Shown here: positions 1 to 51,676 of the stretch, one piece after another | How the letters are laid out: every line of letters begins with the position of its first letter | Position numbering within the stretch: the stretch's first letter is position 1 | Source of the DNA: a phage | Strand: one strand, 5' to 3' | Sequence record: PZ534514.1 | DNA: 51,676 bases | The notes under the pieces: model-generated | Told to the model about the DNA's origin: nothing | What the model saw: only the letters and a program-made list of their open reading frames with translations | Database searches by the model: none | Translations under genes and position numbers: made by a program

Positions 1-7831: not shown

Positions 7832-10800
7832 TTACCACGTACCAGTAAGCCTACCAATCTGAACACGCAAGCGCCCGTTTGCGTCTCGTACACTTATCGT
7901 TTCATTTGTCAACTTCATGGCCCCTTCTCCAGATGTAGAACCGTAGTTCTCAAATCTTCCGCTTTTATCCAGCCTCCAACCCTGCTGATTGGCAACAAAG
8001 TTATTCGACTGAATATAATTACCGATCATAGCATTTGTGATTGAACCGTTTTTAACTAACAGGCTATTAATGAAAACTTGGTTGTTTTCAACAACAAAAG
8101 GCAAAGTAAACGTTCCGCCAGTCGAGCTAGTCATAATCGCGAACCTGTTCGCGTCAAACAAGATTTGCGAGATAAGGCCGGATGAACTCTGCGAAAGCTG
8201 CATTACCATTCCTGCGCTGTACTTCTGCCCGTTGTAAGTTAACCCAAGTTTCATTGAGTATTTAGCACCAACAGACGATACGCCAGCCCATGAATCAAGT
8301 TTTTGAGCTAATGCAGATTCAACGTCTCCAAACTTAGCTGTTAACGCCTGGTCAGCCTGTACCCTTGCCTCTGTCTCGTTAGCGATAGCCTGTTTCACTT
8401 CAGAGATGTTAGCCTCAACCTCAGTCTTAATGACTCCGTTTAAATCTTCGATCTCCTTTGTGAACTTCGCATCAAGCGCGTTAACGGCCTGCGCGCGCGC
8501 TTCTGACTCATTGGCAATGGTTTGATTCACCTGATTAATGCTTGCGGCTGTATCGCGTTTTACACCGTCAATTTCAGTTGTGAATTTTGAATCCAAAGCA
8601 TTTATTTGAGTTGCTCGCGTTTCAGATTCTGTGGCGATAGCCTCCTGCACTGTCTTTATACTTGAAACAATATCCTCGTCGATTGACGCCCTCAACTCTT
8701 CAATCTGCGTAACTCGCGCCTCAGTCTCTGTGGCTATAAGTTCAAGAGCGTGACCGTACTCAGCCTTTCTCTTTCCGTTTTGTACTCGCGTCCACTTAAT
8801 ATCAGCATCATTAGCAAGAGCATTCTGGATGATTGCTTGCGCCTGGTCCTTTATCTTGTTTGCACTGTCAATAGCGTTCTCTTTCAGATCCTGACCTGCT
8901 TCAGTGTCAAAAATCTTATCAAGAATATCTCCTAAAACAGCCTCCACATCATCTGAAGCCATACCTCTAACAAAATCAGTCCAGCCGGAAACGTTGCCGA
9001 TTCTGTCAACGCTGCGGATCCTATACCAGACAACATGACCAGCCGGAAGCGTACCGTGCCAGTATTCATATTGTGGATACGGGATCAGCGTTAGCAGGCT
9101 TGAGTTTTCAGCCGTTCCATCCGGCGACTGGTGAAGCTCAATGTATGCCGTGTCTCCGCTCCCTTCTGGCATACCCCACTTAACACGAATGCCAAACACC
9201 TCATTGTCTGACGCAGTTAAGTTAACTGGCGCGCCTGGCTCTCCTACCTTACCAGTCAGTGATGCTGTCACAATTCTGGACCACGGAGATGTAGAACCTG
9301 AAGCGGAAACAGATCTAACCCTTACCTGGTAGTTTCCTGAATAAATACCTTCAACCTCAATTTCTTTGTTTGCGGTCTGTGGTGTATTCAGCCAGTTGCC
9401 ATCACCTTTTCGCCATTGCATTTCATACAGCGATGCGTAAGGTACTTTATCCCACGACACAACCATTGTTTCAACGCTTGCACCCTGGACAATTCGCGAG
9501 TATGAGGATATTTGCACATTTTCAGGCGCTGCCATTGTGTCAGGCTGGACAATTGAAGTTGGCCTGTCGTCAATGTTTACTCCATAATCAATCTCGTCGT
9601 ATTTGTTCGGGTCATATTCAACAGCCGTGATGGAGTATGTAAATTCATCATCATCATCACCTTTGCCGATACTCGTTACAACGTATTGCTGCAATGCAAT
9701 ATCAGTGCGGTCGATTGCAAAAACCGTGTCAGGTTTAACTTCAAACCCAAACCCAATGTTTAGTTCAATGGTTTTTCCGTCACCGCTTACTTTTGAGATT
9801 GTGCGCTTAACTGGCTTTCCGTCCGGCTTGTTGATGATAATGAAATCACCTGGTCGCGCGTCAATCTTAAACGGAACGAACACCTGCAAGCCGGAAACTT
9901 CCATCACGCGCCCTGATAGGTTTAATTTAAGGTTGCTGCTGTGAAAATTGTCAGCAATAGCAATCACATCACCTATTGATGGGATCATGCCTTCCAGTCC
10001 AGTAGCAAAGTTTACCGTAGTGCTGCGCAAGTTGGTTTTCAGTATCCATCGACCGCGCCGATTAGCCTCACTCCTGCGTGTACATCCGATCGCGGTTATG
10101 CTTGTAGGATTGTATCCAAAGCGCAATGCGGCCTCTGTGTCGAATACACCCTCTACGTCCTGTTGATACATGTTTTGTTCGTCATCGAACGTCACGTTGC
10201 ACTGCGTGTACATGCTCTTTTCACTTGCTGTTGTGTACTGAAAATCACCATCAACAACATTGTCATTTGTGAAGATGTACGACGGATCGCGCGGCTTATC
10301 AATGACGATTGACAAGCTCTCTCCATTCCAAAAGCTCATGCCTCGGAAGATTGAGCAAATATCACGAATAAGCTGATAAGCCTCAATCTGGCTTTGAATC
10401 ACAACGTCGCATAGATAACGCGGCTCTGTACCGCCTTTCCCGTCAGGCACTTTCTGATCGCAGTATTGCGCCGCTTCGTAAAGACTCCATTTATCAACTT
10501 GTACACCAAGTTCTCGCTGATCTAATCCATATCGCTGGTTTGTGATAATGTCATAAAGCACCCACGCCGGATTATTCGACCACGCTTTCTTGAACGTGCC
10601 ATTCCATGAACCGTGATACTCTCTCAAAACAGGATCGTAGTTACTCGGAACGTTAATCAGCTTCCATTTCTTCTTGATTGAAATGTTAGGGATCTGATTT
10701 GGGAATAATTCGCTGTCAAATTCAACGTAAACAAGACCAGTCAGAGGATAACGGAATTTTGCATCAATAACCTCAGCGTAACTTTGTAGTTTAATCAGAT

Positions 10801-11410
10801 CAGTAACACGAGAAGATGTGCTGTCTGCCGTAACCCTTCTAACCCTAAGCAATACGCGATCATTAAATACTGGAAGGTCAATCCTTCGGCTTCTGTCGTA
10901 ACCGGAACGCGTTTTACCTTCGATAGTGTCTCGCAATACTTCTTTGTAAGAGTCTCCGTCAACAGCCATATCAACAGCATAAGTAACCTTAACGCCGACA
11001 AGATCGCCGTTATCCTCTTGCTTAATGCCTGTTGGCATTATCATTTTGATTCTGATAGCCGATAATGTTTTGTTGGTTACGGAAATTACATAAGGATTTG
11101 ACGTAGTAATGTCACGCGCCAGCGTCACTTCGCTTGATGTGTCAGTAAACCCCTGGATGTAATCTTGCGTCTGCGTTCCAGGTCGAAATTCAGCTTTCAC
11201 ACCCTGGTAGTTAACAGTTCCGTCGTCTGCAATTACCGGAACATCATCAAGATACAGATCGCGAAGTGTAAAATCTGGATCGCACTCGCCATCGGAAACG
11301 GCAAGAAGGATTTTGATTTTGTTGATTGAGATCAGGTTATCTTCCATCTCTTTCGGAACATAAGGTTTTGATGATCCGCCCTTACTTCCCGTTATCATAT
11401 TTTCAGCCAT
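7832..11410 (-). CDS. Tail tip / host-specificity protein (lambda J-like)
   Basis: 1192 aa; N-terminal GSKGGSSKPYVPKE...ISINKIKILLAVSDGE and internal NYDPVLREYHGSWNGTFKKAWSNNPAW resemble lambda J. Confidence 0.9.
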   Translation of the reverse strand: MAENMITGSKGGSSKPYVPKEMEDNLISINKIKILLAVSDGECDPDFTLRDLYLDDVPVIADDGTVNYQGVKAEFRPGTQTQDYIQGFTDTSSEVTLARDITTSNPYVISVTNKTLSAIRIKMIMPTGIKQEDNGDLVGVKVTYAVDMAVDGDSYKEVLRDTIEGKTRSGYDRSRRIDLPVFNDRVLLRVRRVTADSTSSRVTDLIKLQSYAEVIDAKFRYPLTGLVYVEFDSELFPNQIPNISIKKKWKLINVPSNYDPVLREYHGSWNGTFKKAWSNNPAWVLYDIITNQRYGLDQRELGVQVDKWSLYEAAQYCDQKVPDGKGGTEPRYLCDVVIQSQIEAYQLIRDICSIFRGMSFWNGESLSIVIDKPRDPSYIFTNDNVVDGDFQYTTASEKSMYTQCNVTFDDEQNMYQQDVEGVFDTEAALRFGYNPTSITAIGCTRRSEANRRGRWILKTNLRSTTVNFATGLEGMIPSIGDVIAIADNFHSSNLKLNLSGRVMEVSGLQVFVPFKIDARPGDFIIINKPDGKPVKRTISKVSGDGKTIELNIGFGFEVKPDTVFAIDRTDIALQQYVVTSIGKGDDDDEFTYSITAVEYDPNKYDEIDYGVNIDDRPTSIVQPDTMAAPENVQISSYSRIVQGASVETMVVSWDKVPYASLYEMQWRKGDGNWLNTPQTANKEIEVEGIYSGNYQVRVRSVSASGSTSPWSRIVTASLTGKVGEPGAPVNLTASDNEVFGIRVKWGMPEGSGDTAYIELHQSPDGTAENSSLLTLIPYPQYEYWHGTLPAGHVVWYRIRSVDRIGNVSGWTDFVRGMASDDVEAVLGDILDKIFDTEAGQDLKENAIDSANKIKDQAQAIIQNALANDADIKWTRVQNGKRKAEYGHALELIATETEARVTQIEELRASIDEDIVSSIKTVQEAIATESETRATQINALDSKFTTEIDGVKRDTAASINQVNQTIANESEARAQAVNALDAKFTKEIEDLNGVIKTEVEANISEVKQAIANETEARVQADQALTAKFGDVESALAQKLDSWAGVSSVGAKYSMKLGLTYNGQKYSAGMVMQLSQSSSGLISQILFDANRFAIMTSSTGGTFTLPFVVENNQVFINSLLVKNGSITNAMIGNYIQSNNFVANQQGWRLDKSGRFENYGSTSGEGAMKLTNETISVRDANGRLRVQIGRLTGTW

Positions 11411-11419
11411 GCTTTTTCA

Positions 11420-11455
11420 CCTTTTGTGCTATTTGATTTGTTGAATTATACGGGC
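11420..11455 (-). promoter_or_regulatory. Possible promoter upstream of J-like gene
   Basis: Minus strand reads TATAAT...AAATAGCAC...AAAAGGTGA ATG, following a hairpin and T9 run. Confidence 0.35.
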
Positions 11456-11490
11456 AAAAAAAAAGCCGCGCAACGCGCGACTCTTTTATA

Positions 11491-12087
11491 TTAAGCCTTA
11501 TCCTCTGCATAGCTGCCAGCCGACCAGATAGCTCCGCCGACGGTCCTTTGACCATATGGCAATGGTATTGGGTATCCTGCTGCCGTTGTGTTAACAGCGC
11601 CACCGAAAGCATAAGACGGCTTGTTTTCTGCTGATTGGGATGACAATCTTGATCCTCCTTGCTGCGGTGAGATCATTTGCATTACTCCGCCAAGTACCAT
11701 TGCTCCACCCATCATGAAAGCAGACGATGCAAAAGCACCCATCAACGCAAGTGAAGCGCCGCCAGTGAAAAATGCAGTCGCCATAATAACCGCGCCAAGA
11801 ACAACCTGAAACAACCCGCCAGACTTTGAACCTGTTGGGATTGGAATAATCCTCACTTCCTTTGCGCATTGCCACGCTTTTTCATCGTGCTGTCCTACAT
11901 TCTTACCGTCAACAAATACAGCGTAACGCATTCGCGATCCTACTTCGCTTTGCATGTAGTCCTTGAATCCTTCCACCTGCGAAGATAGTGCGCGTATTGC
12001 TTCGGGGTATGAATCAACAGCCAGCTTATGAAATACTCCAAATCTTCGGCCTAAAGATCCAGATAATTTAATTACCTTCAAAGTCAT
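11491..12087 (-). CDS. Tail assembly protein (lambda I-like)
   Basis: 198 aa, Gly/Ala-rich hydrophobic C-terminal half, located between K-like and J-like genes. Confidence 0.75.
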   Translation of the reverse strand: MTLKVIKLSGSLGRRFGVFHKLAVDSYPEAIRALSSQVEGFKDYMQSEVGSRMRYAVFVDGKNVGQHDEKAWQCAKEVRIIPIPTGSKSGGLFQVVLGAVIMATAFFTGGASLALMGAFASSAFMMGGAMVLGGVMQMISPQQGGSRLSSQSAENKPSYAFGGAVNTTAAGYPIPLPYGQRTVGGAIWSAGSYAEDKA

Positions 12088-12799
12088 ATTTCAGATCCTT
12101 ATGTCTACAAACCATTTTGGCATGTTCCTGATACCATCCAGAATACAAATCAACCCTCGACAACTTACCAAAGGCATGATGAAGCAACTGATTGTTGCCA
12201 AGATAAATGCCTGCATGATTCCACACTGGCGCGGAAAGCTGAAAGATAACCATATCACCAGGTTTTGGCGGCTCTCCTGTTTCAACAAAACCCTCTTTCA
12301 GATAATTTTCCTGGTAAAGATTTTCGCCGTGCTCAGGCTTCCACCATTCATATGGTTTCCTGAAATCATTCAGGATAACGCCATGTTGCTTGTGCCATGC
12401 CATAATAAGCCCCCAGCAATCATACGCCCCAAGCGACCACGGGCGACCAATCAGAGGACGAGATTCAGGCTCAATTATTCTCATATCACCTTCGGGCCAT
12501 GACACAATAACCCATGAAACACCCATTTCATCACACATGCATGTATCATGGGCGCTTGGAATTGTACTTGCCCCGTCTCCAGTGTGGCTATGCACAACAG
12601 CAATAAGCTCGCCACTTTCGCACGCCTCAACGTATTCAATTGCGTCCATCTCAAAATGGTTTTCAGGATCATCATGCACGTTGGTTATGCGGTGGTATTT
12701 TTGCACGCGTGATTTTTGAGTGATAACACCGCACGCCTCGCGCGGGCATTCATCTTTTACGTGCTGCATTATTTCAAGTTTCATTTTTGCACTAATCAT
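12068..12799 (-). CDS. Tail assembly protein (lambda K-like), JAB/MPN plus NlpC/P60 domains
   Basis: JAMM-like HSHTGDGASTIPSAHD and a Cys/His peptidase region; TGATG overlap with the L stop. Confidence 0.8.
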   Translation of the reverse strand: MISAKMKLEIMQHVKDECPREACGVITQKSRVQKYHRITNVHDDPENHFEMDAIEYVEACESGELIAVVHSHTGDGASTIPSAHDTCMCDEMGVSWVIVSWPEGDMRIIEPESRPLIGRPWSLGAYDCWGLIMAWHKQHGVILNDFRKPYEWWKPEHGENLYQENYLKEGFVETGEPPKPGDMVIFQLSAPVWNHAGIYLGNNQLLHHAFGKLSRVDLYSGWYQEHAKMVCRHKDLKYDFEGN

Positions 12800-13560
12800 C
12801 ACTGATTTCTCCTTAACAGGCTTGCTACTGGTGCGCCGCCAAAATCAAGCTGCTTATCTGCACCAAAACGAAGTTTGCACGCTGTTACAGTTCCTGCGCA
12901 AAAGTCTTGAGATGGATCTTTTACAGGATTGTTGTCTTTGTCAAACATTCGCGACCCATTGTATCCGCAACCTTTTCCGCTTCGATACCATCCACGCTGC
13001 GCCCAATAACAAACGCTTTGAGTTATTCGCGGAGGAATCATTATTCCATCCATATCATAAGGCGATGTCAGGTCAAATTTCGCCATCATTCTATTGTAAT
13101 GGCTTGGGCGCTCAATGTAGTAAACCAGCTTTCTTGAAGCTCCATCTTTAATGCTGCCATCTTTCCCCATTAATTCCGCTGGCGTAATCCAGATTGTAAC
13201 CTTAGCTTGCATCATGCCGTTAAAGTTGCGAATCATCGCGCTCACCTGGCTATCAAGGTTTGATAGTATCAATTGTGGCTTATCAGCCTTTCCGTTGCTT
13301 GTGAAGTTGATTCCAGATATTCCGAACGGGCGCGCGCCGTAAACCTCACCACGGAATGTAATCTCTTTCGGCGGAAGAACTCCAGTTTCTCGCGCCTGCA
13401 ATAATTCTTCCGCAGTGTATGAGATGTTCTCATTGTGTATGCGGTAAATGTTTGCGCCAAACTTTGTGCCGTCAATCTCAATTAGCGTGATAATCTCGCC
13501 AGGGTAAAGGCTTTGCAGACAATTTTCAAGGTCCGCGCGACCTGTTGTTTCATTAGCCAT
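12799..13560 (-). CDS. Minor tail protein (lambda L-like)
   Basis: ATG at 13560 with RBS aaggaggtg; position between M-like and K-like genes. Confidence 0.75.
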   Translation of the reverse strand: MANETTGRADLENCLQSLYPGEIITLIEIDGTKFGANIYRIHNENISYTAEELLQARETGVLPPKEITFRGEVYGARPFGISGINFTSNGKADKPQLILSNLDSQVSAMIRNFNGMMQAKVTIWITPAELMGKDGSIKDGASRKLVYYIERPSHYNRMMAKFDLTSPYDMDGIMIPPRITQSVCYWAQRGWYRSGKGCGYNGSRMFDKDNNPVKDPSQDFCAGTVTACKLRFGADKQLDFGGAPVASLLRRNQ

Positions 13561-13621
13561 AATTGCACCTCCTTTCGTACATTGTATCATCAATAAAAAA
13601 GCCGCACAAAGGCGGCTTGAG

Positions 13622-13978
13622 TTATTGCATTGATGTAAATTGCTCAGTAAATGTTGCTTTCACTTCCTGAACGGTTGCTGATATTGGAGTTAATCCAACG
13701 CTACCAGATTTTACCCTGAATAGACTAGGTTGACCGTCAGGCATAAACCATAAAAACGGCTTCAACCTGTGACCATTCAGGAAGTCAACAACGTCTCTGT
13801 AATCCTTGCCAACATAGACAATGGAAAACTCCCTGCGTACAGTGTTAAACCCTCCTGACGCAACCTGCGTGTAACCATTACCAAATGAGATTTCCCTGTC
13901 GTTATTTGATGTGGTCATAGTGCCGCCGCCTCCTTGCGTTTGCGTGCACCATTTGAATTGCTCAAGTTTCACTATCAC
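13622..13978 (-). CDS. Minor tail protein (lambda M-like)
   Basis: GTG start overlapping the tape-measure stop (GTGA); FKW...ISFGNGYTQ resembles lambda M FRWK...VRFGDGYSQ. Confidence 0.7.
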
Positions 13979-16647
13979 CCCCGCTTAGACATAACAAATT
14001 CGTAAACTTCCCCACCCTGCGTACAGGAACGCTTAATCATATCAGTGAAAATCATTTTTACGCCAGTCTCCAACCCTTTTGGATCGTTTCCGTTGTTAAT
14101 ATCAACGCTGATCCCGCCAATATTAAGATTTGTTGCTCCATATGAAACTCCGCCGCCAGTGTATGAAGTGCCGCCAACAACGCCGCCATTTGCATAACCG
14201 CGCATCATTTTGTAAAGATTTCCAACTCCGATCCGCTTCGTTGCCTCCTTCGTCATGACAAACTCGCCTTTATGGACAACACCTGCTGGCTCATACTTCC
14301 CGCCGTCGCCAGTGTATCCACCAGTTGCAAATCCAACATTTTTAAGAAGGCTTCCAATCGTCCAAGTGTCACCGCCAATCGCACCAGATATGGCATTAAA
14401 GATAACCATTTTTGTGATCATCTGGATAATCATTTGGATGATTGACGTTGCGAAGCTCTTAAAGTTCGCCTTGCCTGTTGCAAGGAATGTAGCCATTTGG
14501 TTGGTTAGACCGTTGAGCGCCTCGCTTGCAATATCTTGCACGTTTCCGTACATATCCATTGCATCTTGCCCGTAAACCTCCCAAGCGTTTTTTGCTCCTG
14601 CAATCCAGTTATTTCTAAGCTGATCTTCAGTGGCGTAATACTCCTTCAGTTTTGCTTCCATCTGCTGATAAATTTCATCGTCGATACTACCGCCGCCAGC
14701 AACATAATCAGTTCGCAACTTCTTCAACTCAAGCTCTCTCTGGATTTGCAGATCTGTAGCTCCAGACTGTCGCAAGTTCATAGCGTCAATAGCATCCGAT
14801 GTTTGCTGAATGAATTTTAGCCCGTCCTGGTATTGCTTGTTCTTTCTCTGTTGCAAAACAATCTGATCGCCTATCTCGGCCTTTTCTTTTGCCATAGCAA
14901 GAACTGTTTTTTGCTCGTTTAGTAACGCCTGTTCCGCTCTTGTCAGCTTGCGCTTGCTTTGCGCTTCCTCCAGGATTTGGATCTGCTTTTCAATACTCCA
15001 CAAAGATTGCCTCTGGCGTGAAATAACATCATTTACAGTCCTGTGCTCTTTTAGTGTTTCAAGTTGCGCCTTGAGAACATATAGCTCCTTATCAAGCTGC
15101 TCTGTTGGTGCTTTTACAACTCCACCAACTTTCTCCTTTTGCTGCTGCGCCTTCTTCGCTTCTTCAAGCTCTTTTCGCCTGAACTCCACGTTCTCAGCCG
15201 CGCGCTTTTTCAACTCTTCGTCTGCTGTCCTTGCTACGTTCTTCTGATCTTCTATGGCTTTGTTTAAAGCCTCTTGCGCCGCTCGAACTCTGTTTAAGGA
15301 AAGGTTTTCTCTGTCGATGCGTGCTGCTCGTTCCGCCATATCCTTATTCGCATCTTTTACGATCTTTCCTATATCCTCATAGGTGTTTTTCGCAAATTGC
15401 AGCATTGGATTCACATAACCAAGCTCTTTCCCCAACAGCCCGCCGGACGGTGAAGCATAATCACGTTTTGCTTTTAAGACCGCATACCATGAATCGCCAA
15501 GCTCAAGAACTTTGTTTTTGTGATCAGCAATTTCATTGTTAAGACTTACAAAACTTGATGCGTTTTTGTATTCGTTTACTTTTGCCTTTGCTTCGTCATA
15601 AGTAAATCCAACATCGACGAGTTTTTGTATGGCCTCGGTTGCTCCATCCTTAGTGCTTATGTAAGCCTTTGCGATATTGTCGGCGCTCTCTCCTGTCTTG
15701 TCAGATAGCGCCTGGATTCCAGTTGCGATCCGCTCTGCAAACTCACCGGAAAGACCTGTTGCCTCCTGAACGGTTTTTGTGATCTCCTTCAATTGTGCAT
15801 TTGCTTTGTATGCATTATATGCAGCATAACCAAGAGCACCAGTCAGCGCCGTCATTCCTACACTTAAAGGCGTGACAAATGTCATTAGCGCTTTAAACGT
15901 ATTAGCAACACCGCCGAATGAGTCCTTGATTTGCCCCCCCTGCTGGATTGCAATCATCCATACTGGCATACCTGAAGCAAGAGAAGTAACAACGTCAGTG
16001 ATCTGCATTGGCAATTGCGCCATTGCTTGCTTGTACTGCCCCATAGAAACGCCAAGTTTTGAGGCTTGTTTTTCCTGTTCCTTCATTTTTGCAATAAATG
16101 GCGCAGCCTCTGCACTAACTCCAAGTTGTGCGGCTCTCATTTCGACAAGCTCTGATTTTGTTTTTTCCGCTGCGTCAGCTTGCGCCTGCAATGCCGCAAT
16201 AAACTTTCTTGCCTCAGCCTCTGCCCTTGCCTTGTTTTTTGCTTCCTCAAGCGCCGCGCGGCCTTCTTCAGTTAGCGCCTTTTTAGTTGCGATCAGTTTG
16301 TTTTGCTGCGTCTCAAGAATTGATCCTAACTCAAAGAATGTATCATCCGGCACAATTCCTTTTTTCCAAAGCGCATCAAGCTGTGTCGCAGCCTGGCGCA
16401 ACTTATCCATTTTGCTTGCTGTCGGATCTATTGCCGACTGAATTGCTTTAAATTCTTGCTTCTGCTTTGCCAATTCCTCAGCCAGTTGTTTGGCTCTTTG
16501 TCTTGCAACAACCTCTGAATCAACAAAACTCTCAACGCTTCCCTTTGCATCGTCGTTTGCCTTTTTGAATTGCTGCAAAGACTTTACAGCATTGTTGAGT
16601 TGAGAAACATCAACCCCAAGCGTCAAGCCTGCGTATTGTTCTGACAT
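13975..16647 (-). CDS. Tail tape measure protein
   Basis: 890 aa, long Ala/Lys/Glu/Gln coiled-coil region, Gly-rich C-terminus, between G/G-T and M. Confidence 0.9.
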
Positions 16648-16686
16648 TATTAATCCTCCAGGTAATAAAAAAGCGCCCGTAGGCGC

Positions 16687-17007
16687 TTATTTTGAATGCA
16701 TCATTTCAAGTGCTTTTTGCTCCATGATTCGCAAGTCGTTTAGCGCCATCTCGCGATCCTCAACCTTGTAAATCTCAAAAAGCATAGGCAAGACGTTATA
16801 ATCAAATCCGTAAGCGCCACCGCCTGAACATCTCCATTGCGTTTGCATTGCGCAAAATATATCCCATGATTGCATCATGCTTTCATCAAATATAACCTCT
16901 GGCGGATCTTCTCCTTCATAGTCTGCCCTTGTAAGGCCAACAGCCTCAAGCTCTGCATCTGTCGGCGGTTTCTGATAAAACAGGTAAACCGCCCTTTTTA
17001 GTTTTTT
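16687..17007 (-). CDS. T-frame extension of tail assembly chaperone G-T, reached by -1 frameshift
   Basis: The -1 frame is open from the slippery heptamer at 17001-17007 to the stop at 16687-16689. Confidence 0.7.
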   Translation of the reverse strand, partial: KKLKRAVYLFYQKPPTDAELEAVGLTRADYEGEDPPEVIFDESMMQSWDIFCAMQTQWRCSGGGAYGFDYNVLPMLFEIYKVEDREMALNDLRIMEQKALEMMHSK

Positions 17008-17315
17008 ACTCGCTGCCCCGCAAGCGCTTTCATGTATGCGCTAGTTAATCCGATTGCTGTTGCTGGGTAGTAATCAAGAAGCTGTTTAATATTTTCTTCG
17101 TTAAATTCATCATCAAGATTCCAACCGGAAGCAAGGAAGGTGATCATTTCAACATCGCTCATTGGAGTATCTGACGTGTAGCGCTCGTGAATCTCACTTG
17201 TTTTGCGGTGGCGAACTGTGAAGATAATTGTTTGATCTTCTCCGTTAGGCATTGCAAATTTCACTGGTAATTTAAAGTCAGGAAGCGGCCCAATCGTCAA
17301 TTTCATTTTTGACAT
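16998..17315 (-). CDS. Tail assembly chaperone G
   Basis: 105 aa between major tail and tape measure genes; RBS aaggag; ends ...GQRVKN with the slippery site in its last codons. Confidence 0.8.
   Translation of the reverse strand: MSKMKLTIGPLPDFKLPVKFAMPNGEDQTIIFTVRHRKTSEIHERYTSDTPMSDVEMITFLASGWNLDDEFNEENIKQLLDYYPATAIGLTSAYMKALAGQRVKN
17001..17007 (-). other. Programmed -1 frameshift slippery heptamer A AAA AAC
   Basis: Minus strand GTA AAA AAC TAA; X XXY YYZ site immediately before the G stop. Confidence 0.7.
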
Positions 17316-17327
17316 TTCTTTCTCCTT

Positions 17328-17371
17328 GATAGCACTTTTTGTTAAAAGAATTGATTATGAATCGTGTATCA
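17328..17371 (+). promoter_or_regulatory. Promoter-like motif, antisense to the tail operon
   Basis: gatagcactttttgttaaaag, 22 bp, tatcat on the + strand, directly upstream of the hairpin at 17394-17410. Confidence 0.3.
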
Positions 17372-17385
17372 TGATTGTACAGTAA

Positions 17386-17412
17386 CAAAAAAAGGGGCGC
17401 AACGCCCCTTGT
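17386..17412 (-). terminator. Terminator after major tail gene
   Basis: Hairpin ggggcg-ttg-cgcccc followed by T7 on the minus strand. Confidence 0.7.
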
Positions 17413-17414
17413 TA

Positions 17415-18077
17415 TTACTCTACTTGAGAAGGTAGAAAGGTGAATCGACCTTTCAGTGATACAGAAAGGGAAACAGTTTCCATTTCGTTAACTGTGGTCT
17501 GCGGGATTTCGTTAAACGAAAGTACACCAGCCCAGCAACGCATCTCTTTTGCTTTTGGTACATACATGCGAAGAGCGGTTACTTCGCCTGATTCATCTGC
17601 TGCACGAAGTAACGGATAGATCGCATTATCGTATTCGTGCGCAAAAGTGTAGGTAAGAGAAACGGCGCTCTTATAGGTAGGTAACTGCTGTTCCTGATCG
17701 TCTGCCAAACACTGATAGGTGTAGTATTGCTGTTCTCCGCCGTCCTGCGACAAATCCTGAACGCAAGGGATCTCAGTCCATGCATCAATTTTGGCAAAAG
17801 ATGCAGTGCCGCCAGACGGGAAAACGTTCTGATCAGTAGTATCTACGCCTTCAAGAGTTACGCTTGTTTCTTCACCGTTAGTCTTTACACGCATAACGCG
17901 ATCAATCAACTTACCCCAAGAAGACGCAGTGATGATAACATAATCACCTTTCTTGTACGCAGTGCCGCCAGATGCAACGGTGAATACAGGATCTTTAGCG
18001 TTTGACACTGCCGTTGCCTCAATAGCGCTTCCGCGATTGCTCTCAACGAAAATTTGCGATCCATTTGGTAAATGCAT
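17415..18077 (-). CDS. Major tail protein
   Basis: 220 aa with strong RBS aaaggag, followed by a strong terminator, immediately upstream of G/G-T. Confidence 0.75.
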   Translation of the reverse strand: MHLPNGSQIFVESNRGSAIEATAVSNAKDPVFTVASGGTAYKKGDYVIITASSWGKLIDRVMRVKTNGEETSVTLEGVDTTDQNVFPSGGTASFAKIDAWTEIPCVQDLSQDGGEQQYYTYQCLADDQEQQLPTYKSAVSLTYTFAHEYDNAIYPLLRAADESGEVTALRMYVPKAKEMRCWAGVLSFNEIPQTTVNEMETVSLSVSLKGRFTFLPSQVE

Positions 18078-18082
18078 AATTT

Positions 18083-18481
18083 TTACTCCTTTGTTTCAAT
18101 TCGAACATAAAACCTTATTGGGAGAATCCAACCGCTTTCACTCTTTAGCGGCTTGTGAACTCTTGCACCCTCATATATATAACCATGCTCCAGCATTTTA
18201 CCATCGTAAAAGAATTGCGCAATCTCTTTAGCGAGAACGCGCGGCCTGTCAGTTCCGTAACCTGGTGGAAACACAATGCCAACCTGAATCATTCCGATAT
18301 AAGAAACGCATTTTCGATCCAATGACAAGTATTCTGTGTCAACTTCGGCATAGTCAAACTTCAACCACGGCGAACCGTCACCAGGTGGCGTAAACTCTAC
18401 GTTTTCATAAGCGATCATGAGTCTGCTTTCGTATTCAGTCGCCAGCGCCTTACGCGCCGATAGCATTAATTCATAGTGCAT
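18083..18481 (-). CDS. Tail terminator / tail completion protein (by position)
   Basis: 132-aa ORF between connector genes and major tail gene; RBS gaggg. Confidence 0.5.
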   Translation of the reverse strand: MHYELMLSARKALATEYESRLMIAYENVEFTPPGDGSPWLKFDYAEVDTEYLSLDRKCVSYIGMIQVGIVFPPGYGTDRPRVLAKEIAQFFYDGKMLEHGYIYEGARVHKPLKSESGWILPIRFYVRIETKE

Positions 18482-18914
18482 TTTTAGCCCTCGACTCTTT
18501 TATTGCTTCAGCCATATAAGATCTCAACTTAACCGCCACAATCCCAAGAACACCCGCTGGAGCTTGTTTTGAATGACCGTACTCAAGCGCGTTAGCATAA
18601 ATAAGCATGTTAGAAAAATAAATGGCTCTTACTGCGCCGCCACCTCGTAATATTGCGTATATGGCGCGCTTGCCTTCCGCGATCGTTTTGTCGCCGTGCT
18701 TATCGTACTGGTTAAGCGCATACAATGGCGGCTTATTTGCTGTTACCTGCCAGTTTCCACGGTAACGACCAGTATCTACCGGAGAACGCTTAACCAAATC
18801 TGTGTGTACTTTTTCGGCGAACAACTCCACGCAATCTTTTAGTCCACTATCAACGGCGTTTATCCACGCATCAATGTTGCCGTGAAATTCCCTTATCGTG
18901 TAGTTTTTAGCCAT
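18471..18914 (-). CDS. Head-tail joining protein (HK97 gp10-like)
   Basis: 147 aa with TGRYRGNW motif; position in the neck module. Confidence 0.55.
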   Translation of the reverse strand: MAKNYTIREFHGNIDAWINAVDSGLKDCVELFAEKVHTDLVKRSPVDTGRYRGNWQVTANKPPLYALNQYDKHGDKTIAEGKRAIYAILRGGGAVRAIYFSNMLIYANALEYGHSKQAPAGVLGIVAVKLRSYMAEAIKESRAKNAL

Positions 18915-19278
18915 GTACAGAAATCCTTCTCAAAATAGGCCGATAAGCAACAGTGACATTGGTTTGTCTGATTGGTCTTGCTTCAACTACAACATATAAT
19001 TCACCATCAACATCAATATGATACCCATTCTTAATTTCAACTTTATTGTTAAAAACTCCCAACTTATCGGTTACTCGTATTGTCTCGCCGTCAACCTCTC
19101 GGACTTTGGGTGATCTAATTAAACCCTTAATCATTACACTAACCTCTGGCTTTTCTACTTCTTCGCCTCCGATGATTTCAACGCTTCCACGCTGCGTTAT
19201 GCACTTAAACTCACCGTTGCTATCACTAAAGAAGTTAATTCCTTCGGTTGCCATTCTTGCGATCTCGTTATAGTTCAT
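18907..19278 (-). CDS. Head closure / head-tail adaptor protein
   Basis: 123-aa ORF with overlapping stop and start in the neck module. Confidence 0.5.
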
Positions 19279-19691
19279 TTGCAGCGCCTCCGAAATCCAG
19301 TCACAAGGCCAAATCCACCGCCTTTCTTACGATTTAGCGTTTCGTACATTTTCCCCCAGGGGGTTTGTCTAATCTCTTTTCCGCCATAGTCGCCTGACAC
19401 TCGATCAAAAGTCTGGCTAAATTCACCAGTCAGGGAAAATGACGCAACTCGCCGCGAGTAACTTTCTACGCTTTCCCCTTCTTGCTTCATGGCTCCATCA
19501 AGCGTCATAAGGTGCAACGTATAAAGAGCAACCGCTTTTGGATATGATTCTTTAAACCGCTTCTTGCAAACAAATTCCTTTGCAAGCTCAATCCATGCCA
19601 CCATTAAATCTGGATCAATCTGCTTCATCGGTGGCGCTAATTTCACGATTTGCTGCGTGATTTCTGCGTCAGTGAAAAATTCATCAACCAT
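19275..19691 (-). CDS. Head-tail connector protein (gp6-like)
   Basis: 138 aa, RBS ggagga, helical motif [12 protein letters not shown], first gene after the capsid block. Confidence 0.55.
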
Positions 19692-19712
19692 TTTGTTTCC
19701 TCCAGATATGAC

Positions 19713-19736
19713 AAAGGGCGCTATAAGCGCCCTCTT
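19713..19736 (-). terminator. Hairpin (partial terminator) after capsid-region genes
   Basis: Perfect palindrome agggcgc-ttatag-cgccct followed by TTTGT. Confidence 0.45.
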
Positions 19737-19738
19737 TA

Positions 19739-20011
19739 TTAATAGATGCCGCCGTCTTCAAGTTCGGCTTTGCTCTTGCCCTCTCGCGGGTCTTTTTTAC
19801 GTTTGCTTGCTGCGCTCTGTTTGATTTCTTCGTTCAATGCGGAGTTGTCTTTAACCTCCAGATCGCCTTTTGCAATTAGATATTCAAACGCGCTTGTTTT
19901 CAATTTTGATTCTTCTACGTCAAACTCTTTGCCTGGATGATAATGCTCCCCATCAACAATGATAAGGCATACGCCGGAAACCTTTAGCGTTACAGTTTTT
20001 TCTTTAGCCAT
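19739..20011 (-). CDS. Hypothetical protein (capsid-associated by position)
   Basis: 90-aa ORF directly downstream of the major capsid gene. Confidence 0.5.
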
Positions 20012-20067
20012 TTCATAACCTCCAATAAAAAAGGGAATCCAGTTAAGGATTCCCCAATGTTATACGA

Positions 20068-21042
20068 TTAACCTGATTTTTTCAAGCCAGTAATAAGCAC
20101 TAGCGTAAACGGACGGTAAATCGTCAGGCCAGTACATTTTGAAGTACACGGAACTTTGAAATGCAGATCTTTTGGTTGCGCCGGAAGCATGTTAAATGCT
20201 TCTGGAATTTCGATCGACATGTTCATCGGGTCTTTCTCATATACCAGGCAACCTTTCGTTCCAGTGCCATCAATATCCTCAAGCTCTGCGATTGAGTCAA
20301 TGGTGATTCCGCTGTTTTGTTTCTGGAAGTATTCCAGATAACTTTCAGTGGTGTTTTCCATTCGAACGGAAAGAACCTTGCGCATAGACGGCGGAATCAG
20401 GATGTTGGTTGCTCGATGCTGACCATTGGTGATGGTCTGAATTGTTTCAATAGCCTTTTCCAGTTCATCAGATGCCGCCTGCGGGAACTTAGTGTTTTCA
20501 TCAGCACTTAACCAGCCAGTTGACACGATCTTTGTCAGGTTAGGATGCTCAAACACCGAAAGAATCTTATGCGGCTTTGAACCCTTAAACACCAGGCGGT
20601 TAACTTCCTGATCATGAGCGTTTTGCGCTGCGTTTGCCTTGCGAGTGGAAAGGCTCTTACCAGTGCGCTGACCAGCCTTGATTTCGTCAATGGAGATCAA
20701 GAACGCGTTACCCAAGCGGAACACTTTACCAAATTCGCTGGACATCAGCGCGTCAACGGTCGGCAGATCGTCGGTGTAATCAGCGATAATTTTTGCGTAA
20801 CCAACCTTGTCAAACATCTGATATTCAAAAGTCTTATCAGTATCAGAAAGCTCATTAGTTACAGGGAATACACGAAGCGCTGAACCTGCCGGATATTCTT
20901 TCTCGTAAGCAGTTGAGCGGATCTTGTGAAGCTCTTGCGCAGTCCAGATACCCATATCAGAAGCATCACCCTTAACGCCGCGAGTAGCCAGATAGCTAGA
21001 AACAATATCCGCATCTAGCTGATCAAATTTTTCTTTTTCCAT
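20068..21042 (-). CDS. Major capsid protein
   Basis: ATG at 21042 with RBS ggagga; 324 aa; position after the scaffold and accessory head genes. Confidence 0.75.
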   Translation of the reverse strand: MEKEKFDQLDADIVSSYLATRGVKGDASDMGIWTAQELHKIRSTAYEKEYPAGSALRVFPVTNELSDTDKTFEYQMFDKVGYAKIIADYTDDLPTVDALMSSEFGKVFRLGNAFLISIDEIKAGQRTGKSLSTRKANAAQNAHDQEVNRLVFKGSKPHKILSVFEHPNLTKIVSTGWLSADENTKFPQAASDELEKAIETIQTITNGQHRATNILIPPSMRKVLSVRMENTTESYLEYFQKQNSGITIDSIAELEDIDGTGTKGCLVYEKDPMNMSIEIPEAFNMLPAQPKDLHFKVPCTSKCTGLTIYRPFTLVLITGLKKSG

Positions 21043-21125
21043 TTTCTTCCTCCATATATAAAGGCTGTTAGTATGTAACGCCACAATGATAGCATTTTTT
21101 GTTAAACGTGCAACATAATTTTGTG

Positions 21126-21560
21126 TTATGCGCTAATGCTTACCCCGACAATATATGAATCATGATCAACCTTTACATGTTCGCCAGTAAAGAACCAACC
21201 GCTCAGCAAGTCGCCTTCACTGTATGCCGCATCTCCATCTTGCGTTACAAATACTTTATCTCCATATTCTGGCGCTTCGCTCTCAGAAGTTAAGCACCAA
21301 ATACTACCTCGACTAGCCACATTAACTGGATCACCCTCCTCATATATGCACGAGTCCGGCGGTCTTACTGCCACGCCAATAACGAGATCCCCATTAACAC
21401 TTGCCATTTTGTATCCATTTGTTATATGTGATAGTCGCACAATCTTACCTGGCGCAATAAATTCATCTCCGCACACGAAAGATCCGTTAATCACCATTAT
21501 TGAAGAATCGACCATGCACCCTGGCGACTCAGCGCCAACAATGACTGAATAATCACTCAT
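21126..21560 (-). CDS. Head accessory / decoration-like protein (paralogue of 21606-22118)
   Basis: 144 aa; shares a G(S/R)(I/V)W(C/M)L...(E/S)AP(E/A)(Y/F)G block with the upstream gene. Confidence 0.55.
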   Translation of the reverse strand: MSDYSVIVGAESPGCMVDSSIMVINGSFVCGDEFIAPGKIVRLSHITNGYKMASVNGDLVIGVAVRPPDSCIYEEGDPVNVASRGSIWCLTSESEAPEYGDKVFVTQDGDAAYSEGDLLSGWFFTGEHVKVDHDSYIVGVSISA

Positions 21561-21571
21561 GATAACCCCAA

Positions 21572-21600
21572 ATATAAAAAAGGCGCTCAGTGAGCGCCAT
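21572..21600 (-). terminator. Terminator
   Basis: Hairpin ggcgctcactgagcgcc followed by T6 on the minus strand. Confidence 0.6.
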
Positions 21601-21605
21601 ATTTA

Positions 21606-22118
21606 TTAACCTGCTGAAACTGCCGGAACTTTTTGCACCTGAACCTCTACCAGCTTCAAGCCTTGAAACTCGGTAAAGCCACCAGTTGCGATCCAGTTTG
21701 TTTCGATAGTGCCAGACCCTGTATCAACCTGACCATCATCAGACAGCTTGATTGTAGCGCCGAACGCTGGCGCGGATGCGTCTTTAGCCAACATCCAAAC
21801 ACGCCCTTCAGTCATTACGTTGATTCCGCCGCCAGATTCATAAATCATTCGACCTTCAGCCGAAGTTGTCTGAAAGTGAGATCGAATTGCAACGCCGTAA
21901 GCCTTGCCGCTTGCCGCCATAGGCTTAATCAGTTTATTACCCATCGCGTCAACGCCGCCATGCTGTACTGCAACACCAACAAAAACAGACTGATTCTGAT
22001 TTCCTGCCGCATTCTCAAGAACACAAGCGCCATCAATATTATAAGCTGAAGTGTCAGAAACCTGACCAGGTAACGCACGAGACATTACAGCAAAATAACT
22101 TGCTCCAATTGTAGCCAT
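21606..22118 (-). CDS. Head accessory / decoration-like protein
   Basis: 170 aa between scaffold and capsid genes, followed by a strong terminator. Confidence 0.55.
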   Translation of the reverse strand: MATIGASYFAVMSRALPGQVSDTSAYNIDGACVLENAAGNQNQSVFVGVAVQHGGVDAMGNKLIKPMAASGKAYGVAIRSHFQTTSAEGRMIYESGGGINVMTEGRVWMLAKDASAPAFGATIKLSDDGQVDTGSGTIETNWIATGGFTEFQGLKLVEVQVQKVPAVSAG

Positions 22119-22130
22119 GTTTATTTCTCC

Positions 22131-23243
22131 TTATTTAAGTTTTTTCAAACGCGCAGTAGGATCAAGGGAGTCGGTTTTTTCACTCTTGCCAGACTCGAAA
22201 GAATCGCCCTTAACAGATTTACGCTGCGCCGCCATTTTATCAGACTGCTTCGCAAGGTCAAAAGCTGTTTCAATATATGCATCGGCTTTTTCTGAAATAT
22301 CAGCGCCAGTGACTTCTTTGACGTAAGCAACCTTGATCGCTTTAGCGTCCAAGCCGTCACACTTGATGCCAATTTCAGTTGCATCTGCAACTAGCTTGGC
22401 GTGTTCTTCCGCGTCAGTCTTTGCCTTCTTAACAGCTTCTGCAATCTGCGCCGGAATGCCATCGACTTTAGTTTTCAGGGCGTCGCGCTCGGCCTCAAGG
22501 CCATCAGCTTTTTCGGTTGCAGCTTTTGCATCTGCCTTTAACGCCTCAATATGATCAGCAACGGCCTTTGGAACATCAAATTCTACCGCGCCATCAAGTT
22601 TAATTTTTACTGTCATTTCCTCATCTCCTTTGTCATTTAGAACCTCGTCACTATACGGAAAATCCTGTTCACTATCAAGATTTAATTTGGCAATGCCAGC
22701 ACGACCACGAAAGACAAGTGCAATGTGATTAACACGGATATTCGTCTGAATGGCGTCAAATTTAACCCAATCAGGAGAATCAGGATTCCAGTCTTCCTTT
22801 AGGTCTTCCTCAAACAAGTAATCACCTGTTTTATTATTACCCCAGCCTGGCTTGTCAATATCAACCGATGTGTAACCAACTGAAATTTCCGCCGTGTCTT
22901 TCTTTTTTGCGCTCTCAATTGCTCGCTTTGAATAAATACTTAACGGAACTTCAACGCCAATCCCATTTGGAACACCAGCGCCAGCGCATGAACCAACAAC
23001 AACCTGATCCGCATTATCTGGCGTCACTGTGACGTGACCGATAGTGATCGGCTTGCCTGCGAACGTAGCAAGCGAATCAGCCTTAAACACCTCTGACGCT
23101 GGTCGGAACTCTCGTCTGATTCCATACGGTGTGCGGTACTCCTGCAAACCAATTCGCGCCACAATTGGGCGATCCACTAAAAAGCCATTATCATCAAAAT
23201 GCGCCTTAACCTGGACGCTATCAAATCTTTGTTTTGCCTTCAT
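22131..23243 (-). CDS. Head scaffolding protein, possibly protease-scaffold fusion
   Basis: 370 aa; C-terminal half is an Ala/Lys/Glu/Asp-rich coiled coil; RBS aaggag. Confidence 0.6.
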   Translation of the reverse strand: MKAKQRFDSVQVKAHFDDNGFLVDRPIVARIGLQEYRTPYGIRREFRPASEVFKADSLATFAGKPITIGHVTVTPDNADQVVVGSCAGAGVPNGIGVEVPLSIYSKRAIESAKKKDTAEISVGYTSVDIDKPGWGNNKTGDYLFEEDLKEDWNPDSPDWVKFDAIQTNIRVNHIALVFRGRAGIAKLNLDSEQDFPYSDEVLNDKGDEEMTVKIKLDGAVEFDVPKAVADHIEALKADAKAATEKADGLEAERDALKTKVDGIPAQIAEAVKKAKTDAEEHAKLVADATEIGIKCDGLDAKAIKVAYVKEVTGADISEKADAYIETAFDLAKQSDKMAAQRKSVKGDSFESGKSEKTDSLDPTARLKKLK

Positions 23244-23246
23244 TAA

Positions 23247-24011
23247 TTACTCTCCTTTATTATTCCAATCTGGAATCGCCCAGCAACGGCAACCCCACGG
23301 CTCACCAGGGAAATCATGAATTGCATCAAGCGCTATTCTTTTACCTTCCCATAACACATGCTGCAAGCGCTCTCTATCATCTAACATTCCATGCCAGAAA
23401 TAATGAGTCACCTTAGCATCATAAAGGCGCTGGCGCATCAGGCGACTATTCCACGCGCCGATAATGTTTTCTGATCTAGTTTTACCCCAGGAGCTATAAA
23501 CAGCAAATCTCTTTTCTGCAAGATCATTAACCTGTTTATCATTGCTTCCGCGAAAGTTTGCATTGCGAATGCTTGTTGACCAGTCAGACACAATATTTGT
23601 GAATAACTTCCTTAGCGATGATTCTGTAAGGCCGTGCCATTGACCGTAAAGCGTCTGATACCACTCCTCGTTAGCGTTAGCGCCAACAGCGATCAAAACA
23701 ATTACCGCCGTGTTATCCTTTCCGCCAGTTGACTTGGCAACATTGATAAACTGCTTCGCATTGAATTTATAAATGGTCAACGCGATTGCGGGAAGAATTG
23801 AAACAATGCCAGCTATAAGGTCAGTTGCCAGGCTGTTAATTTCATCCTCTGCGCTGTTGATCTCATTATCTGTTGCGTCAAACTTCATCGCTTTTGTTCG
23901 CTTGCGCATGATAACTACCAGATCTCTAATTGCCTCCTGAATTGAGCGGCTAAATTGCCGCTCGCTTGCTTCAGGAAAGCGCCATTGTTTAACAACGCCT
24001 TTCACTTTCAT
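23247..24011 (-). CDS. Head morphogenesis protein (SPP1 gp7 / Mu F-like)
   Basis: C-terminal GEPWGCRCW and HYFWHGMLDDRER motifs; directly downstream of portal. Confidence 0.75.
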   Translation of the reverse strand: MKVKGVVKQWRFPEASERQFSRSIQEAIRDLVVIMRKRTKAMKFDATDNEINSAEDEINSLATDLIAGIVSILPAIALTIYKFNAKQFINVAKSTGGKDNTAVIVLIAVGANANEEWYQTLYGQWHGLTESSLRKLFTNIVSDWSTSIRNANFRGSNDKQVNDLAEKRFAVYSSWGKTRSENIIGAWNSRLMRQRLYDAKVTHYFWHGMLDDRERLQHVLWEGKRIALDAIHDFPGEPWGCRCWAIPDWNNKGE

Positions 24012-25291
24012 TACTCATTCCCCTGTGTGCCTGGCTCCGGCTCAGTTGGCTCCGGCAGCTTGATTTTATTAGTGTCCTTTAGTTTAACGCTTGGGGCGAT
24101 TGCTCGCAATGTGTCTCGCGCTTCTTCAACATCAAGGAACTGACCATCAATAGCCTTGCTGATTGAGTCGATATTCTTATTCAGAATCTCAGCCTGATCT
24201 TTATCGCTAGGCACGCTCAAAGGTGAAAACTCAATGCTCCACTCCTGCTCACTAATGATGAACGGCAATAGAAATTCAAGGATAGGCTTGTAATCCTCAA
24301 CTCGTTTTCGCTCAATCAGCTTATAGAATGTTTCAAGCGCCGTGTTTTGGCTTGCGCTAACGCCGCCAACGTTTTTATTTTTCAGGATGATTTCATGAAT
24401 ACCTGAAAGGGAAACGATGCGATCCATTTTCTTTTCCAAGAAAGAATCAACGCCGCTAATGTCAGAGTTAAGAACATCATATTCCTCATCCTCAGCATCA
24501 ATACCAATGGCCTTGCCAACACCGCCCTCGTCGTCAACCTGCGCAAGTCTCAGGCGTGCCGCGCTAACACCCTCCTCATCATCGCACAAGTCAGCGAGTC
24601 CTTTAGCCTTCCATACAGCCTGTTGCTTCCGCCGTAATAATTGCGTTGCCAATGTTTCACAATAGTTATAATCAACAATAGCCTCAACAAGTCGCTTGTT
24701 AAGAACTGACTCACCCCAGCCATCATTGCTGCGTCGCTTTGCGTTAGGTATCCGCTCACCGTCGATAATGCAAACGCGCGTGTAGTGTACCTGGTATTCC
24801 GGCAAGTCTCCGCCTGGCGTTACAGTGTAAAGCACTGGCTCACCATAGCGAACCTTGCGGGGATTTGTTTCTCGCGCTTCAACGCGAATCTGATAACGAT
24901 CGTAAACGCGCACATCTTCCAGCATGGCACCAGGCTTTACAGGTGATTTGAGCGCTCGCCCATCCTGAACAAGAGCAATGATTGCAGATCCACCAAACAA
25001 ACGCGACCAACAAAGCGCATCAATAATTTTTGCATTGAGTCGCTTCTCATCCCACAAAGAACGGAATGCTGCCTCGTCTGCCACGCCGTCAACAGTAAAG
25101 CCAGGGGAAACCATTTCCTCTGGTACTACGTCAATAACCCTTTTTGCCAGGCCATCTTTTTCGTAAAAGTCAGCAAGCGTCTTGTATGGCATTGATTGCA
25201 TGTAGAATGGTTGCTCTACTCGCGATTTGCAATTCTCGCCTTTAAAGATCTCGTTATAGCCATCAGCCTTAACGATTCGTGATTTACTCAT
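24011..25291 (-). CDS. Portal protein
   Basis: 426 aa between large terminase and head morphogenesis genes; RBS ggagg. Confidence 0.85.
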   Translation of the reverse strand: MSKSRIVKADGYNEIFKGENCKSRVEQPFYMQSMPYKTLADFYEKDGLAKRVIDVVPEEMVSPGFTVDGVADEAAFRSLWDEKRLNAKIIDALCWSRLFGGSAIIALVQDGRALKSPVKPGAMLEDVRVYDRYQIRVEARETNPRKVRYGEPVLYTVTPGGDLPEYQVHYTRVCIIDGERIPNAKRRSNDGWGESVLNKRLVEAIVDYNYCETLATQLLRRKQQAVWKAKGLADLCDDEEGVSAARLRLAQVDDEGGVGKAIGIDAEDEEYDVLNSDISGVDSFLEKKMDRIVSLSGIHEIILKNKNVGGVSASQNTALETFYKLIERKRVEDYKPILEFLLPFIISEQEWSIEFSPLSVPSDKDQAEILNKNIDSISKAIDGQFLDVEEARDTLRAIAPSVKLKDTNKIKLPEPTEPEPGTQGNE

Positions 25292-25329
25292 TATCTTTCC
25301 TCCAATAAAAAAGGCTGGATTTACCAGCC

Positions 25330-25365
25330 TTTGATTATATATTGGTTTGTCGATTCGTGCTATTT
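25330..25365 (-). promoter_or_regulatory. Promoter-like element (motif variant) plus leader hairpin upstream of portal
   Basis: Minus strand AAATAGCACGAATCGACAAAC...TATATAAT then hairpin ggctgg/ccagcc with T6, then RBS. Confidence 0.45.
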
Positions 25366-26928
25366 GTTCCGCAAACCTGCCAATTTTTTCATTCTTCCAA
25401 CCGGATCATCTGCCATGTTCATTTCAATGTTAACCGCATCAATGATGTTATCAACAATATCATCATGAGGATGACTATCATCGAATGTAAACGCCGCAAC
25501 TTCAGCGAGTATCTCAGCCAGCATAGGATGAGATTCTGGAAGTGCCACGCGTCCGGCGCGCATTACTGGTGCTGCGTCCATTGCACGAGTAACCTTGTCT
25601 TTATCGCGCTGAACGGGATTGATCTTGATCATGATTTTTTTCGCTGCACTCTGAATCAAACCAGTGCCAGACGATTTATCTTCAACATGAATCCTTCGCA
25701 ACGTTCCGCATTCTTTATTGCGCTTCCAGCACTGATTAACGAATGCAACAAAATTCGTCTCAAGTTCCGGCGCCTCCCATTTCCCGCGAACGCCATCAAT
25801 GAAGTAGACGCGATCTTTATACATCCCCCAATAACAGATAACGGAATAGTCGTTAAGCTCCCCTGTTTTCTGCGCGGTATCAACCGTGATAAATGTATAT
25901 TCAAAGCGATCCGGTTTTGGTAGCGTGCATTTCTCGCTGCTTCCGTAATACTGAAACCACTCTGTTTTAAACACGTTACCGCCAAGCGCAACAGGCTGTT
26001 GCTGATACTGACTAGCGAACGTGTACGGATCAGCATTGCGAAGCGCAAGCAATTCCTCCGCGCTTTCCTTAGCAGGCCAGAATGAATAATGAACAACGCC
26101 ATCAATCATCACTGGCTTACTGGACAAAACATCGCGATCAAACTCAGGCTTTAACCAATCAGGAAGCGTTTCGCGATATTCCTTGGTAACGAGCGCCGGA
26201 ATACTGACCACCTTAAACTTGATGCCGCCCATGCCGCCGTTTGTCATGAACCATGTTGAATCATTGACGTGTAGCCGTTGCTGGACCATTACGATTGGCG
26301 TTGTGTCCTTCATTCGACGCGATCGCACCGTGTTCTTTAGGCGCATGTGTCCGGCTTCGCGCTTCACCTTGGAAAGCATATCATCCGGCTTGTCTGGATC
26401 GTCAAGAACCAGCATACCAGTAAATCCATCGTCCATGTAGCCGCCACGCAGACCAGTAACCTGACCACCGATAGAACGCGAGTTAACTTGCAATTTAACC
26501 TTGCCGCCATCGGTTACAATCAAATCCTTTGCGCTTGCCTTTGCCAGTTTCCCAGGCCATAGCTCCTGCCATTCTGGAGAACCAATAATCTCTTTGATGC
26601 GGTTGCTGTTCTGCTGGACAAGGCCATCACTAAACGACAAATTAAGATTTCTTACCTTCTTACTTTTCAATGACGCATAAGGTGACATGTGGATCGAGAA
26701 TATCTCTGTTTTACCGCTACCTGGCGTTATGTTGAAAATTACATTCTGTGACTCGCCTTTGATGATTTTTTCAACTTCGCTGCATAGGTAACTGAAATGC
26801 CAGTTTCCTAAGAACCTTTGCCCCTGGAGAAGTTGAAACCAAATGCGGATCATCTTTTCGAATGAATGTTCGCTCATTTCCTTAATGGCGCGTTTTTGCG
26901 CCGCTGTTAAGTCTTCCCAAATCAGCAT
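25360..26928 (-). CDS. Terminase large subunit
   Basis: 522 aa; Walker A-like TPGSGKT, acidic VLDDPDKPDD, C-terminal nuclease-like region; overlaps the small terminase stop. Confidence 0.9.
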   Translation of the reverse strand: MLIWEDLTAAQKRAIKEMSEHSFEKMIRIWFQLLQGQRFLGNWHFSYLCSEVEKIIKGESQNVIFNITPGSGKTEIFSIHMSPYASLKSKKVRNLNLSFSDGLVQQNSNRIKEIIGSPEWQELWPGKLAKASAKDLIVTDGGKVKLQVNSRSIGGQVTGLRGGYMDDGFTGMLVLDDPDKPDDMLSKVKREAGHMRLKNTVRSRRMKDTTPIVMVQQRLHVNDSTWFMTNGGMGGIKFKVVSIPALVTKEYRETLPDWLKPEFDRDVLSSKPVMIDGVVHYSFWPAKESAEELLALRNADPYTFASQYQQQPVALGGNVFKTEWFQYYGSSEKCTLPKPDRFEYTFITVDTAQKTGELNDYSVICYWGMYKDRVYFIDGVRGKWEAPELETNFVAFVNQCWKRNKECGTLRRIHVEDKSSGTGLIQSAAKKIMIKINPVQRDKDKVTRAMDAAPVMRAGRVALPESHPMLAEILAEVAAFTFDDSHPHDDIVDNIIDAVNIEMNMADDPVGRMKKLAGLRNK

Positions 26929-27449
26929 TATATCTTCTCCAGAATGTCAATTACCGCCTCTTTGACTTCCTCCGCCGTTACAGCGTCAACGCTGGCGCTT
27001 GTGTTATTCTCAATGGTAACGGTAGCTGGCTTTTCAATGCCGATCTCTTTACCAATGAATCCGGCGTTAACAATATTGTTTGCGGCAAGCTGGAATTTTT
27101 GCTCGTAAACAACGCCGTCGATAAAGTCCATAACCTCGCTGAATCCTGGCTCACGTCGCCATTTTTCAAGCACGGAAGCAGAAAGGCCAGCGAATAATCG
27201 GAATCCGTTTAAGGTGAACACGCGCGGCTTGTGAATCTTGCTTTCGTATACGTCACCCTGAAAGGATGCCGTTTCCGCAGCCTGTATATGGTTTTCCTCA
27301 GCCCAAGTAAAGTAACGAACAGCCAGATCAAATACCTGCTCCGGCGTGTACTTGTGCGCCTTTGTCATTTTTGCTATATCGCCATATTGCTTATTATATA
27401 GTTTTTTAAAATTGCAAGCCTTTACTGCTGGCTCAACGTTTTTAGCCAT
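26928..27449 (-). CDS. Terminase small subunit
   Basis: ATG at 27449 with RBS aaggaggg; 173 aa; first gene of the packaging operon. Confidence 0.65.
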   Translation of the reverse strand: MAKNVEPAVKACNFKKLYNKQYGDIAKMTKAHKYTPEQVFDLAVRYFTWAEENHIQAAETASFQGDVYESKIHKPRVFTLNGFRLFAGLSASVLEKWRREPGFSEVMDFIDGVVYEQKFQLAANNIVNAGFIGKEIGIEKPATVTIENNTSASVDAVTAEEVKEAVIDILEKI

Positions 27450-27529
27450 AATGCGCCCTCCTTTATAACAAAGCATCATTATAGACAAATTGCAGGCAAT
27501 AAAAAACCCGCCATTTGGCGGGTAGTTGT

Positions 27530-27769
27530 TCAATACTTGTATTTTACTTTTTCTGGATTTGTCTTCATAGTGCTGTGAATCCTGCCACCGATTGATAAGT
27601 AGTGACCGCGAACCTGCCAAACTTTCTTATCTTCATCCCAAAACGCTAAAGCAAATTCACCCTTTTTTGACTTATAGCGAACACCAACAGCCACCACGAA
27701 AGATACAGCAACAAAGCCGATTAGAACACCAATGATTAAAGCAACCAAACCAATAATTACAGAACTCAT
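27530..27769 (-). CDS. Small membrane protein
   Basis: 79 aa with N-terminal hydrophobic helix, RBS aaggaa. Confidence 0.6.
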   Translation of the reverse strand: MSSVIIGLVALIIGVLIGFVAVSFVVAVGVRYKSKKGEFALAFWDEDKKVWQVRGHYLSIGGRIHSTMKTNPEKVKYKY

Positions 27770-27951
27770 GATATTTTCCTTACAAGATCTATTGAAAACT
27801 GGTGAGTGTCTTGATTAGCGCCGGACAACTCTTTTGCTCTTGCTGCCGCCTCAAGCTCTCCGCGCGCTTCAACCTCACATTCAAAACTTTGTCTACATGA
27901 CGAGCAATTACGCCCCATTCGCCTGATCGTCAACCTTACTTTGTACTTCAT
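27766..27951 (-). CDS. Hypothetical protein
   Basis: 61-aa ORF, ATGA overlap with the downstream gene. Confidence 0.5.
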   Translation of the reverse strand: MKYKVRLTIRRMGRNCSSCRQSFECEVEARGELEAAARAKELSGANQDTHQFSIDLVRKIS

Positions 27952-28141
27952 CTTTTACGATCTCGCGTTTGATGCAAGTGATATTGTGCACTGGGTACAA
28001 GTATTCACCAATTCGAATGGATTTCCCATCATCATCAATTTCATCCTCATTAACGGTAACAGAAAAGCTATTGCAAGCGTAACCATTTAAGGGATTCATC
28101 ACCATGCTATTAAACATGAAAGTTAATTTGTACTTTTCCAT
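27908..28141 (-). CDS. Hypothetical protein
   Basis: 77-aa ORF, RBS aggtga. Confidence 0.5.
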   Translation of the reverse strand: MEKYKLTFMFNSMVMNPLNGYACNSFSVTVNEDEIDDDGKSIRIGEYLYPVHNITCIKREIVKDEVQSKVDDQANGA

Positions 28142-28288
28142 ATATTCACCTATAAAAAAAGGAGATACGCCCTACGGTAAAAACCTGCATATCGCCGTTA
28201 TTGCGTGGCAACCGCGCCACCCGTTCGGCACCAACGCCGCTCTTATGTAAACGCTTAATATGCTAACCAATCAGGAAATCGTTGTCAA

Positions 28289-28519
28289 TCATTCGCGGTC
28301 AAATGCGTTTCCCCATCTCCCACGAAGATAACCACACAACCAGATGAATTGGGTGATTGTCAGCATTGGCGCAACTGGCTGATAATGTTCGGCAATAATG
28401 CCCTTCATAACTTCATCAACATACTTCCCGCGCTTTTCCACATCCGCTTTCATCGCCTCGCCGCACTTCTTAGCCTGGCGTTTTGCAGCGTTGAATTGTG
28501 CCTCGTTCATTCCAAACAT
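28289..28519 (-). CDS. Hypothetical protein
   Basis: ATG at 28519 with RBS agagg; ORF-track start at 28540 is GTG. Confidence 0.5.
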   Translation of the reverse strand: MFGMNEAQFNAAKRQAKKCGEAMKADVEKRGKYVDEVMKGIIAEHYQPVAPMLTITQFIWLCGYLRGRWGNAFDRE

Positions 28520-28647
28520 TACAGACCTCTGCTCTTCCACAAGTTGTACATTTCGAAATAGTGCATTGCTGTTTCAGTATCGCCGCGCACTAATGCTTCA
28601 TCTTGCTTCTGTGCGCACCACTGCGACGGTTTTATGTAGTTATCCAT
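28519..28647 (-). CDS. Small hypothetical protein (42 aa)
   Basis: ATG at 28647 with RBS agggtg; stop overlaps the downstream start (TAATG). Confidence 0.35.
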   Translation of the reverse strand: MDNYIKPSQWCAQKQDEALVRGDTETAMHYFEMYNLWKSRGL

Positions 28648-28717
28648 TGAATCACCCTATTTAAAAAATGCCTCGTCATAATGCGTCCTGTTCGCTGTAT
28701 GAGGCATTCAATTTTAA

Positions 28718-29032
28718 TTAAAAATCGTCTAGCAACTCACGAAAGTTGTTAAGCGTTGCAACTTTAGCGCAATCCCACTCCGTCGATCCGGCTTCTTCCC
28801 ACGGAGAACCAGGCCCGTGATTTGTCATATCGTCGATTAGTGATGAAATTTCATCAACAACAATATCTTTCAAATGCTCTCGGTGCTCTATGTCTTCCAC
28901 TGGCTCAAAACCCTGAATGCACCCACCCAAAACCTGTTGGCGCTTTTTAGCCTCCTCCAGCGTGTCACAAATTGCGCGGCGCTCCTGCTTGTTTTCGTTA
29001 GTTCCGATCTTGTAGTAGTGAATGAAAATCAT
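28718..29032 (-). CDS. Hypothetical protein
   Basis: 104-aa ORF, RBS ggag, ATGA-type coupling. Confidence 0.55.
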   Translation of the reverse strand: MIFIHYYKIGTNENKQERRAICDTLEEAKKRQQVLGGCIQGFEPVEDIEHREHLKDIVVDEISSLIDDMTNHGPGSPWEEAGSTEWDCAKVATLNNFRELLDDF

Positions 29033-29337
29033 TTATATTTCTCCGTTACCTGCTTTGCAACTGATTGAGCGTAATTGGCAAATGCCGACTCCATGCTTTC
29101 ATTCTTTCGCTTCCAGTCTTCAATCTGCTGATCGCGGTATCCGTTCTCACCAAACCAGGCTGCTGTTTCTGCCTGTTCTGTTCCTGACGGCTCGAAAGCG
29201 TGCTCCAACTGCTTAAAAACCTCGCACGCTACAGGCTCGTAAATTTTTACCGTCGCTTGAAGCCCGACGTTTTCTCTCCACCCAAAGGCCGCTAACATAA
29301 TGCGTGCTTGTTCTTCTGAAAGGTTAATCGTGATCAT
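29029..29337 (-). CDS. Hypothetical protein
   Basis: ATG at 29337 overlapping the upstream stop (ATGA); 102 aa. Confidence 0.55.
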   Translation of the reverse strand: MITINLSEEQARIMLAAFGWRENVGLQATVKIYEPVACEVFKQLEHAFEPSGTEQAETAAWFGENGYRDQQIEDWKRKNESMESAFANYAQSVAKQVTEKYK

Positions 29338-29546
29338 TCTTCTACTACCTCGCATTCGTCATGATTTACGCCGATGTTATCACCGATTCGAATTTCTTCT
29401 GTGTTGCGGATTGCCAACACGCAGTAAGAACCATCGCGAAAGAATCCGTCAACCTCTACAATGTCACCAACTTTGAACCCGCATTGCTCAAGGGTAATGC
29501 TTCCGTCGTTGCGGTCAATGTCAACCCTGGTGATTCGAATTTTCAT
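29334..29546 (-). CDS. Hypothetical protein
   Basis: 70-aa ORF preceded by the conserved leader and RBS gaggaaa. Confidence 0.55.
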   Translation of the reverse strand: MKIRITRVDIDRNDGSITLEQCGFKVGDIVEVDGFFRDGSYCVLAIRNTEEIRIGDNIGVNHDECEVVEE

Positions 29547-29578
29547 TTTGATTTCCTCTGTTTCGCTTCAATGAGGAC

Positions 29579-29624
29579 ACTTTAACAAATGCCCTCGCGG
29601 AAGTTTTAACAAAAAGTGCTATTA
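29579..29624 (-). promoter_or_regulatory. Promoter-like element, conserved motif family
   Basis: Minus strand TAATAGCACTTTTTGTTAAAAC, 22 bp, TAAAGT, then leader and ATG at 29546. Confidence 0.5.
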
Positions 29625-29909
29625 GCTCATATAATAAATTTCATCTCGCACAAAATCGTCAAAATCAGATTGCGTTAATAGTCGATCCTCTAATGCTGCC
29701 TGCTCAATCATTTCAACCAGGGCGCAATCCATATCAAGATAATGCGCATCAAAATCATACCATGACGCCATTTCGCGCGCCCAGGAGCGACAATTCTTGA
29801 ATCCGTAACGTCGGATACAGTTTGCTGTGTGAAATGAGTCATTCCAACCACGCTCAAGCGCTGCCTTTTCGAATGCGTTAATCAACATTTTACGATTGCT
29901 TTTAGCCAT
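29622..29909 (-). CDS. Hypothetical protein
   Basis: 95-aa ORF with strong RBS aaaaggagg. Confidence 0.6.
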   Translation of the reverse strand: MAKSNRKMLINAFEKAALERGWNDSFHTANCIRRYGFKNCRSWAREMASWYDFDAHYLDMDCALVEMIEQAALEDRLLTQSDFDDFVRDEIYYMS

Positions 29910-29952
29910 TTGTTTCCTCCTTTTAGCGCCACCGAAGCGGCGCGGTTAAACA

Positions 29953-30129
29953 TTATTTCTTCCCGGTCAGAATGTAACGCTTGCCATTTTTAAATCCATC
30001 GCCGTAGCCGTAATATGCGCCAGCCAGGAAGATAATCATTCCGCCGACTGACTCAACAATGCCGCTATACCCATAAGCCAAATGGGAACCAGCGATAAGG
30101 GCAATAAAAGTGATAATTACTCTTTTCAT
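29953..30129 (-). CDS. Small membrane protein
   Basis: ATG at 30129 overlapping the upstream stop (ATGA); hydrophobic. Confidence 0.5.
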   Translation of the reverse strand: MKRVIITFIALIAGSHLAYGYSGIVESVGGMIIFLAGAYYGYGDGFKNGKRYILTGKK

Positions 30130-30389
30130 ACGTGATCCCATACGTCGCACTTTTTGACAACCAGCAAACGCAGCTTGTAAGGTCGGAACTTGTGCAACTT
30201 TTTAGCGTACTCACGCGCTTCGCTGTAGCTATTGAACTCCATAGCCCAAAAGCCGAAAGCATCATCCGTCAGATATTCCCAATCCCCACTAATAACGCGG
30301 CGGCGTTGCAGGTAATAAATCTTGCATTCTGTGCAAGCAACGATCCGGTATTCAGGTTTAAAGATTCGTTTTAGTGCATTAAAAACCAT
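30126..30389 (-). CDS. Hypothetical protein
   Basis: 87-aa ORF, RBS gaggg. Confidence 0.55.
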   Translation of the reverse strand: MVFNALKRIFKPEYRIVACTECKIYYLQRRRVISGDWEYLTDDAFGFWAMEFNSYSEAREYAKKLHKFRPYKLRLLVVKKCDVWDHV

Positions 30390-30502
30390 ATTGCGGCCCT
30401 CACTGAATAAACAACTAAGAGAATCAAGAATAACACAATCATGATTTCATGAAAATTAAATGGCGGCTTTGGATTGGTTGCGTTGTTGTTATTTTCCAGC
30501 AT
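30371..30502 (-). CDS. Small membrane peptide (43 aa)
   Basis: ATG at 30502 with RBS aaaggga; C-terminal hydrophobic helix. Confidence 0.3.
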   Translation of the reverse strand: MLENNNNATNPKPPFNFHEIMIVLFLILLVVYSVRAAIWFLMH

Positions 30503-30893
30503 TTCGCGCAATCCCTTTGTACATGCAGTAAAAATCACTGCCAGGCTTTTTGAACTTGATCGCATTTCGAGCAAGTCGGCGCATCCGTCGCGCATCGTAT
30601 CGCGCTCTCTGAAATGGTATTTTCATTGCCTTAACATGGCAGCCGCGATGATCGCTGATTCGCTTAAGCTCAATCAAAACGCCTTGAGTTGCCACTACGC
30701 AATAATGATCAAATCCCAAACGGCGAGTTATGATATAGCCATTCTTGATGCGTGGTCGGTTAAACTCTTTGGTCGATCCGATATAGCGATCTGAAGCCGT
30801 TACAATCTCGCCTTTACGAATACCGCATATCTCACCACATACCCAGGTCACAACAAATTTTGTGCCTACGCGGATTTTGTGAAGATCTAACAT
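30489..30893 (-). CDS. Cys/His-rich hypothetical protein (possible zinc-binding)
   Basis: ATG at 30893 with RBS gagaggg; residues CGEIC, DHYC, HRGCH; basic C-terminus. Confidence 0.55.
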   Translation of the reverse strand: MLDLHKIRVGTKFVVTWVCGEICGIRKGEIVTASDRYIGSTKEFNRPRIKNGYIITRRLGFDHYCVVATQGVLIELKRISDHRGCHVKAMKIPFQRARYDARRMRRLARNAIKFKKPGSDFYCMYKGIARNAGK

Positions 30894-30923
30894 GTTCAAG
30901 CCCTCTCGTTGATTGGTGTTTGC

Positions 30924-30969
30924 ATTATAGCGAGGCATTGCGCCCCGCTTTTAGCAATTCGTGCTATTT
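30924..30969 (-). promoter_or_regulatory. Promoter-like element, conserved motif family
   Basis: Minus strand AAATAGCACGAATTGCTAAAAG, 22 bp, TATAAT. Confidence 0.55.
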
Positions 30970-31554
30970 GATCTTAATGTGTTTCCACTGGACAGTTTTG
31001 ATGATCTCGTCAACTGTCTTTTCTGGATCTCCATCAGTCATTGTGAAGTCGTAATGTTTTATGCGGTGATGGTATCCGCTCAGGTCAATATAGTTTCGTG
31101 AATCGCCATCAAACGTGAAACCTTCGCGATGCAGTCGGCAAATGTGCACTTCATGGCCTGCCTTAACGAGCGGTTTGATTTCTTCAGGGAATCCGCCATC
31201 ACTAATTACAACAGCCAAATCCCTGTACATCTCGTGTACTTGTTCAACCATGCGATTTCCGAAATATTGCTCGCCAAAAGTTGGCTTCATGACGTCTTCA
31301 CTAATCCAGATCATGAACTGGCGCGGCGACTTGCCTTGCAAGATTGCTTGAGGCTTTTCTTTCTGCTTGCGGTCGTTATAAAGATCAATAAACTCGTCAT
31401 ATCGGTAAACGCCAAGCATGGAGAATGCAATATCAAACATAGGCTGTTTAAACGACGCTTTAACGGCTGCGTAACGATGACCCGTTAAGTATGCCGCAAG
31501 CGTATCCTTGCCAACTCCTGGCGGTCCGTTAAGGATGATAATGTCTCGCTTCAT
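30964..31554 (-). CDS. P-loop nucleotide kinase (T4 Dnk-like)
   Basis: ATG at 31554 with RBS ggag; Walker A GPPGVGKDT; overall pattern resembles T4 deoxynucleoside monophosphate kinase. Confidence 0.65.
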   Translation of the reverse strand: MKRDIIILNGPPGVGKDTLAAYLTGHRYAAVKASFKQPMFDIAFSMLGVYRYDEFIDLYNDRKQKEKPQAILQGKSPRQFMIWISEDVMKPTFGEQYFGNRMVEQVHEMYRDLAVVISDGGFPEEIKPLVKAGHEVHICRLHREGFTFDGDSRNYIDLSGYHHRIKHYDFTMTDGDPEKTVDEIIKTVQWKHIKIK

Positions 31555-31555
31555 A

Positions 31556-31693
31556 TTAGTTTTCTCCATATCTGCTTGAATGTTTACCTGGGCGCTGCCG
31601 CTTCTTGCGATAGCGTTGATTCATCTCGCGGTGCTCGTCGTAGCTGTAGCGCTTTTTCTTGGTTACGATTTTTTCGAAGTTTCGCATCTTCAT
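31556..31693 (-). CDS. Small basic protein (45 aa)
   Basis: ATG at 31693 with RBS aggag; Lys/Arg-rich; not in ORF track because under 60 aa. Confidence 0.4.
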   Translation of the reverse strand: MKMRNFEKIVTKKKRYSYDEHREMNQRYRKKRQRPGKHSSRYGEN

Positions 31694-31748
31694 GAACTCC
31701 TGTTGTTATCTCAACATAGCGCACTGCATAAATGCGCTATAGTAAGAA

Positions 31749-31934
31749 TCACCACTTAAAACCGCTTTCATCCCGCACAATCTGGTAAAGCGCCACCCAA
31801 AAACACACAAACCAGAACATCAGAACAAGAGGCTGATCTTTATCCGTGCAATCACACTCTTTAACAAATGCGCGGAAGATGAATAAACCTGAAATATAAA
31901 AGAAAACCACTAAAAATACAAGTAACCAAATCAT
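31749..31934 (-). CDS. Small membrane protein
   Basis: 61 aa, two hydrophobic segments, ATGA overlap with upstream gene. Confidence 0.55.
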   Translation of the reverse strand: MIWLLVFLVVFFYISGLFIFRAFVKECDCTDKDQPLVLMFWFVCFWVALYQIVRDESGFKW

Positions 31935-32194
31935 TTGTTGACCCCTTCAATTACCAGCGTGTAAAGCAGAACTGGATTTTGCATGTCTCGGCGGCGCGGC
32001 TCTCGTGGCGAATCTGGCCATGCACATTTCCCGTTTGCCACAATATAACCCACCAGGTCACTAAGTTTTGATATACCGTCTCGACTAATCACGTTGTATG
32101 CAACATCTTCGCCGTCAATGGAATGGATAGCAAAGAAACTTGGCGCGCCGTCAATCTTGTCTACCGCTTTGAAAAACTCAACTTTATTAACCAT
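31931..32194 (-). CDS. Hypothetical protein
   Basis: 87-aa ORF with the conserved leader and RBS gagga. Confidence 0.55.
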   Translation of the reverse strand: MVNKVEFFKAVDKIDGAPSFFAIHSIDGEDVAYNVISRDGISKLSDLVGYIVANGKCAWPDSPREPRRRDMQNPVLLYTLVIEGVNK

Positions 32195-32225
32195 GATTTA
32201 ATCCTCGTTTGTTGTCGATGGGCTT

Positions 32226-32270
32226 ACTATACCGCAAGCCCGATAATCTGTTTTTGCAAAAGTGCTACTT
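32226..32270 (-). promoter_or_regulatory. Promoter-like element (motif variant)
   Basis: Minus strand AAGTAGCACTTTTGCAAAAAC, spacer, TATAGT, with hairpin gggctt/aagccc spanning the -10. Confidence 0.5.
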
Positions 32271-32422
32271 ACGAACGCAGAATACTTCAACTCCTTTATC
32301 GTTATCTGACATATGCAAAATTACTTGCTCTCTCGCGGCCTGGCATCTTGATTCACCGTGGAACTCACGAGACTCAATGGCGGCTGAATTGTAGCTTGTG
32401 ATAATCACAAATAGAATCCATG

Positions 32423-32962
32423 TCATTTCAATTCCTCCACGCCATGCGATTGGATATGATTATGTGGCTTGTCGTATTCCGTGACCTGATAGGTTGTGAT
32501 TCCCAGGCTGCGGAAGTGCTTAACCACGTTCGGAGAATCATCAAAAGCACACACTATGTTTTCCAGTCCGATAGCGCGCAAGACTTCTTCTTTGATGATT
32601 GTGTCTTTGCGGTTGTCTTCCTTGCGGCGCATGATTAACGCATCGTACTTGATGCCGTTTTCGTTAAGCCATTTGCAGGTGTCCTCCATTACTTCATCGC
32701 TGCGTCCGGTAAGGATAACGATGGCAAATCCAGACATCCACAAACCGTTAACCACTGCAACCGTGCTCTTAATCGGCGAATCGCCAACAGCCGCCTTATT
32801 GAACTCAGACCAGCTTTCTGTAAGGTGCAAATCTTCTGTAGGAAGCAGGTGCAAGCGATGCGTTCCGTCTGATAACGTTCCGTCCAGGTCAACGATAACA
32901 ATCGGCTTGGAAGTGGAAAAATGGTATTTGCTGCTCCAAAGTTCAAATTCGTATTTTTTCAT
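32423..32962 (-). CDS. HAD-family phosphatase, T4 Pnk 3'-phosphatase-domain-like
   Basis: ATG at 32962; DxDGT motif IVIVDLDGTLSD, ILTGR and RKDTIIKEEV...AFDDSPNVV blocks parallel the T4 Pnk phosphatase domain. Confidence 0.7.
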   Translation of the reverse strand: MKKYEFELWSSKYHFSTSKPIVIVDLDGTLSDGTHRLHLLPTEDLHLTESWSEFNKAAVGDSPIKSTVAVVNGLWMSGFAIVILTGRSDEVMEDTCKWLNENGIKYDALIMRRKEDNRKDTIIKEEVLRAIGLENIVCAFDDSPNVVKHFRSLGITTYQVTEYDKPHNHIQSHGVEELK

Positions 32963-32973
32963 TATCAAACCTA

Positions 32974-33195
32974 TCAATTAAAATGAATTTGCTTGTATTC
33001 GATTTCATCTGCCAGATCATTTAACTTATCCGCCAGCTTGCGCACCTGGTCAATGGTGAGTATCGACCTAAAATCCGGCCTGCGCCCACCTTCAAACGTG
33101 ACATCAATAAACACACGGTCGCCGAACTTGTATACCTCAAGCGCATCGCCATGATTATCAATAAACTTGTGTTTAACGCGCTTATTTGTCTCCAT
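32974..33195 (-). CDS. Hypothetical protein
   Basis: 73-aa ORF. Confidence 0.5.
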   Translation of the reverse strand: METNKRVKHKFIDNHGDALEVYKFGDRVFIDVTFEGGRRPDFRSILTIDQVRKLADKLNDLADEIEYKQIHFN

Positions 33196-33412
33196 CCTTC
33201 ACCTCCTCAAATTCAGCAATCACCATAGCGTACGCCATAACCTTAGTGCCTTCGCCACCGTTCAGGAACATGCGATGCCCCTTACTATTGCTCACGTAAA
33301 AAGATCCGGTTGATGATTTCAGTTTTTGCGCCGTATAGATTTCGCCAGGCTTGAACATTCCAGCACAACCATAATTAACGGAAACGCATTTCATCTTCTT
33401 GCTAATGTACAT
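33182..33412 (-). CDS. Hypothetical protein
   Basis: ATG at 33412 with RBS aaggag; 76 aa. Confidence 0.55.
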   Translation of the reverse strand: MYISKKMKCVSVNYGCAGMFKPGEIYTAQKLKSSTGSFYVSNSKGHRMFLNGGEGTKVMAYAMVIAEFEEVKDGDK

Positions 33413-33442
33413 CGTTTTATCTCCTTCGTTGAAAGTGAGGCC

Positions 33443-33486
33443 ATTATACCTGGCCCCACATTTGAGTTTTAACAATTCGTGCTATT
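33443..33486 (-). promoter_or_regulatory. Promoter-like element, conserved motif family
   Basis: Minus strand AAATAGCACGAATTGTTAAAAC, 21-22 bp, TATAAT. Confidence 0.55.
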
Positions 33487-34367
33487 TACACTTTGACTTT
33501 CCACTTAACCATAGTTCCGCGCTTGATGCTGATCTCTCCTGCAACAGTCCGGTTTTTCGCACTGCCATAATGAAGCAGAAGAATAACAACGTCATCATGA
33601 ATCTCGATCGTCTTTGGCTTTGCCGTTAATTCATACCATGCGCCATCATCAAGCTGGACTCCTTTTAGCGTGGCTGCAACTGGCATATCTTCAATAGCGC
33701 TCTGACTTACGAGATCTTGCGCAACAAGACCGGACGCCTTGATTGTTTGACTGTGAATCTGCTCGCCAATACGTCGCGCAGCGTTGTCTATTGCCTGCGC
33801 AAAATATGATTTACCTCCGCCAATTGGCGCATCTCCAAACAAGTGTTTTGTAATGTCTTCCACGTAGTACACCTTATCTTCTTCATTGTGCGGATTGAAT
33901 TTGTTATGAGCGTTGACAAAGAAATCAACCTTAAGCTCTGATTTCTGACCGTCGCTATAGACGCCGTTTTCTGGTGACGTATAGCGAATCGTTGAGTTAC
34001 CAACCGTGCGGAACACGATCGGATACTTGATGTTATCCACGCTTAAGCACCACAGCTTTTTGTAGTCGCAGGTTTTCATATTGACCATCGGAATTTCTGC
34101 GCGTTCCGGCGAGCGCACTGGTAACACCTGGCCTTTATATGGCTTGTAGTGCAAGCATGTGTAGCCTGGCATTGCGTAACTGTAGTCTCTGAGTGAGTTG
34201 TAGTGTTTATTGTGCGCTTCAATGAAGTGTTCAATCTCCATTGTTGAAGCGTTTGGACTTCCGTATTCGTTAAACTTAGTGCATGTCTTCTCGTCGGAAA
34301 ACATGAAGTGACCAACGCCGCGAGATTCGAAGGTGATCGGGAATTTAATGTTAGCAAGTTTTAACAT
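33486..34367 (-). CDS. Hypothetical protein with internal tandem duplication (293 aa)
   Basis: Two repeats: IKFPITFESRG...FIEAHNKHYNSL and IKYPIVFRTVG...FVNAHNKFNPH; RBS aggag. Confidence 0.65.
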   Translation of the reverse strand: MLKLANIKFPITFESRGVGHFMFSDEKTCTKFNEYGSPNASTMEIEHFIEAHNKHYNSLRDYSYAMPGYTCLHYKPYKGQVLPVRSPERAEIPMVNMKTCDYKKLWCLSVDNIKYPIVFRTVGNSTIRYTSPENGVYSDGQKSELKVDFFVNAHNKFNPHNEEDKVYYVEDITKHLFGDAPIGGGKSYFAQAIDNAARRIGEQIHSQTIKASGLVAQDLVSQSAIEDMPVAATLKGVQLDDGAWYELTAKPKTIEIHDDVVILLLHYGSAKNRTVAGEISIKRGTMVKWKVKV

Positions 34368-34421
34368 AGTGCTTTCTCCTGATTGGTTTAACTGGGCGAC
34401 GCCGTGCCGCCCTATGTGTGT

Positions 34422-34468
34422 ATTATGCCTAGTTATCGTTTTTGAGTTTTAACAAAAAGTGCTATTTA
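34422..34468 (-). promoter_or_regulatory. Promoter-like element, conserved motif family
   Basis: Minus strand AAATAGCACTTTTTGTTAAAAC, 22 bp, CATAAT, then hairpin gggcggcacggcgtcgccc. Confidence 0.55.
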
Positions 34469-34651
34469 GAATTTTACCTCTTCCACAAGCTCAACCATTT
34501 TATAACCCAGCCGATAAGAGTCACCGAACAACAAGATCCCCATAAATTCATCGCGGCTTATTGACTCTTTGCCAACCGTTCTAAGCTCGCCGTTGTGAAT
34601 CACAGTATCGCCGATCTTGATTTCTGATTTATGGACTAATTTCGTTTTCAT
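34466..34651 (-). CDS. Hypothetical protein
   Basis: 61-aa ORF. Confidence 0.45.
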   Translation of the reverse strand: MKTKLVHKSEIKIGDTVIHNGELRTVGKESISRDEFMGILLFGDSYRLGYKMVELVEEVKF

Positions 34652-34666
34652 TTATTCACCTGCTAA

Positions 34667-34852
34667 TTAAAAGAAAGCTACATAGTTTGCAATGCCTTTG
34701 GCGTCGTCGTTTGGCATTGCTTTTACAGCCAGGTCATAACCCGCATCTACCTTCTGCTTTGCTGTTTCTTCGTTGTAGCCCCAGATAACCAGGATTTTAA
34801 CTACGTTTTCTTTGTTCAGGACTTTAAGGTCTTTGGTGATGCGACGTGCCAT
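34667..34852 (-). CDS. Hypothetical protein
   Basis: 61-aa ORF preceded by the conserved leader. Confidence 0.5.
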   Translation of the reverse strand: MARRITKDLKVLNKENVVKILVIWGYNEETAKQKVDAGYDLAVKAMPNDDAKGIANYVAFF

Positions 34853-34884
34853 TTTGTTTTCCTCAATCTCGTTTCGATGAGGCT

Positions 34885-34930
34885 ATTATGCCAGGATTTG
34901 CACCTGGCGTTTTAACAAAAAGTGCTATTT
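34885..34930 (-). promoter_or_regulatory. Promoter-like element, conserved motif family
   Basis: Minus strand AAATAGCACTTTTTGTTAAAAC, hairpin gccagg/cctggc in spacer, CATAAT. Confidence 0.55.
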
Positions 34931-35185
34931 AATATCTGTTGTGACTTGTTGGTGCATTACGTTTTTGCCGCTCCGGTATGTGCTATCCGTTGCGCCATTA
35001 CAATTGGTGTAATAGATTGCTCGACCGTTGTCATAGAATCGGTACGCGGTGCATCCATCAACAGTAAACAGGCGACCGACTTTAAAATCTGACTCCACGC
35101 CTACGACTACCGTTGATTCAGATGCCTTTTCGCATCCGGTCAGGGTAGCAATTGCAATCAAAACTCCAATTAATGCCTTATTCAT
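34925..35185 (-). CDS. Small lipoprotein (second lipoprotein gene)
   Basis: Signal peptide with lipobox LTGC; 86 aa; second gene of the leftward early operon. Confidence 0.7.
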   Translation of the reverse strand: MNKALIGVLIAIATLTGCEKASESTVVVGVESDFKVGRLFTVDGCTAYRFYDNGRAIYYTNCNGATDSTYRSGKNVMHQQVTTDIK

Positions 35186-35655
35186 TATTCATCCCCCACC
35201 TTTACCATCTCGTTGAGCATTTCATTCATTCGCTCAAGTGCGATTGCCGCACCCTCCAGGCGCTCACCTTCCAGATCACTGATTCGCGGCTGTGTTTTCA
35301 GTAGTTGAGCAATAAACTTTGCTCGCCACTTGATTTCAAGTTTCGCTATATCATCCCCAGTCAGAACGCGAGGTTTGCTTTTGGCTTCAGTGAGCGCAAA
35401 CACAAAGCCATCACCCTCATCAGTCACCTTTCGCTTAATGCTGATCACGCCTTTTTGCTTCACTTCAGGTACGCGGTTGACAACCTGGCGCATGTACGAT
35501 GCCGTAATTGCTTCGCCGTTCTCCACATTAGCGCACAAAAAAAGCGCTGGCATGAATACATTATTACGCTCACCACTACCAATTGCCGCGCCCAGGTCGC
35601 GAAGCATATCGCAGAACTCACTACGCGACATAGAACTAACATTTTCTTCATTCAT
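35185..35655 (-). CDS. Hypothetical early protein (first gene of leftward early operon)
   Basis: 156 aa, RBS aaggag, next to the divergent control region. Confidence 0.65.
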   Translation of the reverse strand: MNEENVSSMSRSEFCDMLRDLGAAIGSGERNNVFMPALFLCANVENGEAITASYMRQVVNRVPEVKQKGVISIKRKVTDEGDGFVFALTEAKSKPRVLTGDDIAKLEIKWRAKFIAQLLKTQPRISDLEGERLEGAAIALERMNEMLNEMVKVGDE

Positions 35656-35829
35656 GGCGTCTACTCCTTTTGTTGCGTTTAAACTGGCTGCATTATTGCC
35701 TTGCCCTTCCTACATGTCAATGTATTTTTGTGTTTTGATAACAATTTTTGGCGCATGGCGTGTTTAAAGATAACAAAATGCTTCAGTTAAGCCATTGGTT
35801 TTTCTGTTAAAAATGACCTTGTTGACTTG

Positions 35830-36040
35830 GTTGACGGAGGATTGCTCCATACCCATATATATACATACAAAAATCACCACACATCACCATTGATTAAAAA
35901 ATATACAATCACACATACATATCACCGCAAACAATACCACTCCACCATATACCCATAGAACAATCTCAACAGTAAATAACAAATATAAATACATATATAA
36001 CTAACTTATTGATTTTATGGGCATATATATAAATTTTATT
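35830..36040. promoter_or_regulatory. AT-rich divergent control region with ATCACC repeats and IHF-consensus site; homologous to 6230-6440
   Basis: ATCACC repeats at 35871-35930; taacttattgatt at 36002-36014; repeated ttgacttggttgac at 35822-35835. Confidence 0.5.
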
Positions 36041-36308
36041 TTGTTCTTTTTGTTGATGAACGCCGATTCTGTTATCTAAAAGTGCGGAGGCTTGATTGTG
36101 ATAACGCAGGGAACAGAAATAACAGATGCGCTCTCCAGGATTGCCGGAAAGGACGCAAGAGGGCCGCGTTTCTCTATCCCCTCCACACAAAAAGTTAATC
36201 AACTGATTAAAATTGATCAAACTCAAAGTCTCACAATCCAGGTGATCGCGAATGATTTATTCCTGTTATTCCTGATTAATGGAATAGATGGAATAATGAC
36301 CAGCCAGC

Positions 36309-36354
36309 AAATAGCACTTTTTGTTAAAACTGAATTGTCCTGATCGGGTACATT
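36309..36354 (+). promoter_or_regulatory. Promoter-like element, conserved motif family
   Basis: aaatagcactttttgttaaaac, 22 bp, tacatt, leader acatcgaaacga, RBS aggag, ATG at 36393. Confidence 0.55.
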
Positions 36355-36392
36355 AGACACATCGAAACGAGATACCCATCAGGAGAAAGCAA

Positions 36393-36665
36393 ATGAACAT
36401 CAGCAAAACCACTTTCAATTTCGCCAAGCGTCATGGTCTGGACCTGACTGTTGAGAATTTCGGCGATGTTCTGCAACTCTGCATTTGGGAAGCGGACAAC
36501 GATTGCGAGTGGCTTTGCTCTTATCGTATCAACTACGATTGCTTAACCTGGCATGGCAATGTTTACCTGCCGCAAGAAGTGAAAGAGGAATTGCCAGCGA
36601 CCATCAACAACGAAGTGTTTTTGCGCAAAGTCCTGAAGTTTATTGCCGAGGAGATCAATAAATGA
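36393..36665 (+). CDS. Hypothetical early protein
   Basis: 90-aa ORF. Confidence 0.6.
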   Translation: MNISKTTFNFAKRHGLDLTVENFGDVLQLCIWEADNDCEWLCSYRINYDCLTWHGNVYLPQEVKEELPATINNEVFLRKVLKFIAEEINK

Positions 36666-36901
36666 TTAGTGAAGTGGATTTTGAACTTGCCGAGGCCCAG
36701 GTAAGGGCCAAAAAGATGGGATTGCGGATCTTGACGCAAACAGTCGAGTTCCCGTCGATGCCGTTCGCATCGTTTCATAAAGTGACGGTATTCATTAGCA
36801 AACGCGAGTGTAATGCGCTAATCCCTGTTGGTGATGATAAGCGCATGGCAAAATTCATTAACGAGTCCTGTGATGTTCTGGAGGCAGTTAAACATGGTTA
36901 A
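36662..36901 (+). CDS. Hypothetical protein
   Basis: 79-aa ORF with ATGA overlap. Confidence 0.55.
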   Translation: MISEVDFELAEAQVRAKKMGLRILTQTVEFPSMPFASFHKVTVFISKRECNALIPVGDDKRMAKFINESCDVLEAVKHG

Positions 36902-37169
36902 GCACGAAGCATTACGAAACGCGCTTGAACGCGCATATAAAAACGGATTCAGCGTACAGCGAGATCACCTTGCAGATCGTTACGGATGCGGGCGACACAT
37001 GACGCGCGTCATTGTTACCAGGCTTGATGATCCAGATCATTACGGTGAATATTTGATTGAAACGTCTAACTGTGATGAACAGGCAAGATGTATTGACTTT
37101 GAGGTTGATAACTATACCCCGCTTGATTTTGGGGTTGATGATTACGATCCGCTTGAAGATGATGAATGA
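36894..37169 (+). CDS. Hypothetical protein with strongly acidic C-terminus
   Basis: ATG at 36894 with RBS gagg; ends DFGVDDYDPLEDDE. Confidence 0.5.
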   Translation: MVKHEALRNALERAYKNGFSVQRDHLADRYGCGRHMTRVIVTRLDDPDHYGEYLIETSNCDEQARCIDFEVDNYTPLDFGVDDYDPLEDDE

Positions 37170-37181
37170 GGAGAAATAAAG

Positions 37182-37448
37182 ATGGCGCGAATCAATGCAC
37201 CTATTCCAGTTAAGCGCAAAGCACGTTTGCTCAATAACGGGTGTTACGCCATGCGGCCTGCATTTAAGGATCGCACATTTCCGGTTATCGTTAACGTGTC
37301 TCACGTAAGCCGTAGCGGTGATCTGGTATTTGTTAAAGGTGAGGATCTGTCGGCGCTTGGATTCTATGGCGGTATTTACGGTGAGGCGCTTGGATTCTGG
37401 ATTAAAGATCCGTTAACTGGCGAGCGCGAAATCGAACTCCTGGACTAA
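37182..37448 (+). CDS. Hypothetical protein
   Basis: 88-aa ORF, RBS gaggag. Confidence 0.6.
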   Translation: MARINAPIPVKRKARLLNNGCYAMRPAFKDRTFPVIVNVSHVSRSGDLVFVKGEDLSALGFYGGIYGEALGFWIKDPLTGEREIELLD

Positions 37449-37492
37449 ATAGCACTTTTTGTTAAAACTCAATCCTCGCAATCCGATATATT
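37447..37492 (+). promoter_or_regulatory. Promoter-like element, conserved motif family
   Basis: aaatagcactttttgttaaaac, 22 bp, tatatt; palindrome cctcgca/tgcgagg spans the -10; leader catcgacaacgaa. Confidence 0.55.
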
Positions 37493-37525
37493 ACACACAT
37501 CGACAACGAATGCGAGGATTTGAAA

Positions 37526-37678
37526 ATGGTTACTCTGATTACCTGGGAGCACGAAAACAGCCAGCCGGAAGTGCGCGAATTTGAAACTGTAGCGGCCTGC
37601 TACAACCTTGCGAAAAATGGCGGATTCTATAAGGCGCAAATTGTTAACGAATTTGGAGTTGTTGACTATGAGTTCTAA
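37526..37678 (+). CDS. Small hypothetical protein (50 aa)
   Basis: ATG at 37526 after RBS gagga; overlaps the next start by 11 nt; under the ORF-track size cutoff. Confidence 0.45.
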   Translation: MVTLITWEHENSQPEVREFETVAACYNLAKNGGFYKAQIVNEFGVVDYEF

Positions 37679-37949
37679 GTTTTGCAGCTATACCGATACT
37701 GTGGATTTTGATGGGATACAATTGCCCCTCCCGAACAACTACAGGTACATAACTCGTGACCGTTTCGGCTTTATCCAGGGGTGGCGGAACAAACCAACAC
37801 ACACTGAGTTCGGTATGTCTGGAGGAGAAGAGTTGCCGATCACTTTTGGGCATCAAAGCGGTGAAAATCTTCCGGTTGTTGCGCGTAAGTATCGCAGACG
37901 CAAGATCGCAAGAGCACTTATCTCTTTAACTGGATCTGTTGTTGAATAG
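37668..37949 (+). CDS. Hypothetical protein
   Basis: ATG at 37668 with RBS ggag; ORF-track start at 37608 lacks an RBS. Confidence 0.5.
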   Translation: MSSKFCSYTDTVDFDGIQLPLPNNYRYITRDRFGFIQGWRNKPTHTEFGMSGGEELPITFGHQSGENLPVVARKYRRRKIARALISLTGSVVE

Positions 37950-37989
37950 CACTTTTTGTTAAAACCGATGCGCCTCTGATTGGTATATT
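37944..37989 (+). promoter_or_regulatory. Promoter-like element, conserved motif family
   Basis: gaatagcactttttgttaaaac, 22 bp, tatatt; palindrome gatgcgc/gcgcatc; leader catcgacaacgaa. Confidence 0.55.
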
Positions 37990-38020
37990 ATGCGCATCGA
38001 CAACGAACGAGGATTTAAAA

Positions 38021-38215
38021 ATGGAAACACAGGTTGATGTTAAAGTTGTACAGCGTGACACCACTCACGAGAAAGGAATCTTTAAGAAAGGCACTATCAT
38101 CACCATTGATCTTGAGGATATGGTTGCGTATCACTCCGGCCTGACATGGAACGTTGTTAAACATGGCAATGCTTTCAAACTGTGTGGATTCAATACTTTT
38201 ATGGAGGTTGTGTAA
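38021..38215 (+). CDS. Hypothetical protein
   Basis: 64-aa ORF, RBS gaggatt. Confidence 0.55.
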   Translation: METQVDVKVVQRDTTHEKGIFKKGTIITIDLEDMVAYHSGLTWNVVKHGNAFKLCGFNTFMEVV

Positions 38216-38496
38216 TGGCCTACAAAAACAGCGATTTTAAAAACTCAGCCGAAACAATCAAGGCGAAACTCATTAAACAACGCGCTTACAGATTCTGGCT
38301 TGATTATCATGACCTAAGAAAAGAGATGGATAATCTTATCAAGACTGGTAACGCGTTCTGTTCTAACAGGACGGTTTGGCGCAATATGAATGCGCAGTAC
38401 GGTTATGGAAAAATTCGTGTATTTGGTGAGGCTGTTGAGGCGTATGTATTTAGCGCAACAAAAGCTGTGAGTTTTAACGTTGTTGGCATTAATTAG
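38215..38496 (+). CDS. Hypothetical protein
   Basis: ATG at 38215 with RBS ggagg; 93 aa. Confidence 0.55.
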   Translation: MAYKNSDFKNSAETIKAKLIKQRAYRFWLDYHDLRKEMDNLIKTGNAFCSNRTVWRNMNAQYGYGKIRVFGEAVEAYVFSATKAVSFNVVGIN

Positions 38497-38594
38497 ATGA
38501 AGCTAATAATATTCCATAATGCCTGGATGGTAGCTGTTGCAAATGATCATTATGGCGGAGACGGCAGGCGAGCAAAGCGCCATAGCTATTTCAA

Positions 38595-38640
38595 CTGATA
38601 GCACGAATTGCTAAACAATATTTCTCAAACCTGGTATAGT
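38595..38640 (+). promoter_or_regulatory. Promoter-like element (motif variant)
   Basis: ctgatagcacgaattgctaaac, 22 bp, tatagt. Confidence 0.45.
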
Positions 38641-38670
38641 TACCACGCTAAATATAATGAGGATTTCATA

Positions 38671-38898
38671 ATGAAAGCTAAAGTCACTAACATCATGCAC
38701 ACTGTTGATGCACATCACCGCGTCGCAATTAAGATGGATAAATCTTGCGGAATCAACCAGTTAACAATCACGAGCGGTAAAGGTGTGTTTGTTGTTGGCT
38801 CGCATCCAGGTAGTAAAATCCGCAAATATACGCGCGAAGAATTGATTAAACTTCTTGAAGAGAACAGCATGTTCATTGAAAGCTGGAAGGCTATCTAA
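38671..38898 (+). CDS. Hypothetical protein
   Basis: ATG at 38671 with RBS gagga; 75 aa. Confidence 0.55.
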   Translation: MKAKVTNIMHTVDAHHRVAIKMDKSCGINQLTITSGKGVFVVGSHPGSKIRKYTREELIKLLEENSMFIESWKAI

Positions 38899-38905
38899 TT
38901 AATAA

Positions 38906-38929
38906 ACGGGAGGTTTCGCCTCCCTTTAA
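38906..38929 (+). terminator. Rho-independent terminator
   Basis: Hairpin gggagg-tttcg-cctccc followed by ttt. Confidence 0.55.
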
Positions 38930-38944
38930 ATAAAGGTGATAATA

Positions 38945-39058
38945 ATGATGAAATTTCTTGATATTTTATTTGGTGTGATGATTGGCATTGTTGGTCTTTT
39001 AGTTGTCACTGCTGGTATTGCTATTATTCTGATTGTTATCAAGGAGTTTATGAAATGA
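38945..39058 (+). CDS. Small hydrophobic peptide (37 aa, single transmembrane helix)
   Basis: ATG at 38945 with RBS aaaggtga; stop overlaps the next start (ATGA). Confidence 0.4.
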   Translation: MMKFLDILFGVMIGIVGLLVVTAGIAIILIVIKEFMK

Positions 39059-39279
39059 GCCAGGACGGATTTTTTGAGCGACTGCAAAAAGCGGAAGATG
39101 CTGGGCTGAATAAAGAGGCCGCTCTTGAAGTTGCATATAAGATCAGAACGCTTGATGATGCGCTTGGTGAAATGGATATGGATCATGAATGCGGCGCTGC
39201 ATTTGCAGATCCAACTATGATTGTTAATGATTGTGGTTGCAATTTTGATCCGAACTGTCCTAGATGCTTTCCGTTTTGA
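39055..39279 (+). CDS. Hypothetical protein, Cys-rich C-terminus
   Basis: 74 aa; HECG...CGCNFDPNCPRC. Confidence 0.55.
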   Translation: MSQDGFFERLQKAEDAGLNKEAALEVAYKIRTLDDALGEMDMDHECGAAFADPTMIVNDCGCNFDPNCPRCFPF

Positions 39280-39288
39280 GGTGATGAA

Positions 39289-39999
39289 ATGTATAAAGGT
39301 TTAATATTCTCTTTGTTTGATGGATCTGGTAAGGCCGTTAAAGATTGGGCTGATGCTGGATATAAATGCATTTGCTTTAATGCTGACGGTGGCGATCACG
39401 GTGATTACCAGTCAGTGCGCATAATCCATGACAATATCTTTTACGTTAACGTGTGGATTGATGATCTATTCAAATATACCGCAAAACTTGAAAATTGGGG
39501 TAAGCCTGATTTTATTATGGCGTTCCCTCCATGCACTGACCTTGCAAATAGCGGATCTCGCCATTGGGCTAAAAAACGCATTGAGAATCCATCGTTCCAG
39601 GATGAAGCCGCCAACACTTGCAAAATAGCGGCGCAAATTGCTGATTATTTCGGTGTTCCGTACATGATAGAGAATCCTGTAGGCAAGCTGTCAACGCTAT
39701 GGCGCAAGCCTGATTATACGTTCCATCCGTGCGATTATGCTGGCTATCTGCCGGAAGATGATAAACATCCCGACTTTCCTGATATTATTCCGGCGCGGGA
39801 TCGGTACTTTAAGAAAACATGCCTTTGGACTGGAAACGGATTTGTTATTCCTCCGCGCGCAACAATCATTCCTAAAGATGGCGACAAGGATAATCCAGGT
39901 TGGGCCAAAACTGGCGGAAAATCATCTCGCACAAAGATGATCCGCTCCCTCACTCCGCGCGGTTTTGCTCGCGCAGTCTTTGAAGCAAACGCAAAATAG
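39289..39999 (+). CDS. Putative DNA cytosine-C5 methyltransferase-like protein (tentative)
   Basis: Motif I-like FSLFDGSG, PC-motif-like AFPPCTDLANSG, ENV-like MIENPVG; RBS gaggtga; only 236 aa. Confidence 0.5.
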   Translation: MYKGLIFSLFDGSGKAVKDWADAGYKCICFNADGGDHGDYQSVRIIHDNIFYVNVWIDDLFKYTAKLENWGKPDFIMAFPPCTDLANSGSRHWAKKRIENPSFQDEAANTCKIAAQIADYFGVPYMIENPVGKLSTLWRKPDYTFHPCDYAGYLPEDDKHPDFPDIIPARDRYFKKTCLWTGNGFVIPPRATIIPKDGDKDNPGWAKTGGKSSRTKMIRSLTPRGFARAVFEANAK

Positions 40000-40039
40000 C
40001 ACTTTTTGTTAAAAGCCAGGTGTAAAAGCCTGGCATAAT
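39993..40039 (+). promoter_or_regulatory. Promoter-like element, conserved motif family
   Basis: aaaatagcactttttgttaaaag, hairpin gccagg/cctggc in spacer, cataat. Confidence 0.55.
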
Positions 40040-40070
40040 CACTTCACCGAAACGAAAGGAGAAATAAACG

Positions 40071-40457
40071 ATGAAAGTTATCTGCAATAAAACCAACGTT
40101 TTGATGAACGGTCGTTATAAAGCTGTATACGAAAAAATCGCTGGTAGCGATGATGTGATCGAGTTGGAACAATTCCAGGTAAAGAGCATTACAAAGGGTA
40201 GTAAGTGGCAAAACGCTGTTGAGTCTGACTATCGTCATATCAAGACAAAAACAATTAAATGCACCTTTGTAGATCACAAGATCCCGTGTAAAAAGCATTT
40301 CAAAGAAGGGAAGCGTTACCAGATTGAGCAAGGTCGCGCGCTTGGCGCTGTTGCTGGTTATGTGTTTGATGAGGCTGGCGACCGCTGGACGCTATACCGC
40401 GAAGAGGTTGGATTTTCCGCTGGTGGCTGTCATTTGTTTGAGGCTATGTATAAGTGA
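40071..40457 (+). CDS. Hypothetical protein
   Basis: 128-aa ORF, RBS aaggag. Confidence 0.6.
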   Translation: MKVICNKTNVLMNGRYKAVYEKIAGSDDVIELEQFQVKSITKGSKWQNAVESDYRHIKTKTIKCTFVDHKIPCKKHFKEGKRYQIEQGRALGAVAGYVFDEAGDRWTLYREEVGFSAGGCHLFEAMYK

Positions 40458-40675
40458 TCAAGGCTGAATATCGCTATAAGGTGACTCATTCAGCAACAAA
40501 AACCTTCAATCCTGGCGATATAGTCAGGCCAATAAAGAAAACAATGGTTGGGTGGCTGATTGGATTATCATATCACAAATCACTTTACTTTGATTTTGTT
40601 GATTCCGTAACCGCGCATTGCTATAGCGCAAGGGAACCAGAAAAAATCTTAGTTAGCATAGAGCGGATCAAATAG
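40454..40675 (+). CDS. Hypothetical protein
   Basis: 73-aa ORF with ATGA overlap. Confidence 0.5.
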   Translation: MIKAEYRYKVTHSATKTFNPGDIVRPIKKTMVGWLIGLSYHKSLYFDFVDSVTAHCYSAREPEKILVSIERIK

Positions 40676-40715
40676 CATTTTTTGTTAAATGCGGGTAGCA
40701 TTGGTGCGGTATTAT
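40670..40715 (+). promoter_or_regulatory. Promoter-like element, conserved motif family
   Basis: aaatagcattttttgttaaat, 22 bp, tattat, with palindrome tgcggtattattgccgca over the -10. Confidence 0.5.
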
Positions 40716-40743
40716 TGCCGCATCAAAAAAGGAGTTATCATCA

Positions 40744-42327
40744 ATGAATTTTTCGTTTGAAACCAATAAACTAACACCAAAACAAATTATCGAATTAGCT
40801 GATGCACAAGGATTGTCTCCGGTGCGCGTGTCCATTCAGGCAAACGGATACCGTCAATCGTCCAGCTTTTGGGGTGAGGTTAATGATGTTAATAACGGAA
40901 ACGATCGCTACCCTGTAATTTCTCTTGGCAATGATGTTGATGTTGTTGGAAAGTTGGCGCGCAACATTGCTCGATCTGTTCAATTCCCTGAATCATCGGC
41001 ATATATGCATTTTATCGGATGTGTGTCTGCTGCAATGCTTGGACGCTTCACTGTTGAGTATCACGGAACGGATCAGCCGACCGCTCTTTATGTTGTTACA
41101 AGCCAGCCTCCTTCAACTGGTAAATCTGCCGTTAACAGCCTGGCACTTGCTCCAATGGTTGCGGAAGTGGAAAGAATTAACGATCAGCGAAAGAAGGAAA
41201 GAAAAAAGATTCAGGCAAAGTTGGCAGGTCTTACAAAAGAGATGAAAAGCGAGCGCTCCGGCGCTGATATGGAATCTCTGTACCAGGAGAAAGAAGATCT
41301 GGAAGAAAAACTGGAAAAGATGTGTGACATCGTTTTCCCTGTGTCCGACACAACGCCGGAAGGACTTGCAAGAATCAACAATCGCCAGGGTAACTTTGCT
41401 GTGATTTCAGACGAGGCAACGAGTATTAACAGCCTTTTAGGTCTGACATATGCCAATAGCGAACGTAAAACCAACAGCGAACTTGTGCTGAAAGCATGGG
41501 ATCATGGTCATGTTTCTATAGCTCGTGCAAACGCTGACAACAATATGAGTTTTAAAGCTCTTGGCTGTATGGCGGTAATTGCCCAGGATGAAACAATCAA
41601 TGCCATCATGGATGCAGGATCGCGCGGTATCGGTGTAAGTGAGCGTTATTTGCTTGTGCGTGAGGAATCATTTTTAGGTCGTCGAAAGTTTGTTGATGAT
41701 AACGGTGATTCGACTTATGAGCCTGTTGATGGAGAACTGAAAAGTCAATATTTTAAGCTGATCCATAACATCATGAGTGAATCAAACATCCAGCTTAAGA
41801 TCAGCAAATCAGCAATGCGAGTTCTTAACATGGCTCGTCAGGAGATGGAGCCGCACCTTGCTGATGGAGGAAAGTATTCGCATACAATGCTGCGCGGTGC
41901 GCTTGGAAAAATGGATAAGCAGGTGATCAGGATTGCTTCGGTTTTGCACACTATCCGCAATTGGTTTAATCCTGGCGGATACCCTCAAAAGTCGAAAGAG
42001 ATTGAGGTTGAAACCGTTCAGGAAGCATTGCTGATGTTTAGCGAGTTGAGCAAAACATACATTAGCGCCGCCAACGCTTCTGGCTACGCTGGTGATGATG
42101 CTGAAATGGGTAAACTAATCGAGATCATCACTCGACACGGCAAGGCTAATAAGGGAATCTTGAATGTTCGCGCCATATATGAGGCTGCACGAAAAGTTAA
42201 GCCGTTTGTTGGTCAGGCTGGCGTAATGAAGCGCATGGAAACGCAACTGCTTCCGATGCTTGAGGAAAGAAATTATATTTGTGTGATTAATGGCGTTGTT
42301 TTCGTAAATCCAACATTGCTGGGGTAA
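40744..42327 (+). CDS. P-loop NTPase-like early protein of unknown function (527 aa)
   Basis: RBS aaaggag; Walker A-like SQPPSTGKSAV; charged coiled-coil segment after it. Confidence 0.7.
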   Translation: MNFSFETNKLTPKQIIELADAQGLSPVRVSIQANGYRQSSSFWGEVNDVNNGNDRYPVISLGNDVDVVGKLARNIARSVQFPESSAYMHFIGCVSAAMLGRFTVEYHGTDQPTALYVVTSQPPSTGKSAVNSLALAPMVAEVERINDQRKKERKKIQAKLAGLTKEMKSERSGADMESLYQEKEDLEEKLEKMCDIVFPVSDTTPEGLARINNRQGNFAVISDEATSINSLLGLTYANSERKTNSELVLKAWDHGHVSIARANADNNMSFKALGCMAVIAQDETINAIMDAGSRGIGVSERYLLVREESFLGRRKFVDDNGDSTYEPVDGELKSQYFKLIHNIMSESNIQLKISKSAMRVLNMARQEMEPHLADGGKYSHTMLRGALGKMDKQVIRIASVLHTIRNWFNPGGYPQKSKEIEVETVQEALLMFSELSKTYISAANASGYAGDDAEMGKLIEIITRHGKANKGILNVRAIYEAARKVKPFVGQAGVMKRMETQLLPMLEERNYICVINGVVFVNPTLLG

Positions 42328-42329
42328 TT

Positions 42330-42722
42330 ATGTTTCTTCTGGATCTGTATCGCTGGTGTGAGTCATTCGAATGGTTTACACGTCAACATATAGCAAAATT
42401 TGTCTTTCAGCATAGAGAATGTGAGCGGCTCGCAAGGGCCGCAGGATTTACGCCGAGAATGTTTGCGACTGCCGTTTCAAAAGAGTTTTGCGCAAGAATG
42501 ATGACCGCTGGTTATCTTGATGGAGTTGGTGGAAAGTTCTGGTGTAAGAAAGGATCAGCAAATCGACCTTTCTCGTTTGAACTTTACAGCCTTGAAGGTA
42601 TGCAAAACGAATGGGTAAGGGATGTTTTAAGGATCGGAGAAATGAGCGATGAAGAATTGTTTACGTCAAATGCTAATAGACAAAATATTGAAGTTCTGCG
42701 CCGTAAGTTCAATCTCACATGA
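42330..42722 (+). CDS. Hypothetical protein
   Basis: 130-aa ORF immediately after the 527-aa gene. Confidence 0.55.
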   Translation: MFLLDLYRWCESFEWFTRQHIAKFVFQHRECERLARAAGFTPRMFATAVSKEFCARMMTAGYLDGVGGKFWCKKGSANRPFSFELYSLEGMQNEWVRDVLRIGEMSDEELFTSNANRQNIEVLRRKFNLT

Positions 42723-42843
42723 TGACTTCATGCACGCAATGTTAACACTCATTCATTCTGACATGCGAGCGTTTGATATATCAGAGCATAATTTGTGTGA
42801 TGATGACGGCGTTTTATTGGTTACTGTAAAGCGTATTGAATAA

Positions 42844-42870
42844 CAAAGGAGGCGTTAAGCCTCCTTTTTG
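42844..42870. terminator. Bidirectional terminator
   Basis: Hairpin aggaggcgttaagcctcct flanked by A-rich and T-run sequence; overlaps the spanin stop. Confidence 0.65.
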
Positions 42871-43253
42871 TTGCCTTTGCGGTAGGAAAAGTAAAGCATA
42901 GTCAAAAGACCACTGAAAATTGCAGCGCAATAGATTATAGGATCGTACCACTTCCTTTGCTCACCCTGCACGACCTGGATTTTATCAGCCTTGATGGTGT
43001 TAGCCTGAATGGTTGATGTAGTGAAATCCTTCTTGCTGGACGTGTCCACCTTATCAACCGCAGATTCCTTTATTGTAGTTTCCTGTTTTGTACTGGTATC
43101 CTGCTTTGCGGTAACGCCAACGGTCTGCTTTACGTTCTCCGCTCCTGCCTGTGCTGTGATTTCCGGCTTACTACCGATTAATCCGGTCAGTGGCGTAACG
43201 CTTGAACATCCAGACAAAATAACAGCGATCGCGATTGCTGATAACTTTCTCAT
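42855..43253 (-). CDS. Unimolecular spanin (T1 gp11-like)
   Basis: N-terminal lipobox ILSGCSS plus C-terminal transmembrane helix IIYCAAIFSGLLTMLYFSY; directly downstream of the endolysin. Confidence 0.75.
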   Translation of the reverse strand: MRKLSAIAIAVILSGCSSVTPLTGLIGSKPEITAQAGAENVKQTVGVTAKQDTSTKQETTIKESAVDKVDTSSKKDFTTSTIQANTIKADKIQVVQGEQRKWYDPIIYCAAIFSGLLTMLYFSYRKGNKKEA

Positions 43254-43255
43254 GA

Positions 43256-43744
43256 TTACAGATCCTTAATGCAATATTTAAATTCCACCGCGCGGCGGTT
43301 GCGCAGTCCTTTAGACGTTTCTTTCTTTCCCGTTTTTGGATTTGTGTATTTTGTCCATCGCCATAACTGATTGCACGCTTCCATATAACGACCGTTATTA
43401 ATCAGCTTAAGCATGGTTGAATTTCTAAAAGCACCAGTGCCAGCATTGTATGTGAATGAATACATTGCCGCGCGCATTGTATCAGGAATGTCAACCTTTA
43501 CACGCTTATCAACTTCATCCTTTGCGATCTTAATATGCTTTGCCAGTAGCGCATCGCACTCTCTCTGTGTGTACGTTTTGCCTGGTATTACGTCAGGTCC
43601 AGTTATTCCGGCGCAAACCGTCAATATCCCAGCAATATCTTTGTACGGCTTATGTTTTACTCCTTCTATTTCCTCCAGTAGCGGAGAAGTAATGGCAAGA
43701 GCAACGCCAAAAGCCGCAGCGGTCACTCTTTGTTTTATACTCAT
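43256..43744 (-). CDS. SAR endolysin (GH24 lysozyme-like)
   Basis: N-terminal weakly hydrophobic segment [16 protein letters not shown], then Glu/Asp/Thr catalytic pattern (EEIEG...[13 protein letters not shown]). Confidence 0.8.
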
Positions 43745-43959
43745 TATTTACCTCTGATCTCAATAGCTTTCTTAATATCACCGCATTCAAGCGCGTCACG
43801 TAGCGCCTTACTATCACGCCAGCGAAGATAAGCGCCCCACATACCAAATGCAGCCATCAAAACTAAGCTGGCTATTGCGATTGTTGTTTGACCAGTAACC
43901 GCGCCAGTGATTGACGCGCCGCCAGTGCCGGAAGTTGCAGCGTTTAAAAAATCTTTCAT
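43744..43959 (-). CDS. Holin (pinholin-like)
   Basis: 71 aa with transmembrane segment(s) and charged C-terminus; ATGA overlap with the endolysin. Confidence 0.7.
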
Positions 43960-44105
43960 GATTAGATCTCCTGTATATAAAAGTCAACAATTAATTGATT
44001 GTATCCTAACCATTGAACGCACAAAAAGGAATAAAAAAAGGGCGAAGCAAAATGCCACGCCCAATTAAATTGATGATTTATATTTATATTTCAATGATTA
44101 AAAGT

Positions 44106-45221
44106 TCAACCAGCCATTTCTGGATAATGCATAAATCGCCCGACTTCTCCGTATTCTTTATCGTAAACAATAACAGCCGCACGGCGACGAGAACGCCACC
44201 CACCGCGCGCCGCATATGCATCTTTTGCCGCCATAGTGCTATGCACTTCAACAATGCCCAGGCTTGTTTCAGTTACTGTCTGATGATGCCAGTGCCCTAC
44301 GTGAGCATACATCATTTTTGAATTGCCGAAGTCTTCGCGCCAGTCTGCCGCGCACATCATTAGCAATGTTTCAGGTTTGCGGATAGTATGCCCGTGATGG
44401 TATGCCAGGAACGTTTTGCCATATTGTGTGTGATGAACTACTCGCGGAGACACATCAACATGCACACGCGGCTCATTCTCATATGCTGCCGCCATTGCTG
44501 CGCGCAACCAGATCATGCCGCTTTGGTCGTGGTTTCCTTCAATAATCTGAATCTCGACGTTTTTGTGTTTTGATAACAGCTTTGTAATTGCTCGACGCAC
44601 TGACCGAATGGCAACGTAGACCAGTTTTGCGTATCGACTATCTTGATCCAATACGTGACCGCTTGCAGGTGTTACCGCTTCCAGTCCGTCGCTGTGAAGC
44701 ATATCACCACCAATCAGCAAGACAGCTTTTTCACTATCCGGCGCGCACTGGATGGAATAATCAATGAAATTATTCATTACGCGCTCTGCTGTTGCTGTAT
44801 CCCAATTCTCGCCGCATTCATGCTTATGCGCCATTGCTCCCAGGTGCATATCAAAGATCGGATACAGTGATAACGTCTCGCTATAATCATTTTGTGATTC
44901 TTGCTGTGGATCAAGTCGAGGAACTTCTTCGCTAAATGCATCCATAGCGGCCTGCATTAATGCTTCTAACTGTTCGCGGTCCTTACTTGTCTTAACCCAT
45001 GTCATAACCACATTGCCATCTTTATCAATTAGCTTTGATTCTCCAGTAACACCAAAACCAGGTGATCCGATGGTTGTAACTTTACCTTGCTTTGCTAATC
45101 GTGCCGCGCGGCGCTCAATGCTGCGAACGTTCATACCATACTCATTAGCGATCTGCTTATATGTCTTTCCCTGCTTGCGCTCATTGATAAATTGTTCATC
45201 TGTGATTTTGATTTGCTTCAT
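44106..45221 (-). CDS. Calcineurin-like metallophosphoesterase with N-terminal HTH
   Basis: ATG at 45221 with RBS aaggag; GDMLHSDG and EGNHDQ motifs; HTH-like YKQIANEYGMNVRSIERR. Confidence 0.7.
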   Translation of the reverse strand: MKQIKITDEQFINERKQGKTYKQIANEYGMNVRSIERRAARLAKQGKVTTIGSPGFGVTGESKLIDKDGNVVMTWVKTSKDREQLEALMQAAMDAFSEEVPRLDPQQESQNDYSETLSLYPIFDMHLGAMAHKHECGENWDTATAERVMNNFIDYSIQCAPDSEKAVLLIGGDMLHSDGLEAVTPASGHVLDQDSRYAKLVYVAIRSVRRAITKLLSKHKNVEIQIIEGNHDQSGMIWLRAAMAAAYENEPRVHVDVSPRVVHHTQYGKTFLAYHHGHTIRKPETLLMMCAADWREDFGNSKMMYAHVGHWHHQTVTETSLGIVEVHSTMAAKDAYAARGGWRSRRRAAVIVYDKEYGEVGRFMHYPEMAG

Positions 45222-45319
45222 CAAAAATTCTCCTTATCTCATTATGACAACATATACAATAGAGATCGCCATCATAACAGGTAAGGGCAAAAGTAACAAA
45301 CGCCACATGATAACAATCC

Positions 45320-45562
45320 TCATTTGTAGTATTTGCGCGGCTCGCGAATTTTCGCCATAGCCTCTTTGAAATCAATCTTTGTTGGTATTGCAGGTACGCG
45401 ATGCATTTTGCGCGGTCGTTCATTGAGAAATGTCATTTTGTCGCCGCTTATAATGCTTATGTCAGCAATATCAAAATATTTTGCTATCCTGGCTATATCT
45501 TCAGAGATCCCACACTCCTTTGCGTGATCCCATACGGCCTGCCTACCTTGTTCAACCTTCAT
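45320..45562 (-). CDS. Hypothetical protein
   Basis: ATG at 45562 overlapping the upstream small ORF stop; 80 aa. Confidence 0.45.
   Translation of the reverse strand: MKVEQGRQAVWDHAKECGISEDIARIAKYFDIADISIISGDKMTFLNERPRKMHRVPAIPTKIDFKEAMAKIREPRKYYK

Positions 45563-51676: not shown

Follow-up and report, generated by a model that had tools for sequence, protein, structure and literature searches.

A copy of a repeated motif in the tail operon of a T1-like phage runs against the direction of the operon and appears to form part of a complete promoter, placed head-on against the sense promoter of the tail chaperone gene G. We give a probability of about 0.45 to the reading that this is an activator-dependent, class II-type antisense promoter that would occlude the tail-assembly promoter of G. 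The motif itself matches the E. coli marbox, to which MarA, SoxS and Rob, monomeric activators of the AraC family, bind, and the element at 17329-17372 reads as a full member of the early promoter family of this phage.

The window, the whole stretch of 51,676 nucleotides that was analysed, comes from a siphophage of the T1-like group, in the family Drexlerviridae. Over positions 17150-17560 (411 bases compared) it is 100% identical to Escherichia phage KarlJaspers (genus Hanrivervirus, BASEL collection), and Shigella phage pSf-1, phage Henu8 and related phages share 97-98% identity with it across 16000-19000. The major tail gene lies upstream of G in the operon and its stop codon is at 17415-17417. 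The features discussed below are collected in Table 1.

Table 1. Positions of promoter, terminator and gene features in the window (in T1 where stated)
Feature	Position	Strand	Sequence, basis or remark
Tail chaperone gene G	ORF 16998-17315; with Shine-Dalgarno 16998-17327	-	KarlJaspers annotation: tape measure chaperone
Shine-Dalgarno of G	17322-17327	-	AAGGAG; sequence
Marbox-like 20-mer, predicted activator-binding half	17329-17348	+	ATAGCACTTTTTGTTAAAAG; consensus match, conservation
Spacer, 18 nt, without -35 hexamer	17349-17366	+	length conserved, sequence variable
Antisense -10 hexamer	17367-17372	+	TATCAT; TAnnnT in 9/9 phages
Predicted antisense transcript start	17379-17381	+	inferred from -10 geometry; micF start 8 nt past -10
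Predicted sense start for G	17366-17368	-	geometry; inside antisense -10 hexamer
Sense -10	17374-17379	-	TACAAT; 17 nt from TTGCGC, one base from antisense -10
Sense -35-like hexamer	17397-17402	-	TTGCGC; in loop and 3′ arm of terminator
Terminator hairpin	17392-17410	both	AAGGGGCG-CAA-CGCCCCTT; scores terminator-like on each strand
Major tail protein gene	17415-18077	-	KarlJaspers annotation
Terminator-embedded promoters	11440-11480, 13575-13620, 17374-17410	-	11.45 kb: TTGCGC-17-TATAAT
Capsid gene sense promoter	TTGCAC 21108-21113, TATCAT 21086-21091	-	16-nt spacing; conserved
Second inverted marbox, equal to capsid promoter spacer	21089-21108	+	exact ChIP-motif match 21092-21106
Regulator promoter of nose-to-nose pair	49286-49313	+	TTGAGT-16-TATAAT; faces helicase-gene marbox promoter
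Helicase-gene marbox promoter	box 49351-49332, -10 49314-49309	-	-10s of the pair overlap head-on
Sole annotated putative transcriptional regulator	49365-49838	+	Cro/YdaS helix-turn-helix Pfam matches below threshold
CATCGA(A/C)AACGA, examples	36350-36362, 37488-37500		downstream of early promoters
CATCGA(A/C)AACGA, example	34868-34880	-	downstream of early promoter
GC-rich inverted repeats	34890-34908, 45769-45787, 46789-46807, 40016-40033		early promoter spacers
GC-rich inverted repeats in T1	39996-40013, 41976-41993

Two facing promoters between the major tail gene and G

The sequence-only reading had noticed a + strand motif copy inside the minus-strand tail operon, and this stands: GATAGCACTTTTTGTTAAAAG lies at 17328-17348 with TATCAT at 17367-17372, both between the major tail gene and G and facing the terminator hairpin. 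The copy has two mismatches to the 21-mer consensus of the window, both at its outer ends, and the G at 17328 falls outside the 20-nt box. The 22 bp given earlier between motif and hexamer is correct as the gap from TTGTTA (17339-17344) to TATCAT; counted from the end of the motif, the distance is 18 nt. TTGTTA was rejected as the -35 of the antisense promoter, a 22-nt gap to the -10 being too long. The -35 position reads AAAGA(A) and holds no recognisable -35. GCAC is distal and AAA proximal to the -10, which is the forward box orientation, and the box is centred at -40.5 to -41.5 if the predicted start lies 7-8 nt after the -10.

The major tail-G intergenic region was gathered from 19 related phages, of which 18 were scored for the sense promoter and 17 were typed; BHUENT9 (L018) was left out of the analysis. 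Nine regions of about 100-115 nt carry the motif (type A): those of the window, Warwickvirus (tonnikala, Jahat), Changchunvirus (W011D), Tunavirus (T1, JMPW1), Sertoctavirus (BrunoManser) and two IMG/VR contigs. This makes five named genera, with 2 of the 9 members being unclassified contigs. Eight regions of 67-106 nt have no motif (type B), namely those of Tlsvirus Sazh, Henuseptimavirus, Hicfunavirus, Kyungwonvirus, Sauletekiovirus, Eclunavirus and two Klebsiella phages. The two most distant contigs (L009, L010) also lack it. The whole module is all-or-none between the nine type A and eight type B phages, and since eight relatives do without it, it is dispensable.

Where the module is present, its parts are kept to different degrees. 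Among the nine type A phages the 20-mer box is 90% identical. All nine have a spacer of exactly 18 nt, whose mean identity is just 47%. The antisense -10 varies (TATCAT, TAGATT, TAGAGT, TAAGAT, TAGGAT, TACGAT, TATATT, TACAGT) at positions 3-5, while positions 1, 2 and 6 are invariant in 9/9 phages; the background of TAnnnT in the window is 0.013 per position. This T,A,T-invariant pattern is the signature that selection on a sigma-70 -10 element would leave. TGn lies just upstream of the -10 in seven of the nine. T1 has an identical 21-mer between flanking genes that are about 66% identical. Since box, spacing and -10 are all kept, this is no stray motif but a complete promoter that has been maintained. 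The TTGA-like bases before the antisense -10 are conserved in type A alone, so they belong to the antisense and not to the sense promoter.

The candidate sense promoter of G occurs in both types. TTGCnn-16/17 nt-TAnAAT stands on the sense strand, directly after the major-tail terminator, in 17 of the 18 phages scored. At its -10, ATTnTA does not vary among type A phages, and type B phages have TAnAAT or TATAAT. Conservation of the sense -35 could partly be a side effect of the terminator, because this hexamer is weak and coincides with a common terminator loop. A minus-strand promoter called by a prediction tool (TGTACA-16-CATAAT) is not conserved in the relatives, and TTGCGC-17-TACAAT was preferred to it.

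In the window, the junction of the two -10 elements reads TATCAT-G-ATTGTA. The abutment is kept in 8 of the 9 type A phages, and the exception, Jahat, has a 4-nt deletion that leaves both hexamers intact. Each predicted start lies inside the -10 of the other promoter, and the polymerase footprints overlap in silico. With the -10s one base apart and the starts so placed, two polymerases therefore cannot occupy the site together. Read in reverse complement, the box becomes about +19 to +38 of the G leader, which in the sense direction has no fold better than shuffled sequence (z 0.2).

The coupling of terminator and promoter seen here recurs as a design of the late operon: the terminator loop supplies a TTGnnn -35, followed by 17 nt and TAnAAT. 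At such sites, transcription is thus halted and begun anew within about 40 nt. The design fits the 'transcripton' idea cited for T1 in the re-annotation of phage TLS (PMC11447400).

On the minus strand the hairpin has a folding energy of -13.4 kcal/mol and the tail TTTTTTTGTT, and is predicted to terminate the major tail transcript. A + strand 47-mer containing the hairpin folds at -16.2 kcal/mol (z -4.4) and ends in TTGTTATT, with T at 6/8 positions. The earlier statement that the motif copy points into a terminator thus holds for the window phage but does not extend to T1, JMPW1 and BrunoManser, whose tails are poor: the + strand U-tract is 5-6/8 in three relatives and 2-3/8 in those three phages and in L008. 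Because the box, the 18 nt and TAnnnT are kept in 9/9 phages, a + strand RNA of about 35-40 nt is a fair prediction for the window phage. On the major tail mRNA, this RNA (about 17379-17417) would overlap the 3′ UTR and terminator alone, and it would cover no coding or ribosome-binding sequence of any target mRNA. It is probably a by-product and not the purpose of the promoter, because the terminator in the antisense direction is not conserved in the relatives. The conserved feature is the head-on abutment with the sense promoter of G, not an RNA product.

The motif as a probable marbox and its distribution in the genome

Two published descriptions of the marbox were used, the consensus AYnGCACnnWnnRYYAAAY(n) (PMC3709825, PMC2064960) and the ChIP-derived MarA motif GCAHWWWWTGYYAAA (PMC6900184). 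At no more than one mismatch, the consensus finds 21 sites in the window against 1.33 expected from shuffles, and recovers essentially all motif copies; the one at 49822 alone is missed, with two mismatches. The ChIP-derived motif has 15 exact sites, including 17332-17346 and 21092-21106, and 20 sites at up to one mismatch against 2.82 expected. T1 has 11 exact sites and 22 at up to one mismatch, and T7 has none at either setting. The focal box fits the consensus at 18 of 19 positions, with one mismatch, and the ChIP-derived motif at all 15 of 15. Where the marbox is degenerate, the motif is variable; these are the positions by which the TLS paper separates its A, T and G groups.

The geometry is that of a known host promoter. 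The marRAB marbox of K-12 is ATGCCACGTTTTGCTAAATC on the reverse strand, and E. coli micF (NC_000913.3) has ACAGCACTGAATGTCAAAAC, 18 nt, TAGAAT, 7 nt and the +1; the spacing from box through 18 nt to the -10 in the phage promoters is identical to that of micF. In class II promoters of the MarA family, the marbox is in forward orientation, overlapping the -35, with its centre near -41 (PMC12052159, PMC10268841, PMC8811837, PMC6900184), and they have no recognisable -35 (PMC10268841). Promoters of this class, such as micF, and the phage element agree in consensus, forward orientation, absent -35, centre near -41 and 18-nt gap. Unlike its putative host counterparts, the phage element is found on a virulent genome at about 20 copies per 50 kb, and the phage boxes are far closer to one another than the degenerate host boxes are.

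A phmmer search with E. coli MarA over the six-frame ORFs of the window and T1 found no phage-encoded MarA-like protein (best E-value 1.8). Because the motif matches the marbox, has the geometry of micF and lies on a phage without a MarA homologue, the binder is most likely a host MarA-family activator, that is Rob, MarA or SoxS. Cells that are not under stress contain little MarA and SoxS, and most of their Rob is inactive. That T1 grows well under such conditions speaks against a host activator as the binder.

Other readers of the motif were tried and rejected. The sigma-54 consensus is TGGCAC-N5-TTGC, with its GG and GC elements; the motif reads TAGCAC-N3-TTG(C/T), which lacks the GG and falls 2 bp short of the required spacing. 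An UP element does not fit, as the bases that never vary form no A/T tracts and a T tract is missing from the GAA-type copies. The consensuses of Fis, IHF, CRP and LexA do not fit the motif either.

The window holds 14 motif copies at up to three mismatches against 0.01 expected from shuffles, and about 17-21 by looser patterns. Most lie in the early regions at 29.6-49.8 kb, where downstream of a box, and in its direction, come a -10-like hexamer (17-18 nt away), a conserved leader of the CATCGAAACGA type, a Shine-Dalgarno sequence and the start codon. Across the window, nAnnnT occurs 17-18 nt downstream of 17 of 21 box-like sites, most of which then have a Shine-Dalgarno sequence and ATG in the same direction. 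Such an arrangement marks the motif copies as a promoter family, and this family would drive nearly every early transcription unit of the phage. A regular member of the family would stand about 76 nt upstream of a start codon and be oriented with transcription. The focal copy does not fit this: it is antisense to both neighbour genes and has no CATCGAAACGA-type leader.

The repeat has been described before. A 2024 re-annotation of phage TLS lists a 21-nt direct repeat, aaATAGCACnnnTTGnTAAAA, in 18 intergenic copies, said to occur also in T1, Rtp and Rogue1 (PMC11447400). Its authors suggested roles as stoperator, enhancer or UP element, stated that the repeats follow the 'direction of transcription', and reported no phage polymerase or sigma factor and three canonical promoters only (PMC11447400). 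Their table includes a minus-strand copy, DR7, within the plus-strand late operon at the capsid site (PMC11447400). These repeats are the same motif as in the window, likewise intergenic and at about 18-21 copies per genome. The tail/G copy is missing from the TLS list, and TLS-type phages lack it. The fixed -10 spacing, the marbox match and the inverted copies inside late promoters are not in the TLS paper and are added here.

Several further features accompany the early promoters. In most early transcripts CATCGA(A/C)AACGA is conserved around +5 to +17, where it presumably works in the leader RNA; the focal copy lacks it. A GC-rich inverted repeat lies within the 18-nt spacer or brackets the -10 of many early promoters, and is likewise missing from the focal copy. 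On the opposite strand the hairpin of the early spacers is followed by GTTTTAAC, and it may stop antisense or read-through transcripts. When the box is reversed, TTAACA forms a near-consensus -35; for the copy at 29603 this is followed 18 nt on by TATAAT (29606-29635, +), with a score of 11/12. This could be a divergent promoter, maybe by chance. A near-consensus host promoter without a box, TTGACA-17-AATAAT at 35692-35720 (-), drives the ORF of a DUF7174 protein (35185-35655, -). It is among the very few canonical promoters of the early regions and is a candidate for an immediate-early unit; Pfam and PHROGs gave only domains of unknown function for the early proteins downstream of it. For a small early protein (38021-38212, +), the Pfam match is PF25180 at E 4.5e-37 ('phage antiviral trigger protein Gp54').

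Three of the copies within the structural region, itself on the minus strand, are + strand copies, at 6507, 17328 and 21088. The first is a perfect-consensus marbox promoter (6508-6527, +) that drives an ORF for a 75-aa lipoprotein (6582-6809, +) with a lipid attachment signal, which could be of the superinfection-exclusion type.

The third is a second inverted copy, at the capsid gene. The capsid -35 box and the inverted marbox occur together in eight phages, type B included. The -35 reads TTGCAC, TTGACG, TTGACC or TTGATT, and a -10 (TATCAT, TATTAT or TATGAT, about 16 nt on) is readable in seven; the Phc extract ends at TA. In reverse complement the marbox makes up the capsid spacer and the first bases of the -10, with GTGCTAT doubling as TGnTAT. 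This box has no consistent antisense -10 (TATGCG, TATACA, TATTAG, TATGGT, TATTGG). A hairpin with a T-run lies at the start of the capsid leader (21080-21061). MarA and SoxS repress E. coli pbpG from a marbox over the promoter spacer (PMC12052159). As in such core-promoter repression of pbpG and rob, the capsid box fills the sense spacer, and the focal box lies just downstream of the sense start. The focal box differs from the pbpG case in having a -10 of its own, and any repression by it would involve a recruited polymerase rather than just the activator.

Boxes also occur near other promoters. An imperfect sense-oriented box, ATAGCACAAAAGGTGAAAAA (11413-11432, -), lies across the site where ribosomes would bind for the J-like tail tip gene, immediately after the terminator-embedded promoter TTGCGC-17-TATAAT (about 11445-11473). 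It is conserved in T1 (25021) and TLS (DR8), with varying half-site spacing. T1 has a similar box upstream of its small terminase gene (8362). At 49.3 kb, two promoters stand nose to nose in front of the regulator and helicase genes (Table 1) in a layout that looks autoregulatory for the regulator; P57 and DR11 are the TLS equivalents of this pair.

Proposed mechanism and alternatives

Occlusion of the G promoter by the antisense promoter could proceed as follows. A bound activator would recruit RNA polymerase to the antisense promoter, and this polymerase would exclude another from the sense promoter of G. The antisense complex would also block read-through from the major tail gene, keeping the tail-assembly genes low, and its own transcript would run into the bidirectional terminator after about 35-40 nt. 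Once activator occupancy dropped, the sense promoter would be freed and the chaperone, tape-measure and distal tail genes could restart. Such a drop might, speculatively, come from titration, with hundreds of replicated genomes each carrying about 20 boxes.

The distribution of the boxes suggests that they would act positively at early and negatively at late promoters. A wider proposal follows the same lines, and we hold it more tentatively than occlusion at G. About 20 promoters per genome would be wired to host MarA, SoxS or Rob, with forward marboxes turning early and middle genes on and inverted ones keeping late genes off (capsid, G and possibly the tail-tip ribosome-binding site). Titration would then make the early-late switch, and infection would be coupled to host stress.

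The same architecture may have another reader, either a phage factor such as the Cro/YdaS-like regulator (Table 1) or RNA polymerase alone through an UP-like contact. We regard this as possible though doubtful, somewhat less likely than a host-wired programme. A partial dyad in the motif, TAGCA-N5-TG(C/T)TA, would suit a dimeric helix-turn-helix protein, but it is imperfect in most copies. The regulator gene adjoins a box in an autoregulation-like layout, and an early phage factor could come from the canonical promoter at 35720-35692; the Pfam matches of the regulator, however, are below threshold. An UP-element or enhancer role was proposed by the TLS authors (PMC11447400), but the most conserved positions (ATAGCAC ... 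TTGYTAAA) are base-specific and not A/T tracts. Conserved and degenerate positions moreover coincide with those of the marbox, including the TG unique to the ChIP-derived motif.

The sequence-only reading had set a very short antisense RNA against a protein-binding site that is no promoter. It is partly supported, but the opposition did not survive: the motif looks like a binding site and a promoter at once, which suggests that the two readings are not mutually exclusive. Taken alone, each is unlikely, and we rank them equally, well below a different reader.

In the first, a short cis-antisense RNA would base-pair to the major tail mRNA at its 3′ end, or to read-through transcripts, and so set how much major tail protein is made relative to the downstream tail proteins. 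The complete promoter, followed by a hairpin that scores as a + strand terminator, would make such an RNA, fully complementary to the major-tail terminator region, and in T1-type relatives with a weak tail transcription would read into the major tail coding region. Its length and sequence, however, are not conserved (U-tract from 6/8 to 2-3/8), the overlap in the window is limited to a structured 3′ UTR, and position relative to the sense promoter is the sole feature kept everywhere.

In the second, the motif would be an operator or roadblock at +19 to +38 of G, with no antisense transcription needed. The capsid copy, inside the sense-promoter spacer and without a conserved antisense -10, supports this binding-site half of the earlier idea, as do the box-like element over the tail-tip ribosome-binding site and the repression that MarA-family proteins exert within core promoters (PMC12052159). 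A pure operator does not account for a focal -10 at exactly 18 nt with the T,A,T signature in 9/9 phages and TGn in 7/9. Type B phages, moreover, have no box and other bases downstream of the sense -10, and a monomer bound 20-40 bp past the start would by itself be a weak roadblock.

Three remaining ideas are together very improbable: a primer or origin promoter (compare the T4 middle-mode origins), for which a short transcript next to an A-rich tract would be suitable, but near 17.4 kb there is no GC-skew inflection, the skew following gene direction only; a remnant of module exchange, in line with boxes at module boundaries but not with the strong selective conservation of DNA-level promoter features; and a translation enhancer in the G leader, where the box in the sense RNA is an A/U-rich stretch upstream of the Shine-Dalgarno sequence, against which stand the lack of a stable leader fold and the type B phages that translate G without a box. 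A small + strand gene at 17440-17619 (59 aa) was also rejected as the target of the promoter: the frame is equally open (same length or end) in type B phages, which have no such promoter, and is thus a by-product of the conserved sense frame. An Rfam search of 16900-17700 gave only sub-threshold chance matches.

Relation to known systems and significance

Interference between face-to-face promoters is known from coliphage 186 (pR/pL) and IS10 (pIN/pOUT). The focal pair is like these in having two promoters that would fire at each other, one of them conditional. It differs in that its starts are only about 13 bp apart, so that open complexes would be mutually exclusive and there would be essentially no RNA overlap. 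Lambda OOP is an antisense RNA that overlaps a coding region and acts by RNA pairing. The predicted focal transcript resembles it as a short antisense RNA in a phage operon, with a terminator shared with the sense strand; unlike OOP, it would overlap a 3′ UTR hairpin, and its product is not conserved.

The motif family is known, while its identity as a marbox and its head-on placement against late promoters appear to be new. A literature search, of incomplete coverage, found no published link between marboxes and phages, no match for the motif string, and no start-site or transcriptome data for any T1-like phage or member of the Drexlerviridae.

Should the marbox reading fail, the focal element would still be a natural pair of mutually exclusive head-on promoters fused to a terminator. 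If the repeat is a marbox, the temporal transcription programme of T1-like phages becomes testable with purified MarA, SoxS and Rob and with mutants, and the inducers salicylate, paraquat and bile salts could be used on it. The backward copies would then offer the first hint of what restrains the late genes. Infection would be coupled to antibiotic, oxidative or bile stress of the host, a link that would bear on combining phages with antibiotics. The success of these very common enterobacterial phages would be tied to the multidrug-resistance regulators of their hosts.

Follow-up and report, generated by a model that had tools for sequence, protein, structure and literature searches.

The closest described systems to the gene pair considered here are the deoxynucleoside monophosphate (dNMP) kinases of phages (Dnk or DNK), the 3'-phosphatase of T4 Pnkp, the T5 phosphatase Dmp and mammalian PNKP. 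T4 Dnk acts on a specialised set of substrates (hmdCMP, dGMP and dTMP), unlike the DNK of phage Rao1 (R1DNK), which accepts all four dNMPs. For the phosphatase of T4 Pnkp, mutagenesis in the Shuman laboratory reportedly identified D165, D167, R176, S211, R213, D254, K258, D277 and D278 as essential. In mammalian PNKP the phosphatase precedes the kinase. According to the preprint by Zeng et al. (10.1101/2024.12.20.629578), R1DNK phosphorylates dAMP, dGMP, dCMP and dTMP in vitro, its effect is abolished by a K15A exchange, and deletion of dnk lowers dATP with no laboratory fitness cost to Rao1. The same preprint describes that the DNK of KarlJaspers triggers the bacterial Kongming defence and that DNK distribution correlates with Kongming sensitivity. 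In Rao1, which is sensitive to Kongming, dAMP accumulates, and T5 Dmp provided in trans rescues the phage. Dmp homologues often co-exist with DNKs and Dmps have anti-Kongming activity, yet Bas26 carries a functional Dmp and is Kongming-sensitive. The HAD phosphatase gene located upstream of the DNK gene is not addressed in this study (10.1101/2024.12.20.629578). The kinase discussed below is already known through its studied orthologue, while the upstream HAD phosphatase is uncharacterised: our literature search returned no biochemical characterisation of stand-alone, T1-like members of this HAD family. Two further papers were set aside as irrelevant, the Clover paper since it covers T5 Dmp alone, and a paper on retron Eco2 since it mentions PNK as a reagent only.

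The window, i.e. the whole stretch of 51,676 nt (PZ534514.1), is a complete genome of a Hanrivervirus (Drexlerviridae, T1-like coliphage). The segment that a first, sequence-only reading had singled out runs exactly from the stop of the kinase gene to the start of the HAD gene, and both genes are present on the minus strand (Table 1). Neither is a chance ORF, because each has hundreds of conserved homologues (265 kinase and 637 HAD homologue clusters). Where that reading had placed a single small basic ORF between the two, the 868-bp interval was found to hold four small ORFs, all with a match to a phage protein family (PHROG). Scanning positions 30400–34600 for promoters and terminators gave no excess of sites over chance expectation, and none on the minus strand between HAD and kinase.

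Table 1. Features of the HAD/kinase locus and the metallophosphoesterase gene in PZ534514.1
Feature	Coordinates	Strand	Length and basis
dNMP kinase (DNK)	30964..31554	(-)	196 aa; PHROG 139, AF2 model, homologues
basic 45-aa ORF	31556..31693	(-)	PHROG 8176 at 1.8e-4
hydrophobic, membrane-like 61-aa ORF	31749..31934	(-)	PHROG 9755 at 5.4e-28
87-aa ORF	31931..32194	(-)	PHROG 25318 at 3.2e-6
53-aa ORF	32265..32426	(-)	PHROG 5579 at 1e-7
stand-alone Pnkp-type HAD phosphatase (predicted)	32423..32962	(-)	179 aa; PF25109, PHROG 415
metallophosphoesterase 'DNA repair exonuclease'	44106..45224	(-)	PHROG 704 at 5e-151

The 45-aa ORF ends 1 nt before the kinase ATG. Its product is very basic and shows a weak match to Pfam Phage_1_1 (T7 gp1.1) at E 0.029, i.e. 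below the cut-off. The ORF is found in KarlJaspers and missing from phiE31-2, an annotated collinear relative that is 96% identical to PZ534514.1. As the 61-aa ORF is likewise missing from phiE31-2, both are variable inserts that stand outside the HAD/kinase pair. The 87-aa ORF is kept in KarlJaspers, JakobBernoulli and phiE31-2, and the 53-aa ORF is translationally coupled to the HAD gene (ATGA overlap, GGAGG 8 nt upstream). The idea that HAD variants of 237 aa represent a fusion with the 53-aa ORF was rejected, their C-terminal extension being unrelated.

The longest ORF of the kinase (30964–31569, minus strand) encodes 201 aa with the P-loop GPPGVGKDT. The true start is likely the second ATG at 31554, because a GGAG motif is located 9 nt upstream and the homologues begin there. 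The kinase matches PHROG 139 at 1.1e-51, as do T4 Dnk, T5 DNK and R1DNK, and shares 95% identity with the KarlJaspers DNK (QXV82329.1) and 46% with R1DNK. The P-loop residues G15, K16, D17 and T18 are invariant across 65 homologues, and the catalytic lysine is the counterpart of R1DNK K15. Direct phmmer and profile searches of the PDB returned generic P-loop matches only, so that the link to T4 Dnk required a fold search and hhalign. The top PDB fold match of the AF2 model (pLDDT 92) is T4 Dnk (1DEK, TMq 0.68), and T4 Pnk (1LTQ) is absent among the 50 best matches. By hhalign, residues 2–95 align with T4 Dnk, compared to 27 P-loop residues only with T4 Pnk, and the match to Pfam AAA_33 (E 0.2 only) falls short of that expected for a Pnk-type kinase. 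The T4 and T5 enzymes match PF21448 (DNMK), whereas no match to this model was obtained for the kinase at E ≤ 1 or for R1DNK at E ≤ 0.1; the T1-like DNK clade falls outside this narrow model. In agreement with the initial proposal of a Dnk-like protein, the predicted product is a Dnk-type dNMP kinase, its dNMP activity being known from homologues; profile comparison of the Dnk and Pnk families groups it with the dNMP kinases and leaves the P-loop alone in common with T4 Pnk. A lead from the literature, JSS1_004, proved to be a T7 gp0.7-type protein kinase and irrelevant here.

The HAD reading frame is taken from its ATG, while the mechanical ORF begins at a TTG at position 32977. The protein carries the motifs DLDGT, TGR, RKD..K and DD, matches PF25109 (HAD_PNKP) with 80.6 bits (gathering cut-off 27.6; E 1.6e-22) and PHROG 415 at 1e-66, and aligns with the T4 Pnk phosphatase at 95.9% hhalign probability. 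The structural model has a core with pLDDT > 90 and a cap loop and C-terminus of low confidence; its 21 best PDB fold matches are all T4 Pnkp or Pnkp1 (including 5UJ0, 2IA5 and 4XRU). Across 30 homologues there is no variation at D25, D27, R36, T85, R87, D120, K124, D141 and D142, and each of the T4 Pnkp residues listed above has an equivalent in HAD. Based on Pfam, catalytic-residue conservation and modelled fold, HAD is predicted to be a true Pnkp-type phosphatase, which bears out the earlier claim that it follows the T4 Pnk phosphatase. The spacer between motifs I and II comprises 60 residues vs. 46 in T4 (14 longer). Reading this as the mark of a small-molecule HAD was rejected, as full-length Pnkp-like proteins have spacers of 55–62 residues and T4 is the outlier.

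The genomic context was addressed in 80 DNK-anchored IMG/VR loci. In 71 of these, HAD lies upstream of DNK and shares its strand, order and strand being invariant in 71/71 loci having both, and the two genes are adjacent or overlapping in 35. The other 9 of the 80 loci are devoid of HAD, and the majority of the distant stand-alone HADs lack a nearby kinase (their loci were retrieved by alignment query; queries with individual distant HAD proteins gave no loci), so the partnership is lineage-specific rather than obligatory. Natural HAD–DNK fusions are rare. P0256 was seen on 3 contigs and P0266 in another sample; a linker is common to both, and the HAD phosphatase is N-terminal to the P-loop kinase. 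Conserved synteny and natural fusions together back the view of a "split" unit put forward in the sequence-only reading. Within the close HAD clade, the next gene downstream encodes DNK in 13 loci and a MazZ-like dATP/dGTP diphosphohydrolase in 8, and one HAD–MazZ fusion was identified (P0257). T7-like phages carry the same HAD clade paired or fused with a MazZ-like dNTP pyrophosphohydrolase in place of DNK. Both partners handle 5'-dNMPs, and hence a role in the nucleotide pool is indicated. A metallophosphoesterase (MPE) gene adjoins HAD/DNK in other T1-like genera and lies elsewhere in this genome; Webervirus and Rao1 have the order MPE, HAD, DNK, and in one locus (L092) MPE comes after the HAD–DNK fusion gene. 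Other phage families combine DNK with nucleotidases or phosphoesterases of another kind: Vequintavirus has an NT5C-family HAD after DNK, Autographiviridae have a metallophosphoesterase, and T5 has Dmp.

The sequence-only reading had remarked that no ligase is evident and had offered nucleotide salvage or a non-canonical end-healing role for the pair. No ligase is annotated in the collinear phiE31-2, the unaligned segments are short, and Pfam and PHROG scans of unaligned or large uncharacterised ORFs gave no ligase domain. The salvage or pool option is favoured over end healing, and a role of the pair in RNA repair is not supported: the relatives of the kinase are dNMP kinases, T4 Pnk shares the P-loop only, and a ligase is missing. 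The firm grouping with dNMP kinases that had been named as evidence against repair is what was found, the relatives at 95% and 46% identity having been studied as such.

In summary, HAD and kinase probably constitute a nucleotide-pool module of a T1-like phage and not a nucleic-acid end-healing system. The kinase would convert dNMPs, largely derived from host-DNA breakdown, into dNDPs in an ATP-dependent reaction, as shown for close relatives, and host Ndk would supply the dNTPs for phage replication from these. It is DNK activity of this kind to which the Kongming defence responds. HAD is probably a functional aspartyl-phosphatase, Mg2+-dependent and belonging to the Pnkp phosphatase family, with deoxynucleotide phosphomonoesters as substrates. 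Ancestrally, the two genes would have been neighbours or have overlapped and been translated together, with occasional fusion, and variable small ORFs have been inserted between them in Hanrivervirus. In this module, HAD could strip 3'-phosphates from pdNp, 3'-dNMPs or 3'-phosphorylated DNA ends to provide 5'-dNMPs for the kinase, or it could serve as a selective dNMP nucleotidase that counteracts the kinase, much as Dmp does alongside Dnk in T5. Since every T4 3'-phosphatase residue is kept, HAD may act on a polynucleotide substrate. That HAD and DNK form a conserved, sometimes fused two-enzyme unit in which the specificity of the phosphatase is complementary to that of the kinase is regarded as rather unlikely. 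In such a unit, HAD would possibly turn 3',5'-bisphosphates or 3'-dNMPs from host-DNA breakdown into kinase substrates; other possible versions are a phosphotransferase that converts deoxynucleosides into dNMPs, or an enzyme that selectively removes dNMPs which are non-canonical or serve as signalling precursors (e.g. dIMP).

A doubtful alternative is that HAD is a 5'-deoxynucleotidase like T5 Dmp, which would mainly restrain the output of the phage's own DNK. By lowering dAMP, dIMP or another dNMP, it would keep DNK-sensing (Kongming) or dNTP-sensing immunity from being triggered. The window HAD, T5 Dmp and VPG01 Dmp all belong to PHROG 415, HAD and Dmp have the motifs DxDGT-x5-HR, T-x-R, KD..K and DD in common, and HAD pairs with a dNMP-producing, MazZ-like enzyme. 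The NT5C nucleotidase following DNK in Vequintavirus points in the same direction, as do the anti-Kongming activity of Dmps and the finding that Dmp homologues and DNKs often occur together, both reported by Zeng et al. However, direct similarity between HAD and T5 Dmp is weak: hhalign gave 27% probability and covered motif I only, BLASTP aligned 17 residues, and a phmmer search retrieved 84 HAD-clade members with T4 Pnk as query and 0 with T5 Dmp. At the level of sequence, HAD clearly stands nearer to the 3'-phosphatase of T4 Pnkp, which acts on polynucleotide ends, than it does to T5 Dmp. Moreover, a simple role as 5'-dNMP nucleotidase fits badly because a fused dNMP kinase would compete with it, and because Rao1, with a 59%-identical HAD beside DNK, accumulates dAMP and is Kongming-sensitive unless T5 Dmp is provided in trans, as reported in that study. 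From the same source, the triggering of Kongming by KarlJaspers DNK and the correlation of sensitivity with DNK distribution are likewise at odds with a Dmp-like HAD. Still, the Rao1-based argument is not decisive, because Bas26 is sensitive despite its functional Dmp.

We consider it very unlikely that the pair performs split, ligase-less end healing, in which HAD would remove the 3'-phosphate and the kinase phosphorylate the 5'-OH of nuclease-broken RNA or DNA before a host ligase such as LigA seals the break. This would be consistent with a bona fide Pnkp-type HAD that retains the T4 fold together with every residue essential in T4, with a phosphatase-then-kinase order and fusions that recall what is generally known of mammalian PNKP, and with the 'DNA repair exonuclease' metallophosphoesterase that adjoins the pair in other genera. 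Conversely, the kinase is of the Dnk-type NMP family, with dNMP substrates demonstrated in homologues; its resemblance to T4 Pnk is confined to the P-loop and AAA_33 is hardly matched; the genome is without RNA or DNA ligase; and the partner of the sister HAD clade is a dNTP pyrophosphohydrolase, an enzyme with no part in end healing. The RNA ligase of the host, E. coli RtcB, requires 3'-P/5'-OH ends, which healing would destroy. That the two genes have no functional relation and lie close together by chance, in an early region of mosaic organisation, is the least credible reading and extremely improbable. Four unrelated small ORFs do separate the genes in Hanrivervirus, some DNK loci lack HAD and most distant HADs lack DNK, and deletion of dnk was reported to be without laboratory cost in Rao1; but the invariant order and strand, the adjacent or overlapping genes and the fused proteins from independent samples argue against coincidence.

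With the nucleotide-pool module as the preferred reading, the HAD/kinase pair is for the most part an ordinary gene pair in a well-sampled phage genus. Its wider relevance lies in the HAD clade, which is routinely mis-annotated as "polynucleotide kinase": thousands of phage genes carry this label or that of 'kinase-phosphatase' despite having no kinase domain, and the enzymes encoded beside them handle dNMPs rather than ligate ends. As a conserved and sometimes fused partner of the Kongming-triggering kinase, HAD is an obvious candidate modulator of dNMP pools, and such modulation would bear on sensitivity to nucleotide-sensing defences. If the complementary two-enzyme unit were true, it would represent a previously undescribed phage kinase/phosphatase circuit that shapes how dNTPs are supplied and how visible the phage is to nucleotide-sensing immunity such as Kongming.

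Compared to known systems, HAD shares the HAD_PNKP family and fold with the 3'-phosphatase domain of T4 Pnkp/PseT (1LTQ, 5UJ0) and with Pnkp1 (4XRP). It differs from T4 Pnkp as a stand-alone protein without the AAA_33 Pnk kinase domain, by its N-terminal beta-hairpin, by a partner kinase of the Dnk type, and by the absence of an RNA ligase. Mammalian PNKP has the same arrangement of HAD phosphatase N-terminal to P-loop kinase as P0256 and P0266, but the kinase half of the fusions is a dNMP kinase rather than a polynucleotide 5'-kinase, and the likeness is one of architecture only. T5 Dmp is a HAD phosphatase with the same set of catalytic motifs and co-occurs with a phage DNK, as the window HAD does; its direct similarity to HAD is very weak, it has large insertions and a C-terminal extension, and its gene is pre-early and far from dnk, unlike the HAD/DNK gene pair. 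The published Rao1 data suggest that the Rao1 homologue of HAD does not replace Dmp in vivo. With T4 Dnk (gp1, 1DEK, PF21448), the kinase has in common the NMP-kinase fold, a GxxGxGKDT P-loop and PHROG 139, whereas it is only 14% identical, about 45 residues shorter and without a PF21448 match. The nearest counterparts are the DNKs of KarlJaspers and Rao1, which belong to the same family, carry the P-loop lysine and are preceded by an upstream HAD 'polynucleotide kinase' gene as here; nothing substantive separates the kinase from KarlJaspers DNK, of which it is the orthologue in another Hanrivervirus isolate.

Nucleotides 30000-34000 matched 133 phage records by megablast, headed by Hanrivervirus (Drexlerviridae, Tempevirinae; T1-like) at 90-94% identity, and Escherichia phage phiE31-2 is collinear with the whole window (~96% identity over 89% of the window length). 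The window thus amounts to an essentially complete T1-like coliphage genome. Both genes of the sequence-only reading, a kinase and a HAD-type phosphatase, are real ORFs within the minus-strand early-gene block, upstream of the terminase genes. The second methionine of the kinase ORF is where its homologues start, and the corresponding ATG (31554) lies 9 nt downstream of a GGAG and sits 1 nt past the stop of a preceding 45-aa ORF; a kinase of 196 aa is thus the probable product. Only one small basic ORF had been proposed to separate the pair, an incomplete account of the spacer, in which four small ORFs are present. The HAD stop and the 53-aa ORF share an ATGA, and a GGAGG precedes this ORF. 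The 45-aa and 61-aa ORFs are missing in phiE31-2 and present in Escherichia phage KarlJaspers, the layout of which exactly equals that of the window.

Features of the window and of related loci (L-numbers, loci from IMG/VR or phage genomes; P-numbers, retrieved homologue proteins)
Feature	Source	Position	Strand	Details
Kinase ORF	window	30964-31569	-	201 aa; GPPGVGKDT
Spacer ORFs (four)	window	between kinase and HAD		45 aa basic, 61 aa hydrophobic, 87 aa, 53 aa; PHROG match each
45-aa ORF	window	31556-31693	-	very basic; abuts kinase start translationally
Inverted repeat	window	31714-31738	-	perfect 8 bp, ATAGCGCA ... TGCGCTAT; 9-nt loop
HAD ORF	window	32423-32977	-	accepted ATG 32962, giving 179 aa
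Antisense ORF	window	32496-32981	+	161 aa; opposite HAD
293-aa ORF	window	33486-34367	-	PHROG 7116 over two matched stretches
HAD-MazZ pairs	L096, L097, L101, L107, L110-L112, L114	about 5430-6080 in each
DNK + NT5C pair	L088 (Escherichia phage nom)	5998-7199		then thymidylate synthase, ribonucleotide reductase genes
DNK + DNA ligase	L045; L091	9998-11523; 5995-7528		Marinomonas phage CB5A gene annotated as ligase
HAD with extra C-terminal modules	P0123, P0130 (236-237 aa), P0122, P0147, P0238, P0241, P0242

Several further observations concern this region. The 45-aa ORF weakly resembles the T7 gene 1.1 protein (Pfam Phage_1_1, E 0.029, sub-threshold). The inverted repeat falls in the gap separating the 61-aa ORF from the 45-aa ORF and has no T-run after it; it may serve in RNA processing or attenuation, or may be an insertion scar. 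The 293-aa ORF has the look of a tandem duplication within one gene (NIKFPITFESRGVG...AHNKHYN and NIKYPIVFRTVGNS...AHNKFNP); as the gene sits in the early region, the label “tail fiber protein” of its phiE31-2 counterpart seems unfounded. The long antisense ORFs listed mechanically within 30964-32977 are backed by no protein family and most likely just mirror the genes on the minus strand.

Comparison of the kinase with Pfam and NCBIfam gave sub-threshold P-loop matches only, and the PDB, searched by sequence and by profile, yielded only generic P-loops. A match at 1.1e-51 was obtained for PHROG 139, “deoxynucleoside monophosphate kinase”, which is common to the window kinase, T4 Dnk, T5 DNK and the DNK of Escherichia phage Rao1 (R1DNK). 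Based on its AlphaFold model (pLDDT 92), the top PDB match is T4 Dnk (1DEK, TMq 0.68), followed by adenylate kinases; T4 Pnk does not appear in the best 50 fold matches. With hhalign, residues 2-95 of the kinase family aligned to T4 Dnk (70.7% probability), and 27 P-loop residues only to T4 Pnk. The kinase is 95% identical to the KarlJaspers DNK (QXV82329.1) and 46% to R1DNK. According to a preprint, phage DNKs trigger the bacterial defence Kongming ([quoted passage not shown], 10.1101/2024.12.20.629578): R1DNK phosphorylates dAMP, dGMP, dCMP and dTMP in vitro, its K15A variant no longer triggers Kongming, and the KarlJaspers DNK is likewise a trigger (10.1101/2024.12.20.629578). Judged by sequence, the kinase is an enzyme of an already characterised kind, a dNMP kinase and Kongming trigger. 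This firm grouping with dNMP kinases, resting on the published activity and the identity to both DNKs, is an outcome that the sequence-only reading itself had named as refuting, and it argues against the end-healing role suggested earlier for the pair.

The HAD protein scored 80.6 bits against Pfam PF25109 (HAD_PNKP; cut-off 27.6) and matched Pnkp1 (4XRP) and T4 Pnk (1LTQ, 5UJ0) at the sequence level; hhalign to the T4 Pnk phosphatase gave 95.9% probability, with 32% identity across motifs II-IV. Its AlphaFold model has a core pLDDT >90 and a cap loop and C-terminus of low confidence. T4 Pnkp or Pnkp1 accounted for 21/21 top PDB matches of this model, and the viral models matched were T1-like “kinase-phosphatases”, then full-length Pnks. 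Moreover, D25, D27, R36, T85, R87, D120, K124, D141 and D142 are invariant in 30 homologues and equate, in order, to T4 D165, D167, R176, S211, R213, D254, K258, D277 and D278. The described block-by-block likeness to the T4 phosphatase thus holds, and the protein very likely has phosphatase activity; the original homology calls were right for both proteins. The HAD has no kinase domain, and the labels “polynucleotide kinase” and “kinase-phosphatase” common in records are misnomers. The family comprises 10,998 cluster representatives (50% identity) at E <= 1e-3, and most of the best 150 among them are stand-alone proteins of 145-170 aa. Many orthologues carry C-terminal modules absent from the window HAD, one a ~57-aa domain (ITKRARFVGSKDS...) and another a Cys-rich stretch resembling a zinc ribbon (ECEGEHCFSVVDGKCLRCG); the two are combined in some proteins.

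Among 80 IMG/VR loci retrieved by the kinase profile, the HAD gene lies upstream of DNK on the same strand in 71 and the other order occurs in none; the 71 pairs are adjacent or overlapping (35) or spaced by 0.45-2.1 kb of small ORFs (36). Webervirus and Rao1 have the order metallophosphoesterase “DNA repair exonuclease”, HAD, DNK, holin, and a 2026 paper on phage KanT1 noted a HAD-DNK pair after an exonuclease, with nucleotide supply as a guess. Natural fusions place HAD N-terminally and DNK C-terminally. One (P0256, 403 aa) occurs on three contigs, of which the two that were retrieved and read come from different sequencing runs, and its gene is followed by one of the metallophosphoesterase “DNA repair exonuclease” family; the other (P0266, 461 aa), from a separate run, is 37% identical and has the linker in common. 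Such fusions are rare, each being a singleton at 90% identity. The intuition of a “split” pair is backed by synteny and fusions: HAD and DNK form a unit, and synteny, overlaps and fusions together suggest that the window holds the common, separated form of an ancestrally co-translated one. In a different chimera (P0272, 243 aa, 52-kb contig) the N-terminal half of HAD, which extends through motif II, runs straight into the kinase at ~residue 47, and both HAD motifs III-IV and the P-loop are missing. It resembles the product of a deletion between neighbouring genes and probably has no function.

Partners were also sought from a diverse HAD-clade alignment. In the closest loci, the gene directly 3' of HAD is DNK in 13 and a MazZ-like dATP/dGTP diphosphohydrolase (PF18909) in eight, the two being mutually exclusive. 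The latter loci are on IMG/VR contigs of ~42-44 kb, with T7-like genes in both examined, and the pair occupies the slot between endonuclease VII and RNA polymerase; one HAD-MazZ fusion protein (P0257) was found. 5'-dNMPs are consumed by DNK and produced by MazZ-type enzymes. Neither partner accompanies the more distant stand-alone HADs, hence the association is clade-specific. The gene directly 3' of DNK in certain T7-like phages of 44-45 kb encodes an ATP-dependent DNA ligase (KxDG motif), so the DNK neighbourhood in DNA metabolism differs between phage families.

Taken together, the DNK and MazZ partners, the DNK-phosphoesterase pairings elsewhere, the shared PHROG 415 (window HAD, T5 deoxyribonucleoside 5'-monophosphatase Dmp and VPG01 Dmp, with a motif set in common) and the lack of a ligase point to mononucleotides and make a nucleotide-pool module the probable function of the unit. 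End healing is highly improbable; the RNA-repair reading finds no support, the kinase being a dNMP kinase and no ligase being found in the window genome. Which phosphate the HAD removes may be read in two ways. It is possibly a 3'-phosphatase with a feeder role, releasing products that DNK would then take as substrate. The HAD is much nearer T4 Pnkp than Dmp, and its fusion to DNK would be sensible if the kinase used what the phosphatase produces; furthermore, dAMP builds up with Rao1, the HAD of which is 59% identical, and this phage is sensitive to Kongming, from which T5 Dmp in trans rescues it. A Dmp-like 5'-nucleotidase is also possible, consistent with membership in the PHROG of Dmp, the recurrent pairing of DNK with nucleotidases and the partnership with a MazZ-like enzyme that produces dNMPs. 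The catalytic residues are common to both enzyme types and cannot tell them apart; cap length was tried as a discriminator and failed. The mildly interesting remainder is thus an uncharacterised, mis-annotated phosphatase partner with a possible role in shaping the dNMP pool and in nucleotide-sensing immunity.

Comparable arrangements occur in other phages. In Vequintavirus the gene for an NT5C-family HAD 5'(3')-deoxyribonucleotidase comes directly after DNK and shares 7 nt with its 3' end, a second, independent kinase/nucleotidase pairing. Three Autographiviridae have a metallophosphoesterase just upstream of DNK, with one small ORF between them in 2/3, and T5 encodes both Dnk and the 5'-deoxynucleotidase Dmp.

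Follow-up and report, generated by a model that had tools for sequence, protein, structure and literature searches.

Described repeat systems and the phage array

HipB operators have the form TATCC-N8-GGATA. Short repeated words are also found near packaging cut sites, where the pacL boxes of SPP1, the pac hexamers of P1, and the R sites of lambda cosB serve in recognition by terminase. The operator of NanR in E. coli likewise repeats a short word, with spacers of 2–3 nt. This operator, (GGTATA)3, is bound cooperatively by GntR-type dimers; at least two close copies are needed, and longer spacers weaken binding (PMC8012715). T1-family phages possess a 21-nt repeat of their own, aaATAGCACnnnTTGnTAAAA, which was described for phage TLS with its role left as an open question; that report (German et al. 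2024) lists only the 21-nt repeat and does not describe the array analyzed here (PMC11447400).

The array lies in a phage sequence of 51,676 nucleotides (PZ534514.1), the whole of which we refer to as the window. Around the array, the window is 94–95% identical to Escherichia phages phiE31-2 and KarlJaspers and to Salmonella phage slyngel, and by sequence comparison it is a Hanrivervirus (T1-like; Drexlerviridae, Tempevirinae). An earlier note on this DNA had picked out an operator-like repeat array at 36257–36296 (TTATTCCTGTTATTCCTGATTAATGGAATAGATGGAATAA), and our analysis bears this out: four hexamers are arranged as TATTCC-3-TATTCC-8-GGAATA-3-GGAATA, a pattern that occurs nowhere else in the window. 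Hexamers L1 (36258–36263) and L2 (36267–36272, 9 bp after L1) read TATTCC on the plus strand, and hexamers R1 (36281–36286) and R2 (36290–36295, followed by a conserved AT) read GGAATA, that is, TATTCC on the minus strand. Each pair thus has a 9-bp period, and the pairs are separated by an 8-nt center (TGATTAAT, 36273–36280). In a repeat search, the two 16-nt arms were complementary at 13 of 16 positions (81%). The doublet TATTCCNNNTATTCC matches exactly only at the array, once per strand, with 0.25 matches expected at one mismatch or fewer in shuffled sequence. Judged by the genome's own hexamer frequencies, the four GGAATA/TATTCC copies in the 130 nt before the adjacent promoter box compare with 0.077 expected, an approximately 50-fold excess (Poisson P ~1.4e-6, before correction for ~2,000 hexamers). 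A fifth, degenerate unit, CAAATA (36308–36313, minus strand), is proximal to the promoter and shares the first 3 bp of the promoter box; its counterpart is GAAATA in some Hanriverviruses and a perfect GGAATA in T1, SRT8, IME347, and BabyEgg.

The NanR operator appears to be the closest documented architectural precedent. Both elements repeat a 6-bp word with short spacers, and the NanR word is one base from GGAATA. GGTATA itself, however, was never seen in the 22 distinct arrays that we collected, all of which carry GGAATA. The array also has units of mixed orientation and lies upstream of its promoter, whereas the Nan operator is downstream of the polymerase site. With HipB operators, the inner TATTCC-N8-GGAATA shares the inverted geometry and a near-identical half-site, and several such operators stand side by side at one promoter. 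The array differs in having one extra base per half-site, a 9-nt center in many relatives, and added direct-repeat units. The T1-family 21-nt repeat adjoins the array and, at its 5' end, shares bases with one hexamer in most phages (GGAATAGCAC), but the two differ in sequence and in number, the array being present once per genome and the repeat in about 18 copies. The array is a second conserved cis-element, one that T1 itself carries, and it marks the junction of the packaging cut, the divergent promoters, and the first early genes. Although T1 ranks among the founding model phages, almost nothing is known of how its genes are regulated.

Conservation of the array and its relation to the first early promoter

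The array is contained in a divergent intergenic region of 737 bp (35656–36392). To the left is a long minus-strand block that runs from a DUF7174 gene through small genes to the terminase and structural genes; to the right is a plus-strand block of small, presumed early genes. The minimum of the cumulative GC skew falls at this intergenic region. In all T1-like phages examined, the leftward block opens with the gene for the DUF7174 protein (35185–35655, minus strand, in the window); the homologues (T1 ST77, SRT8 gp57, TLS gp01, and those of PeterMerian and PaulSarasin) are extremely divergent, with Tunavirinae copies barely at the Pfam threshold. On the DUF7174 side there is a near-consensus sigma-70 promoter, TTGACA-17-AATAAT, at 35720–35692. 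A further feature of the region is a 161-nt stretch (35850–36010) whose plus strand contains 78 A, 41 C, and 38 T but just 4 G, with many CACA and ATATA runs; similar stretches are found in T1, TLS, PeterMerian, and PaulSarasin.

Loci located via the first early gene, pattern scans of IMG/VR, and GenBank records together yielded the 22 distinct arrays, a set biased toward conservation since some arrays were collected by patterns requiring intact hexamers, a bias that the homology-retrieved subset offsets only partly. Across this set the hexamers are unvarying, and L1 is kept throughout; the sole change seen is L2 as TATTCT in BabyEgg. The spacers behave differently. The L1–L2 spacer has seven variants, the center is 8 or 9 nt long, free in sequence and unrelated among relatives, the last spacer measures 12–14 nt, and spacer sequences are unrelated between lineages. 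In Tunavirus, 0 of 24 hexamer columns are variable versus 21 of 65 others (Fisher P = 6e-4); the corresponding figures for type A arrays (defined below) are 0 of 24 and 45 of 194 (P = 0.006). All four units are intact in the four Tunavirus genomes that were fetched by homology and not by pattern.

Two main architectures can be distinguished. Type A, found in Hanrivervirus, is TATTCC-3-TATTCC-8-GGAATA-3-GGAATA-12-(C/G)AAATAGCAC. Type B, TATTCC-3-TATTCC-8/9-GGAATA-13/14-GGAATAGCAY, lacks the extra 9-bp unit represented by R1 and is carried by T1 and other Tunavirus, SRT8 (Sertoctavirus), IME347, and two metagenomic lineages; a scan of 2.9 million viral contigs found the type B pattern in full in 14, all of them T1-like. 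BabyEgg combines the extra unit with a perfect proximal unit. Copy number therefore shifts by whole 9-bp units: 3+1 in T1, four plus a degenerate proximal unit in the window, and 4+1 in BabyEgg. In every array type, the hexamers end 12–14 nt from the promoter box or overlap it, and most versions carry an additional hexamer that is joined directly to the promoter element as GGAATAGCAC. Absence from related phages, which the earlier note had named as evidence against its proposal, is not what we observed, given the presence of the array in T1, Sertoctavirus, IME347, BabyEgg, and metagenomic relatives. In Shigella phage 2019SD1 (L011/L143), the array region contains three single-base deletions; these are likely sequencing errors and not real frameshifts because all fall in homopolymer runs.

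The element next to the array is a 20-bp promoter box, ATAGCACTTTTTGTTAAAAC (36311–36330, plus strand), which corresponds to the T1-family 21-nt repeat and matches the soxbox/marbox (PMC11447400; PMC2064960). The earlier note had recorded a motif at 36309 and placed the array just upstream of the first rightward early promoter. The motif is real, being one of 18 window copies of ATAGCACnnnTTGnTAAAA, and the position of the array is confirmed by the layout of box and -10 hexamer (TACATT, 36349–36354, 18 bp after the box). The 18 window matches to aaATAGCACnnnTTGnTAAAA are at 6508, 17329, 21089, 29604, 30949, 33467, 34447, 34910, 36311, 37449, 37946, 38598, 39996, 40672, 45789, 46809, 49333, and 49822; they include 36311–36329 but not the array, of which only the proximal hexamer overlaps the repeat. 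The fused form GGAATAGCAC, in which the proximal unit joins the box, occurs only at the first early promoter and not at the other ~17 boxes.

The 20-bp boxes of the window and of T1 almost always have a good -10 hexamer at a distance of 18 bp, with 17–18 bp at nearly all boxes. This fixed distance indicates that the boxes are promoter elements centered near -40.5. The consensus soxbox of SoxS, MarA, and Rob is AYNGCACNNWNNRYYAAAYN (PMC2064960), and the window contains 21 matches to it at one mismatch or fewer, with 1.33 expected. A forward orientation overlapping the -35 region defines the class II arrangement (PMC6900184), and the phage box shows this geometry, being oriented forward over the -35 region and ending 17–18 bp short of the -10 hexamer. 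These matches suggest that host Rob, MarA, or SoxS, or a mimic of them, may drive most promoters of T1-like phages. No phage MarA-like protein was found in a domain search of the neighboring small proteins or by tBLASTn with SoxS and MarA sequences. The soxbox match would make the question of the 21-nt repeat testable with rob, marA, and soxS mutants.

We infer a transcription start near 36361, within a leader (ACATCGAAACGA..., 36359–36392) that carries the ribosome-binding site AGGAGA and precedes the first early gene, whose ATG is at 36393. The first rightward promoter is presumed to be immediate-early. Relative to the putative start, the hexamers occupy about -103 to -66. Conservation of the leader, ACATCGAAACGAGATACCCATCAGGAG, goes along with that of the first early gene (phrog_6147), and the leader may be a 5'-UTR element. 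In L018, a contig of 165 kb, the leader is preceded by a canonical sigma-70 promoter, TTGACA-17-CATAAT, situated at an equal distance from it; the homologue in L021 has a canonical promoter and no leader.

The array is conserved and non-coding, and it is very probably a protein-binding element of some kind. The best reading of it is a multi-site operator controlling the first early promoter, a specific role to which we give about even odds. Under the operator reading, each TATTCC/GGAATA hexamer would be one recognition unit, ordered as two direct repeats, an 8–9 bp gap, one or two inverted repeats, and a proximal unit 12–14 bp further on. A dimeric or higher-order protein would fill these units cooperatively, from roughly -103 to -48. 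The proximal unit shares 3 bp with the soxbox-like box centered near -40.5, and its occupancy would therefore exclude or contact the protein that reads the box. Exclusion would repress or shut off early transcription; alternatively, the occupant could contact both the box reader and the alpha C-terminal domain of RNA polymerase and so activate it. Protein binding, the sign of the effect, and the identity of the binder are all inferred in this scheme. The array provides a short, defined DNA bait for a protein acting at the start of infection.

Packaging, replication, structural, and coding alternatives

The packaging cut of phage Chapo was mapped from read ends to record position 68/69 (PMC7471380), at ...GGTAACAC/TAAATCCCCCCTCTCACAATC, where the slash marks the cut. 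In the window, a conserved block, GCGTTTCTCT/ATCCCCTCCACACAA (36166–36190), places the corresponding pac cleavage by homology between 36175 and 36176. The same position is where the record of G29-2, a Hanrivervirus, ends (/ATCCCCTCCACAC). The block TTTCTCT/ATCCCCTCCACAC is homologous to the Chapo cut and is kept in PeterMerian, PaulSarasin, and T1. This block is likely both the cleavage and the recognition region for pac; we place recognition here because the block is kept without the array and because the N terminus of the terminase small subunit is nearly identical in KarlJaspers and PeterMerian. Two features lie nearby. T1 (L169, 101–120, minus strand) and Chapo have a copy of the 21-nt box that no usable -10 hexamer accompanies; this copy lies on the packaged side of the pac cut and ends 32 nt from it, and its counterpart in the window is only a degenerate inverted copy (36066–36090). 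Between the pac block and the array there is also an inverted TAATCA/TGATTA pair (36196–36209). This second motif is present three times, at 36196–36201, at 36204–36209, and, within the center of the array, at 36273–36278.

Along with a role in replication, a role in packaging is a possible and serious rival to the operator. Like the terminase recognition repeats of other phages, the array consists of short repeated words within ~100 bp of a packaging cut, and the terminase small subunit or a helper could bind the hexamers for the first (pac) cut ~80–110 bp away. Several record ends and one mapped cut agree with this proximity: the reference record of T1 begins within the homologous region, at 39 nt from the array of T1 itself; the Chapo cut is ~107 nt from the array and adjoins ATCCCCCC; the record of G29-2 stops at the homologous ATCCCC, which is 81 nt away from the array, although the G29-2 paper carries no statement of how that end was set; and the SH2 and Shfl1 records start at most 15 nt from the Chapo cut. 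The distance from array to cut nonetheless varies (81 versus 107 nt), whereas that from array to promoter box is fixed, and the array lies on the non-encapsidated side of the first cut. Moreover, the array differs from pac and cos repeats in that it does not co-vary with the terminase small subunit and is absent from relatives that have the cut-site block and terminase. The block TTTCWCYATYCCCMC is kept in PeterMerian and PaulSarasin, neither of which has a TATTCC array, and the N-terminal region of the small subunit is almost identical between KarlJaspers, which has the array, and PeterMerian, which does not, while it has diverged considerably in T1, which does. A test of pac-site co-variation accordingly failed: the array is missing where the cut block (PeterMerian, PaulSarasin) and the PeterMerian small subunit are homologous. 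A packaging role of the array is thus possible but unlikely, and the accessory site just outlined is a shade less credible to us than the origin considered next.

The hexamers might instead recruit a replication initiator beside the AT-rich stretch between the divergent promoters, a reading that we consider improbable on balance. The stretch at 35850–36060 is 74% A+T and rich in ATATA, the cumulative GC skew has its minimum here, and no origin is known for T1-like phages (PMC11447400); the part at 35850–36010 could be the unwinding region of an origin. The skew minimum, however, is explained equally well by the switch in gene orientation, and the AT-rich stretch begins ~200 nt from the array. 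Typical iterons are phased units of 17–22 bp, unlike the array, with its 6-bp units, 9-bp period, mixed orientation, and only three to five copies. No initiator gene adjoins the array, the Cro-like protein whose gene neighbors that for primase shows no co-variation with it, and nothing about replication obviously accounts for the fusion of a unit to the promoter box. The earlier note had proposed an operator or an iteron array. What stands of this is a non-coding element with invariant hexamers and changing spacers and copy number; the choice between operator and iteron is undecidable from sequence. A hairpin, cruciform, or terminator formed by the inverted repeat seems very improbable. The 54-nt strand does fold at -6.9 kcal/mol (z = -3.06 versus shuffles), but type B arrays retain only a 6-bp complementary pair, the center varies between 8 and 9 nt, and it is the hexamer sequence and not the pairing that is conserved, without compensatory changes; the inverted repeat also has no T-run and lies upstream of the putative transcription start. 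We give equally little credence to the idea that the array encodes part of an 83-aa protein (open reading frame 36092–36343), despite the "hypothetical protein" annotated over this frame in phiE31-2 (gp046), slyngel (slyngel_66), and KarlJaspers (bas06_0064). The frame starts with TTG, reads through the promoter box, and is missing from type B phages that retain the hexamers; its product falls in no Pfam family above threshold, and the records of several relatives have no annotation over the region. Among nine distinct Hanrivervirus sequences, substitutions are spread evenly over codon positions (8:9:7 upstream and 8:6:7 downstream of the array), and the frame is broken in three relatives, by in-frame stops in two (L168, L163) and by a frame change in the third (L148). 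The view of the earlier note that no convincing coding sequence covers the array is thus upheld, and the open reading frame is probably not a gene.

Candidate binding proteins and other motifs at the same position

For the operator reading, the earlier note had proposed as binders two helix-turn-helix (HTH) proteins, encoded at 49365–49838 and 44106–45221, but their recognition helices follow phage phylogeny and not array type. In the Cro/YdaS-like regulator (49365–49838), the helix varies among array-bearing phages (SQQTVNQW in the window, SNQTVQGW in T1, SHQTIQQW in the type B metagenomic L193, and TNQNVNEW in SRT8), and the window helix is almost identical to that of PeterMerian, which lacks the array. 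Array-lacking phages have SQQVVNQW, SCQTINQW, THQVIQQW, and NLKTVWGW, with no segregation by array type. The SbcD-like protein (44106–45221), which has an N-terminal HTH, likewise tracks phylogeny. Other candidates fared no better. The window copy of DUF7174 is nearer to those of array-lacking TLS and PaulSarasin than to that of T1; the T1 ST2 family is present in array-lacking TLS, L014, and L020 and missing from the window; and the terminase small subunit, as described above, shows no co-variation with the array. The 79-aa second early gene is present at 16 of 16 type A loci and at none of type B, an association that we attribute to linkage. A 293-aa protein (33486–34367, minus strand) occurs also in array-lacking L005, L008, and L009. 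This protein has an internal N-terminal duplication, is annotated as a tail fiber in one relative, and is patchy in distribution, being present in T1 and some Warwickvirus-like contigs and absent from PeterMerian and PaulSarasin.

More generally, we found no phage protein family that occurs in genomes with the array and is missing from those without it. When four array-bearing and three array-lacking genomes were compared in six frames for presence or absence, only spurious alternative-frame open reading frames came up, and Pfam, PHROG, and PDB searches with ~30 neighboring small proteins gave no DNA-binding annotation. On the host side, a pattern scan of bacterial genomes for the array showed only chance or coding sites among the matches listed, BLAST of the array against E. 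coli genomes gave no match, and a literature search on the hexamer produced only noise. Because no phage protein co-varies with the array, we favor as its binder either a host-encoded factor or a fast-evolving small phage protein undetectable by sequence comparison. A host protein would be the simplest explanation for the occurrence of the array in both subfamilies, since word and spacing are identical in the two while their proteins are 50–65% identical and no co-transferred gene is found.

In array-lacking relatives, the same position is occupied by other sequences. PeterMerian (Warwickvirus; L170) has five copies of TGATTA in the array's place, upstream of the first early promoter. TLS (L231) has two perfect tandem copies of TAGACCGATTGGTC at 49791–49818, each part of a palindrome, located 8 nt upstream of the first early promoter box, with GATC sites clustered ahead of them; the arrangement looks like another operator in the same position. 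PaulSarasin (Changchunvirus) has no array but a TGCAA-rich stretch, in which no single motif is significantly enriched. This replacement of one motif by another indicates that the segment from the pac cut to the first promoter behaves as an exchangeable cassette, and it offers a natural set of swapped cassettes for studying specificity. We speculate, while regarding the full proposal as doubtful, that nearly all promoters of T1-like phages depend on a soxbox/marbox-like class II element recognized by a host activator of the MarA/SoxS/Rob type. The segment that precedes the first early promoter would be an interchangeable sensor cassette (with GGAATA arrays in T1 and Hanrivervirus, TGATTA in Warwickvirus, and tandem TAGACCGATTGGTC in TLS), each version recruiting a different host DNA-binding protein. 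If this were so, the start of the infection program would be tied to a physiological signal of the host.

Two further observations concern sequences beyond this region. A 52-kb IMG/VR contig that is not T1-like (L072; 2974699376) carries six GGAATA/TATTCC hexamers within 90 nt of intergenic sequence (10410–10500), with spacers of 2–3 nt. Among the early genes of the window, that at 38021–38215 encodes a small protein matching the Pfam family PF25180, "Phage antiviral trigger protein Gp54" (E = 4.5e-37).

Follow-up and report, generated by a model that had tools for sequence, protein, structure and literature searches.

The closest described relatives of the elements analyzed here are the promoter-early stem-loop (PeSL) cassettes of the T4-like phages RB49 and phi1 (Arbiol et al. 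2010, PMC2839356; Comeau et al. 2014, PMC4122927). A PeSL is laid out as a stop codon, an AT-rich stretch, a promoter together with a stem-loop, and a Shine-Dalgarno sequence with an ATG, and the stem-loop, which may contain G-T pairs, lies between the −35 and −10 elements, over the −10 element, or just before the start (PMC2839356). One PeSL stem-loop reduced lacZ expression in the manner of a strong terminator (PMC2839356). A second related element, a 21-nt direct repeat with the consensus aaATAGCACnnnTTGnTAAAA, was described in phage TLS and noted in T1, Rtp, and Rogue1 as well; its function was left open between a stoperator, an enhancer site, and an UP element (PMC11447400). T1-like phages are common in the laboratory and in therapy, but their transcription signals have hardly been mapped: the literature within reach on T1-like start sites, the repeat sequence, and the T1 and Rtp genomes consisted of the TLS description and in silico annotations, with no measured transcription starts or 3′ ends for T1-like phages.

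A predicted promoter module recurs in a T1-like phage

The window is the whole 51,676-nt stretch of sequence record PZ534514.1, which belongs to a T1-like phage (Drexlerviridae, Hanrivervirus) with approximately 94% identity to phage herni. One module occurs in it 17 times, with a hairpin of its own in each copy and an A-rich leader in common. The module runs, in order, from a 20-nt box (consensus AATAGCACTTTTTGTTAAAA) through an 18- to 19-nt spacer, a −10 hexamer of the sigma-70 type, a C-rich discriminator of 6 nt, a predicted start A, and the leader to a Shine-Dalgarno sequence and ATG, which close the 3′ end of the cassette both in the window and in related phages. Fifteen box copies with at most three mismatches were found in the window against 0.05 expected, and a looser pattern raised the count to 17.

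To the window modules we added a family set of 159 nonredundant modules from T1-like phages, thinned by sequence distance but related and not fully independent. When the family was aligned on the box alone, the spacer carried approximately 0 bits per position, the letters T-A-T-A-A-T emerged at +38 to +43 from the box (A, 86%; final T, 86%), and G stood at −14 in 80% of modules. The 5′ untranslated region (5′ UTR) measured from the predicted start had a median of 26 nt in T1-like modules. No −35 hexamer was found in the modules at 16 to 18 bp from the −10 element, the sequence TTGyTA lying 22 bp away instead, and a scan for sigma-70 consensus promoters called none of the modules except a degenerate one (38596..38673). 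Identity as a canonical sigma-70 promoter was rejected because the −35 element is missing, and the putative promoter activity of the modules may require an additional factor.

The box is the same element as the TLS repeat and shares with it the intergenic placement, the orientation along the direction of transcription, and the distance of approximately 76 nt from the start codon; the TTT-middle and GAA-middle variants of that repeat are both present in the window. The TLS report differs in treating the repeat alone and mentions no fixed −10 element, hairpins, or conserved leader (PMC11447400). A box whose function was left open is here found to belong to a set arrangement that also contains a −10 element, a predicted start, a conserved initial transcribed sequence, and a hairpin conserved as structure only, and that arrangement gives 17 concrete start and end predictions per genome. 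The modules are as follows.

36310..36395, plus strand: module 1; box 36310-36329; −10 TACATT 36349-36354; predicted start A 36361; ATG 36393; inverted-repeat arms 36335-36347 and 36375-36387, the 3′ arm over the Shine-Dalgarno sequence AGGAG; leader ATCGAAACGAG; read-in RNA −18.7 kcal/mol (z −3.6), primary 5′ UTR −0.7
37448..37528, plus strand: module 2; box 37448-37467, adjoined by the TAA of the upstream gene; −10 TATATT 37487-37492; predicted start A 37499; ATG 37526; arms 37471-37483 and 37508-37520, the 3′ arm TGCGAGG being the Shine-Dalgarno site; leader ATCGACAACGAA; read-in RNA −17.4 kcal/mol (z −3.7)
37945..38023, plus strand: module 3; box 37945-37964, its TAG being the stop of the upstream gene; predicted start A 37996; ATG 38021; arms CGATGCGC 37966-37973 and GCGCATCG 37992-37999 on either side of −10 TATATT 37984-37989; leader ATCGACAACGAA; −14.6 kcal/mol (z −1.9)
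39995..40073, plus strand: module 4; box 39995-40014, its TAG being the stop of a cytosine methylase gene; predicted start A 40046; ATG 40071; hairpin GCCAGG/CCTGGC 40015-40034 in the spacer only, its last base the C of −10 CATAAT 40034-40039; leader ACCGAAACGAAA; hairpin −13.9 kcal/mol, module z −4.05
40671..40746, plus strand: module of a helicase gene; box 40671-40690; predicted start 40722; ATG 40744; hairpin 40706-40721 around −10 TATTAT 40710-40715; −9.9 kcal/mol
38596..38673, plus strand: degenerate module; box variant GATAGCACGAATTGCTAAAC; −10 TATAGT 38635-38640; ATG 38671; weak hairpin and a leader off consensus
34852..34929, minus strand: module; box 34910-34929; −10 CATAAT 34885-34890; predicted start 34878; start codon 34852; leader ATCGAAACGAG; spacer hairpin 34890-34908, −11.3 kcal/mol
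34367..34466, minus strand: module lacking a hairpin before the predicted start; a hairpin GGGCG.../...CGCCC lies within a longer, 48-nt leader
33412..33486, minus strand: module with a GAA-middle box variant; GGGGCC/GGCCTC around −10 TATAAT 33443-33448; −10.9 kcal/mol
30893..30968, minus strand: module; spacer hairpin GCGGGGC/GCCTCGC (one G·U) reaching −10 TATAAT 30924-30929; −13.1 kcal/mol
29546..29623, minus strand: module; GAGGGCA/TGTCCTC (one G·U) around −10 TAAAGT 29579-29584; leader ATTGAAGCGAAA; −13.0 kcal/mol
45731..45808, minus strand: module; spacer hairpin GCCCGAC/GTCGGGC; −10 CATAAT 45764-45769; leader ATCAAAACGAAC; −13.6 kcal/mol
46749..46828, minus strand: module of an adenine methylase gene; spacer hairpin GGCGC/GCGCC; −10 CATAAT 46784-46789; −11.4 kcal/mol
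49275..49352, minus strand: module without a codirectional upstream gene; −3.5 kcal/mol; its sole palindrome, the AT-rich GTGTATTATACAC, lies over the −10 element (49305-49317)
6507..6584, plus strand: module before a lipoprotein-like gene (Cor type in phage herni); no hairpin; −2.3 kcal/mol
17328..17416, plus strand: module antisense to tail genes, pointing into a bidirectional terminator at 17394-17408
21088..21136, plus strand: box copy antisense to capsid genes, with a poor −10 element

As a separate observation, 7.5% of homology breakpoints fell inside modules, which make up 2.8% of the window (p = 0.003), and single examples of swapped spacers and of swapped upstream genes were seen among orthologous modules.

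A hairpin before the predicted start is conserved as structure

The original prediction held that each copy of the box precedes an inverted repeat of its own, and the repeats it named are all present, with z scores of −1.9 to −4.05 in the four modules that it cited. In an independent repeat scan of 36300-40100, they ranked among the longest (37471-37483 with 37508-37520, 13 nt, 92% complementary; 36335-36347 with 36375-36387, 13 nt, 85%; 37966-37973 with 37992-37999, 8 nt, perfect). RNA from the box end to the start codon had a mean z of −2.8 against dinucleotide shuffles over 13 window modules. Conservation of the palindromes in related phages was borne out at the level of structure: across the 159 modules, the segment from the box end to −1 folded at a mean of −8.0 kcal/mol versus −3.9 kcal/mol for shuffles, and 44% of modules versus 2% of shuffles reached −10 kcal/mol or lower. 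Because hairpins of orthologous promoters sit at differing positions, so that alignment columns do not match, chimera and geometry tests stood in for column-based covariation. Chimeras that joined the spacer of one module to the −10 element and discriminator of another folded at a mean of only −5.5 kcal/mol, and a helix between −24 to −20 and −5 to −1 was present in 21 of 137 modules when 1.6 were expected from column composition.

The hairpins had a median stem of 8 pairs and slid within −31 to −1, with 5′ arms at −30 to −15 and most 3′ arms ending by −1 of the predicted start. A hairpin of at least −5 kcal/mol in strength lay wholly upstream of +1 in 107 of the 159 modules and was missing in the other 52, and pairing was 0.68 at −1 but 0.40 at +1. 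Interior mismatches comprised 41 G·T and 2 A·C, compared with 30 and 11 in shuffled controls (Fisher p = 0.006, and p = 1e-14 when compared with every other kind of mismatch), which argues for selection on the sense strand. Consistent with this, the sense strand folded better than the antisense strand by 1.64 kcal/mol, the difference for shuffles being 0.25. The stem of module 2 is kept in close orthologues through a U·G pair and that of module 45731..45808 in its G29-2 orthologue through a G·U pair. A compensatory change is seen in GGGGTA/TACCCC of phage GuL6, whose counterpart in phage GAP161 is GGGATA/TATCCC. An opposite-strand terminator, with the hairpin followed by TTTTAAC on the reverse strand, was rejected, as only spacer-only hairpins adjoin the box and the wobble asymmetry favors the sense strand.

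Hairpin strength follows the upstream gene

A codirectional open reading frame of at least 60 codons adjoined the box in 98 of 147 modules, and in 69 of those 98 the TAG of the box itself was the stop codon. The median fold was −13.0 kcal/mol in modules with such a reading frame ending at the box (n = 98) versus −4.8 kcal/mol otherwise (n = 49; p = 3e-6). Since the hairpins lie upstream of the predicted start, they would be absent from RNA made by that promoter. Of the original prediction, in which common posttranscriptional control is layered on promoter-specific structure, the shared leader is borne out, but the palindromes fall outside the 5′ UTR: their 5′ arms and most of their 3′ arms precede the predicted start, and the predicted primary leaders of the four cited modules, with folds of −0.3 to −1.9 kcal/mol (z > 0), lack structure. 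With the palindromes outside the 5′ UTR and the leaders open, promoter-specific structure could act only in RNA that reads in from upstream.

An action in DNA, with the inverted repeats tuning the promoter as a cruciform, a nontemplate hairpin, or a site for a dimeric protein, seems improbable on this evidence. The repeats do sit within the promoter, many of them around the −10 element, and there is a precedent in phage N4, whose early promoters function as DNA hairpins; in addition, the palindrome over the −10 element of module 49275..49352 is conserved in sequence and lies beside a regulator gene. The repeat sequence, however, is different at each promoter, which leaves no common protein site, and the hairpin slides in location and varies in strength with the upstream gene reading in. 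A cruciform or duplex site would also lack the asymmetry by which G·T is tolerated and A·C is not.

That the repeats and the likeness of the leaders have no function, having arisen by chance or been inherited through cassette copying, is highly unlikely. Inverted repeats of 6 to 7 nt are common in 60-nt windows (82 pairs were listed in 3.8 kb), and certain leaders are identical pairs (modules 2 and 3; module 34852..34929 and module 1), but spacers unrelated in sequence still fold, and the enrichment over shuffles, the chimera and wobble-asymmetry tests, the link to upstream genes, and the compensatory change all contradict it.

Like intrinsic terminators, the hairpins are GC rich and come right after a gene, and some have been called by ARNold in phages G29-2 and KP15, where they were annotated as terminators independently of this work; the G29-2 hairpin orthologous to that of module 4 is one of these. 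Unlike intrinsic terminators, they are followed by the −10 hexamer or ATCGAAAC. Only 10 of 107 hairpins had at least five T residues among the 8 nt that follow the stem (mean, 2.2 T), and with the U tract missing in the other 97, efficient intrinsic termination is not expected. A terminator scan of the window called none of the modules.

The leader is in register with the predicted start

In two alignments, one of them anchored on the box alone and so unbiased as to the leader, C was found at −1 in 72 to 78% and A at +1 in 79 to 88% of modules, followed by TCGAAACGAA, so that the leader reads (A)TCGAAACGAA from the predicted start. A leader common to the promoters had been claimed, and its distance from the box and from the −10 element is indeed constant; AACGA precedes 8 of 14 module-linked starts but 2 of the 68 remaining starts of the window. 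It keeps register with the predicted start and not with the start codon, holding 7.1 bits when anchored at the former versus 3.5 bits at the latter. Register with the start site fits an initial-transcribed or 5′-end element better than one proximal to the ribosome binding site. The exact 12-mer CATCGAMAACGA, with 2 mismatches allowed, was not enriched window-wide (15 versus 9.4 expected); the signal is positional.

Intercistronic structure beside an unpaired A-rich leader might also point to processing, with hairpins and leader serving as the targets at which RNase III or RNase E divides polycistronic RNA. RNase III sites of the T7 type are long duplexes of about 20 bp, and the stems are far below known RNase III substrates in length, so the RNase III cleavage raised in the original prediction finds no support. 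Nor does the leader have the U-rich sequence that RNase E prefers, and an Rfam covariance-model search matched no RNA family. We consider processing unlikely, and it would overlap with the explanation preferred below if cleavage left the upstream fragment with the hairpin at its 3′ end.

Shine-Dalgarno masking is not a family property

In T4, the genes e (lysozyme), soc, and I-TevI have a hairpin that spans the late promoter and masks the ribosome binding site solely in transcripts started upstream. Translational gating of this kind, in which a segment before the start pairs with the Shine-Dalgarno sequence so that read-through RNA is silent and only promoter-initiated RNA is translated, is suggested by modules 1 and 2, where the 5′ arm precedes the predicted start while the Shine-Dalgarno sequence falls in the 3′ arm. 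The probability that this sequence is unpaired fell from 0.44 in primary to 0.17 in read-through RNA for module 1 and from 0.58 to 0.10 for module 2. In module 34852..34929 and several orthologues, the C-rich discriminator CCTCA can likewise pair with the Shine-Dalgarno sequence TGAGG, and accessibility dropped by more than 0.3 in read-through RNA in 28 of 144 modules.

Masking of the Shine-Dalgarno sequence by the repeat applies to modules 1 and 2 but does not extend to the family. Family-wide, the gating effect was small (accessibility of 0.58 versus 0.46), spacer shuffling left accessibility unchanged (0.458 versus 0.460; p = 0.57), as did addition of the spacer to the RNA, and most 3′ arms stop short of the Shine-Dalgarno sequence; in L058, the orthologue of module 1 has lost its 5′ arm. 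General gating of the ribosome binding site was rejected as a family property on the grounds of the shuffling and addition results, and the same results led us to reject a spacer arm that insulates the Shine-Dalgarno sequence from the C-rich discriminator. The cassettes also differ from the T4 genes in giving no sign of an early/late promoter pair. As the explanation of the cassettes at large, we regard gating as rather unlikely.

A proposed composite promoter/stem-loop cassette

The anatomy of the modules, its statistics, the strand asymmetry, and the link to the upstream gene lead us to favor, with a probability of roughly 0.55, a reading in which palindromes and leader are two parts of one composite promoter/stem-loop cassette, similar to PeSLs, whose hairpin would act on read-in RNA. 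The upstream gene would end in or against the 20-nt box, with the sigma-70-type −10 element 19 bp beyond. Transcription would start at the A located 7 nt past the −10 element and continue into a 26-nt unstructured A/C-rich leader with the Shine-Dalgarno sequence. The spacer and discriminator, as the sole parts free in sequence, would house the private GC-rich hairpin of each cassette, such that every read-in RNA carries a hairpin immediately past the upstream stop codon, as a boundary of the upstream transcript. There, the hairpin may serve as an attenuator or weak terminator, as for one T4-like PeSL stem-loop, and also, or instead, as a block to 3′ exonucleases. A side effect in modules 1 and 2, where the Shine-Dalgarno sequence itself forms the 3′ arm, would be to mask the downstream gene in read-through copies and leave it open in promoter-initiated ones. 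The initial transcribed sequence and 5′ end of the mRNA would be the leader (A)TCGAAACGAA, probably maintained for its role in start-site use and promoter escape and to offer ribosomes an open place to land. Start sites and promoter activity are predictions from sequence throughout.

Near-identical cassettes occur in two phage families, which suggests that the regulatory unit is shared and may be mobile. More tentatively, the box, private hairpin, −10 element, and CATCGAAACGA leader could be one portable, sequence-conserved expression unit of T1-like siphoviruses and of at least two genera of T4-like myoviruses (Slopekvirus and Pseudotevenvirus). Through recombination at its conserved ends, it would carry genes around inside a phage family and from one family to another, and some factor would read its promoter via the box and not via a −35 hexamer. 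At approximately 77 bp, the cassette combines promoter, insulator, and leader in a compact part that may serve phage engineering.

The cassette resembles the known promoter/stem-loop units of T4-like phages; it is real and only moderately novel, and it extends the idea of such units past the T4-like phages and overturns no known principle. PeSLs differ in having sigma-70 consensus promoters where the present modules have a 20-nt box in place of the −35 element, with TTGyTA 22 bp from the −10 element, and in having no described counterpart of the conserved leader or initial transcribed sequence. Terminator activity and recombination minicircles were demonstrated for PeSLs, whereas the present cassettes are known from sequence alone and belong to siphoviruses of another family. 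The two share the order of an upstream stop codon in an AT-rich stretch, a promoter, and a Shine-Dalgarno sequence with ATG, and a GC-rich stem-loop, often a G run with a C run and G-T pairs, at a variable place in the promoter. Both also occur in many copies before small genes of unknown function.

A fixed promoter-like module built on a published repeat

The inverted repeats named in the original prediction are all present and rank among the longest in 36300-40100, which include 37471-83/37508-20, 36335-47/36375-87, and 37966-73/37992-99. Each follows a copy of a 20-nt box, AATAGCACTTTTTGTTAAAA, found 15 times in the window with at most 3 mismatches (0.05 expected) and 17 times with the published looser consensus. 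Alignment indicated a module in which the box is followed by a spacer of 18 to 19 nt, a −10-like hexamer (TATAAT, CATAAT, TATATT, and similar), 6 nt, C-A, a leader, a Shine-Dalgarno sequence, and ATG. The box itself is already published: re-annotation of phage TLS reported a 21-nt direct repeat, aaATAGCACnnnTTGnTAAAA, at 21 places approximately 76 nt 5′ of start codons and also in T1, Rtp, and Rogue1, and left its function open, with a stoperator, enhancer site, or UP element proposed (PMC11447400). The −10 element, hairpins, and leader, all part of the cassette here, are not mentioned in that paper.

The 36000-40300 region is 90 to 94% identical to the Hanrivervirus phages herni, egaa, pSf-1, and G29-2 (Drexlerviridae, T1-like). 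An exact-match box scan of viral contigs returned 120 loci; with herni and G29-2 added, the data set reached 445 unique sites and comprised 159 non-redundant modules. When modules were anchored on the box only, a sigma-70-type −10 element recurred at constant spacing (T.62, A.86, T.76, A.62, A.56, T.86), with G at −14 in 80% of modules and a discriminator rich in C; position −1 favoured C (.72) and position +1 favoured A (.79), followed by t-c-g-A-A-A-c-n-A-A, and spacer columns carried approximately 0 bits. A conserved TTGyTA is separated from the −10 by 22 bp, a spacing that is not that of a −35, and a sigma-70 consensus scan did not call the module sites as promoters; the predicted start is therefore inferred from the −10. 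In the literature searched, transcription starts had been measured for none of the T1-like phages. Separately, 20 records labelled "Campylobacter phage" (e.g., phage A131, 47 kb) gave nucleotide matches to the window's E. coli T1-like sequence and appear to be T1-like genomes that were mis-assigned or are contaminants.

The shared leader noted previously proved to be module specific, as AACGA was found upstream of 8 of 14 module-linked starts versus 2 of 68 other starts in the window. Anchored on the predicted start, the leader carried 7.1 bits over +1 to +12; anchoring on the start codon lowered this to 3.5 bits. The leader was unpaired. We read it as initial transcribed sequence and the 5′ end of a short mRNA leader. 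As a lead rather than a test, the T7 A1 promoter also starts C/ATCGA. No Rfam family matched.

The hairpins are selected and probably belong to read-in RNA

Across the 159 non-redundant modules, sequence from the box end to −1 folded at a mean of −8.0 kcal/mol versus −3.9 kcal/mol for shuffles, and 44% of modules versus 2% of shuffles reached −10 kcal/mol or lower. Chimeras joining the spacer of one module to the −10 and discriminator of another averaged −5.5 kcal/mol. The 5′ arms lie at −30 to −15. The 3′ arms lie either at −18 to −12, the hairpin being entirely in the spacer, often with the C of CATAAT as its last base, or at −9 to −1, where the discriminator pairs with the spacer and the loop contains the −10; at +1, pairing falls steeply. 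The commonest geometry, −24 to −20 with −5 to −1, was formed by 21 of 137 modules, where column composition predicts 1.6. Hairpins of orthologous promoters often differ in sequence and position, yet one is nearly always present, and two related phages carry a clean compensatory pair (GGGGTA/TACCCC versus GGGATA/TATCCC). We conclude that the hairpins are real, under selection, and family-wide.

The best helices contained 41 interior G·T versus 2 A·C mismatches (30 versus 11 in shuffled controls), and the sense strand folded better than the antisense strand by 1.64 kcal/mol (0.25 in shuffles; P = 4e-11). A protein site in duplex DNA or a cruciform would not give these asymmetries. Median folding was −13.0 kcal/mol where the box contained or abutted the end of an open reading frame (ORF) of at least 60 codons (n = 98; in 69 the stop codon was the box's own TAG), versus −4.8 kcal/mol elsewhere (n = 49; P = 3e-6). 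Structures were mostly weak in the window modules that lack a co-directional upstream gene (6507, 17328, 21088, and 49352). Predicted primary 5′ untranslated regions (UTRs), begun at the module's own start, were unstructured (−0.3 to −1.9 kcal/mol, z > 0), and read-in versions of the same leaders had z of −1.9 to −4.05. Strand asymmetry and dependence on an upstream ORF thus argue that the hairpin functionally belongs to RNA reading in from the upstream gene and is absent from module-started RNA. The promoter-specific hairpins were seen correctly in the original prediction but assigned to the wrong transcript.

The + strand carries the genes from approximately 36.3 to 42.7 kb, and the − strand those from approximately 4 to 35.7 kb. 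Leftward and rightward early genes are separated by an AT-rich divergent control region, a likely source of read-in transcription:

35690-36060: divergent control region
35720-35692 (−): TTGACA-17-AATAAT, the region's best canonical sigma-70 match

Masking of the ribosome-binding site and hairpin role

Folding models suggest that read-in RNA masks the ribosome-binding site in two of the three modules within 36309-38030, as the predicted unpaired probability of the Shine-Dalgarno sequence fell from 0.44 in primary to 0.17 in read-through RNA for module 36311 (36310-36395, +) and from 0.58 to 0.10 for module 37449 (37448-37528, +). Family-wide, spacer shuffling left mean Shine-Dalgarno accessibility unchanged and adding the spacer to the RNA had no effect, ruling out masking as a family property.

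The closest precedent for the hairpin's role is the promoter-early stem-loop (PeSL) cassette of T4-like phages, whose stem-loops contain G-T pairs and occupy the −35/−10 interval, overlie the −10, or immediately precede the start; one of them cut lacZ reporter output like a strong terminator (PMC2839356). PeSL anatomy is almost identical to that of the cassette here, including stem-loop placement and G-T pairs. Some cassette hairpins were labelled terminators by the G29-2 and KP15 annotators, and a U-rich tract followed only 10 of 107 hairpins, which counts against efficient intrinsic termination. Together, these points suggest that the hairpin would mark a boundary of the upstream transcript, by attenuating transcription or by blocking 3′ exonucleases. 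The cassette is best read as a variant of the promoter/stem-loop kind built on a published repeat, with all its functional steps inferred. The early region also employs ordinary terminators, as a canonical bidirectional one, GGGAGGtttcgCCTCCC, with A and T runs on its flanks, lies at 38899-38933 after a gene ending at 38898.

Distribution and recombination

In 1005 phage records, a 69-nt module query was covered over at least 80% of its length. Complete cassettes, each with box, −10, CATCGAAACGAAAC leader, and a hairpin of its own, are also carried by T4-like myoviruses from two genera, Slopekvirus and Pseudotevenvirus:

KP15 (Klebsiella, Slopekvirus), L123 1561-1655 and 1916-1992: two cassettes within 400 nt, annotated in silico "putative middle promoter" and "terminator"
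GuL6 (Buttiauxella), L124 121-200: complete cassette
GAP161 (Cronobacter, Pseudotevenvirus), L125 121-205: complete cassette

In the spacer of one KP15 copy, TTTTTGG comes after a true hairpin. Between GuL6 and GAP161, the stem shows a compensatory change from G-C to A-T. Homology breakpoints separating the window from its relatives were mildly enriched in modules (7.5% of breakpoints versus 2.8% of the window, 2.7-fold). Some relatives have a different spacer/−10 segment, or an entirely different upstream gene, substituted exactly between conserved box and conserved leader, e.g., the orthologues of module 36311 (L058) and of module 33486 (33412-33486, −; L060). These patterns hint that recombination may use the cassettes, a proposal already made for PeSLs.

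Individual modules

Features noted at particular modules:

17328-17416 (+): box copy and −10 TATCAT, antisense to tail genes
17394-17408: bidirectional terminator GGGGCGcaaCGCCCC, approximately 15 nt past the predicted start of module 17328
49305-49317 (−): palindrome GTGTATTATACAC centred on the −10 of module 49352 (49275-49352, −), which precedes the helicase gene
36343-36346 and 6537-6540: GATC in module spacers

Module 17328 is predicted to yield an RNA of approximately 40 nt, and its box/−10/terminator arrangement is kept in 11 of 11 orthologous loci found, including phage T1. Unlike the other repeats, the 49305-49317 palindrome has a core, TGTATTATACA, whose sequence is retained by distant orthologues; the palindrome adjoins a divergently transcribed "transcriptional regulator" gene (49365-49838) and is therefore a candidate operator. 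Of the 159 non-redundant modules, 30 have a GATC in the spacer, and 12 of these share its position (−19 to −16). The phage has genes for both an adenine and a cytosine methylase, and some promoters are possibly Dam sensitive.

Follow-up and report, generated by a model that had tools for sequence, protein, structure and literature searches.

A stretch of phage DNA of 51,676 nucleotides (PZ534514.1; the whole of it is referred to here as the window) carries on its + strand a gene of 711 bp that very probably encodes an active SAM-dependent DNA cytosine-C5 methyltransferase, a member of the phage-specific, minimal PHROG 757 family, with CCWGG as its most likely target and the activation of retron Ec86 as the predicted cost of carrying it. 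A near-identical orthologue of this dcm-like gene has already been characterised experimentally, and in sister phages with public genomes the gene has been annotated before; the observation is therefore right but not new. What remains of interest in the gene is its minimal architecture and its recognition sequence, and it is mainly of use as a marker, as phages that carry it are predicted to be restricted by retron Ec86/Eco1 and to escape by loss of the gene. As E. coli B strains, BL21 among them, naturally carry Ec86/Eco1, this bears on the choice of propagation host and on the interpretation of host range.

The dcm-like gene and its surroundings

The original prediction placed a 236-aa protein in the + strand early cluster, and the open reading frame is there as described at 39289-39999, with an ATG start and a TAG stop. 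It is not a chance reading frame, since homologues are found in 1,502 phage records (tblastn) and an exhaustive profile search assigns 2,017 clusters at 50% identity to the family; nearly all of these are 210-260 aa in length and the small size is therefore a family trait and not a truncation. Enzymes of PHROG 757 that are called "Dcm-like" occur in Drexlerviridae and in several other coliphage groups.

The DNA between 38500 and 41000 is 92-96% identical to that of Hanrivervirus phages (Drexlerviridae), among them herni, egaa, pSf-1, JakobBernoulli and KarlJaspers, and in Hanrivervirus records the gene is variously labelled "putative site specific DNA methylase", "DNA-cytosine methylase", "Dcm-like C5 cytosine methyltransferase" or "hypothetical protein". 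The window protein shares 225 of its 236 residues (95%) with KarlJaspers Bas06_0055 in a gap-free alignment, none of the 11 substitutions falling within a conserved motif, and it is 93% identical to the product of the JakobBernoulli gene. That a second methyltransferase, of the C5-cytosine type, stands alongside a Dam enzyme is supported by this 95% identity to an annotated Dcm-like gene that is the orthologue of K42 Dcm, and the Dam enzyme that had been predicted on the minus strand is itself confirmed at 46048-46749 by three profile matches. Counterparts of both enzymes are listed for JakobBernoulli in its curated BASEL annotation, at the syntenic positions and under the names "Dam-like N6-adenine methyltransferase" and "Dcm-like C5 cytosine methyltransferase"; the pairing of Dam with a C5 methyltransferase was therefore already public. 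The features of this region are as follows:

39055..39279, +, upstream ORF of 74 aa in the same early operon; a syntenic hypothetical gene is present in KarlJaspers and JakobBernoulli
39278..39283, +, Shine-Dalgarno GAGGTG of the dcm-like gene, overlapping the TGA of the upstream ORF (39277-39279)
39289..39999, +, dcm-like gene, orthologous to KarlJaspers Bas06_0055 and K42 Dcm; its 236-aa product is very probably a C5-cytosine DNA methyltransferase of minimal type
39994..40050, +, copy of a repeat element (family D1) overlapping the dcm-like TAG, with the 22-nt box AAATAGCACTTTTTGTTAAAAG, the hairpin GCCAGG-TGTAAAA-GCCTGGC and CATAAT
36309-36365, 37447-37503, 37944-38000, 39994-40050 and 40670-40726, +, repeat copies within the small-gene cluster
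45788-45809 and 46808-46829, -, repeat copies in inverse orientation flanking the Dam gene
46048..46749, -, Dam-type N6-adenine DNA methyltransferase of 233 aa with WLNPPYSN (PF05869 at 1.6e-60, TIGR01712 (phage_N6A_met) at 9.7e-55, phrog_111 at 1.8e-83)

As the Shine-Dalgarno sequence overlaps the TGA stop of the 74-aa ORF, translation of the dcm-like gene is probably coupled to that of the ORF upstream. The order of genes, small ORFs followed by dcm, two small ORFs and a helicase gene, is common to the window, KarlJaspers and JakobBernoulli, and the dcm-like gene would be expressed within the + strand small-gene cluster upstream of the helicase gene, coupled to the ORF that precedes it.

The hairpin at the end of the gene holds two CCWGG sites, and the 91-nt intergenic stretch that follows the gene is 99% identical across the window, KarlJaspers and JakobBernoulli, which is above the conservation of the coding sequence. 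The 22-nt box AAATAGCACTTTTTGTTAAAAC is present in seven intergenic copies, each of them oriented with the surrounding genes, and a TAtATT-like hexamer lies ~20 nt past the box, often together with an inverted repeat. A simple sigma-70 scan did not call the sites of the repeat element, which resembles a promoter, an operator or an RNA-processing signal specific to the phage. Elsewhere in the window a protein with a VRR-NUC nuclease domain (PF08774, 1.8e-9) is encoded directly upstream of Dam at 46824-47276 (-), a polynucleotide-kinase-type HAD phosphatase (PF25109, 1.6e-22) at 32423-32977 (-) and a DUF7174 protein (2.3e-45) at 35185-35655 (-).

Family assignment, fold and conserved residues

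The original prediction had named the PF00145 profile as the means of checking the C5-methyltransferase assignment, and this check fails: the protein scores 11 bits where the gathering threshold is 22 (E 0.29), and the alignment covers motifs I-IV only. The same is true of the family at large, as a PF00145 match at E<=1 is seen for just 5 of 68 relatives, the best of them at 0.0039. NCBIfam gave no match for the dcm-like protein. When PDB sequences were searched with phmmer and two family profiles, the best hit was DNMT3B at E 0.1, obtained with a profile of 39 relatives, and the more diverse 68-member profile found no methyltransferase among them. The support for a methyltransferase lies instead in the fold, the invariant catalytic residues, PHROG 757 and the literature.

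Within the PHROG collection the protein matches phrog_757 ("DNA methyltransferase") at 5.9e-85 over residues 2-235. A profile-profile alignment (hhalign) of the 68-member family against a canonical set brings motifs I, IV and VI into register, with a local probability of 94.6% and an E of 6.5e-8; the canonical set was made up of M.HhaI (327/327 against 10mh), E. coli Dcm taken from the K-12 genome, and M.HaeIII and DNMT3A, the last two as provisional sequences. Structural comparison of the model of the protein has DNMT1, M.HhaI (11.4) and M.HaeIII (11.2) among the matches listed, a Foldseek search is in agreement, with DNMT3A/B at E ~6e-8, and in a viral structure library the best matches were phage "DNA-cytosine methylase" entries. 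The modelled protein has the catalytic-domain fold of C5-cytosine DNA methyltransferases.

Several relatives carry the same small domain joined to other domains. In one protein of 563 aa (P0250) the C5-methyltransferase-like domain is fused to a D12 N6-adenine DNA methyltransferase (PF02086, 2.5e-48), and in another of 348 aa (P0262) it is fused to an HNH endonuclease (PF13391); these two natural fusions place the domain in the biology of DNA methylation and restriction. Helicase fusions of 1,100-1,400 aa are found in BFVD. Three further relatives of 401-453 aa (P0243, P0246 and P0263) have long N-terminal extensions of low complexity, rich in Ala, Pro, Ser and Glu and with no Pfam domain, that look eukaryotic or giant-virus-like and not phage-like.

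The segments of the window protein that resemble canonical motifs, all on the + strand, are these:

39316..39330, +, motif I-like SAM-binding loop F10-D-G-S-G14, aligning with HhaI "FAGLGG" and DNMT3 "FDGIATG"
39523..39534, +, motif IV-like F79-P-P-C82 with the putative catalytic cysteine, aligning with HhaI "GFPCQ"; C82 is mutated in the inactive K42 Dcm-mut
39670..39678, +, motif VI-like E128-N-P130 (a variant of ENV), aligning with HhaI "MENV"; E128 is mutated in K42 Dcm-mut
39811..39816, +, K175-K176, proposed to bind substrate, in a motif VIII-like region directly before strand 177-182; both are mutated in K42 Dcm-mut
39943..39972, +, C-terminal segment R219-S-L-T-P-R-G-F-A-R228, similar to motif IX, with 8 residues left before the end of the protein

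Conservation was followed across 68 family representatives that are 32-55% identical to the window protein. Both C82 and E128 are invariant in 68/68, as are Y173 and W180, and at least 90% conservation is seen for F79, P80, T83, N129, P130, D171, K175, R219, P223 and G225. The F10-D-G-S-G14 loop is invariant in 39 close relatives and has the wider-family consensus SLFDxTG; outside the Drexlerviridae clade this SAM loop is degenerate, with SLYDHST, LFNSSD, LFNHTP or ICNLTD in place of FDGSG, and the catalytic Cys and Glu are still invariant there.

The C-terminal part of the protein is harder to align. The segment R170-D-R-Y-F-K-K176 is conserved and stands before strand 177-182, its pairing by hhalign with canonical motif VIII (QxRxR) has no confidence, and the BLASTP pairing of R219-R228 with "RRLTPRECAR" of Dcm, at E 3.3, is not significant. 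An hhalign comparison of the C-terminal profile alone with the canonical alignment gave no significant alignment, and across global, local and C-terminus-only runs motifs VIII, IX and X were not statistically placed. The remark in the original prediction that there is no obvious target-recognition domain is a fair one, as the motif VIII-like strand is separated from the C-terminal helices by just ~36 residues (183-218), the part of the protein where model confidence is lowest (block means 71-87). In M.HhaI the corresponding interval is ~100 residues. Judged from its sequence, motif X is likewise not recognisable: the window protein has no GN(S/A)V, all 68 relatives end ~10 residues past the motif IX-like segment, and the sole pairing of the motif X type is an insignificant alternative alignment of "GGKS" with "FGNSV" (hhalign). 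Candidates for residues that stand in for motif X or touch the bases are an insert with the invariant H37, G38, Y40 and H47, or the "GGKS" segment (209-212). The 128-aa ORF downstream (40071-40457), which has a "QNAV", was considered as a motif X subunit acting in trans in the style of a split methylase and was rejected, as it has no Pfam match and K42 Dcm is active alone.

Retron Ec86, the product and the target

Phage K42 is a KarlJaspers strain, and it is in this phage that the orthologue was studied. Among K42 mutants that escape retron Ec86 (10.1101/2023.08.16.553469; published as Wang et al., Cell Rep 2024;43:114857), 4/4 were altered either in the 711-bp dcm or at a single base lying 9 bp ahead of the start of that gene. 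Expression of K42 Dcm was toxic only with the retron present, and msDNA from cells expressing it was high in 5mC by LC-MS; with the C82A/E128A/K175A/K176A mutant there was no such rise in 5mC and the triggering of the retron was also lost (10.1101/2023.08.16.553469). Later papers take it as established that retron Eco1/Ec86 is triggered by phage Dcm.

All four of the mutated residues, C82, E128, K175 and K176, are present in the window protein with the same numbering as in K42 Dcm. The base at -9 of the dcm-like start is a G at 39280, within the Shine-Dalgarno sequence, and this would fit the K42 escaper mutation if that mutation was described on the opposite strand. By analogy with the ~95% identical K42 Dcm, the window enzyme is predicted to form 5mC and to trigger Ec86, and the window phage is likewise predicted to be sensitive to Ec86 and to escape by losing either the dcm-like gene or its ribosome-binding site. 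A further lead, drawn from the report that T5-like phages lack 5mC and set against Ec86-sensitive Demerecviridae that are said to encode Dcm (10.1101/2023.08.16.553469), was dropped as no T5-sized genome was among the sampled tblastn matches.

From the invariant residues and the fold, covalent catalysis by way of C82 and E128 would proceed as in M.HhaI: Cys82 (motif IV) would attack C6 of a flipped-out cytosine, Glu128 (motif VI) would protonate N3, and the methyl group of SAM would move to C5. Replicating phage DNA would then be fully resistant to EcoRII-type cutters of CCWGG whatever the Dcm activity of the host, and phage Dam would presumably do likewise at GATC. The same activity would methylate the stem-loop of the Ec86/Eco1 msDNA and so switch on the abortive-infection system. 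The original prediction suggested that two methyltransferases would broaden protection from restriction, and this is plausible as a hypothesis. The BASEL study, for its part, could not tie such methyltransferase genes to restriction resistance in any simple way, and the only consequence that has been demonstrated, for the orthologue, is the opposite of protection, the phage being betrayed to retron Ec86.

The frequencies of recognition sites across the whole window, with expectations from a maximal-order Markov model, are in keeping with the dcm-like enzyme and Dam together probably shielding GATC and CCWGG sites. Neither CCWGG (observed/expected 1.05) nor GATC (0.98) is avoided, and GCGC and TTAA are also at their expected frequency. 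Depletion is seen for CCSGG (0.18; 2 observed against ~13.5 expected), GGWCC (0.49), GGCC (0.50), CTAG (0.46) and AGCT (0.65), RCCGGY is absent where ~20 would be expected, and 23 of the 64 six-bp palindromes are missing altogether, among them the EcoRI, PstI, EcoRV and SmaI sites. This is the pattern expected if GATC and CCWGG are protected by methylation, although the Dam and Dcm of the host could give the same one, and the non-avoidance of CCWGG fits with CCWGG specificity and is no proof of it.

The target of the window enzyme is most likely CCWGG, as for host Dcm. For K42 Dcm this specificity was carried over by analogy from E. coli Dcm, with support only from msDNA point mutants that lose defence, and the retron authors read their mutational data as recognition of CCWGG (10.1101/2023.08.16.553469). 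Papers on T1-like phages, on the diversity of E. coli phages and on BF23 gave no specificity or methylome data for the dcm-like family.

The msDNA itself is an unusual substrate. The Ec86 msd matches at 100% in 48 E. coli B genomes, and in BLR(DE3) (L004 2501-2571) it sits between the genes for the retron RT and the effector. When folded, the msDNA stem has a free energy of -22.5 kcal/mol (z -7), and within it CCTGG pairs with 5'-CAAGG-3'; there is a G.A mismatch, and the second strand lacks a target cytosine. The retron experiments were carried out in MG1655, which is dcm+, and msDNA from control cells was low in 5mC (10.1101/2023.08.16.553469). So little 5mC in msDNA from a dcm+ host implies that the phage enzyme does something, on msDNA at least, that host Dcm does not, and the mismatched, non-canonical nature of this "Dcm site" may be the reason why the phage enzyme and not host Dcm triggers Ec86.

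Such considerations give some room to a different reading of specificity, that the enzyme makes 5mC from SAM at a target other than CCWGG, which could be shorter, relaxed or tolerant of structure (accepting, for example, a mismatch or a hairpin, or with methylation of the outer cytosine), and thereby protects against different or wider sets of nucleases. In its favour are the failure of both BLASTP (E 2) and hhalign (probability 1.5%) to relate the protein to E. coli Dcm, the short interval (~36 residues) that follows the motif VIII-like strand, a reported substrate in which CCTGG stands on one strand only and includes a G.A mismatch, and the poor methylation of msDNA when a dcm+ host lacks the phage enzyme. 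In the msDNA point mutants, defence could equally have been lost through broken contacts with the effector. Set against it is the specific sparing of CCWGG in a sequence where CCSGG and other C-containing palindromes are strongly avoided, whereas an enzyme of low specificity should relax avoidance more generally, and the retron authors' own reading of their mutants as CCWGG recognition. We regard this alternative as unlikely, and it is the only one with real weight. A stronger form of it, in which the family is a truly minimal C5-methyltransferase, without a canonical motif X helix and with ~36 recognition residues, that acts in a relaxed or structure-tolerant manner on a one-strand mismatched hairpin CCTGG and not on duplex CCWGG as host Dcm does, seems to us doubtful. 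Were it true, this would be an unusual architecture and the actual basis on which Ec86 tells phage methylation from that of the host.

It was also suggested originally that the short protein could be a different DNA-modification enzyme, and for this there is no support. Its most concrete form would be a C5-methyltransferase fold that installs another group, for example in the manner of CmoX, which would use Cx-SAM of the host to make 5-carboxymethylcytosine or a further hypermodification. CmoX (PDB 8yf3) has 333 aa in its solved chain and Arg350 at the motif X position, and it is mostly encoded together with CmoA and often with CmoY too (PMC12783734). In the window ten unassigned or larger ORFs hold no Pfam domain of the CmoA or ligase-like kind, the JakobBernoulli annotation has no such gene either, and the product of the orthologue is 5mC, which makes a CmoX-like activity very improbable. 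As regards the CmoX signature, SPPC together with an Arg at the position of HhaI N304 (motif X), the window protein has FPPC and an R224 that is invariant among close relatives, and hhalign did not place the motif X position.

A degenerate, inactive methyltransferase-like protein that acts by binding, either to DNA or to factors of the host, and might in this way block methylation or restriction by the host, would agree with the sub-threshold profile scores, the lack of a recognisable motif X, the minimal recognition region and motif I glycines that are not invariant outside the Drexlerviridae clade, but it is hardly credible given that the catalytic Cys and Glu are invariant in 68 relatives at 32-55% identity, which implies selection on catalysis, and that in the orthologue mutation of the catalytic residues put an end to 5mC formation as well as to activation of the retron.

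Comparison with known systems

The reading that we prefer, an active C5-cytosine methyltransferase of the minimal phage family, places the window gene closest to K42 Dcm and Bas06_0055. It shares with them the gene length of 711 bp, the residues C82, E128, K175 and K176 and the position upstream of a helicase gene, and with K42 Dcm it also has in common the ribosome-binding region to which escape mutations map.

The likeness to other C5 methyltransferases is more distant. The catalytic domains of DNMT3A and DNMT3B, which are among the structural matches, are only 12-18% identical to the window protein. In DNMT3 enzymes, which are ~285 residues long and form tetramers with DNMT3L to recognise CpG, there is a motif X (GRSWSVPV), whereas the window protein is 236 residues long and stops directly behind the motif IX-like segment. 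It also differs from M.HhaI and M.HaeIII, the PF00145 enzymes, in missing both their ~100-residue recognition domain and their GN(S/A)V motif X.

With E. coli Dcm and M.EcoRII the window enzyme would share, by way of the K42 orthologue, the 5mC product and the presumed target. The proteins themselves are dissimilar, Dcm being 472 aa in length as against 236 aa, with no significant similarity between the two (best BLASTP E 2.0, hhalign 1.5%), and "Dcm-like" is therefore a functional label and not a statement of orthology. E. coli Dcm possesses motifs IX and X as well as a complete target-recognition domain, and its repair partner is Vsr, the very-short-patch repair endonuclease. In E. coli K-12 vsr overlaps dcm, and no Vsr was found among the larger ORFs of the window or in the JakobBernoulli annotation.

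Follow-up and report, generated by a model that had tools for sequence, protein, structure and literature searches.

Organization of the locus

The window (the whole 51,676-nucleotide stretch of phage DNA that was analysed; sequence record PZ534514.1) contains three closely packed genes, for a holin, an endolysin and a predicted unimolecular spanin (u-spanin), lying between two hairpins. The features are as follows, in window coordinates.

42855-43253, minus strand: u-spanin gene, 132 aa, from the ORF list
43256-43744, minus strand: endolysin gene, 162 aa, from the ORF list
43744-43959, minus strand: holin gene, 71 aa, from the ORF list
43967-43973, minus strand: holin Shine-Dalgarno sequence CAGGAGA, 8 nt 5' of the ATG, read from the sequence
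42845-42867, both strands: bidirectional intrinsic-terminator-like hairpin with stem AAAGGAGGC/GCCTCCTTT, from folding
44033-44062, minus strand: upstream hairpin GGGCG...CGCCC with seven T, present in the MFE and centroid folds
40744-42843, plus strand: convergent unit of a helicase gene, a gp10-like gene and a 64-aa ORF
44106-45224: DNA repair exonuclease gene (phrog_704, 5e-151)

A preliminary description had assigned a holin, a lysozyme and a spanin to positions 42855-43959, and the outer limits of the three ORFs fill that interval exactly. The holin and endolysin ORFs overlap by 1 nt (TAATG), and a gap of 2 nt separates the endolysin ORF from the spanin ORF. Shine-Dalgarno-like sequences also precede the two distal genes, GAGG upstream of the endolysin start and AAGGA upstream of the spanin start.

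Judged by their relatives, the three ORFs are real genes, and chance ORFs are excluded, because of matches to PHROG families, to Pfam and, by BLASTP, to phage T1. In PHROG the holin matches phrog_2877 ('holin', 1.4e-35) and the spanin phrog_1804 ('Rz-like spanin', 8.9e-50), both over their full length, and the endolysin matches phrog_7 (2.2e-54). The endolysin also matches Pfam Phage_lysozyme (PF00959, 1.4e-36); the same Pfam search gave nothing above threshold for the holin and the spanin. The T1 counterparts are genes 13, 12 and 11, at 42878-43982 of reference NC_005833. The holin is 58% identical to gp13 (E 5e-29), the endolysin 65% identical to gp12 (E 3e-83) and the spanin 47% identical to gp11 over 127 of its 132 residues (E 1e-36). 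The genes stand in like order in the two phages, so that the comparison with T1 genes 11-13 agrees with the earlier proposal that the spanin has the T1 gp11 architecture.

A probable transcription unit

Are the three genes transcribed together? The close packing and the terminator-like hairpins on either side are consistent with the single operon proposed in the preliminary description. The downstream hairpin, at 42845-42867, folds at -15.9 and -20.9 kcal/mol on the two strands (z -3.2 and -3.6), with a U-rich tract next to it in both directions. The end of the spanin gene is built into this structure: the stop codon is inside the loop, and the last codons (KKEA) make up one arm of the stem. 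These properties suggest that the hairpin is a terminator common to the lysis unit and the convergent helicase/gp10 unit. The other hairpin, at 44033-44062, is found 44 nt past the stop of the DNA repair exonuclease gene, and we take it as the upstream boundary of the lysis transcription unit. In T1, terminators are annotated at the two equivalent places, one overlapping the end of gene 11 and the other after gene 16, the orthologue of the gene that precedes our upstream hairpin. Other terminator-like sites, with 5-bp stems, occur inside the coding regions and are attributed to chance (5 sites, against 2.5 +/- 1.7 in shuffled sequences).

A scan with the consensus sigma-70 promoter found no convincing promoter for the lysis unit. 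One weak site, with a -10 overlapping the holin ATG, was returned, where 4.2 are expected by chance.

The endolysin

The endolysin is a lysozyme of the GH24/T4 type, homologous to T1 gp12. Among solved structures it best matches 3HDE, the full-length R21 protein of phage 21 (E 8e-39), with residues 2-159 aligned; RrrD (4ZPU) and truncated R21 (3HDF) are further solved relatives. Residues E27, D36 and T42 align with the Glu-8-Asp-5-Thr triad of R21. The 3HDE alignment also takes in the weakly hydrophobic segment at the N-terminus. The enzyme had been described as a SAR (signal-anchor-release) type of lysozyme. Residues 7-23 are a run of 17 uncharged residues, preceded by K4 and R6, of which 9 (53%) are Ala, Gly, Ser or Thr. 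The segment is marginally hydrophobic, with Kyte-Doolittle (KD) values of 1.33 for a 19-aa and 1.89 for a 15-aa span. The R21 alignment and this composition thus speak for the SAR assignment, and segment 7-23 carries the sequence hallmarks of a SAR domain, the assignment being a prediction. Lysozymes of the P1 Lyz type use a disulfide switch. There is no Cys in segment 7-23, so that a switch of that type is not expected here. The N-terminal extension is shared with T1 gp12 and with the endolysins of Veterinaerplatzvirus and Klebsiella phage RCIP0096, and the latter two are annotated as SAR endolysins. T1 gp12 has itself been called 'also a predicted SAR endolysin' (PMC11447400).

Could the N-terminal segment instead be a cleavable Sec signal peptide, yielding a soluble periplasmic enzyme that is restrained in some other way? 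The hydrophobic stretch is short, at 17 residues, and A-L-A at positions 15-17 offers a possible -3/-1 site for signal peptidase. The stretch also joins the catalytic domain directly, since the 6-residue linker of R21, TGPSGN, is absent in the 3HDE alignment. However, the ALA motif is not conserved, being ALT in T1 and another sequence in Veterinaerplatzvirus, and the segment aligns with the SAR domain of R21, which has been found experimentally to be uncleaved. An Ala/Gly/Ser/Thr content of 53% is typical for SAR domains, and the T1-type endolysins are treated in the literature as SAR endolysins (PMC6139136, PMC11447400, PMC13164509). Moreover, an active muramidase secreted freely would cause premature lysis. 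A cleavable signal peptide is thus a minor possibility, and a very improbable one; we regard the enzyme as a predicted SAR endolysin.

The spanin

The spanin gene is the last of the cassette, following those of the holin and endolysin and ending at the terminator hairpin. The preliminary description had the product as a single spanin with a lipobox and a C-terminal transmembrane (TM) helix, and both elements are found. The N-terminus, MRKLSAIAIAVILSGC, fits a lipobox pattern of the PROSITE type, with LSGC ending at Cys16 and Ser17 at the +2 position. The signal peptide, residues 1-15, has a basic n-region and a hydrophobic h-region, with the lipobox next. By the Lol-avoidance rule, a lipoprotein in which the residue after the lipobox Cys is not Asp is sorted to the outer membrane. 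With Ser rather than Asp at +2, the lipoprotein end of the spanin is predicted to reside in the outer membrane. At the other end of the protein, residues 106-120 form a hydrophobic segment (KD 2.17 over 15 aa; Hessa-scale sum -1.0) that is followed by the basic tail RKGNKKEA. AlphaFold2 (AF2) places a helix at residues 104-129 (block-mean pLDDT 84 and 90 across residues 101-120), and a TM helix is predicted at about 104-126.

The only cysteines are C16, in the lipobox, and C109, within the TM domain (TMD); inspection of the periplasmic domain, from residue 17 to about 103, showed no Cys. Kongari et al. likewise report no periplasmic Cys in any of the 58 u-spanins of their survey (PMC6139136). 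These authors grouped proteins into families at identities of at least 40% over at least 40% of the length (PMC6139136), and the match to T1 gp11 given above has 47% identity over nearly the whole protein. T1 gp11, whose lipobox is also LSGC, is encoded by a gene that complements a λ RzRz1 defect, and gp11-family spanins are found in cassettes with a pinholin and a SAR endolysin (PMC6139136). The assignment of the 132-aa protein as a predicted unimolecular spanin of the T1 gp11 family is thus supported.

A separate o-spanin in another frame was also looked for. When all starts in all frames were scanned across 42700-44100, no credible second ORF with a lipobox was found on the coding strand, and there is no embedded or overlapping o-spanin. 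Two candidates were rejected along the way: an antisense ORF at 43009-43269, whose presumed signal contains acidic residues, and an intergenic ORF of 24-26 aa that ends in Cys.

How well are the two membrane-directed ends conserved? The best match to the spanin is 99.2% identical. A collection of 5.8 billion proteins holds 603 homologues of the spanin, and conservation was counted in the best 120 of the 603. Among these 120 the lipobox is LSGC in 111, another canonical form in 5, LPGC in 3 and missing through fragmentation in 1, so that 116 of the 120 are canonical; Ser is at +2 in 115. The C-terminal hydrophobic segment is present in 119 of the 120, the exception being a truncated entry. The presence of a C-terminal TM helix, on which the earlier description depended, is thus indicated by hydropathy, by the AF2 model and by these homologues. 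C16 is invariant in the alignments, as are P30, Q35, G37, E39, N40, K42 and others in the periplasmic domain. As a side observation, most of the homologues among the matches listed are on contigs of about 50 kb.

The periplasmic domain itself is poorly defined in the AF2 model, which was built from a 32-sequence alignment and has a mean pLDDT of 55: residues 17-76 have pLDDT below 50, with no strands assigned. In the literature the periplasmic domains of u-spanins are predicted to consist mainly of beta strands. The AF2 run gave no coiled-coil prediction. The periplasmic span of 87-89 residues, at about 0.33 nm per residue, would reach at most about 29 nm, which would be just enough to cross the E. 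coli periplasm if the domain is largely extended. Such a reach, attained when extended, fits a tether that later collapses. How u-spanins work in general is still unsolved (PMC6139136).

One might ask whether a lipoprotein encoded beside lysis genes need be a spanin at all, rather than a Cor-like superinfection-exclusion protein or another outer-membrane lipoprotein. Residues 1-63 do have a weak PHROG match to the Cor family (E 3.9e-5), and there is a weak NCBIfam match to TraV lipoprotein (E 0.003) that is below the cut-off. The Cor match is explained by the signal peptide and lipobox that the proteins have in common, and it is far weaker than the full-length match to the Rz-like spanin family. 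The TraV candidate, which scored 18 bits where 44.75 are required, was rejected, the match again reflecting the signal peptide and lipobox. The phage has a true Cor elsewhere in the window, at 6582-6809 (phrog_1119, 9.4e-29), and by phmmer it is not significantly similar to the spanin (E 0.57). Cor proteins, furthermore, do not have the conserved C-terminal TM segment of the spanin homologues, and the protein is 47% identical to the functionally tested T1 gp11. A Cor-like identity is effectively excluded, and we retain the assignment to the gp11 family of spanins.

The holin

What class of holin is encoded here? The protein has a strong TM segment at about residues 26-45 (KD 1.92). Ahead of it, at about 4-22, is a weakly hydrophobic segment rich in Gly, Ala, Ser and Thr (KD 0.68), and after it comes a charged C-terminal tail. 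Other members of the family keep this pattern of a weak segment, a TM segment and a tail. The T1 and TLS holins have been predicted to be class II pinholins with two TMDs (PMC11447400, PMC6139136), and we regard the holin as a predicted class II pinholin. There is no match to the holin families of Pfam and NCBIfam, and BLASTP gave no alignment with a hand-entered sequence of the phage 21 pinholin S21 68. Because of this lack of homology to S21 68 and the Pfam holins, the pinholin class is a functional inference only. The holin has no dual-start motif. DUF3262 was considered and set aside as sub-threshold (21.3 bits, the cut-off being 27).

It is possible, however, that the holin has a single TMD or is a canonical large-hole holin, and that the SAR endolysin is triggered by depolarisation, as with the holin of phage P1. 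Clear hydrophobicity is confined to segment 26-45, and GenBank describes T1 gp13 as having a 'single transmembrane domain'; the lack of homology to the hand-entered S21 68 sequence and to Pfam holins points the same way. On the other hand, the composition of the first segment is conserved, and a hand calculation with the hand-entered sequence put the hydrophobicity of segment 4-22 at or above that of the SAR-type TMD1 of S21 68. The published predictions for the T1 and TLS holins are also of two TMDs. We consider a canonical or single-TMD holin a minor possibility, though one of some weight, and prefer the pinholin reading.

A related proposal joins the two proteins. The endolysin, with a shorter, 17-aa SAR-like segment fused directly to the catalytic Glu and without the 6-residue linker, might be activated in a way unlike R21 and be paired with a single-TMD holin. 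We think this rather unlikely. If true, the SAR pathway would have a separate variant here, one shared by the entire T1-like family and not peculiar to the window.

Relatives of the phage and its cassette

The window is, by nucleotide identity, a Hanrivervirus-type genome (Drexlerviridae, Tempevirinae), that is, a T1-like virulent phage of E. coli. It is about 96-98% identical to phages KarlJaspers, vojen and Fulano1, and its first 25 kb is about 96% identical to Hanrivervirus phages. The cassette DNA is 94-98% identical to that of KarlJaspers (MZ501090), vojen (MN850569), pSf-1 and Fulano1. Between these phages and the window the cassette differs by point changes only, apart from an insertion in KarlJaspers: about 293 extra bp with a 73-aa ORF, by the spanin stop and terminator, that the window and vojen are without. 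Hanrivervirus records, among them those of relatives 97-98% identical, already annotate the holin, the endolysin and the u-spanin (or RzlA, Rz-like spanin), and the lysis cassette is thus already known, in kind and nearly in exact sequence. More widely, the exonuclease-holin-endolysin-spanin core module is present in 508 of 522 Drexlerviridae (PMC13164509).

Is the spanin, then, the strongest lineage marker in the window, as the preliminary description had it? It is a good marker, and to that extent the claim stands; the superlative is overstated, because the gp11 family also occurs in the Autographiviridae and genome-wide identity is far more diagnostic. The Autographiviridae homologues come from Klebsiella phage phiBO1E (Drulisvirus) and Pectobacterium phage Peat1 (Phimunavirus), podoviruses in which the same lipobox and C-terminal TMD are found and the gene order is spanin-holin-lysozyme. 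The gp11-type spanin is therefore a good but non-exclusive marker of lineage.

The cassette bears out the identity of the window as a T1-like virulent coliphage and adds a further spanin to the gp11 family of u-spanins. This copy of the spanin adds nothing beyond T1 gp11 and hundreds of near-identical sequences, and the value of the analysis is limited mainly to correct annotation.

A proposed lysis pathway

What lysis pathway would these genes support? We assign a probability of about 0.9 to the reading that they are the late lysis cassette of a T1-like coliphage, most likely using the pinholin/SAR-endolysin/u-spanin pathway that has been described for phage 21 and T1 (PMC6139136). No observation here speaks against this reading. 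The sequence itself shows how the genes are laid out, their homology to T1 gp13/12/11 and to R21, the catalytic triad, the lipobox and C-terminal TM segment of the spanin, and that a second spanin gene is missing. The dynamic steps, from export and tethering to release upon depolarisation and fusion of the membranes, are inferred from published work on T1 gp11 and phage 21. The three genes would be translated from one transcript, and the 71-aa holin would build up in the inner membrane. The host Sec system would carry the lysozyme across the inner membrane, where it would stay inactive at the periplasmic face, with the weakly hydrophobic N-terminal segment as its tether. The spanin would acquire its lipid at Cys16 and be directed to the outer membrane, as its Ser at +2 predicts, while its C-terminal helix would be kept in the inner membrane, so that the periplasmic domain (87-89 residues) would thread the murein and bridge the two membranes. 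On triggering, the holin would depolarise the membrane; the SAR segment would then exit the bilayer, and the lysozyme would refold and degrade the peptidoglycan. Once the murein mesh no longer restrained it, the spanin would collapse, and the resulting fusion of inner and outer membranes would release the virions. A 2018 paper in J Virol reportedly deals with the localisation of T1 gp11.

Comparison with T1, phage 21 and λ

The closest of the well-known systems is that of T1. The order gp13-12-11 is the same, and the products are 71, 162 and 133 aa long, against 71, 162 and 132 aa here. Both spanins have the LSGC lipobox and a C-terminal TM segment with a KKEA tail, and in both phages a terminator lies over the end of the spanin gene, with a convergent gp10/helicase unit downstream. 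The differences are modest. The endolysin and spanin genes overlap by 1 nt in T1 and are 2 nt apart in the window. T1 also has an HNH endonuclease gene (15) and a small gene (14) between the exonuclease and holin genes, and the window lacks both. An accessory, standalone SH3 (DUF7244) gene is found between exonuclease and holin in 188 of 522 Drexlerviridae genomes (PMC13164509). KanT1 is described as having such an SH3/DUF7244 protein (PMC13164509), to which T1 gene 14 probably corresponds. No homologue of T1 gp14 was found in the window, and the ORF list has no SH3-type ORF in the 146-bp spacer between exonuclease and holin.

With phage 21 the likeness is chiefly in the endolysin. R21 is homologous to the endolysin of the window, with a shared E-8-D-5-T triad and a SAR domain with which the N-terminal segment aligns, although R21 has a 6-residue linker between its SAR segment and the catalytic Glu that is missing here. 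The holin resembles S21 68 in being small, with a weak first segment and then a strong TMD, but it is unrelated to it in sequence (as judged with the hand-entered S21 68 sequence) and does not have the dual-start motif. The two phages part company at the last gene, as phage 21 has a two-component, embedded Rz/Rz1 spanin whereas the window has a u-spanin.

λ Rz/Rz1 offers a similar comparison at the level of the spanin. The λ spanin has two components, while that of the window is one polypeptide, with no embedded or overlapping second gene, and it is without periplasmic Cys, a coiled-coil prediction or sequence similarity to Rz/Rz1. The predicted role is nonetheless alike, to bridge the periplasm and disrupt the outer membrane, and in both cases an outer-membrane lipoprotein end is joined in function to an inner-membrane TMD end.

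The 3' end of the spanin gene

At 42845-42871, the stem and loop of a bidirectional terminator hairpin encode the KKEA that is the conserved C-terminus of the unimolecular spanin, together with the stop codon, so that the end of the protein and the fold of the RNA are mutually constrained. The spanin gene of T1 likewise ends within an overlap with a terminator. This convergent terminator, adjoining the spanin stop at about 42843-42845, is also precisely the point at which the close relative KarlJaspers carries an insertion of about 293 bp (2647-2939 of the compared segment, L001) that contains a 73-aa hypothetical ORF. The same insertion is found in most of the other best matches that aligned in two pieces; vojen, like the window, is without it.

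Two small ORFs converge on the terminator from the helicase side:

42330-42722, + strand, gp10-like ORF of 130 aa directly after the helicase gene (phrog_2794, 4.6e-59)
42649-42843, + strand, ORF of 64 aa (phrog_9539, 2.9e-23)

These ORFs overlap by 74 nt. The product of the first is 49% identical to T1 gp10, and its DNA is 98% identical in KarlJaspers, yet the gene is unannotated in that record.

Upstream of the holin, and other lipoproteins

Of 522 Drexlerviridae, 188 are reported to carry a standalone SH3 (DUF7244) gene ahead of the holin (PMC13164509), a position occupied in T1 by gene 14. No SH3 (DUF7244) gene is present in the exonuclease-holin spacer of the window (43960-44105), and a tblastn search for T1 gp14 across the entire window gave no match. 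Two further small ORFs of the window bear a lipobox:

6582-6809, + strand, Cor superinfection-exclusion lipoprotein, 75 aa (phrog_1119, 9.4e-29)
34925-35185, - strand, lipoprotein of unknown function, 86 aa (phrog_6360, 7.8e-12)

Related records and possible independent transfer of the spanin

About 20 unannotated GenBank records (MG0656xx), titled 'Campylobacter phage' with C. jejuni as host, are 94-99% identical to the window over 42700-44100 and 1-25000. The window is of the E. coli Hanrivervirus type, and the Campylobacter host assignment appears to reflect contamination or mislabelling. The endolysin of Vibrio phage Vc1 is truncated, and the spanin of Citrobacter phage HCF1, a record flagged UNVERIFIED_ASMBLY, has a long aberrant C-terminus; errors of assembly or frameshifts appear to have corrupted the lysis genes in both records.

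Spanins of the gp11 family are not confined to the Drexlerviridae, as they also occur in the Autographiviridae podoviruses phiBO1E (L005, 1501-2744) and Peat1 (L007, 1405-2642). There the gene order is spanin-holin-lysozyme, unlike that of the window, and the lysozymes that accompany the spanin share only about 26% identity with that of the window, which suggests that the spanin gene travels separately from the other genes of the cassette.

Follow-up and report, generated by a model that had tools for sequence, protein, structure and literature searches.

Bacteriophage T5 encodes A1, a predicted metallophosphatase that has been reported to be both required and sufficient for the degradation of host DNA (bioRxiv 10.64898/2026.04.02.716235). 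A second phage protein of this general kind, the product of Bas01_0050 from the BASEL phage Bas1 (AugustePiccard), was described through the reverse-transcriptase defence DRT7/UG10. Bas1 mutants that escaped DRT7 had missense mutations or frameshifts in Bas01_0050, the gene was toxic in E. coli, which made its co-expression with DRT7 impossible, and the authors called its product "putatively a nucleic acid-targeting phosphoesterase" (bioRxiv 10.64898/2026.02.16.706125). Together, the escape mutations and the toxicity indicate that Bas01_0050 is not required for plaque formation, harms the host when present alone and is needed for the action of DRT7. This preprint was the sole functional lead that we found: the literature on T1 host DNA degradation, T1 gp16 and Drexlerviridae phosphoesterases yielded genome notes only, and we found no biochemical study of any member of PHROG 704, the family to which Bas01_0050 belongs. 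The papers on Metis and PUA-Cal-HAD, which deal with the sensing of host-DNA degradation, hold no Drexlerviridae data.

The gene at the end of the leftward unit

The stretch of DNA that we analysed (51,676 bp; hereafter, the window) is essentially the whole genome of a T1-like phage (Drexlerviridae, Tempevirinae, Hanrivervirus), and the 1.8 kb around the gene studied here showed 97.6% identity to Escherichia phage phiE31-2 and 97.3% identity to Shigella phage pSf-1. The gene encodes a helix-turn-helix (HTH)-metallophosphoesterase (MPE) protein (Table 1). An AAGGAG RBS lies 8 nt before its ATG, and an in-frame TTG at 45224, one codon upstream, is an alternative start. Residues 6-371 of the protein, with the HTH included, matched positions 3-389 of the 390 positions in the PHROG 704 profile (E=5e-151). 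The gene is a member of PHROG 704 and an orthologue of T1 gp16 (ST16, YP_003929.1) and Bas01_0050; the window protein is 57% identical over its full length to gp16, which occupies the same syntenic slot, and 59% identical, again over its full length, to the syntenic Bas01_0050. All three have the same HTH-adaptor-MPE architecture with no material difference. Public databases already hold proteins with 98-99% identity, labelled "putative phosphoesterase" or "DNA repair exonuclease"; the latter term, which is also the name of PHROG 704, is a putative annotation. The window gene is a bona fide, routine member of a very large and already catalogued phage family, and on its own it adds nothing new to the PHROG 704/T1 gp16 family.

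The leftward unit begins with the SF2 helicase gene, continues through VRR-NUC, Dam and several small ORFs, and has the HTH-MPE gene as its last member. The intrinsic terminator that follows (RNA fold dG -14.6 kcal/mol, z -3.2) is in turn followed by the holin, endolysin and spanin genes. T1, Bas01 and the window share the order of helicase, VRR-NUC, Dam, small ORFs, HTH-MPE gene, terminator and lysis cassette; the layout in T1 is identical, with a rho-independent terminator annotated after gene 16. The original prediction had placed the gene first in the leftward replication operon. This was wrong: the gene is the tail, with the helicase first and the terminator and lysis cassette behind it.

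We also observed a second terminator-like hairpin on the minus strand (45787-45769; GCCCGAC...GTCGGGC plus an A/T-rich tail), which sits between the ORF at 45804-46043 and a 59-aa ORF, a position matching that of the terminator annotated after gene 19 in T1. With this hairpin, the leftward "replication operon" seems to be punctuated into sub-units, which suggests that the last four ORFs (the 59-aa ORF, an 80-aa ORF, a micro-ORF and the HTH-MPE gene) form a cassette of their own. A sigma-70-like promoter match at 45299-45271 was discounted as the HTH-MPE gene's own promoter because it lies inside the conserved micro-ORF and promoter-like matches were no more common than in shuffled sequences (11 versus 14.6 expected).

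The micro-ORF encodes MRIVIMWRLLLLPLPVMMAISIVYVVIMR, which comprises 29 aa when read from the ATG at 45323 or 24 aa when read from the ATG at 45308. The ATG at 45323 shares the sequence ATGA with the upstream stop codon, and the stop codon of the micro-ORF falls within the RBS of the HTH-MPE gene. Peptides of 21-25 aa (Kyte-Doolittle means of 1.4-2.5) are encoded at the same position in T1 (40740-40811, unannotated), Bas01 (12919-12993) and approximately 20 Drexlerviridae-type IMG/VR loci, and the position is kept although the DNA is divergent. The ORF has been annotated sporadically, for example in ESh4. It was absent from the lambdoid prophage and the other lineages compared, and we found no description of it in the literature searched. 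The micro-ORF may be functionally tied to the HTH-MPE gene.

Small membrane-protein genes were repeatedly located just upstream of HTH/MPE-type genes in other phages as well, paralleling the Drexlerviridae micro-ORF. In T5 (1706-3670), T5.005, with two TM segments, precedes A1, and in the Guernseyvirinae (SETP3 and fPoEco01, at about 4630-6140), a "superinfection immunity" membrane protein precedes the PHROG 704 gene. A membrane-protein gene and an HTH/MPE gene may constitute a functional pair.

Table 1. Features of the HTH-MPE gene and the leftward unit in the window (AF2, AlphaFold2)
Feature	Coordinates	Strand	Details
SF2 helicase	49341-47230	-	Leftward unit
VRR-NUC	47276-46824	-	Leftward unit, after helicase
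Dam	46749-46048	-	Leftward unit, after VRR-NUC
Conserved hydrophobic micro-ORF, single-TM-like peptide	45234..45323	-	Directly upstream of the HTH-MPE gene
HTH-metallophosphoesterase CDS	44106..45221	-	371 aa; ATG at 45221, TGA at 44106-44108
N-terminal three-helix HTH, predicted DNA-binding	45090..45200	-	Residues 8-44; AF2 structure and profiles
Linker		-	Residues 45-55; lower AF2 confidence (pLDDT dips to 60-69)
Adaptor: beta-hairpin (residues 56-80) and helix (residues 82-97)	44931..45056	-	AF2 secondary structure
Binuclear metallophosphoesterase core, nuclease-type	44109..44876	-	Residues 116-371
Intrinsic terminator	44033..44062	-	Hairpin 44062-44040, then U7 tract 44039-44033

Domain architecture of the protein

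Homologues of the window protein matching at E<=1e-3 form 4620 clusters at 50% identity, from which we took 127 representatives with 30-80% identity and aligned them with the window protein. All five MPE motifs were present in the latter: motif I as D124-M-H126, motif II as GDMLHSDG (residues 172-179), motif III as GNHD (residues 229-232), motif IV as H276 (in YHHGH) and motif V as G309-H310-W-H312. The alignment of 128 sequences showed that D124, H126, D173, N230, H231, H276, G309 and H312 were invariant and that H176, H310 and D232 were conserved at 90% or more. Using this alignment, AlphaFold2 produced a model with a mean pLDDT of 93.7 (96-98 over residues 116-371), in which the core adopted the beta-sandwich MPE fold. 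The Pfam Metallophos model (PF00149) scored only 14.2 bits against a gathering cut-off of 21.5 (E=0.063) and was matched at E<=0.01 by only 27 out of 128 relatives; the PHROG 704 family is too divergent for it. Because this score is sub-threshold, the motifs and the fold are the basis for assigning the window protein to the calcineurin-like metallophosphoesterase superfamily. The original prediction had assigned it there from GDxxHSDG and GNHD, and the five motifs, the ligands invariant in 128 relatives and the AF2 fold bear this out. Of the profile search proposed at that time as a check, the Metallophos part gave only the sub-threshold score, with motifs and fold supplying the superfamily assignment, and the SbcD/Mre11 part did not lead to membership.

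A search of PDB sequences with the window protein alone returned nothing useful. Structural comparison identified nucleases as the nearest folds, with DP1, Mre11 and SbcD as top neighbours. In motif II, Mre11 has GDLFH, which is of the GDxxH form, whereas SbcD, LpxH and PPP enzymes have Asp at the position of the His. The core of the window protein ends 59 residues past motif V and the AF2 model contains no further domain; thus, there is no capping domain. By contrast with Mre11/SbcD nucleases, including T4 gp47 and T5 D12/D13-type proteins, the window protein therefore lacks a C-terminal capping domain and has an N-terminal HTH instead, and sequence similarity to these nucleases was marginal (E of about 0.4-1.5 for the family profile against PDB sequences). 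No Rad50/SbcC partner was found in the complete T1 annotation, the 13.8 kb phiE31-2 annotation or the scanned window ORFs. Membership in the Mre11/SbcD family is unsupported, given the lack of both the capping domain and an SbcC/Rad50 partner.

The archaeal PolD subunit DP1, a 3'-5' proofreading exonuclease, showed 14% identity to the window protein, which differs from it in having neither an OB fold nor a DP2 partner: the N-terminal region consists of the HTH and the beta-hairpin/helix, not an OB fold. According to the complete T1 annotation, this phage type has no polymerase gene. The ligase-associated MPE nuclease PdeM (TIGR04123; PDB 6NVO) is, like the window protein, a small MPE without a capping domain; the match to PdeM was local, around motif III (E=3e-4), and reached 20 bits in NCBIfam, where the cut-off is 150. 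The motifs GDxVDRG and GNHE of PPP Ser/Thr phosphatases are absent from the window protein, which also has no close PPP fold. A regulatory protein phosphatase, one of two functions originally suggested, is for this reason not favoured. The other suggestion, a DNA repair nuclease, fared better in part: motif II of the GDxxH form favours a nuclease, and without a capping domain or partner, the SbcD/Mre11 type has no support.

Between motifs II and III, we noticed a family-specific and near-invariant insert, VTPxSGHxLDxDxR (residues 183-196; region labelled window 44187-44212), whose conserved positions are T184, P185, L191, D192, D194 and R196. We did not see such an insert noted for Mre11, SbcD or DP1. 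It is a candidate substrate-binding loop, and it is conserved enough to be used as a search pattern for related loci; a 26-sequence subset was used here.

At the N-terminus, AF2 placed helices at residues 8-16, 21-27 and 32-44 with pLDDT values of 92-96, forming a three-helix bundle with helix-turn-helix geometry of the tri-helical class (LuxR/GerE, sigma-70 region 4, resolvase-type). The window protein itself matched HTH_28 at E=0.0026, under the gathering cut-off. Its relatives matched various HTH Pfam models, the best being Sigma70_r4_2 (1.5e-9) and GerE (2.4e-8), and GerE and RhlR ranked first when the family profile was compared with PDB sequences. Within the adaptor, G69 and W75 were nearly invariant among relatives. 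At least 100 residues precede motif I in 138 out of the 144 cluster representatives in which motif I was located (96%), and the HTH is the ancestral and near-universal architecture of the PHROG 704 family. The original prediction of an N-terminal HTH-like segment, which was to be abandoned if structure prediction showed no HTH, is upheld by both the structure prediction and the profiles. The accompanying remark that a DNA-binding domain is an unusual fusion partner has to be withdrawn, since such an HTH is the rule in this family and recurs in the T5 A1 family.

Distribution and genomic context of the family

Using tblastn, we found the protein in 2042 out of 50,697 phage records, 1954 of which covered at least 80% of its length. 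Carriers include T1-like, Jersey-like, Dhillon-like and N4-like phages and many marine phages. In Drexlerviridae, the gene always lies ahead of the lysis cassette. In Guernseyvirinae (Jersey, Kagunavirus), it occupies a small, moron-like rightward island within the tail genes, which in SETP3 contains the superinfection-immunity gene, the HTH-MPE gene, a small ORF and Rha/ANT, in that order. In the replication module of lambdoid E. coli prophages, it is flanked by Rha/ANT and DnaB; this prophage variant was present in 35 out of 5426 complete E. coli genomes. The gene comes after dCTP deaminase and thymidylate synthase in an N4-like roseophage, and in Thermus phage Lalka8 it heads a run of exonuclease, nucleotidase, dNMP kinase and RNA ligase genes. 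Scanning three genes on each side in 25 lineages sharing <75% identity, we found polynucleotide kinase/phosphatase, exonuclease (PHROG 107), dNMP kinase, dATP/dGTP pyrophosphohydrolase and nucleotide kinase genes as recurrent neighbours beside lysis genes. Searches with PADLOC and other defence-related models gave no matches.

The window phage itself encodes a RecE-like exonuclease, Erf and a dNMP kinase (30964-31569, minus strand; PHROG 139, E=1e-51). Its "polynucleotide kinase" homologue (32423-32977, minus strand) aligned only to positions 153-292 of the 295 in PHROG 505, that is, to the C-terminal part, which we take to be the phosphatase half of T4 Pnkp and not the kinase half. We considered whether the MPE might supply a missing phosphatase domain to the phage PNK and dropped this idea because of the match to C-terminal PHROG 505.

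Two unrelated backgrounds combine the HTH-MPE gene with a Rha/ANT-type antirepressor gene. The antirepressor gene is directly upstream in lambdoid prophages (7224-10559), where a Lin1244_N replication-organiser gene and DnaB flank the pair, and two genes downstream in Jerseyvirus SETP3 (4989-7227). This association suggests that the two genes either travel as a mobile cassette or are functionally linked. Separately, 20 "Campylobacter phage" records (for example, MG065667.1, A127) and "Streptococcus phage MBBL140" were found to carry T1-like sequence, with proteins showing 79-91% identity to the window protein. These host labels look questionable, and contamination or mis-assignment may lie behind them.

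Candidate functions and comparison with T5 A1

From the sequence, the structural model and the analogies with other phages, we propose that the HTH-MPE protein is an accessory, DNA-tethered two-metal phage nuclease with host DNA as its most likely target, a reading to which we would give an even chance. Expressed from a gene that sits last in the leftward early/replication unit, packed tightly behind the membrane micro-ORF, the protein would be tethered to double-stranded DNA by its flexible N-terminal HTH, and its C-terminal two-metal MPE, of the Mre11/SbcD/PolD-DP1 structural class, would hydrolyse phosphodiester bonds. Attack on host DNA would then contribute to host takeover or shut-off and provide dNMPs for the phage's own dNMP kinase, which would give the protein the role in T1-like phages that A1 has in T5. 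We favour a nuclease because a conserved HTH sits on a flexible tether, the catalytic centre is fully conserved, the motif II His is Mre11-like, the nearest folds are those of nucleases, the orthologue is toxic to the uninfected host and dNMP-salvage genes recur as neighbours. That the substrate is DNA and the physiological target the host chromosome is what we infer from this combination. Some observations speak against a host-DNA target. The PHROG 704 family is also found in temperate lambdoid prophages, and breakdown of host DNA is unusual for temperate phages; the heterogeneous genomic contexts, from Drexlerviridae lysis genes to the Guernseyvirinae island, argue against a single role as a "host-genome shredder". 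In the 2004 T1 genome paper, host DNA degradation was reportedly ascribed to HNH endonucleases, not to gp16.

The toxicity of the orthologue and the escape from DRT7 fit other DNA-end or RecBCD-related activities equally well. The protein could be a recombination, repair or replication nuclease acting on phage DNA, either at ends, hairpins and stalled forks in the manner of SbcD, Mre11 and T4 gp47 or as a DP1-like 3'-5' exonuclease that aids replication in a phage lacking a polymerase. DP1, Mre11 and SbcD being the top structural neighbours would agree with this, as would the gene's place in the replication unit here and in T1, its position immediately upstream of DnaB in lambdoid prophages and the database name "DNA repair exonuclease". 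However, the SbcC/Rad50-like partner expected of such an enzyme is missing from the T1 genome, the phiE31-2 region and the scanned window ORFs, as are the capping domain, OB fold and DP2 partner; the phage already has its RecE-like exonuclease and Erf; phages with a frameshifted orthologue are viable, and this protein is toxic by itself; and in Guernseyvirinae the gene lies outside the replication module. We therefore regard a role on phage DNA as unlikely, if far from negligible. The nucleotide-metabolism neighbours would also suit an enzyme that leaves DNA undegraded and works as a phosphodiesterase or phosphatase on small nucleotides or nucleic-acid ends, whether as an anti-defence enzyme destroying cyclic (oligo)nucleotides, as a nucleotide-pool enzyme or in the healing of 3'-phosphate or 2',3'-cyclic-phosphate ends together with the phage PNK/phosphatase. 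A conserved HTH for DNA binding would be hard to explain in such an enzyme, nucleases gave the best structural matches, an anti-defence enzyme that degrades signals would not be expected to harm the uninfected host, and the defence-model searches were negative, so that even taken jointly these variants seem improbable. Least supported, and in our estimate very improbable indeed, is a transcriptional regulator or regulatory protein phosphatase whose HTH would act on promoters or RNA polymerase and whose MPE would be regulatory or dephosphorylating. The resemblance of the HTH to sigma-70 region 4 and LuxR/GerE domains points in this direction, some records label homologues "transcriptional regulator" or "Ser/Thr phosphatase", and phage lambda encodes a protein phosphatase of the MPE fold; the PPP motifs, as noted above, are missing.

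If the protein is a host-DNA nuclease, a function would be assigned to the very common annotation "DNA repair exonuclease/phosphoesterase", the toxicity of the orthologue and the escape from DRT7 upon its loss would be explained, and host takeover by T1-like and T5-like phages would be linked through a shared HTH-plus-metallophosphoesterase design. The family concerned is widespread and is now linked to a defence system, DRT7. A broader picture, which we put forward tentatively and consider rather doubtful as a whole, is that the HTH-MPE protein, possibly together with the micro-peptide, is the host-DNA-degradation/takeover factor of T1-like phages and their counterpart of T5 A1, that HTH-tethered MPE nucleases are a general, recurrent phage weapon and that the resulting DNA products or ends are sensed by DRT7-like defences.

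Comparison with T5 A1 revealed both likenesses and differences. A1 is a pre-early protein made before DNA replication, which resembles the placement of the window gene in an early unit, and, as in Drexlerviridae, its gene is immediately preceded by one for a small membrane protein. The invariant motifs in the C-terminal part of A1 (GDIH, SNHD, HGH, GHTH) follow the same pattern, and this part likewise ends soon after motif V. A1 is toxic or degrades DNA when expressed alone, and the orthologue Bas01_0050 is toxic too. By contrast, A1 comprises 556 aa, of which approximately 200 aa form an additional middle region, and itself matches PHROG 1745 only, not PHROG 704. Second-step DNA transfer makes A1 essential in T5; the T1-family orthologue, by comparison, can carry frameshifts. 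Single-sequence and profile-profile comparisons with A1 using hhalign gave probabilities of only 16-25%, with approximately 54 columns around motif III aligned, and a BFVD fold search returned no 556-aa target among its top 50, so A1 was not recognised there (many targets were unnamed). On the hhalign probability, membership in the T5 A1 family (PHROG 1745) was rejected and the analogy was kept. Relatives of A1 (approximately 46% identity, approximately 530 aa) in many cases have an HTH in place of the A1 N-terminus, with matches to HTH_23 in 9, HTH_38 in 7 and HTH_7 in 5 out of the 35 scanned; the HTH-plus-MPE design recurs in this second, barely related phage family. Thus, T5 A1 would be the closest functional analogue of the window protein, which would work like A1 and is not a member of its family.
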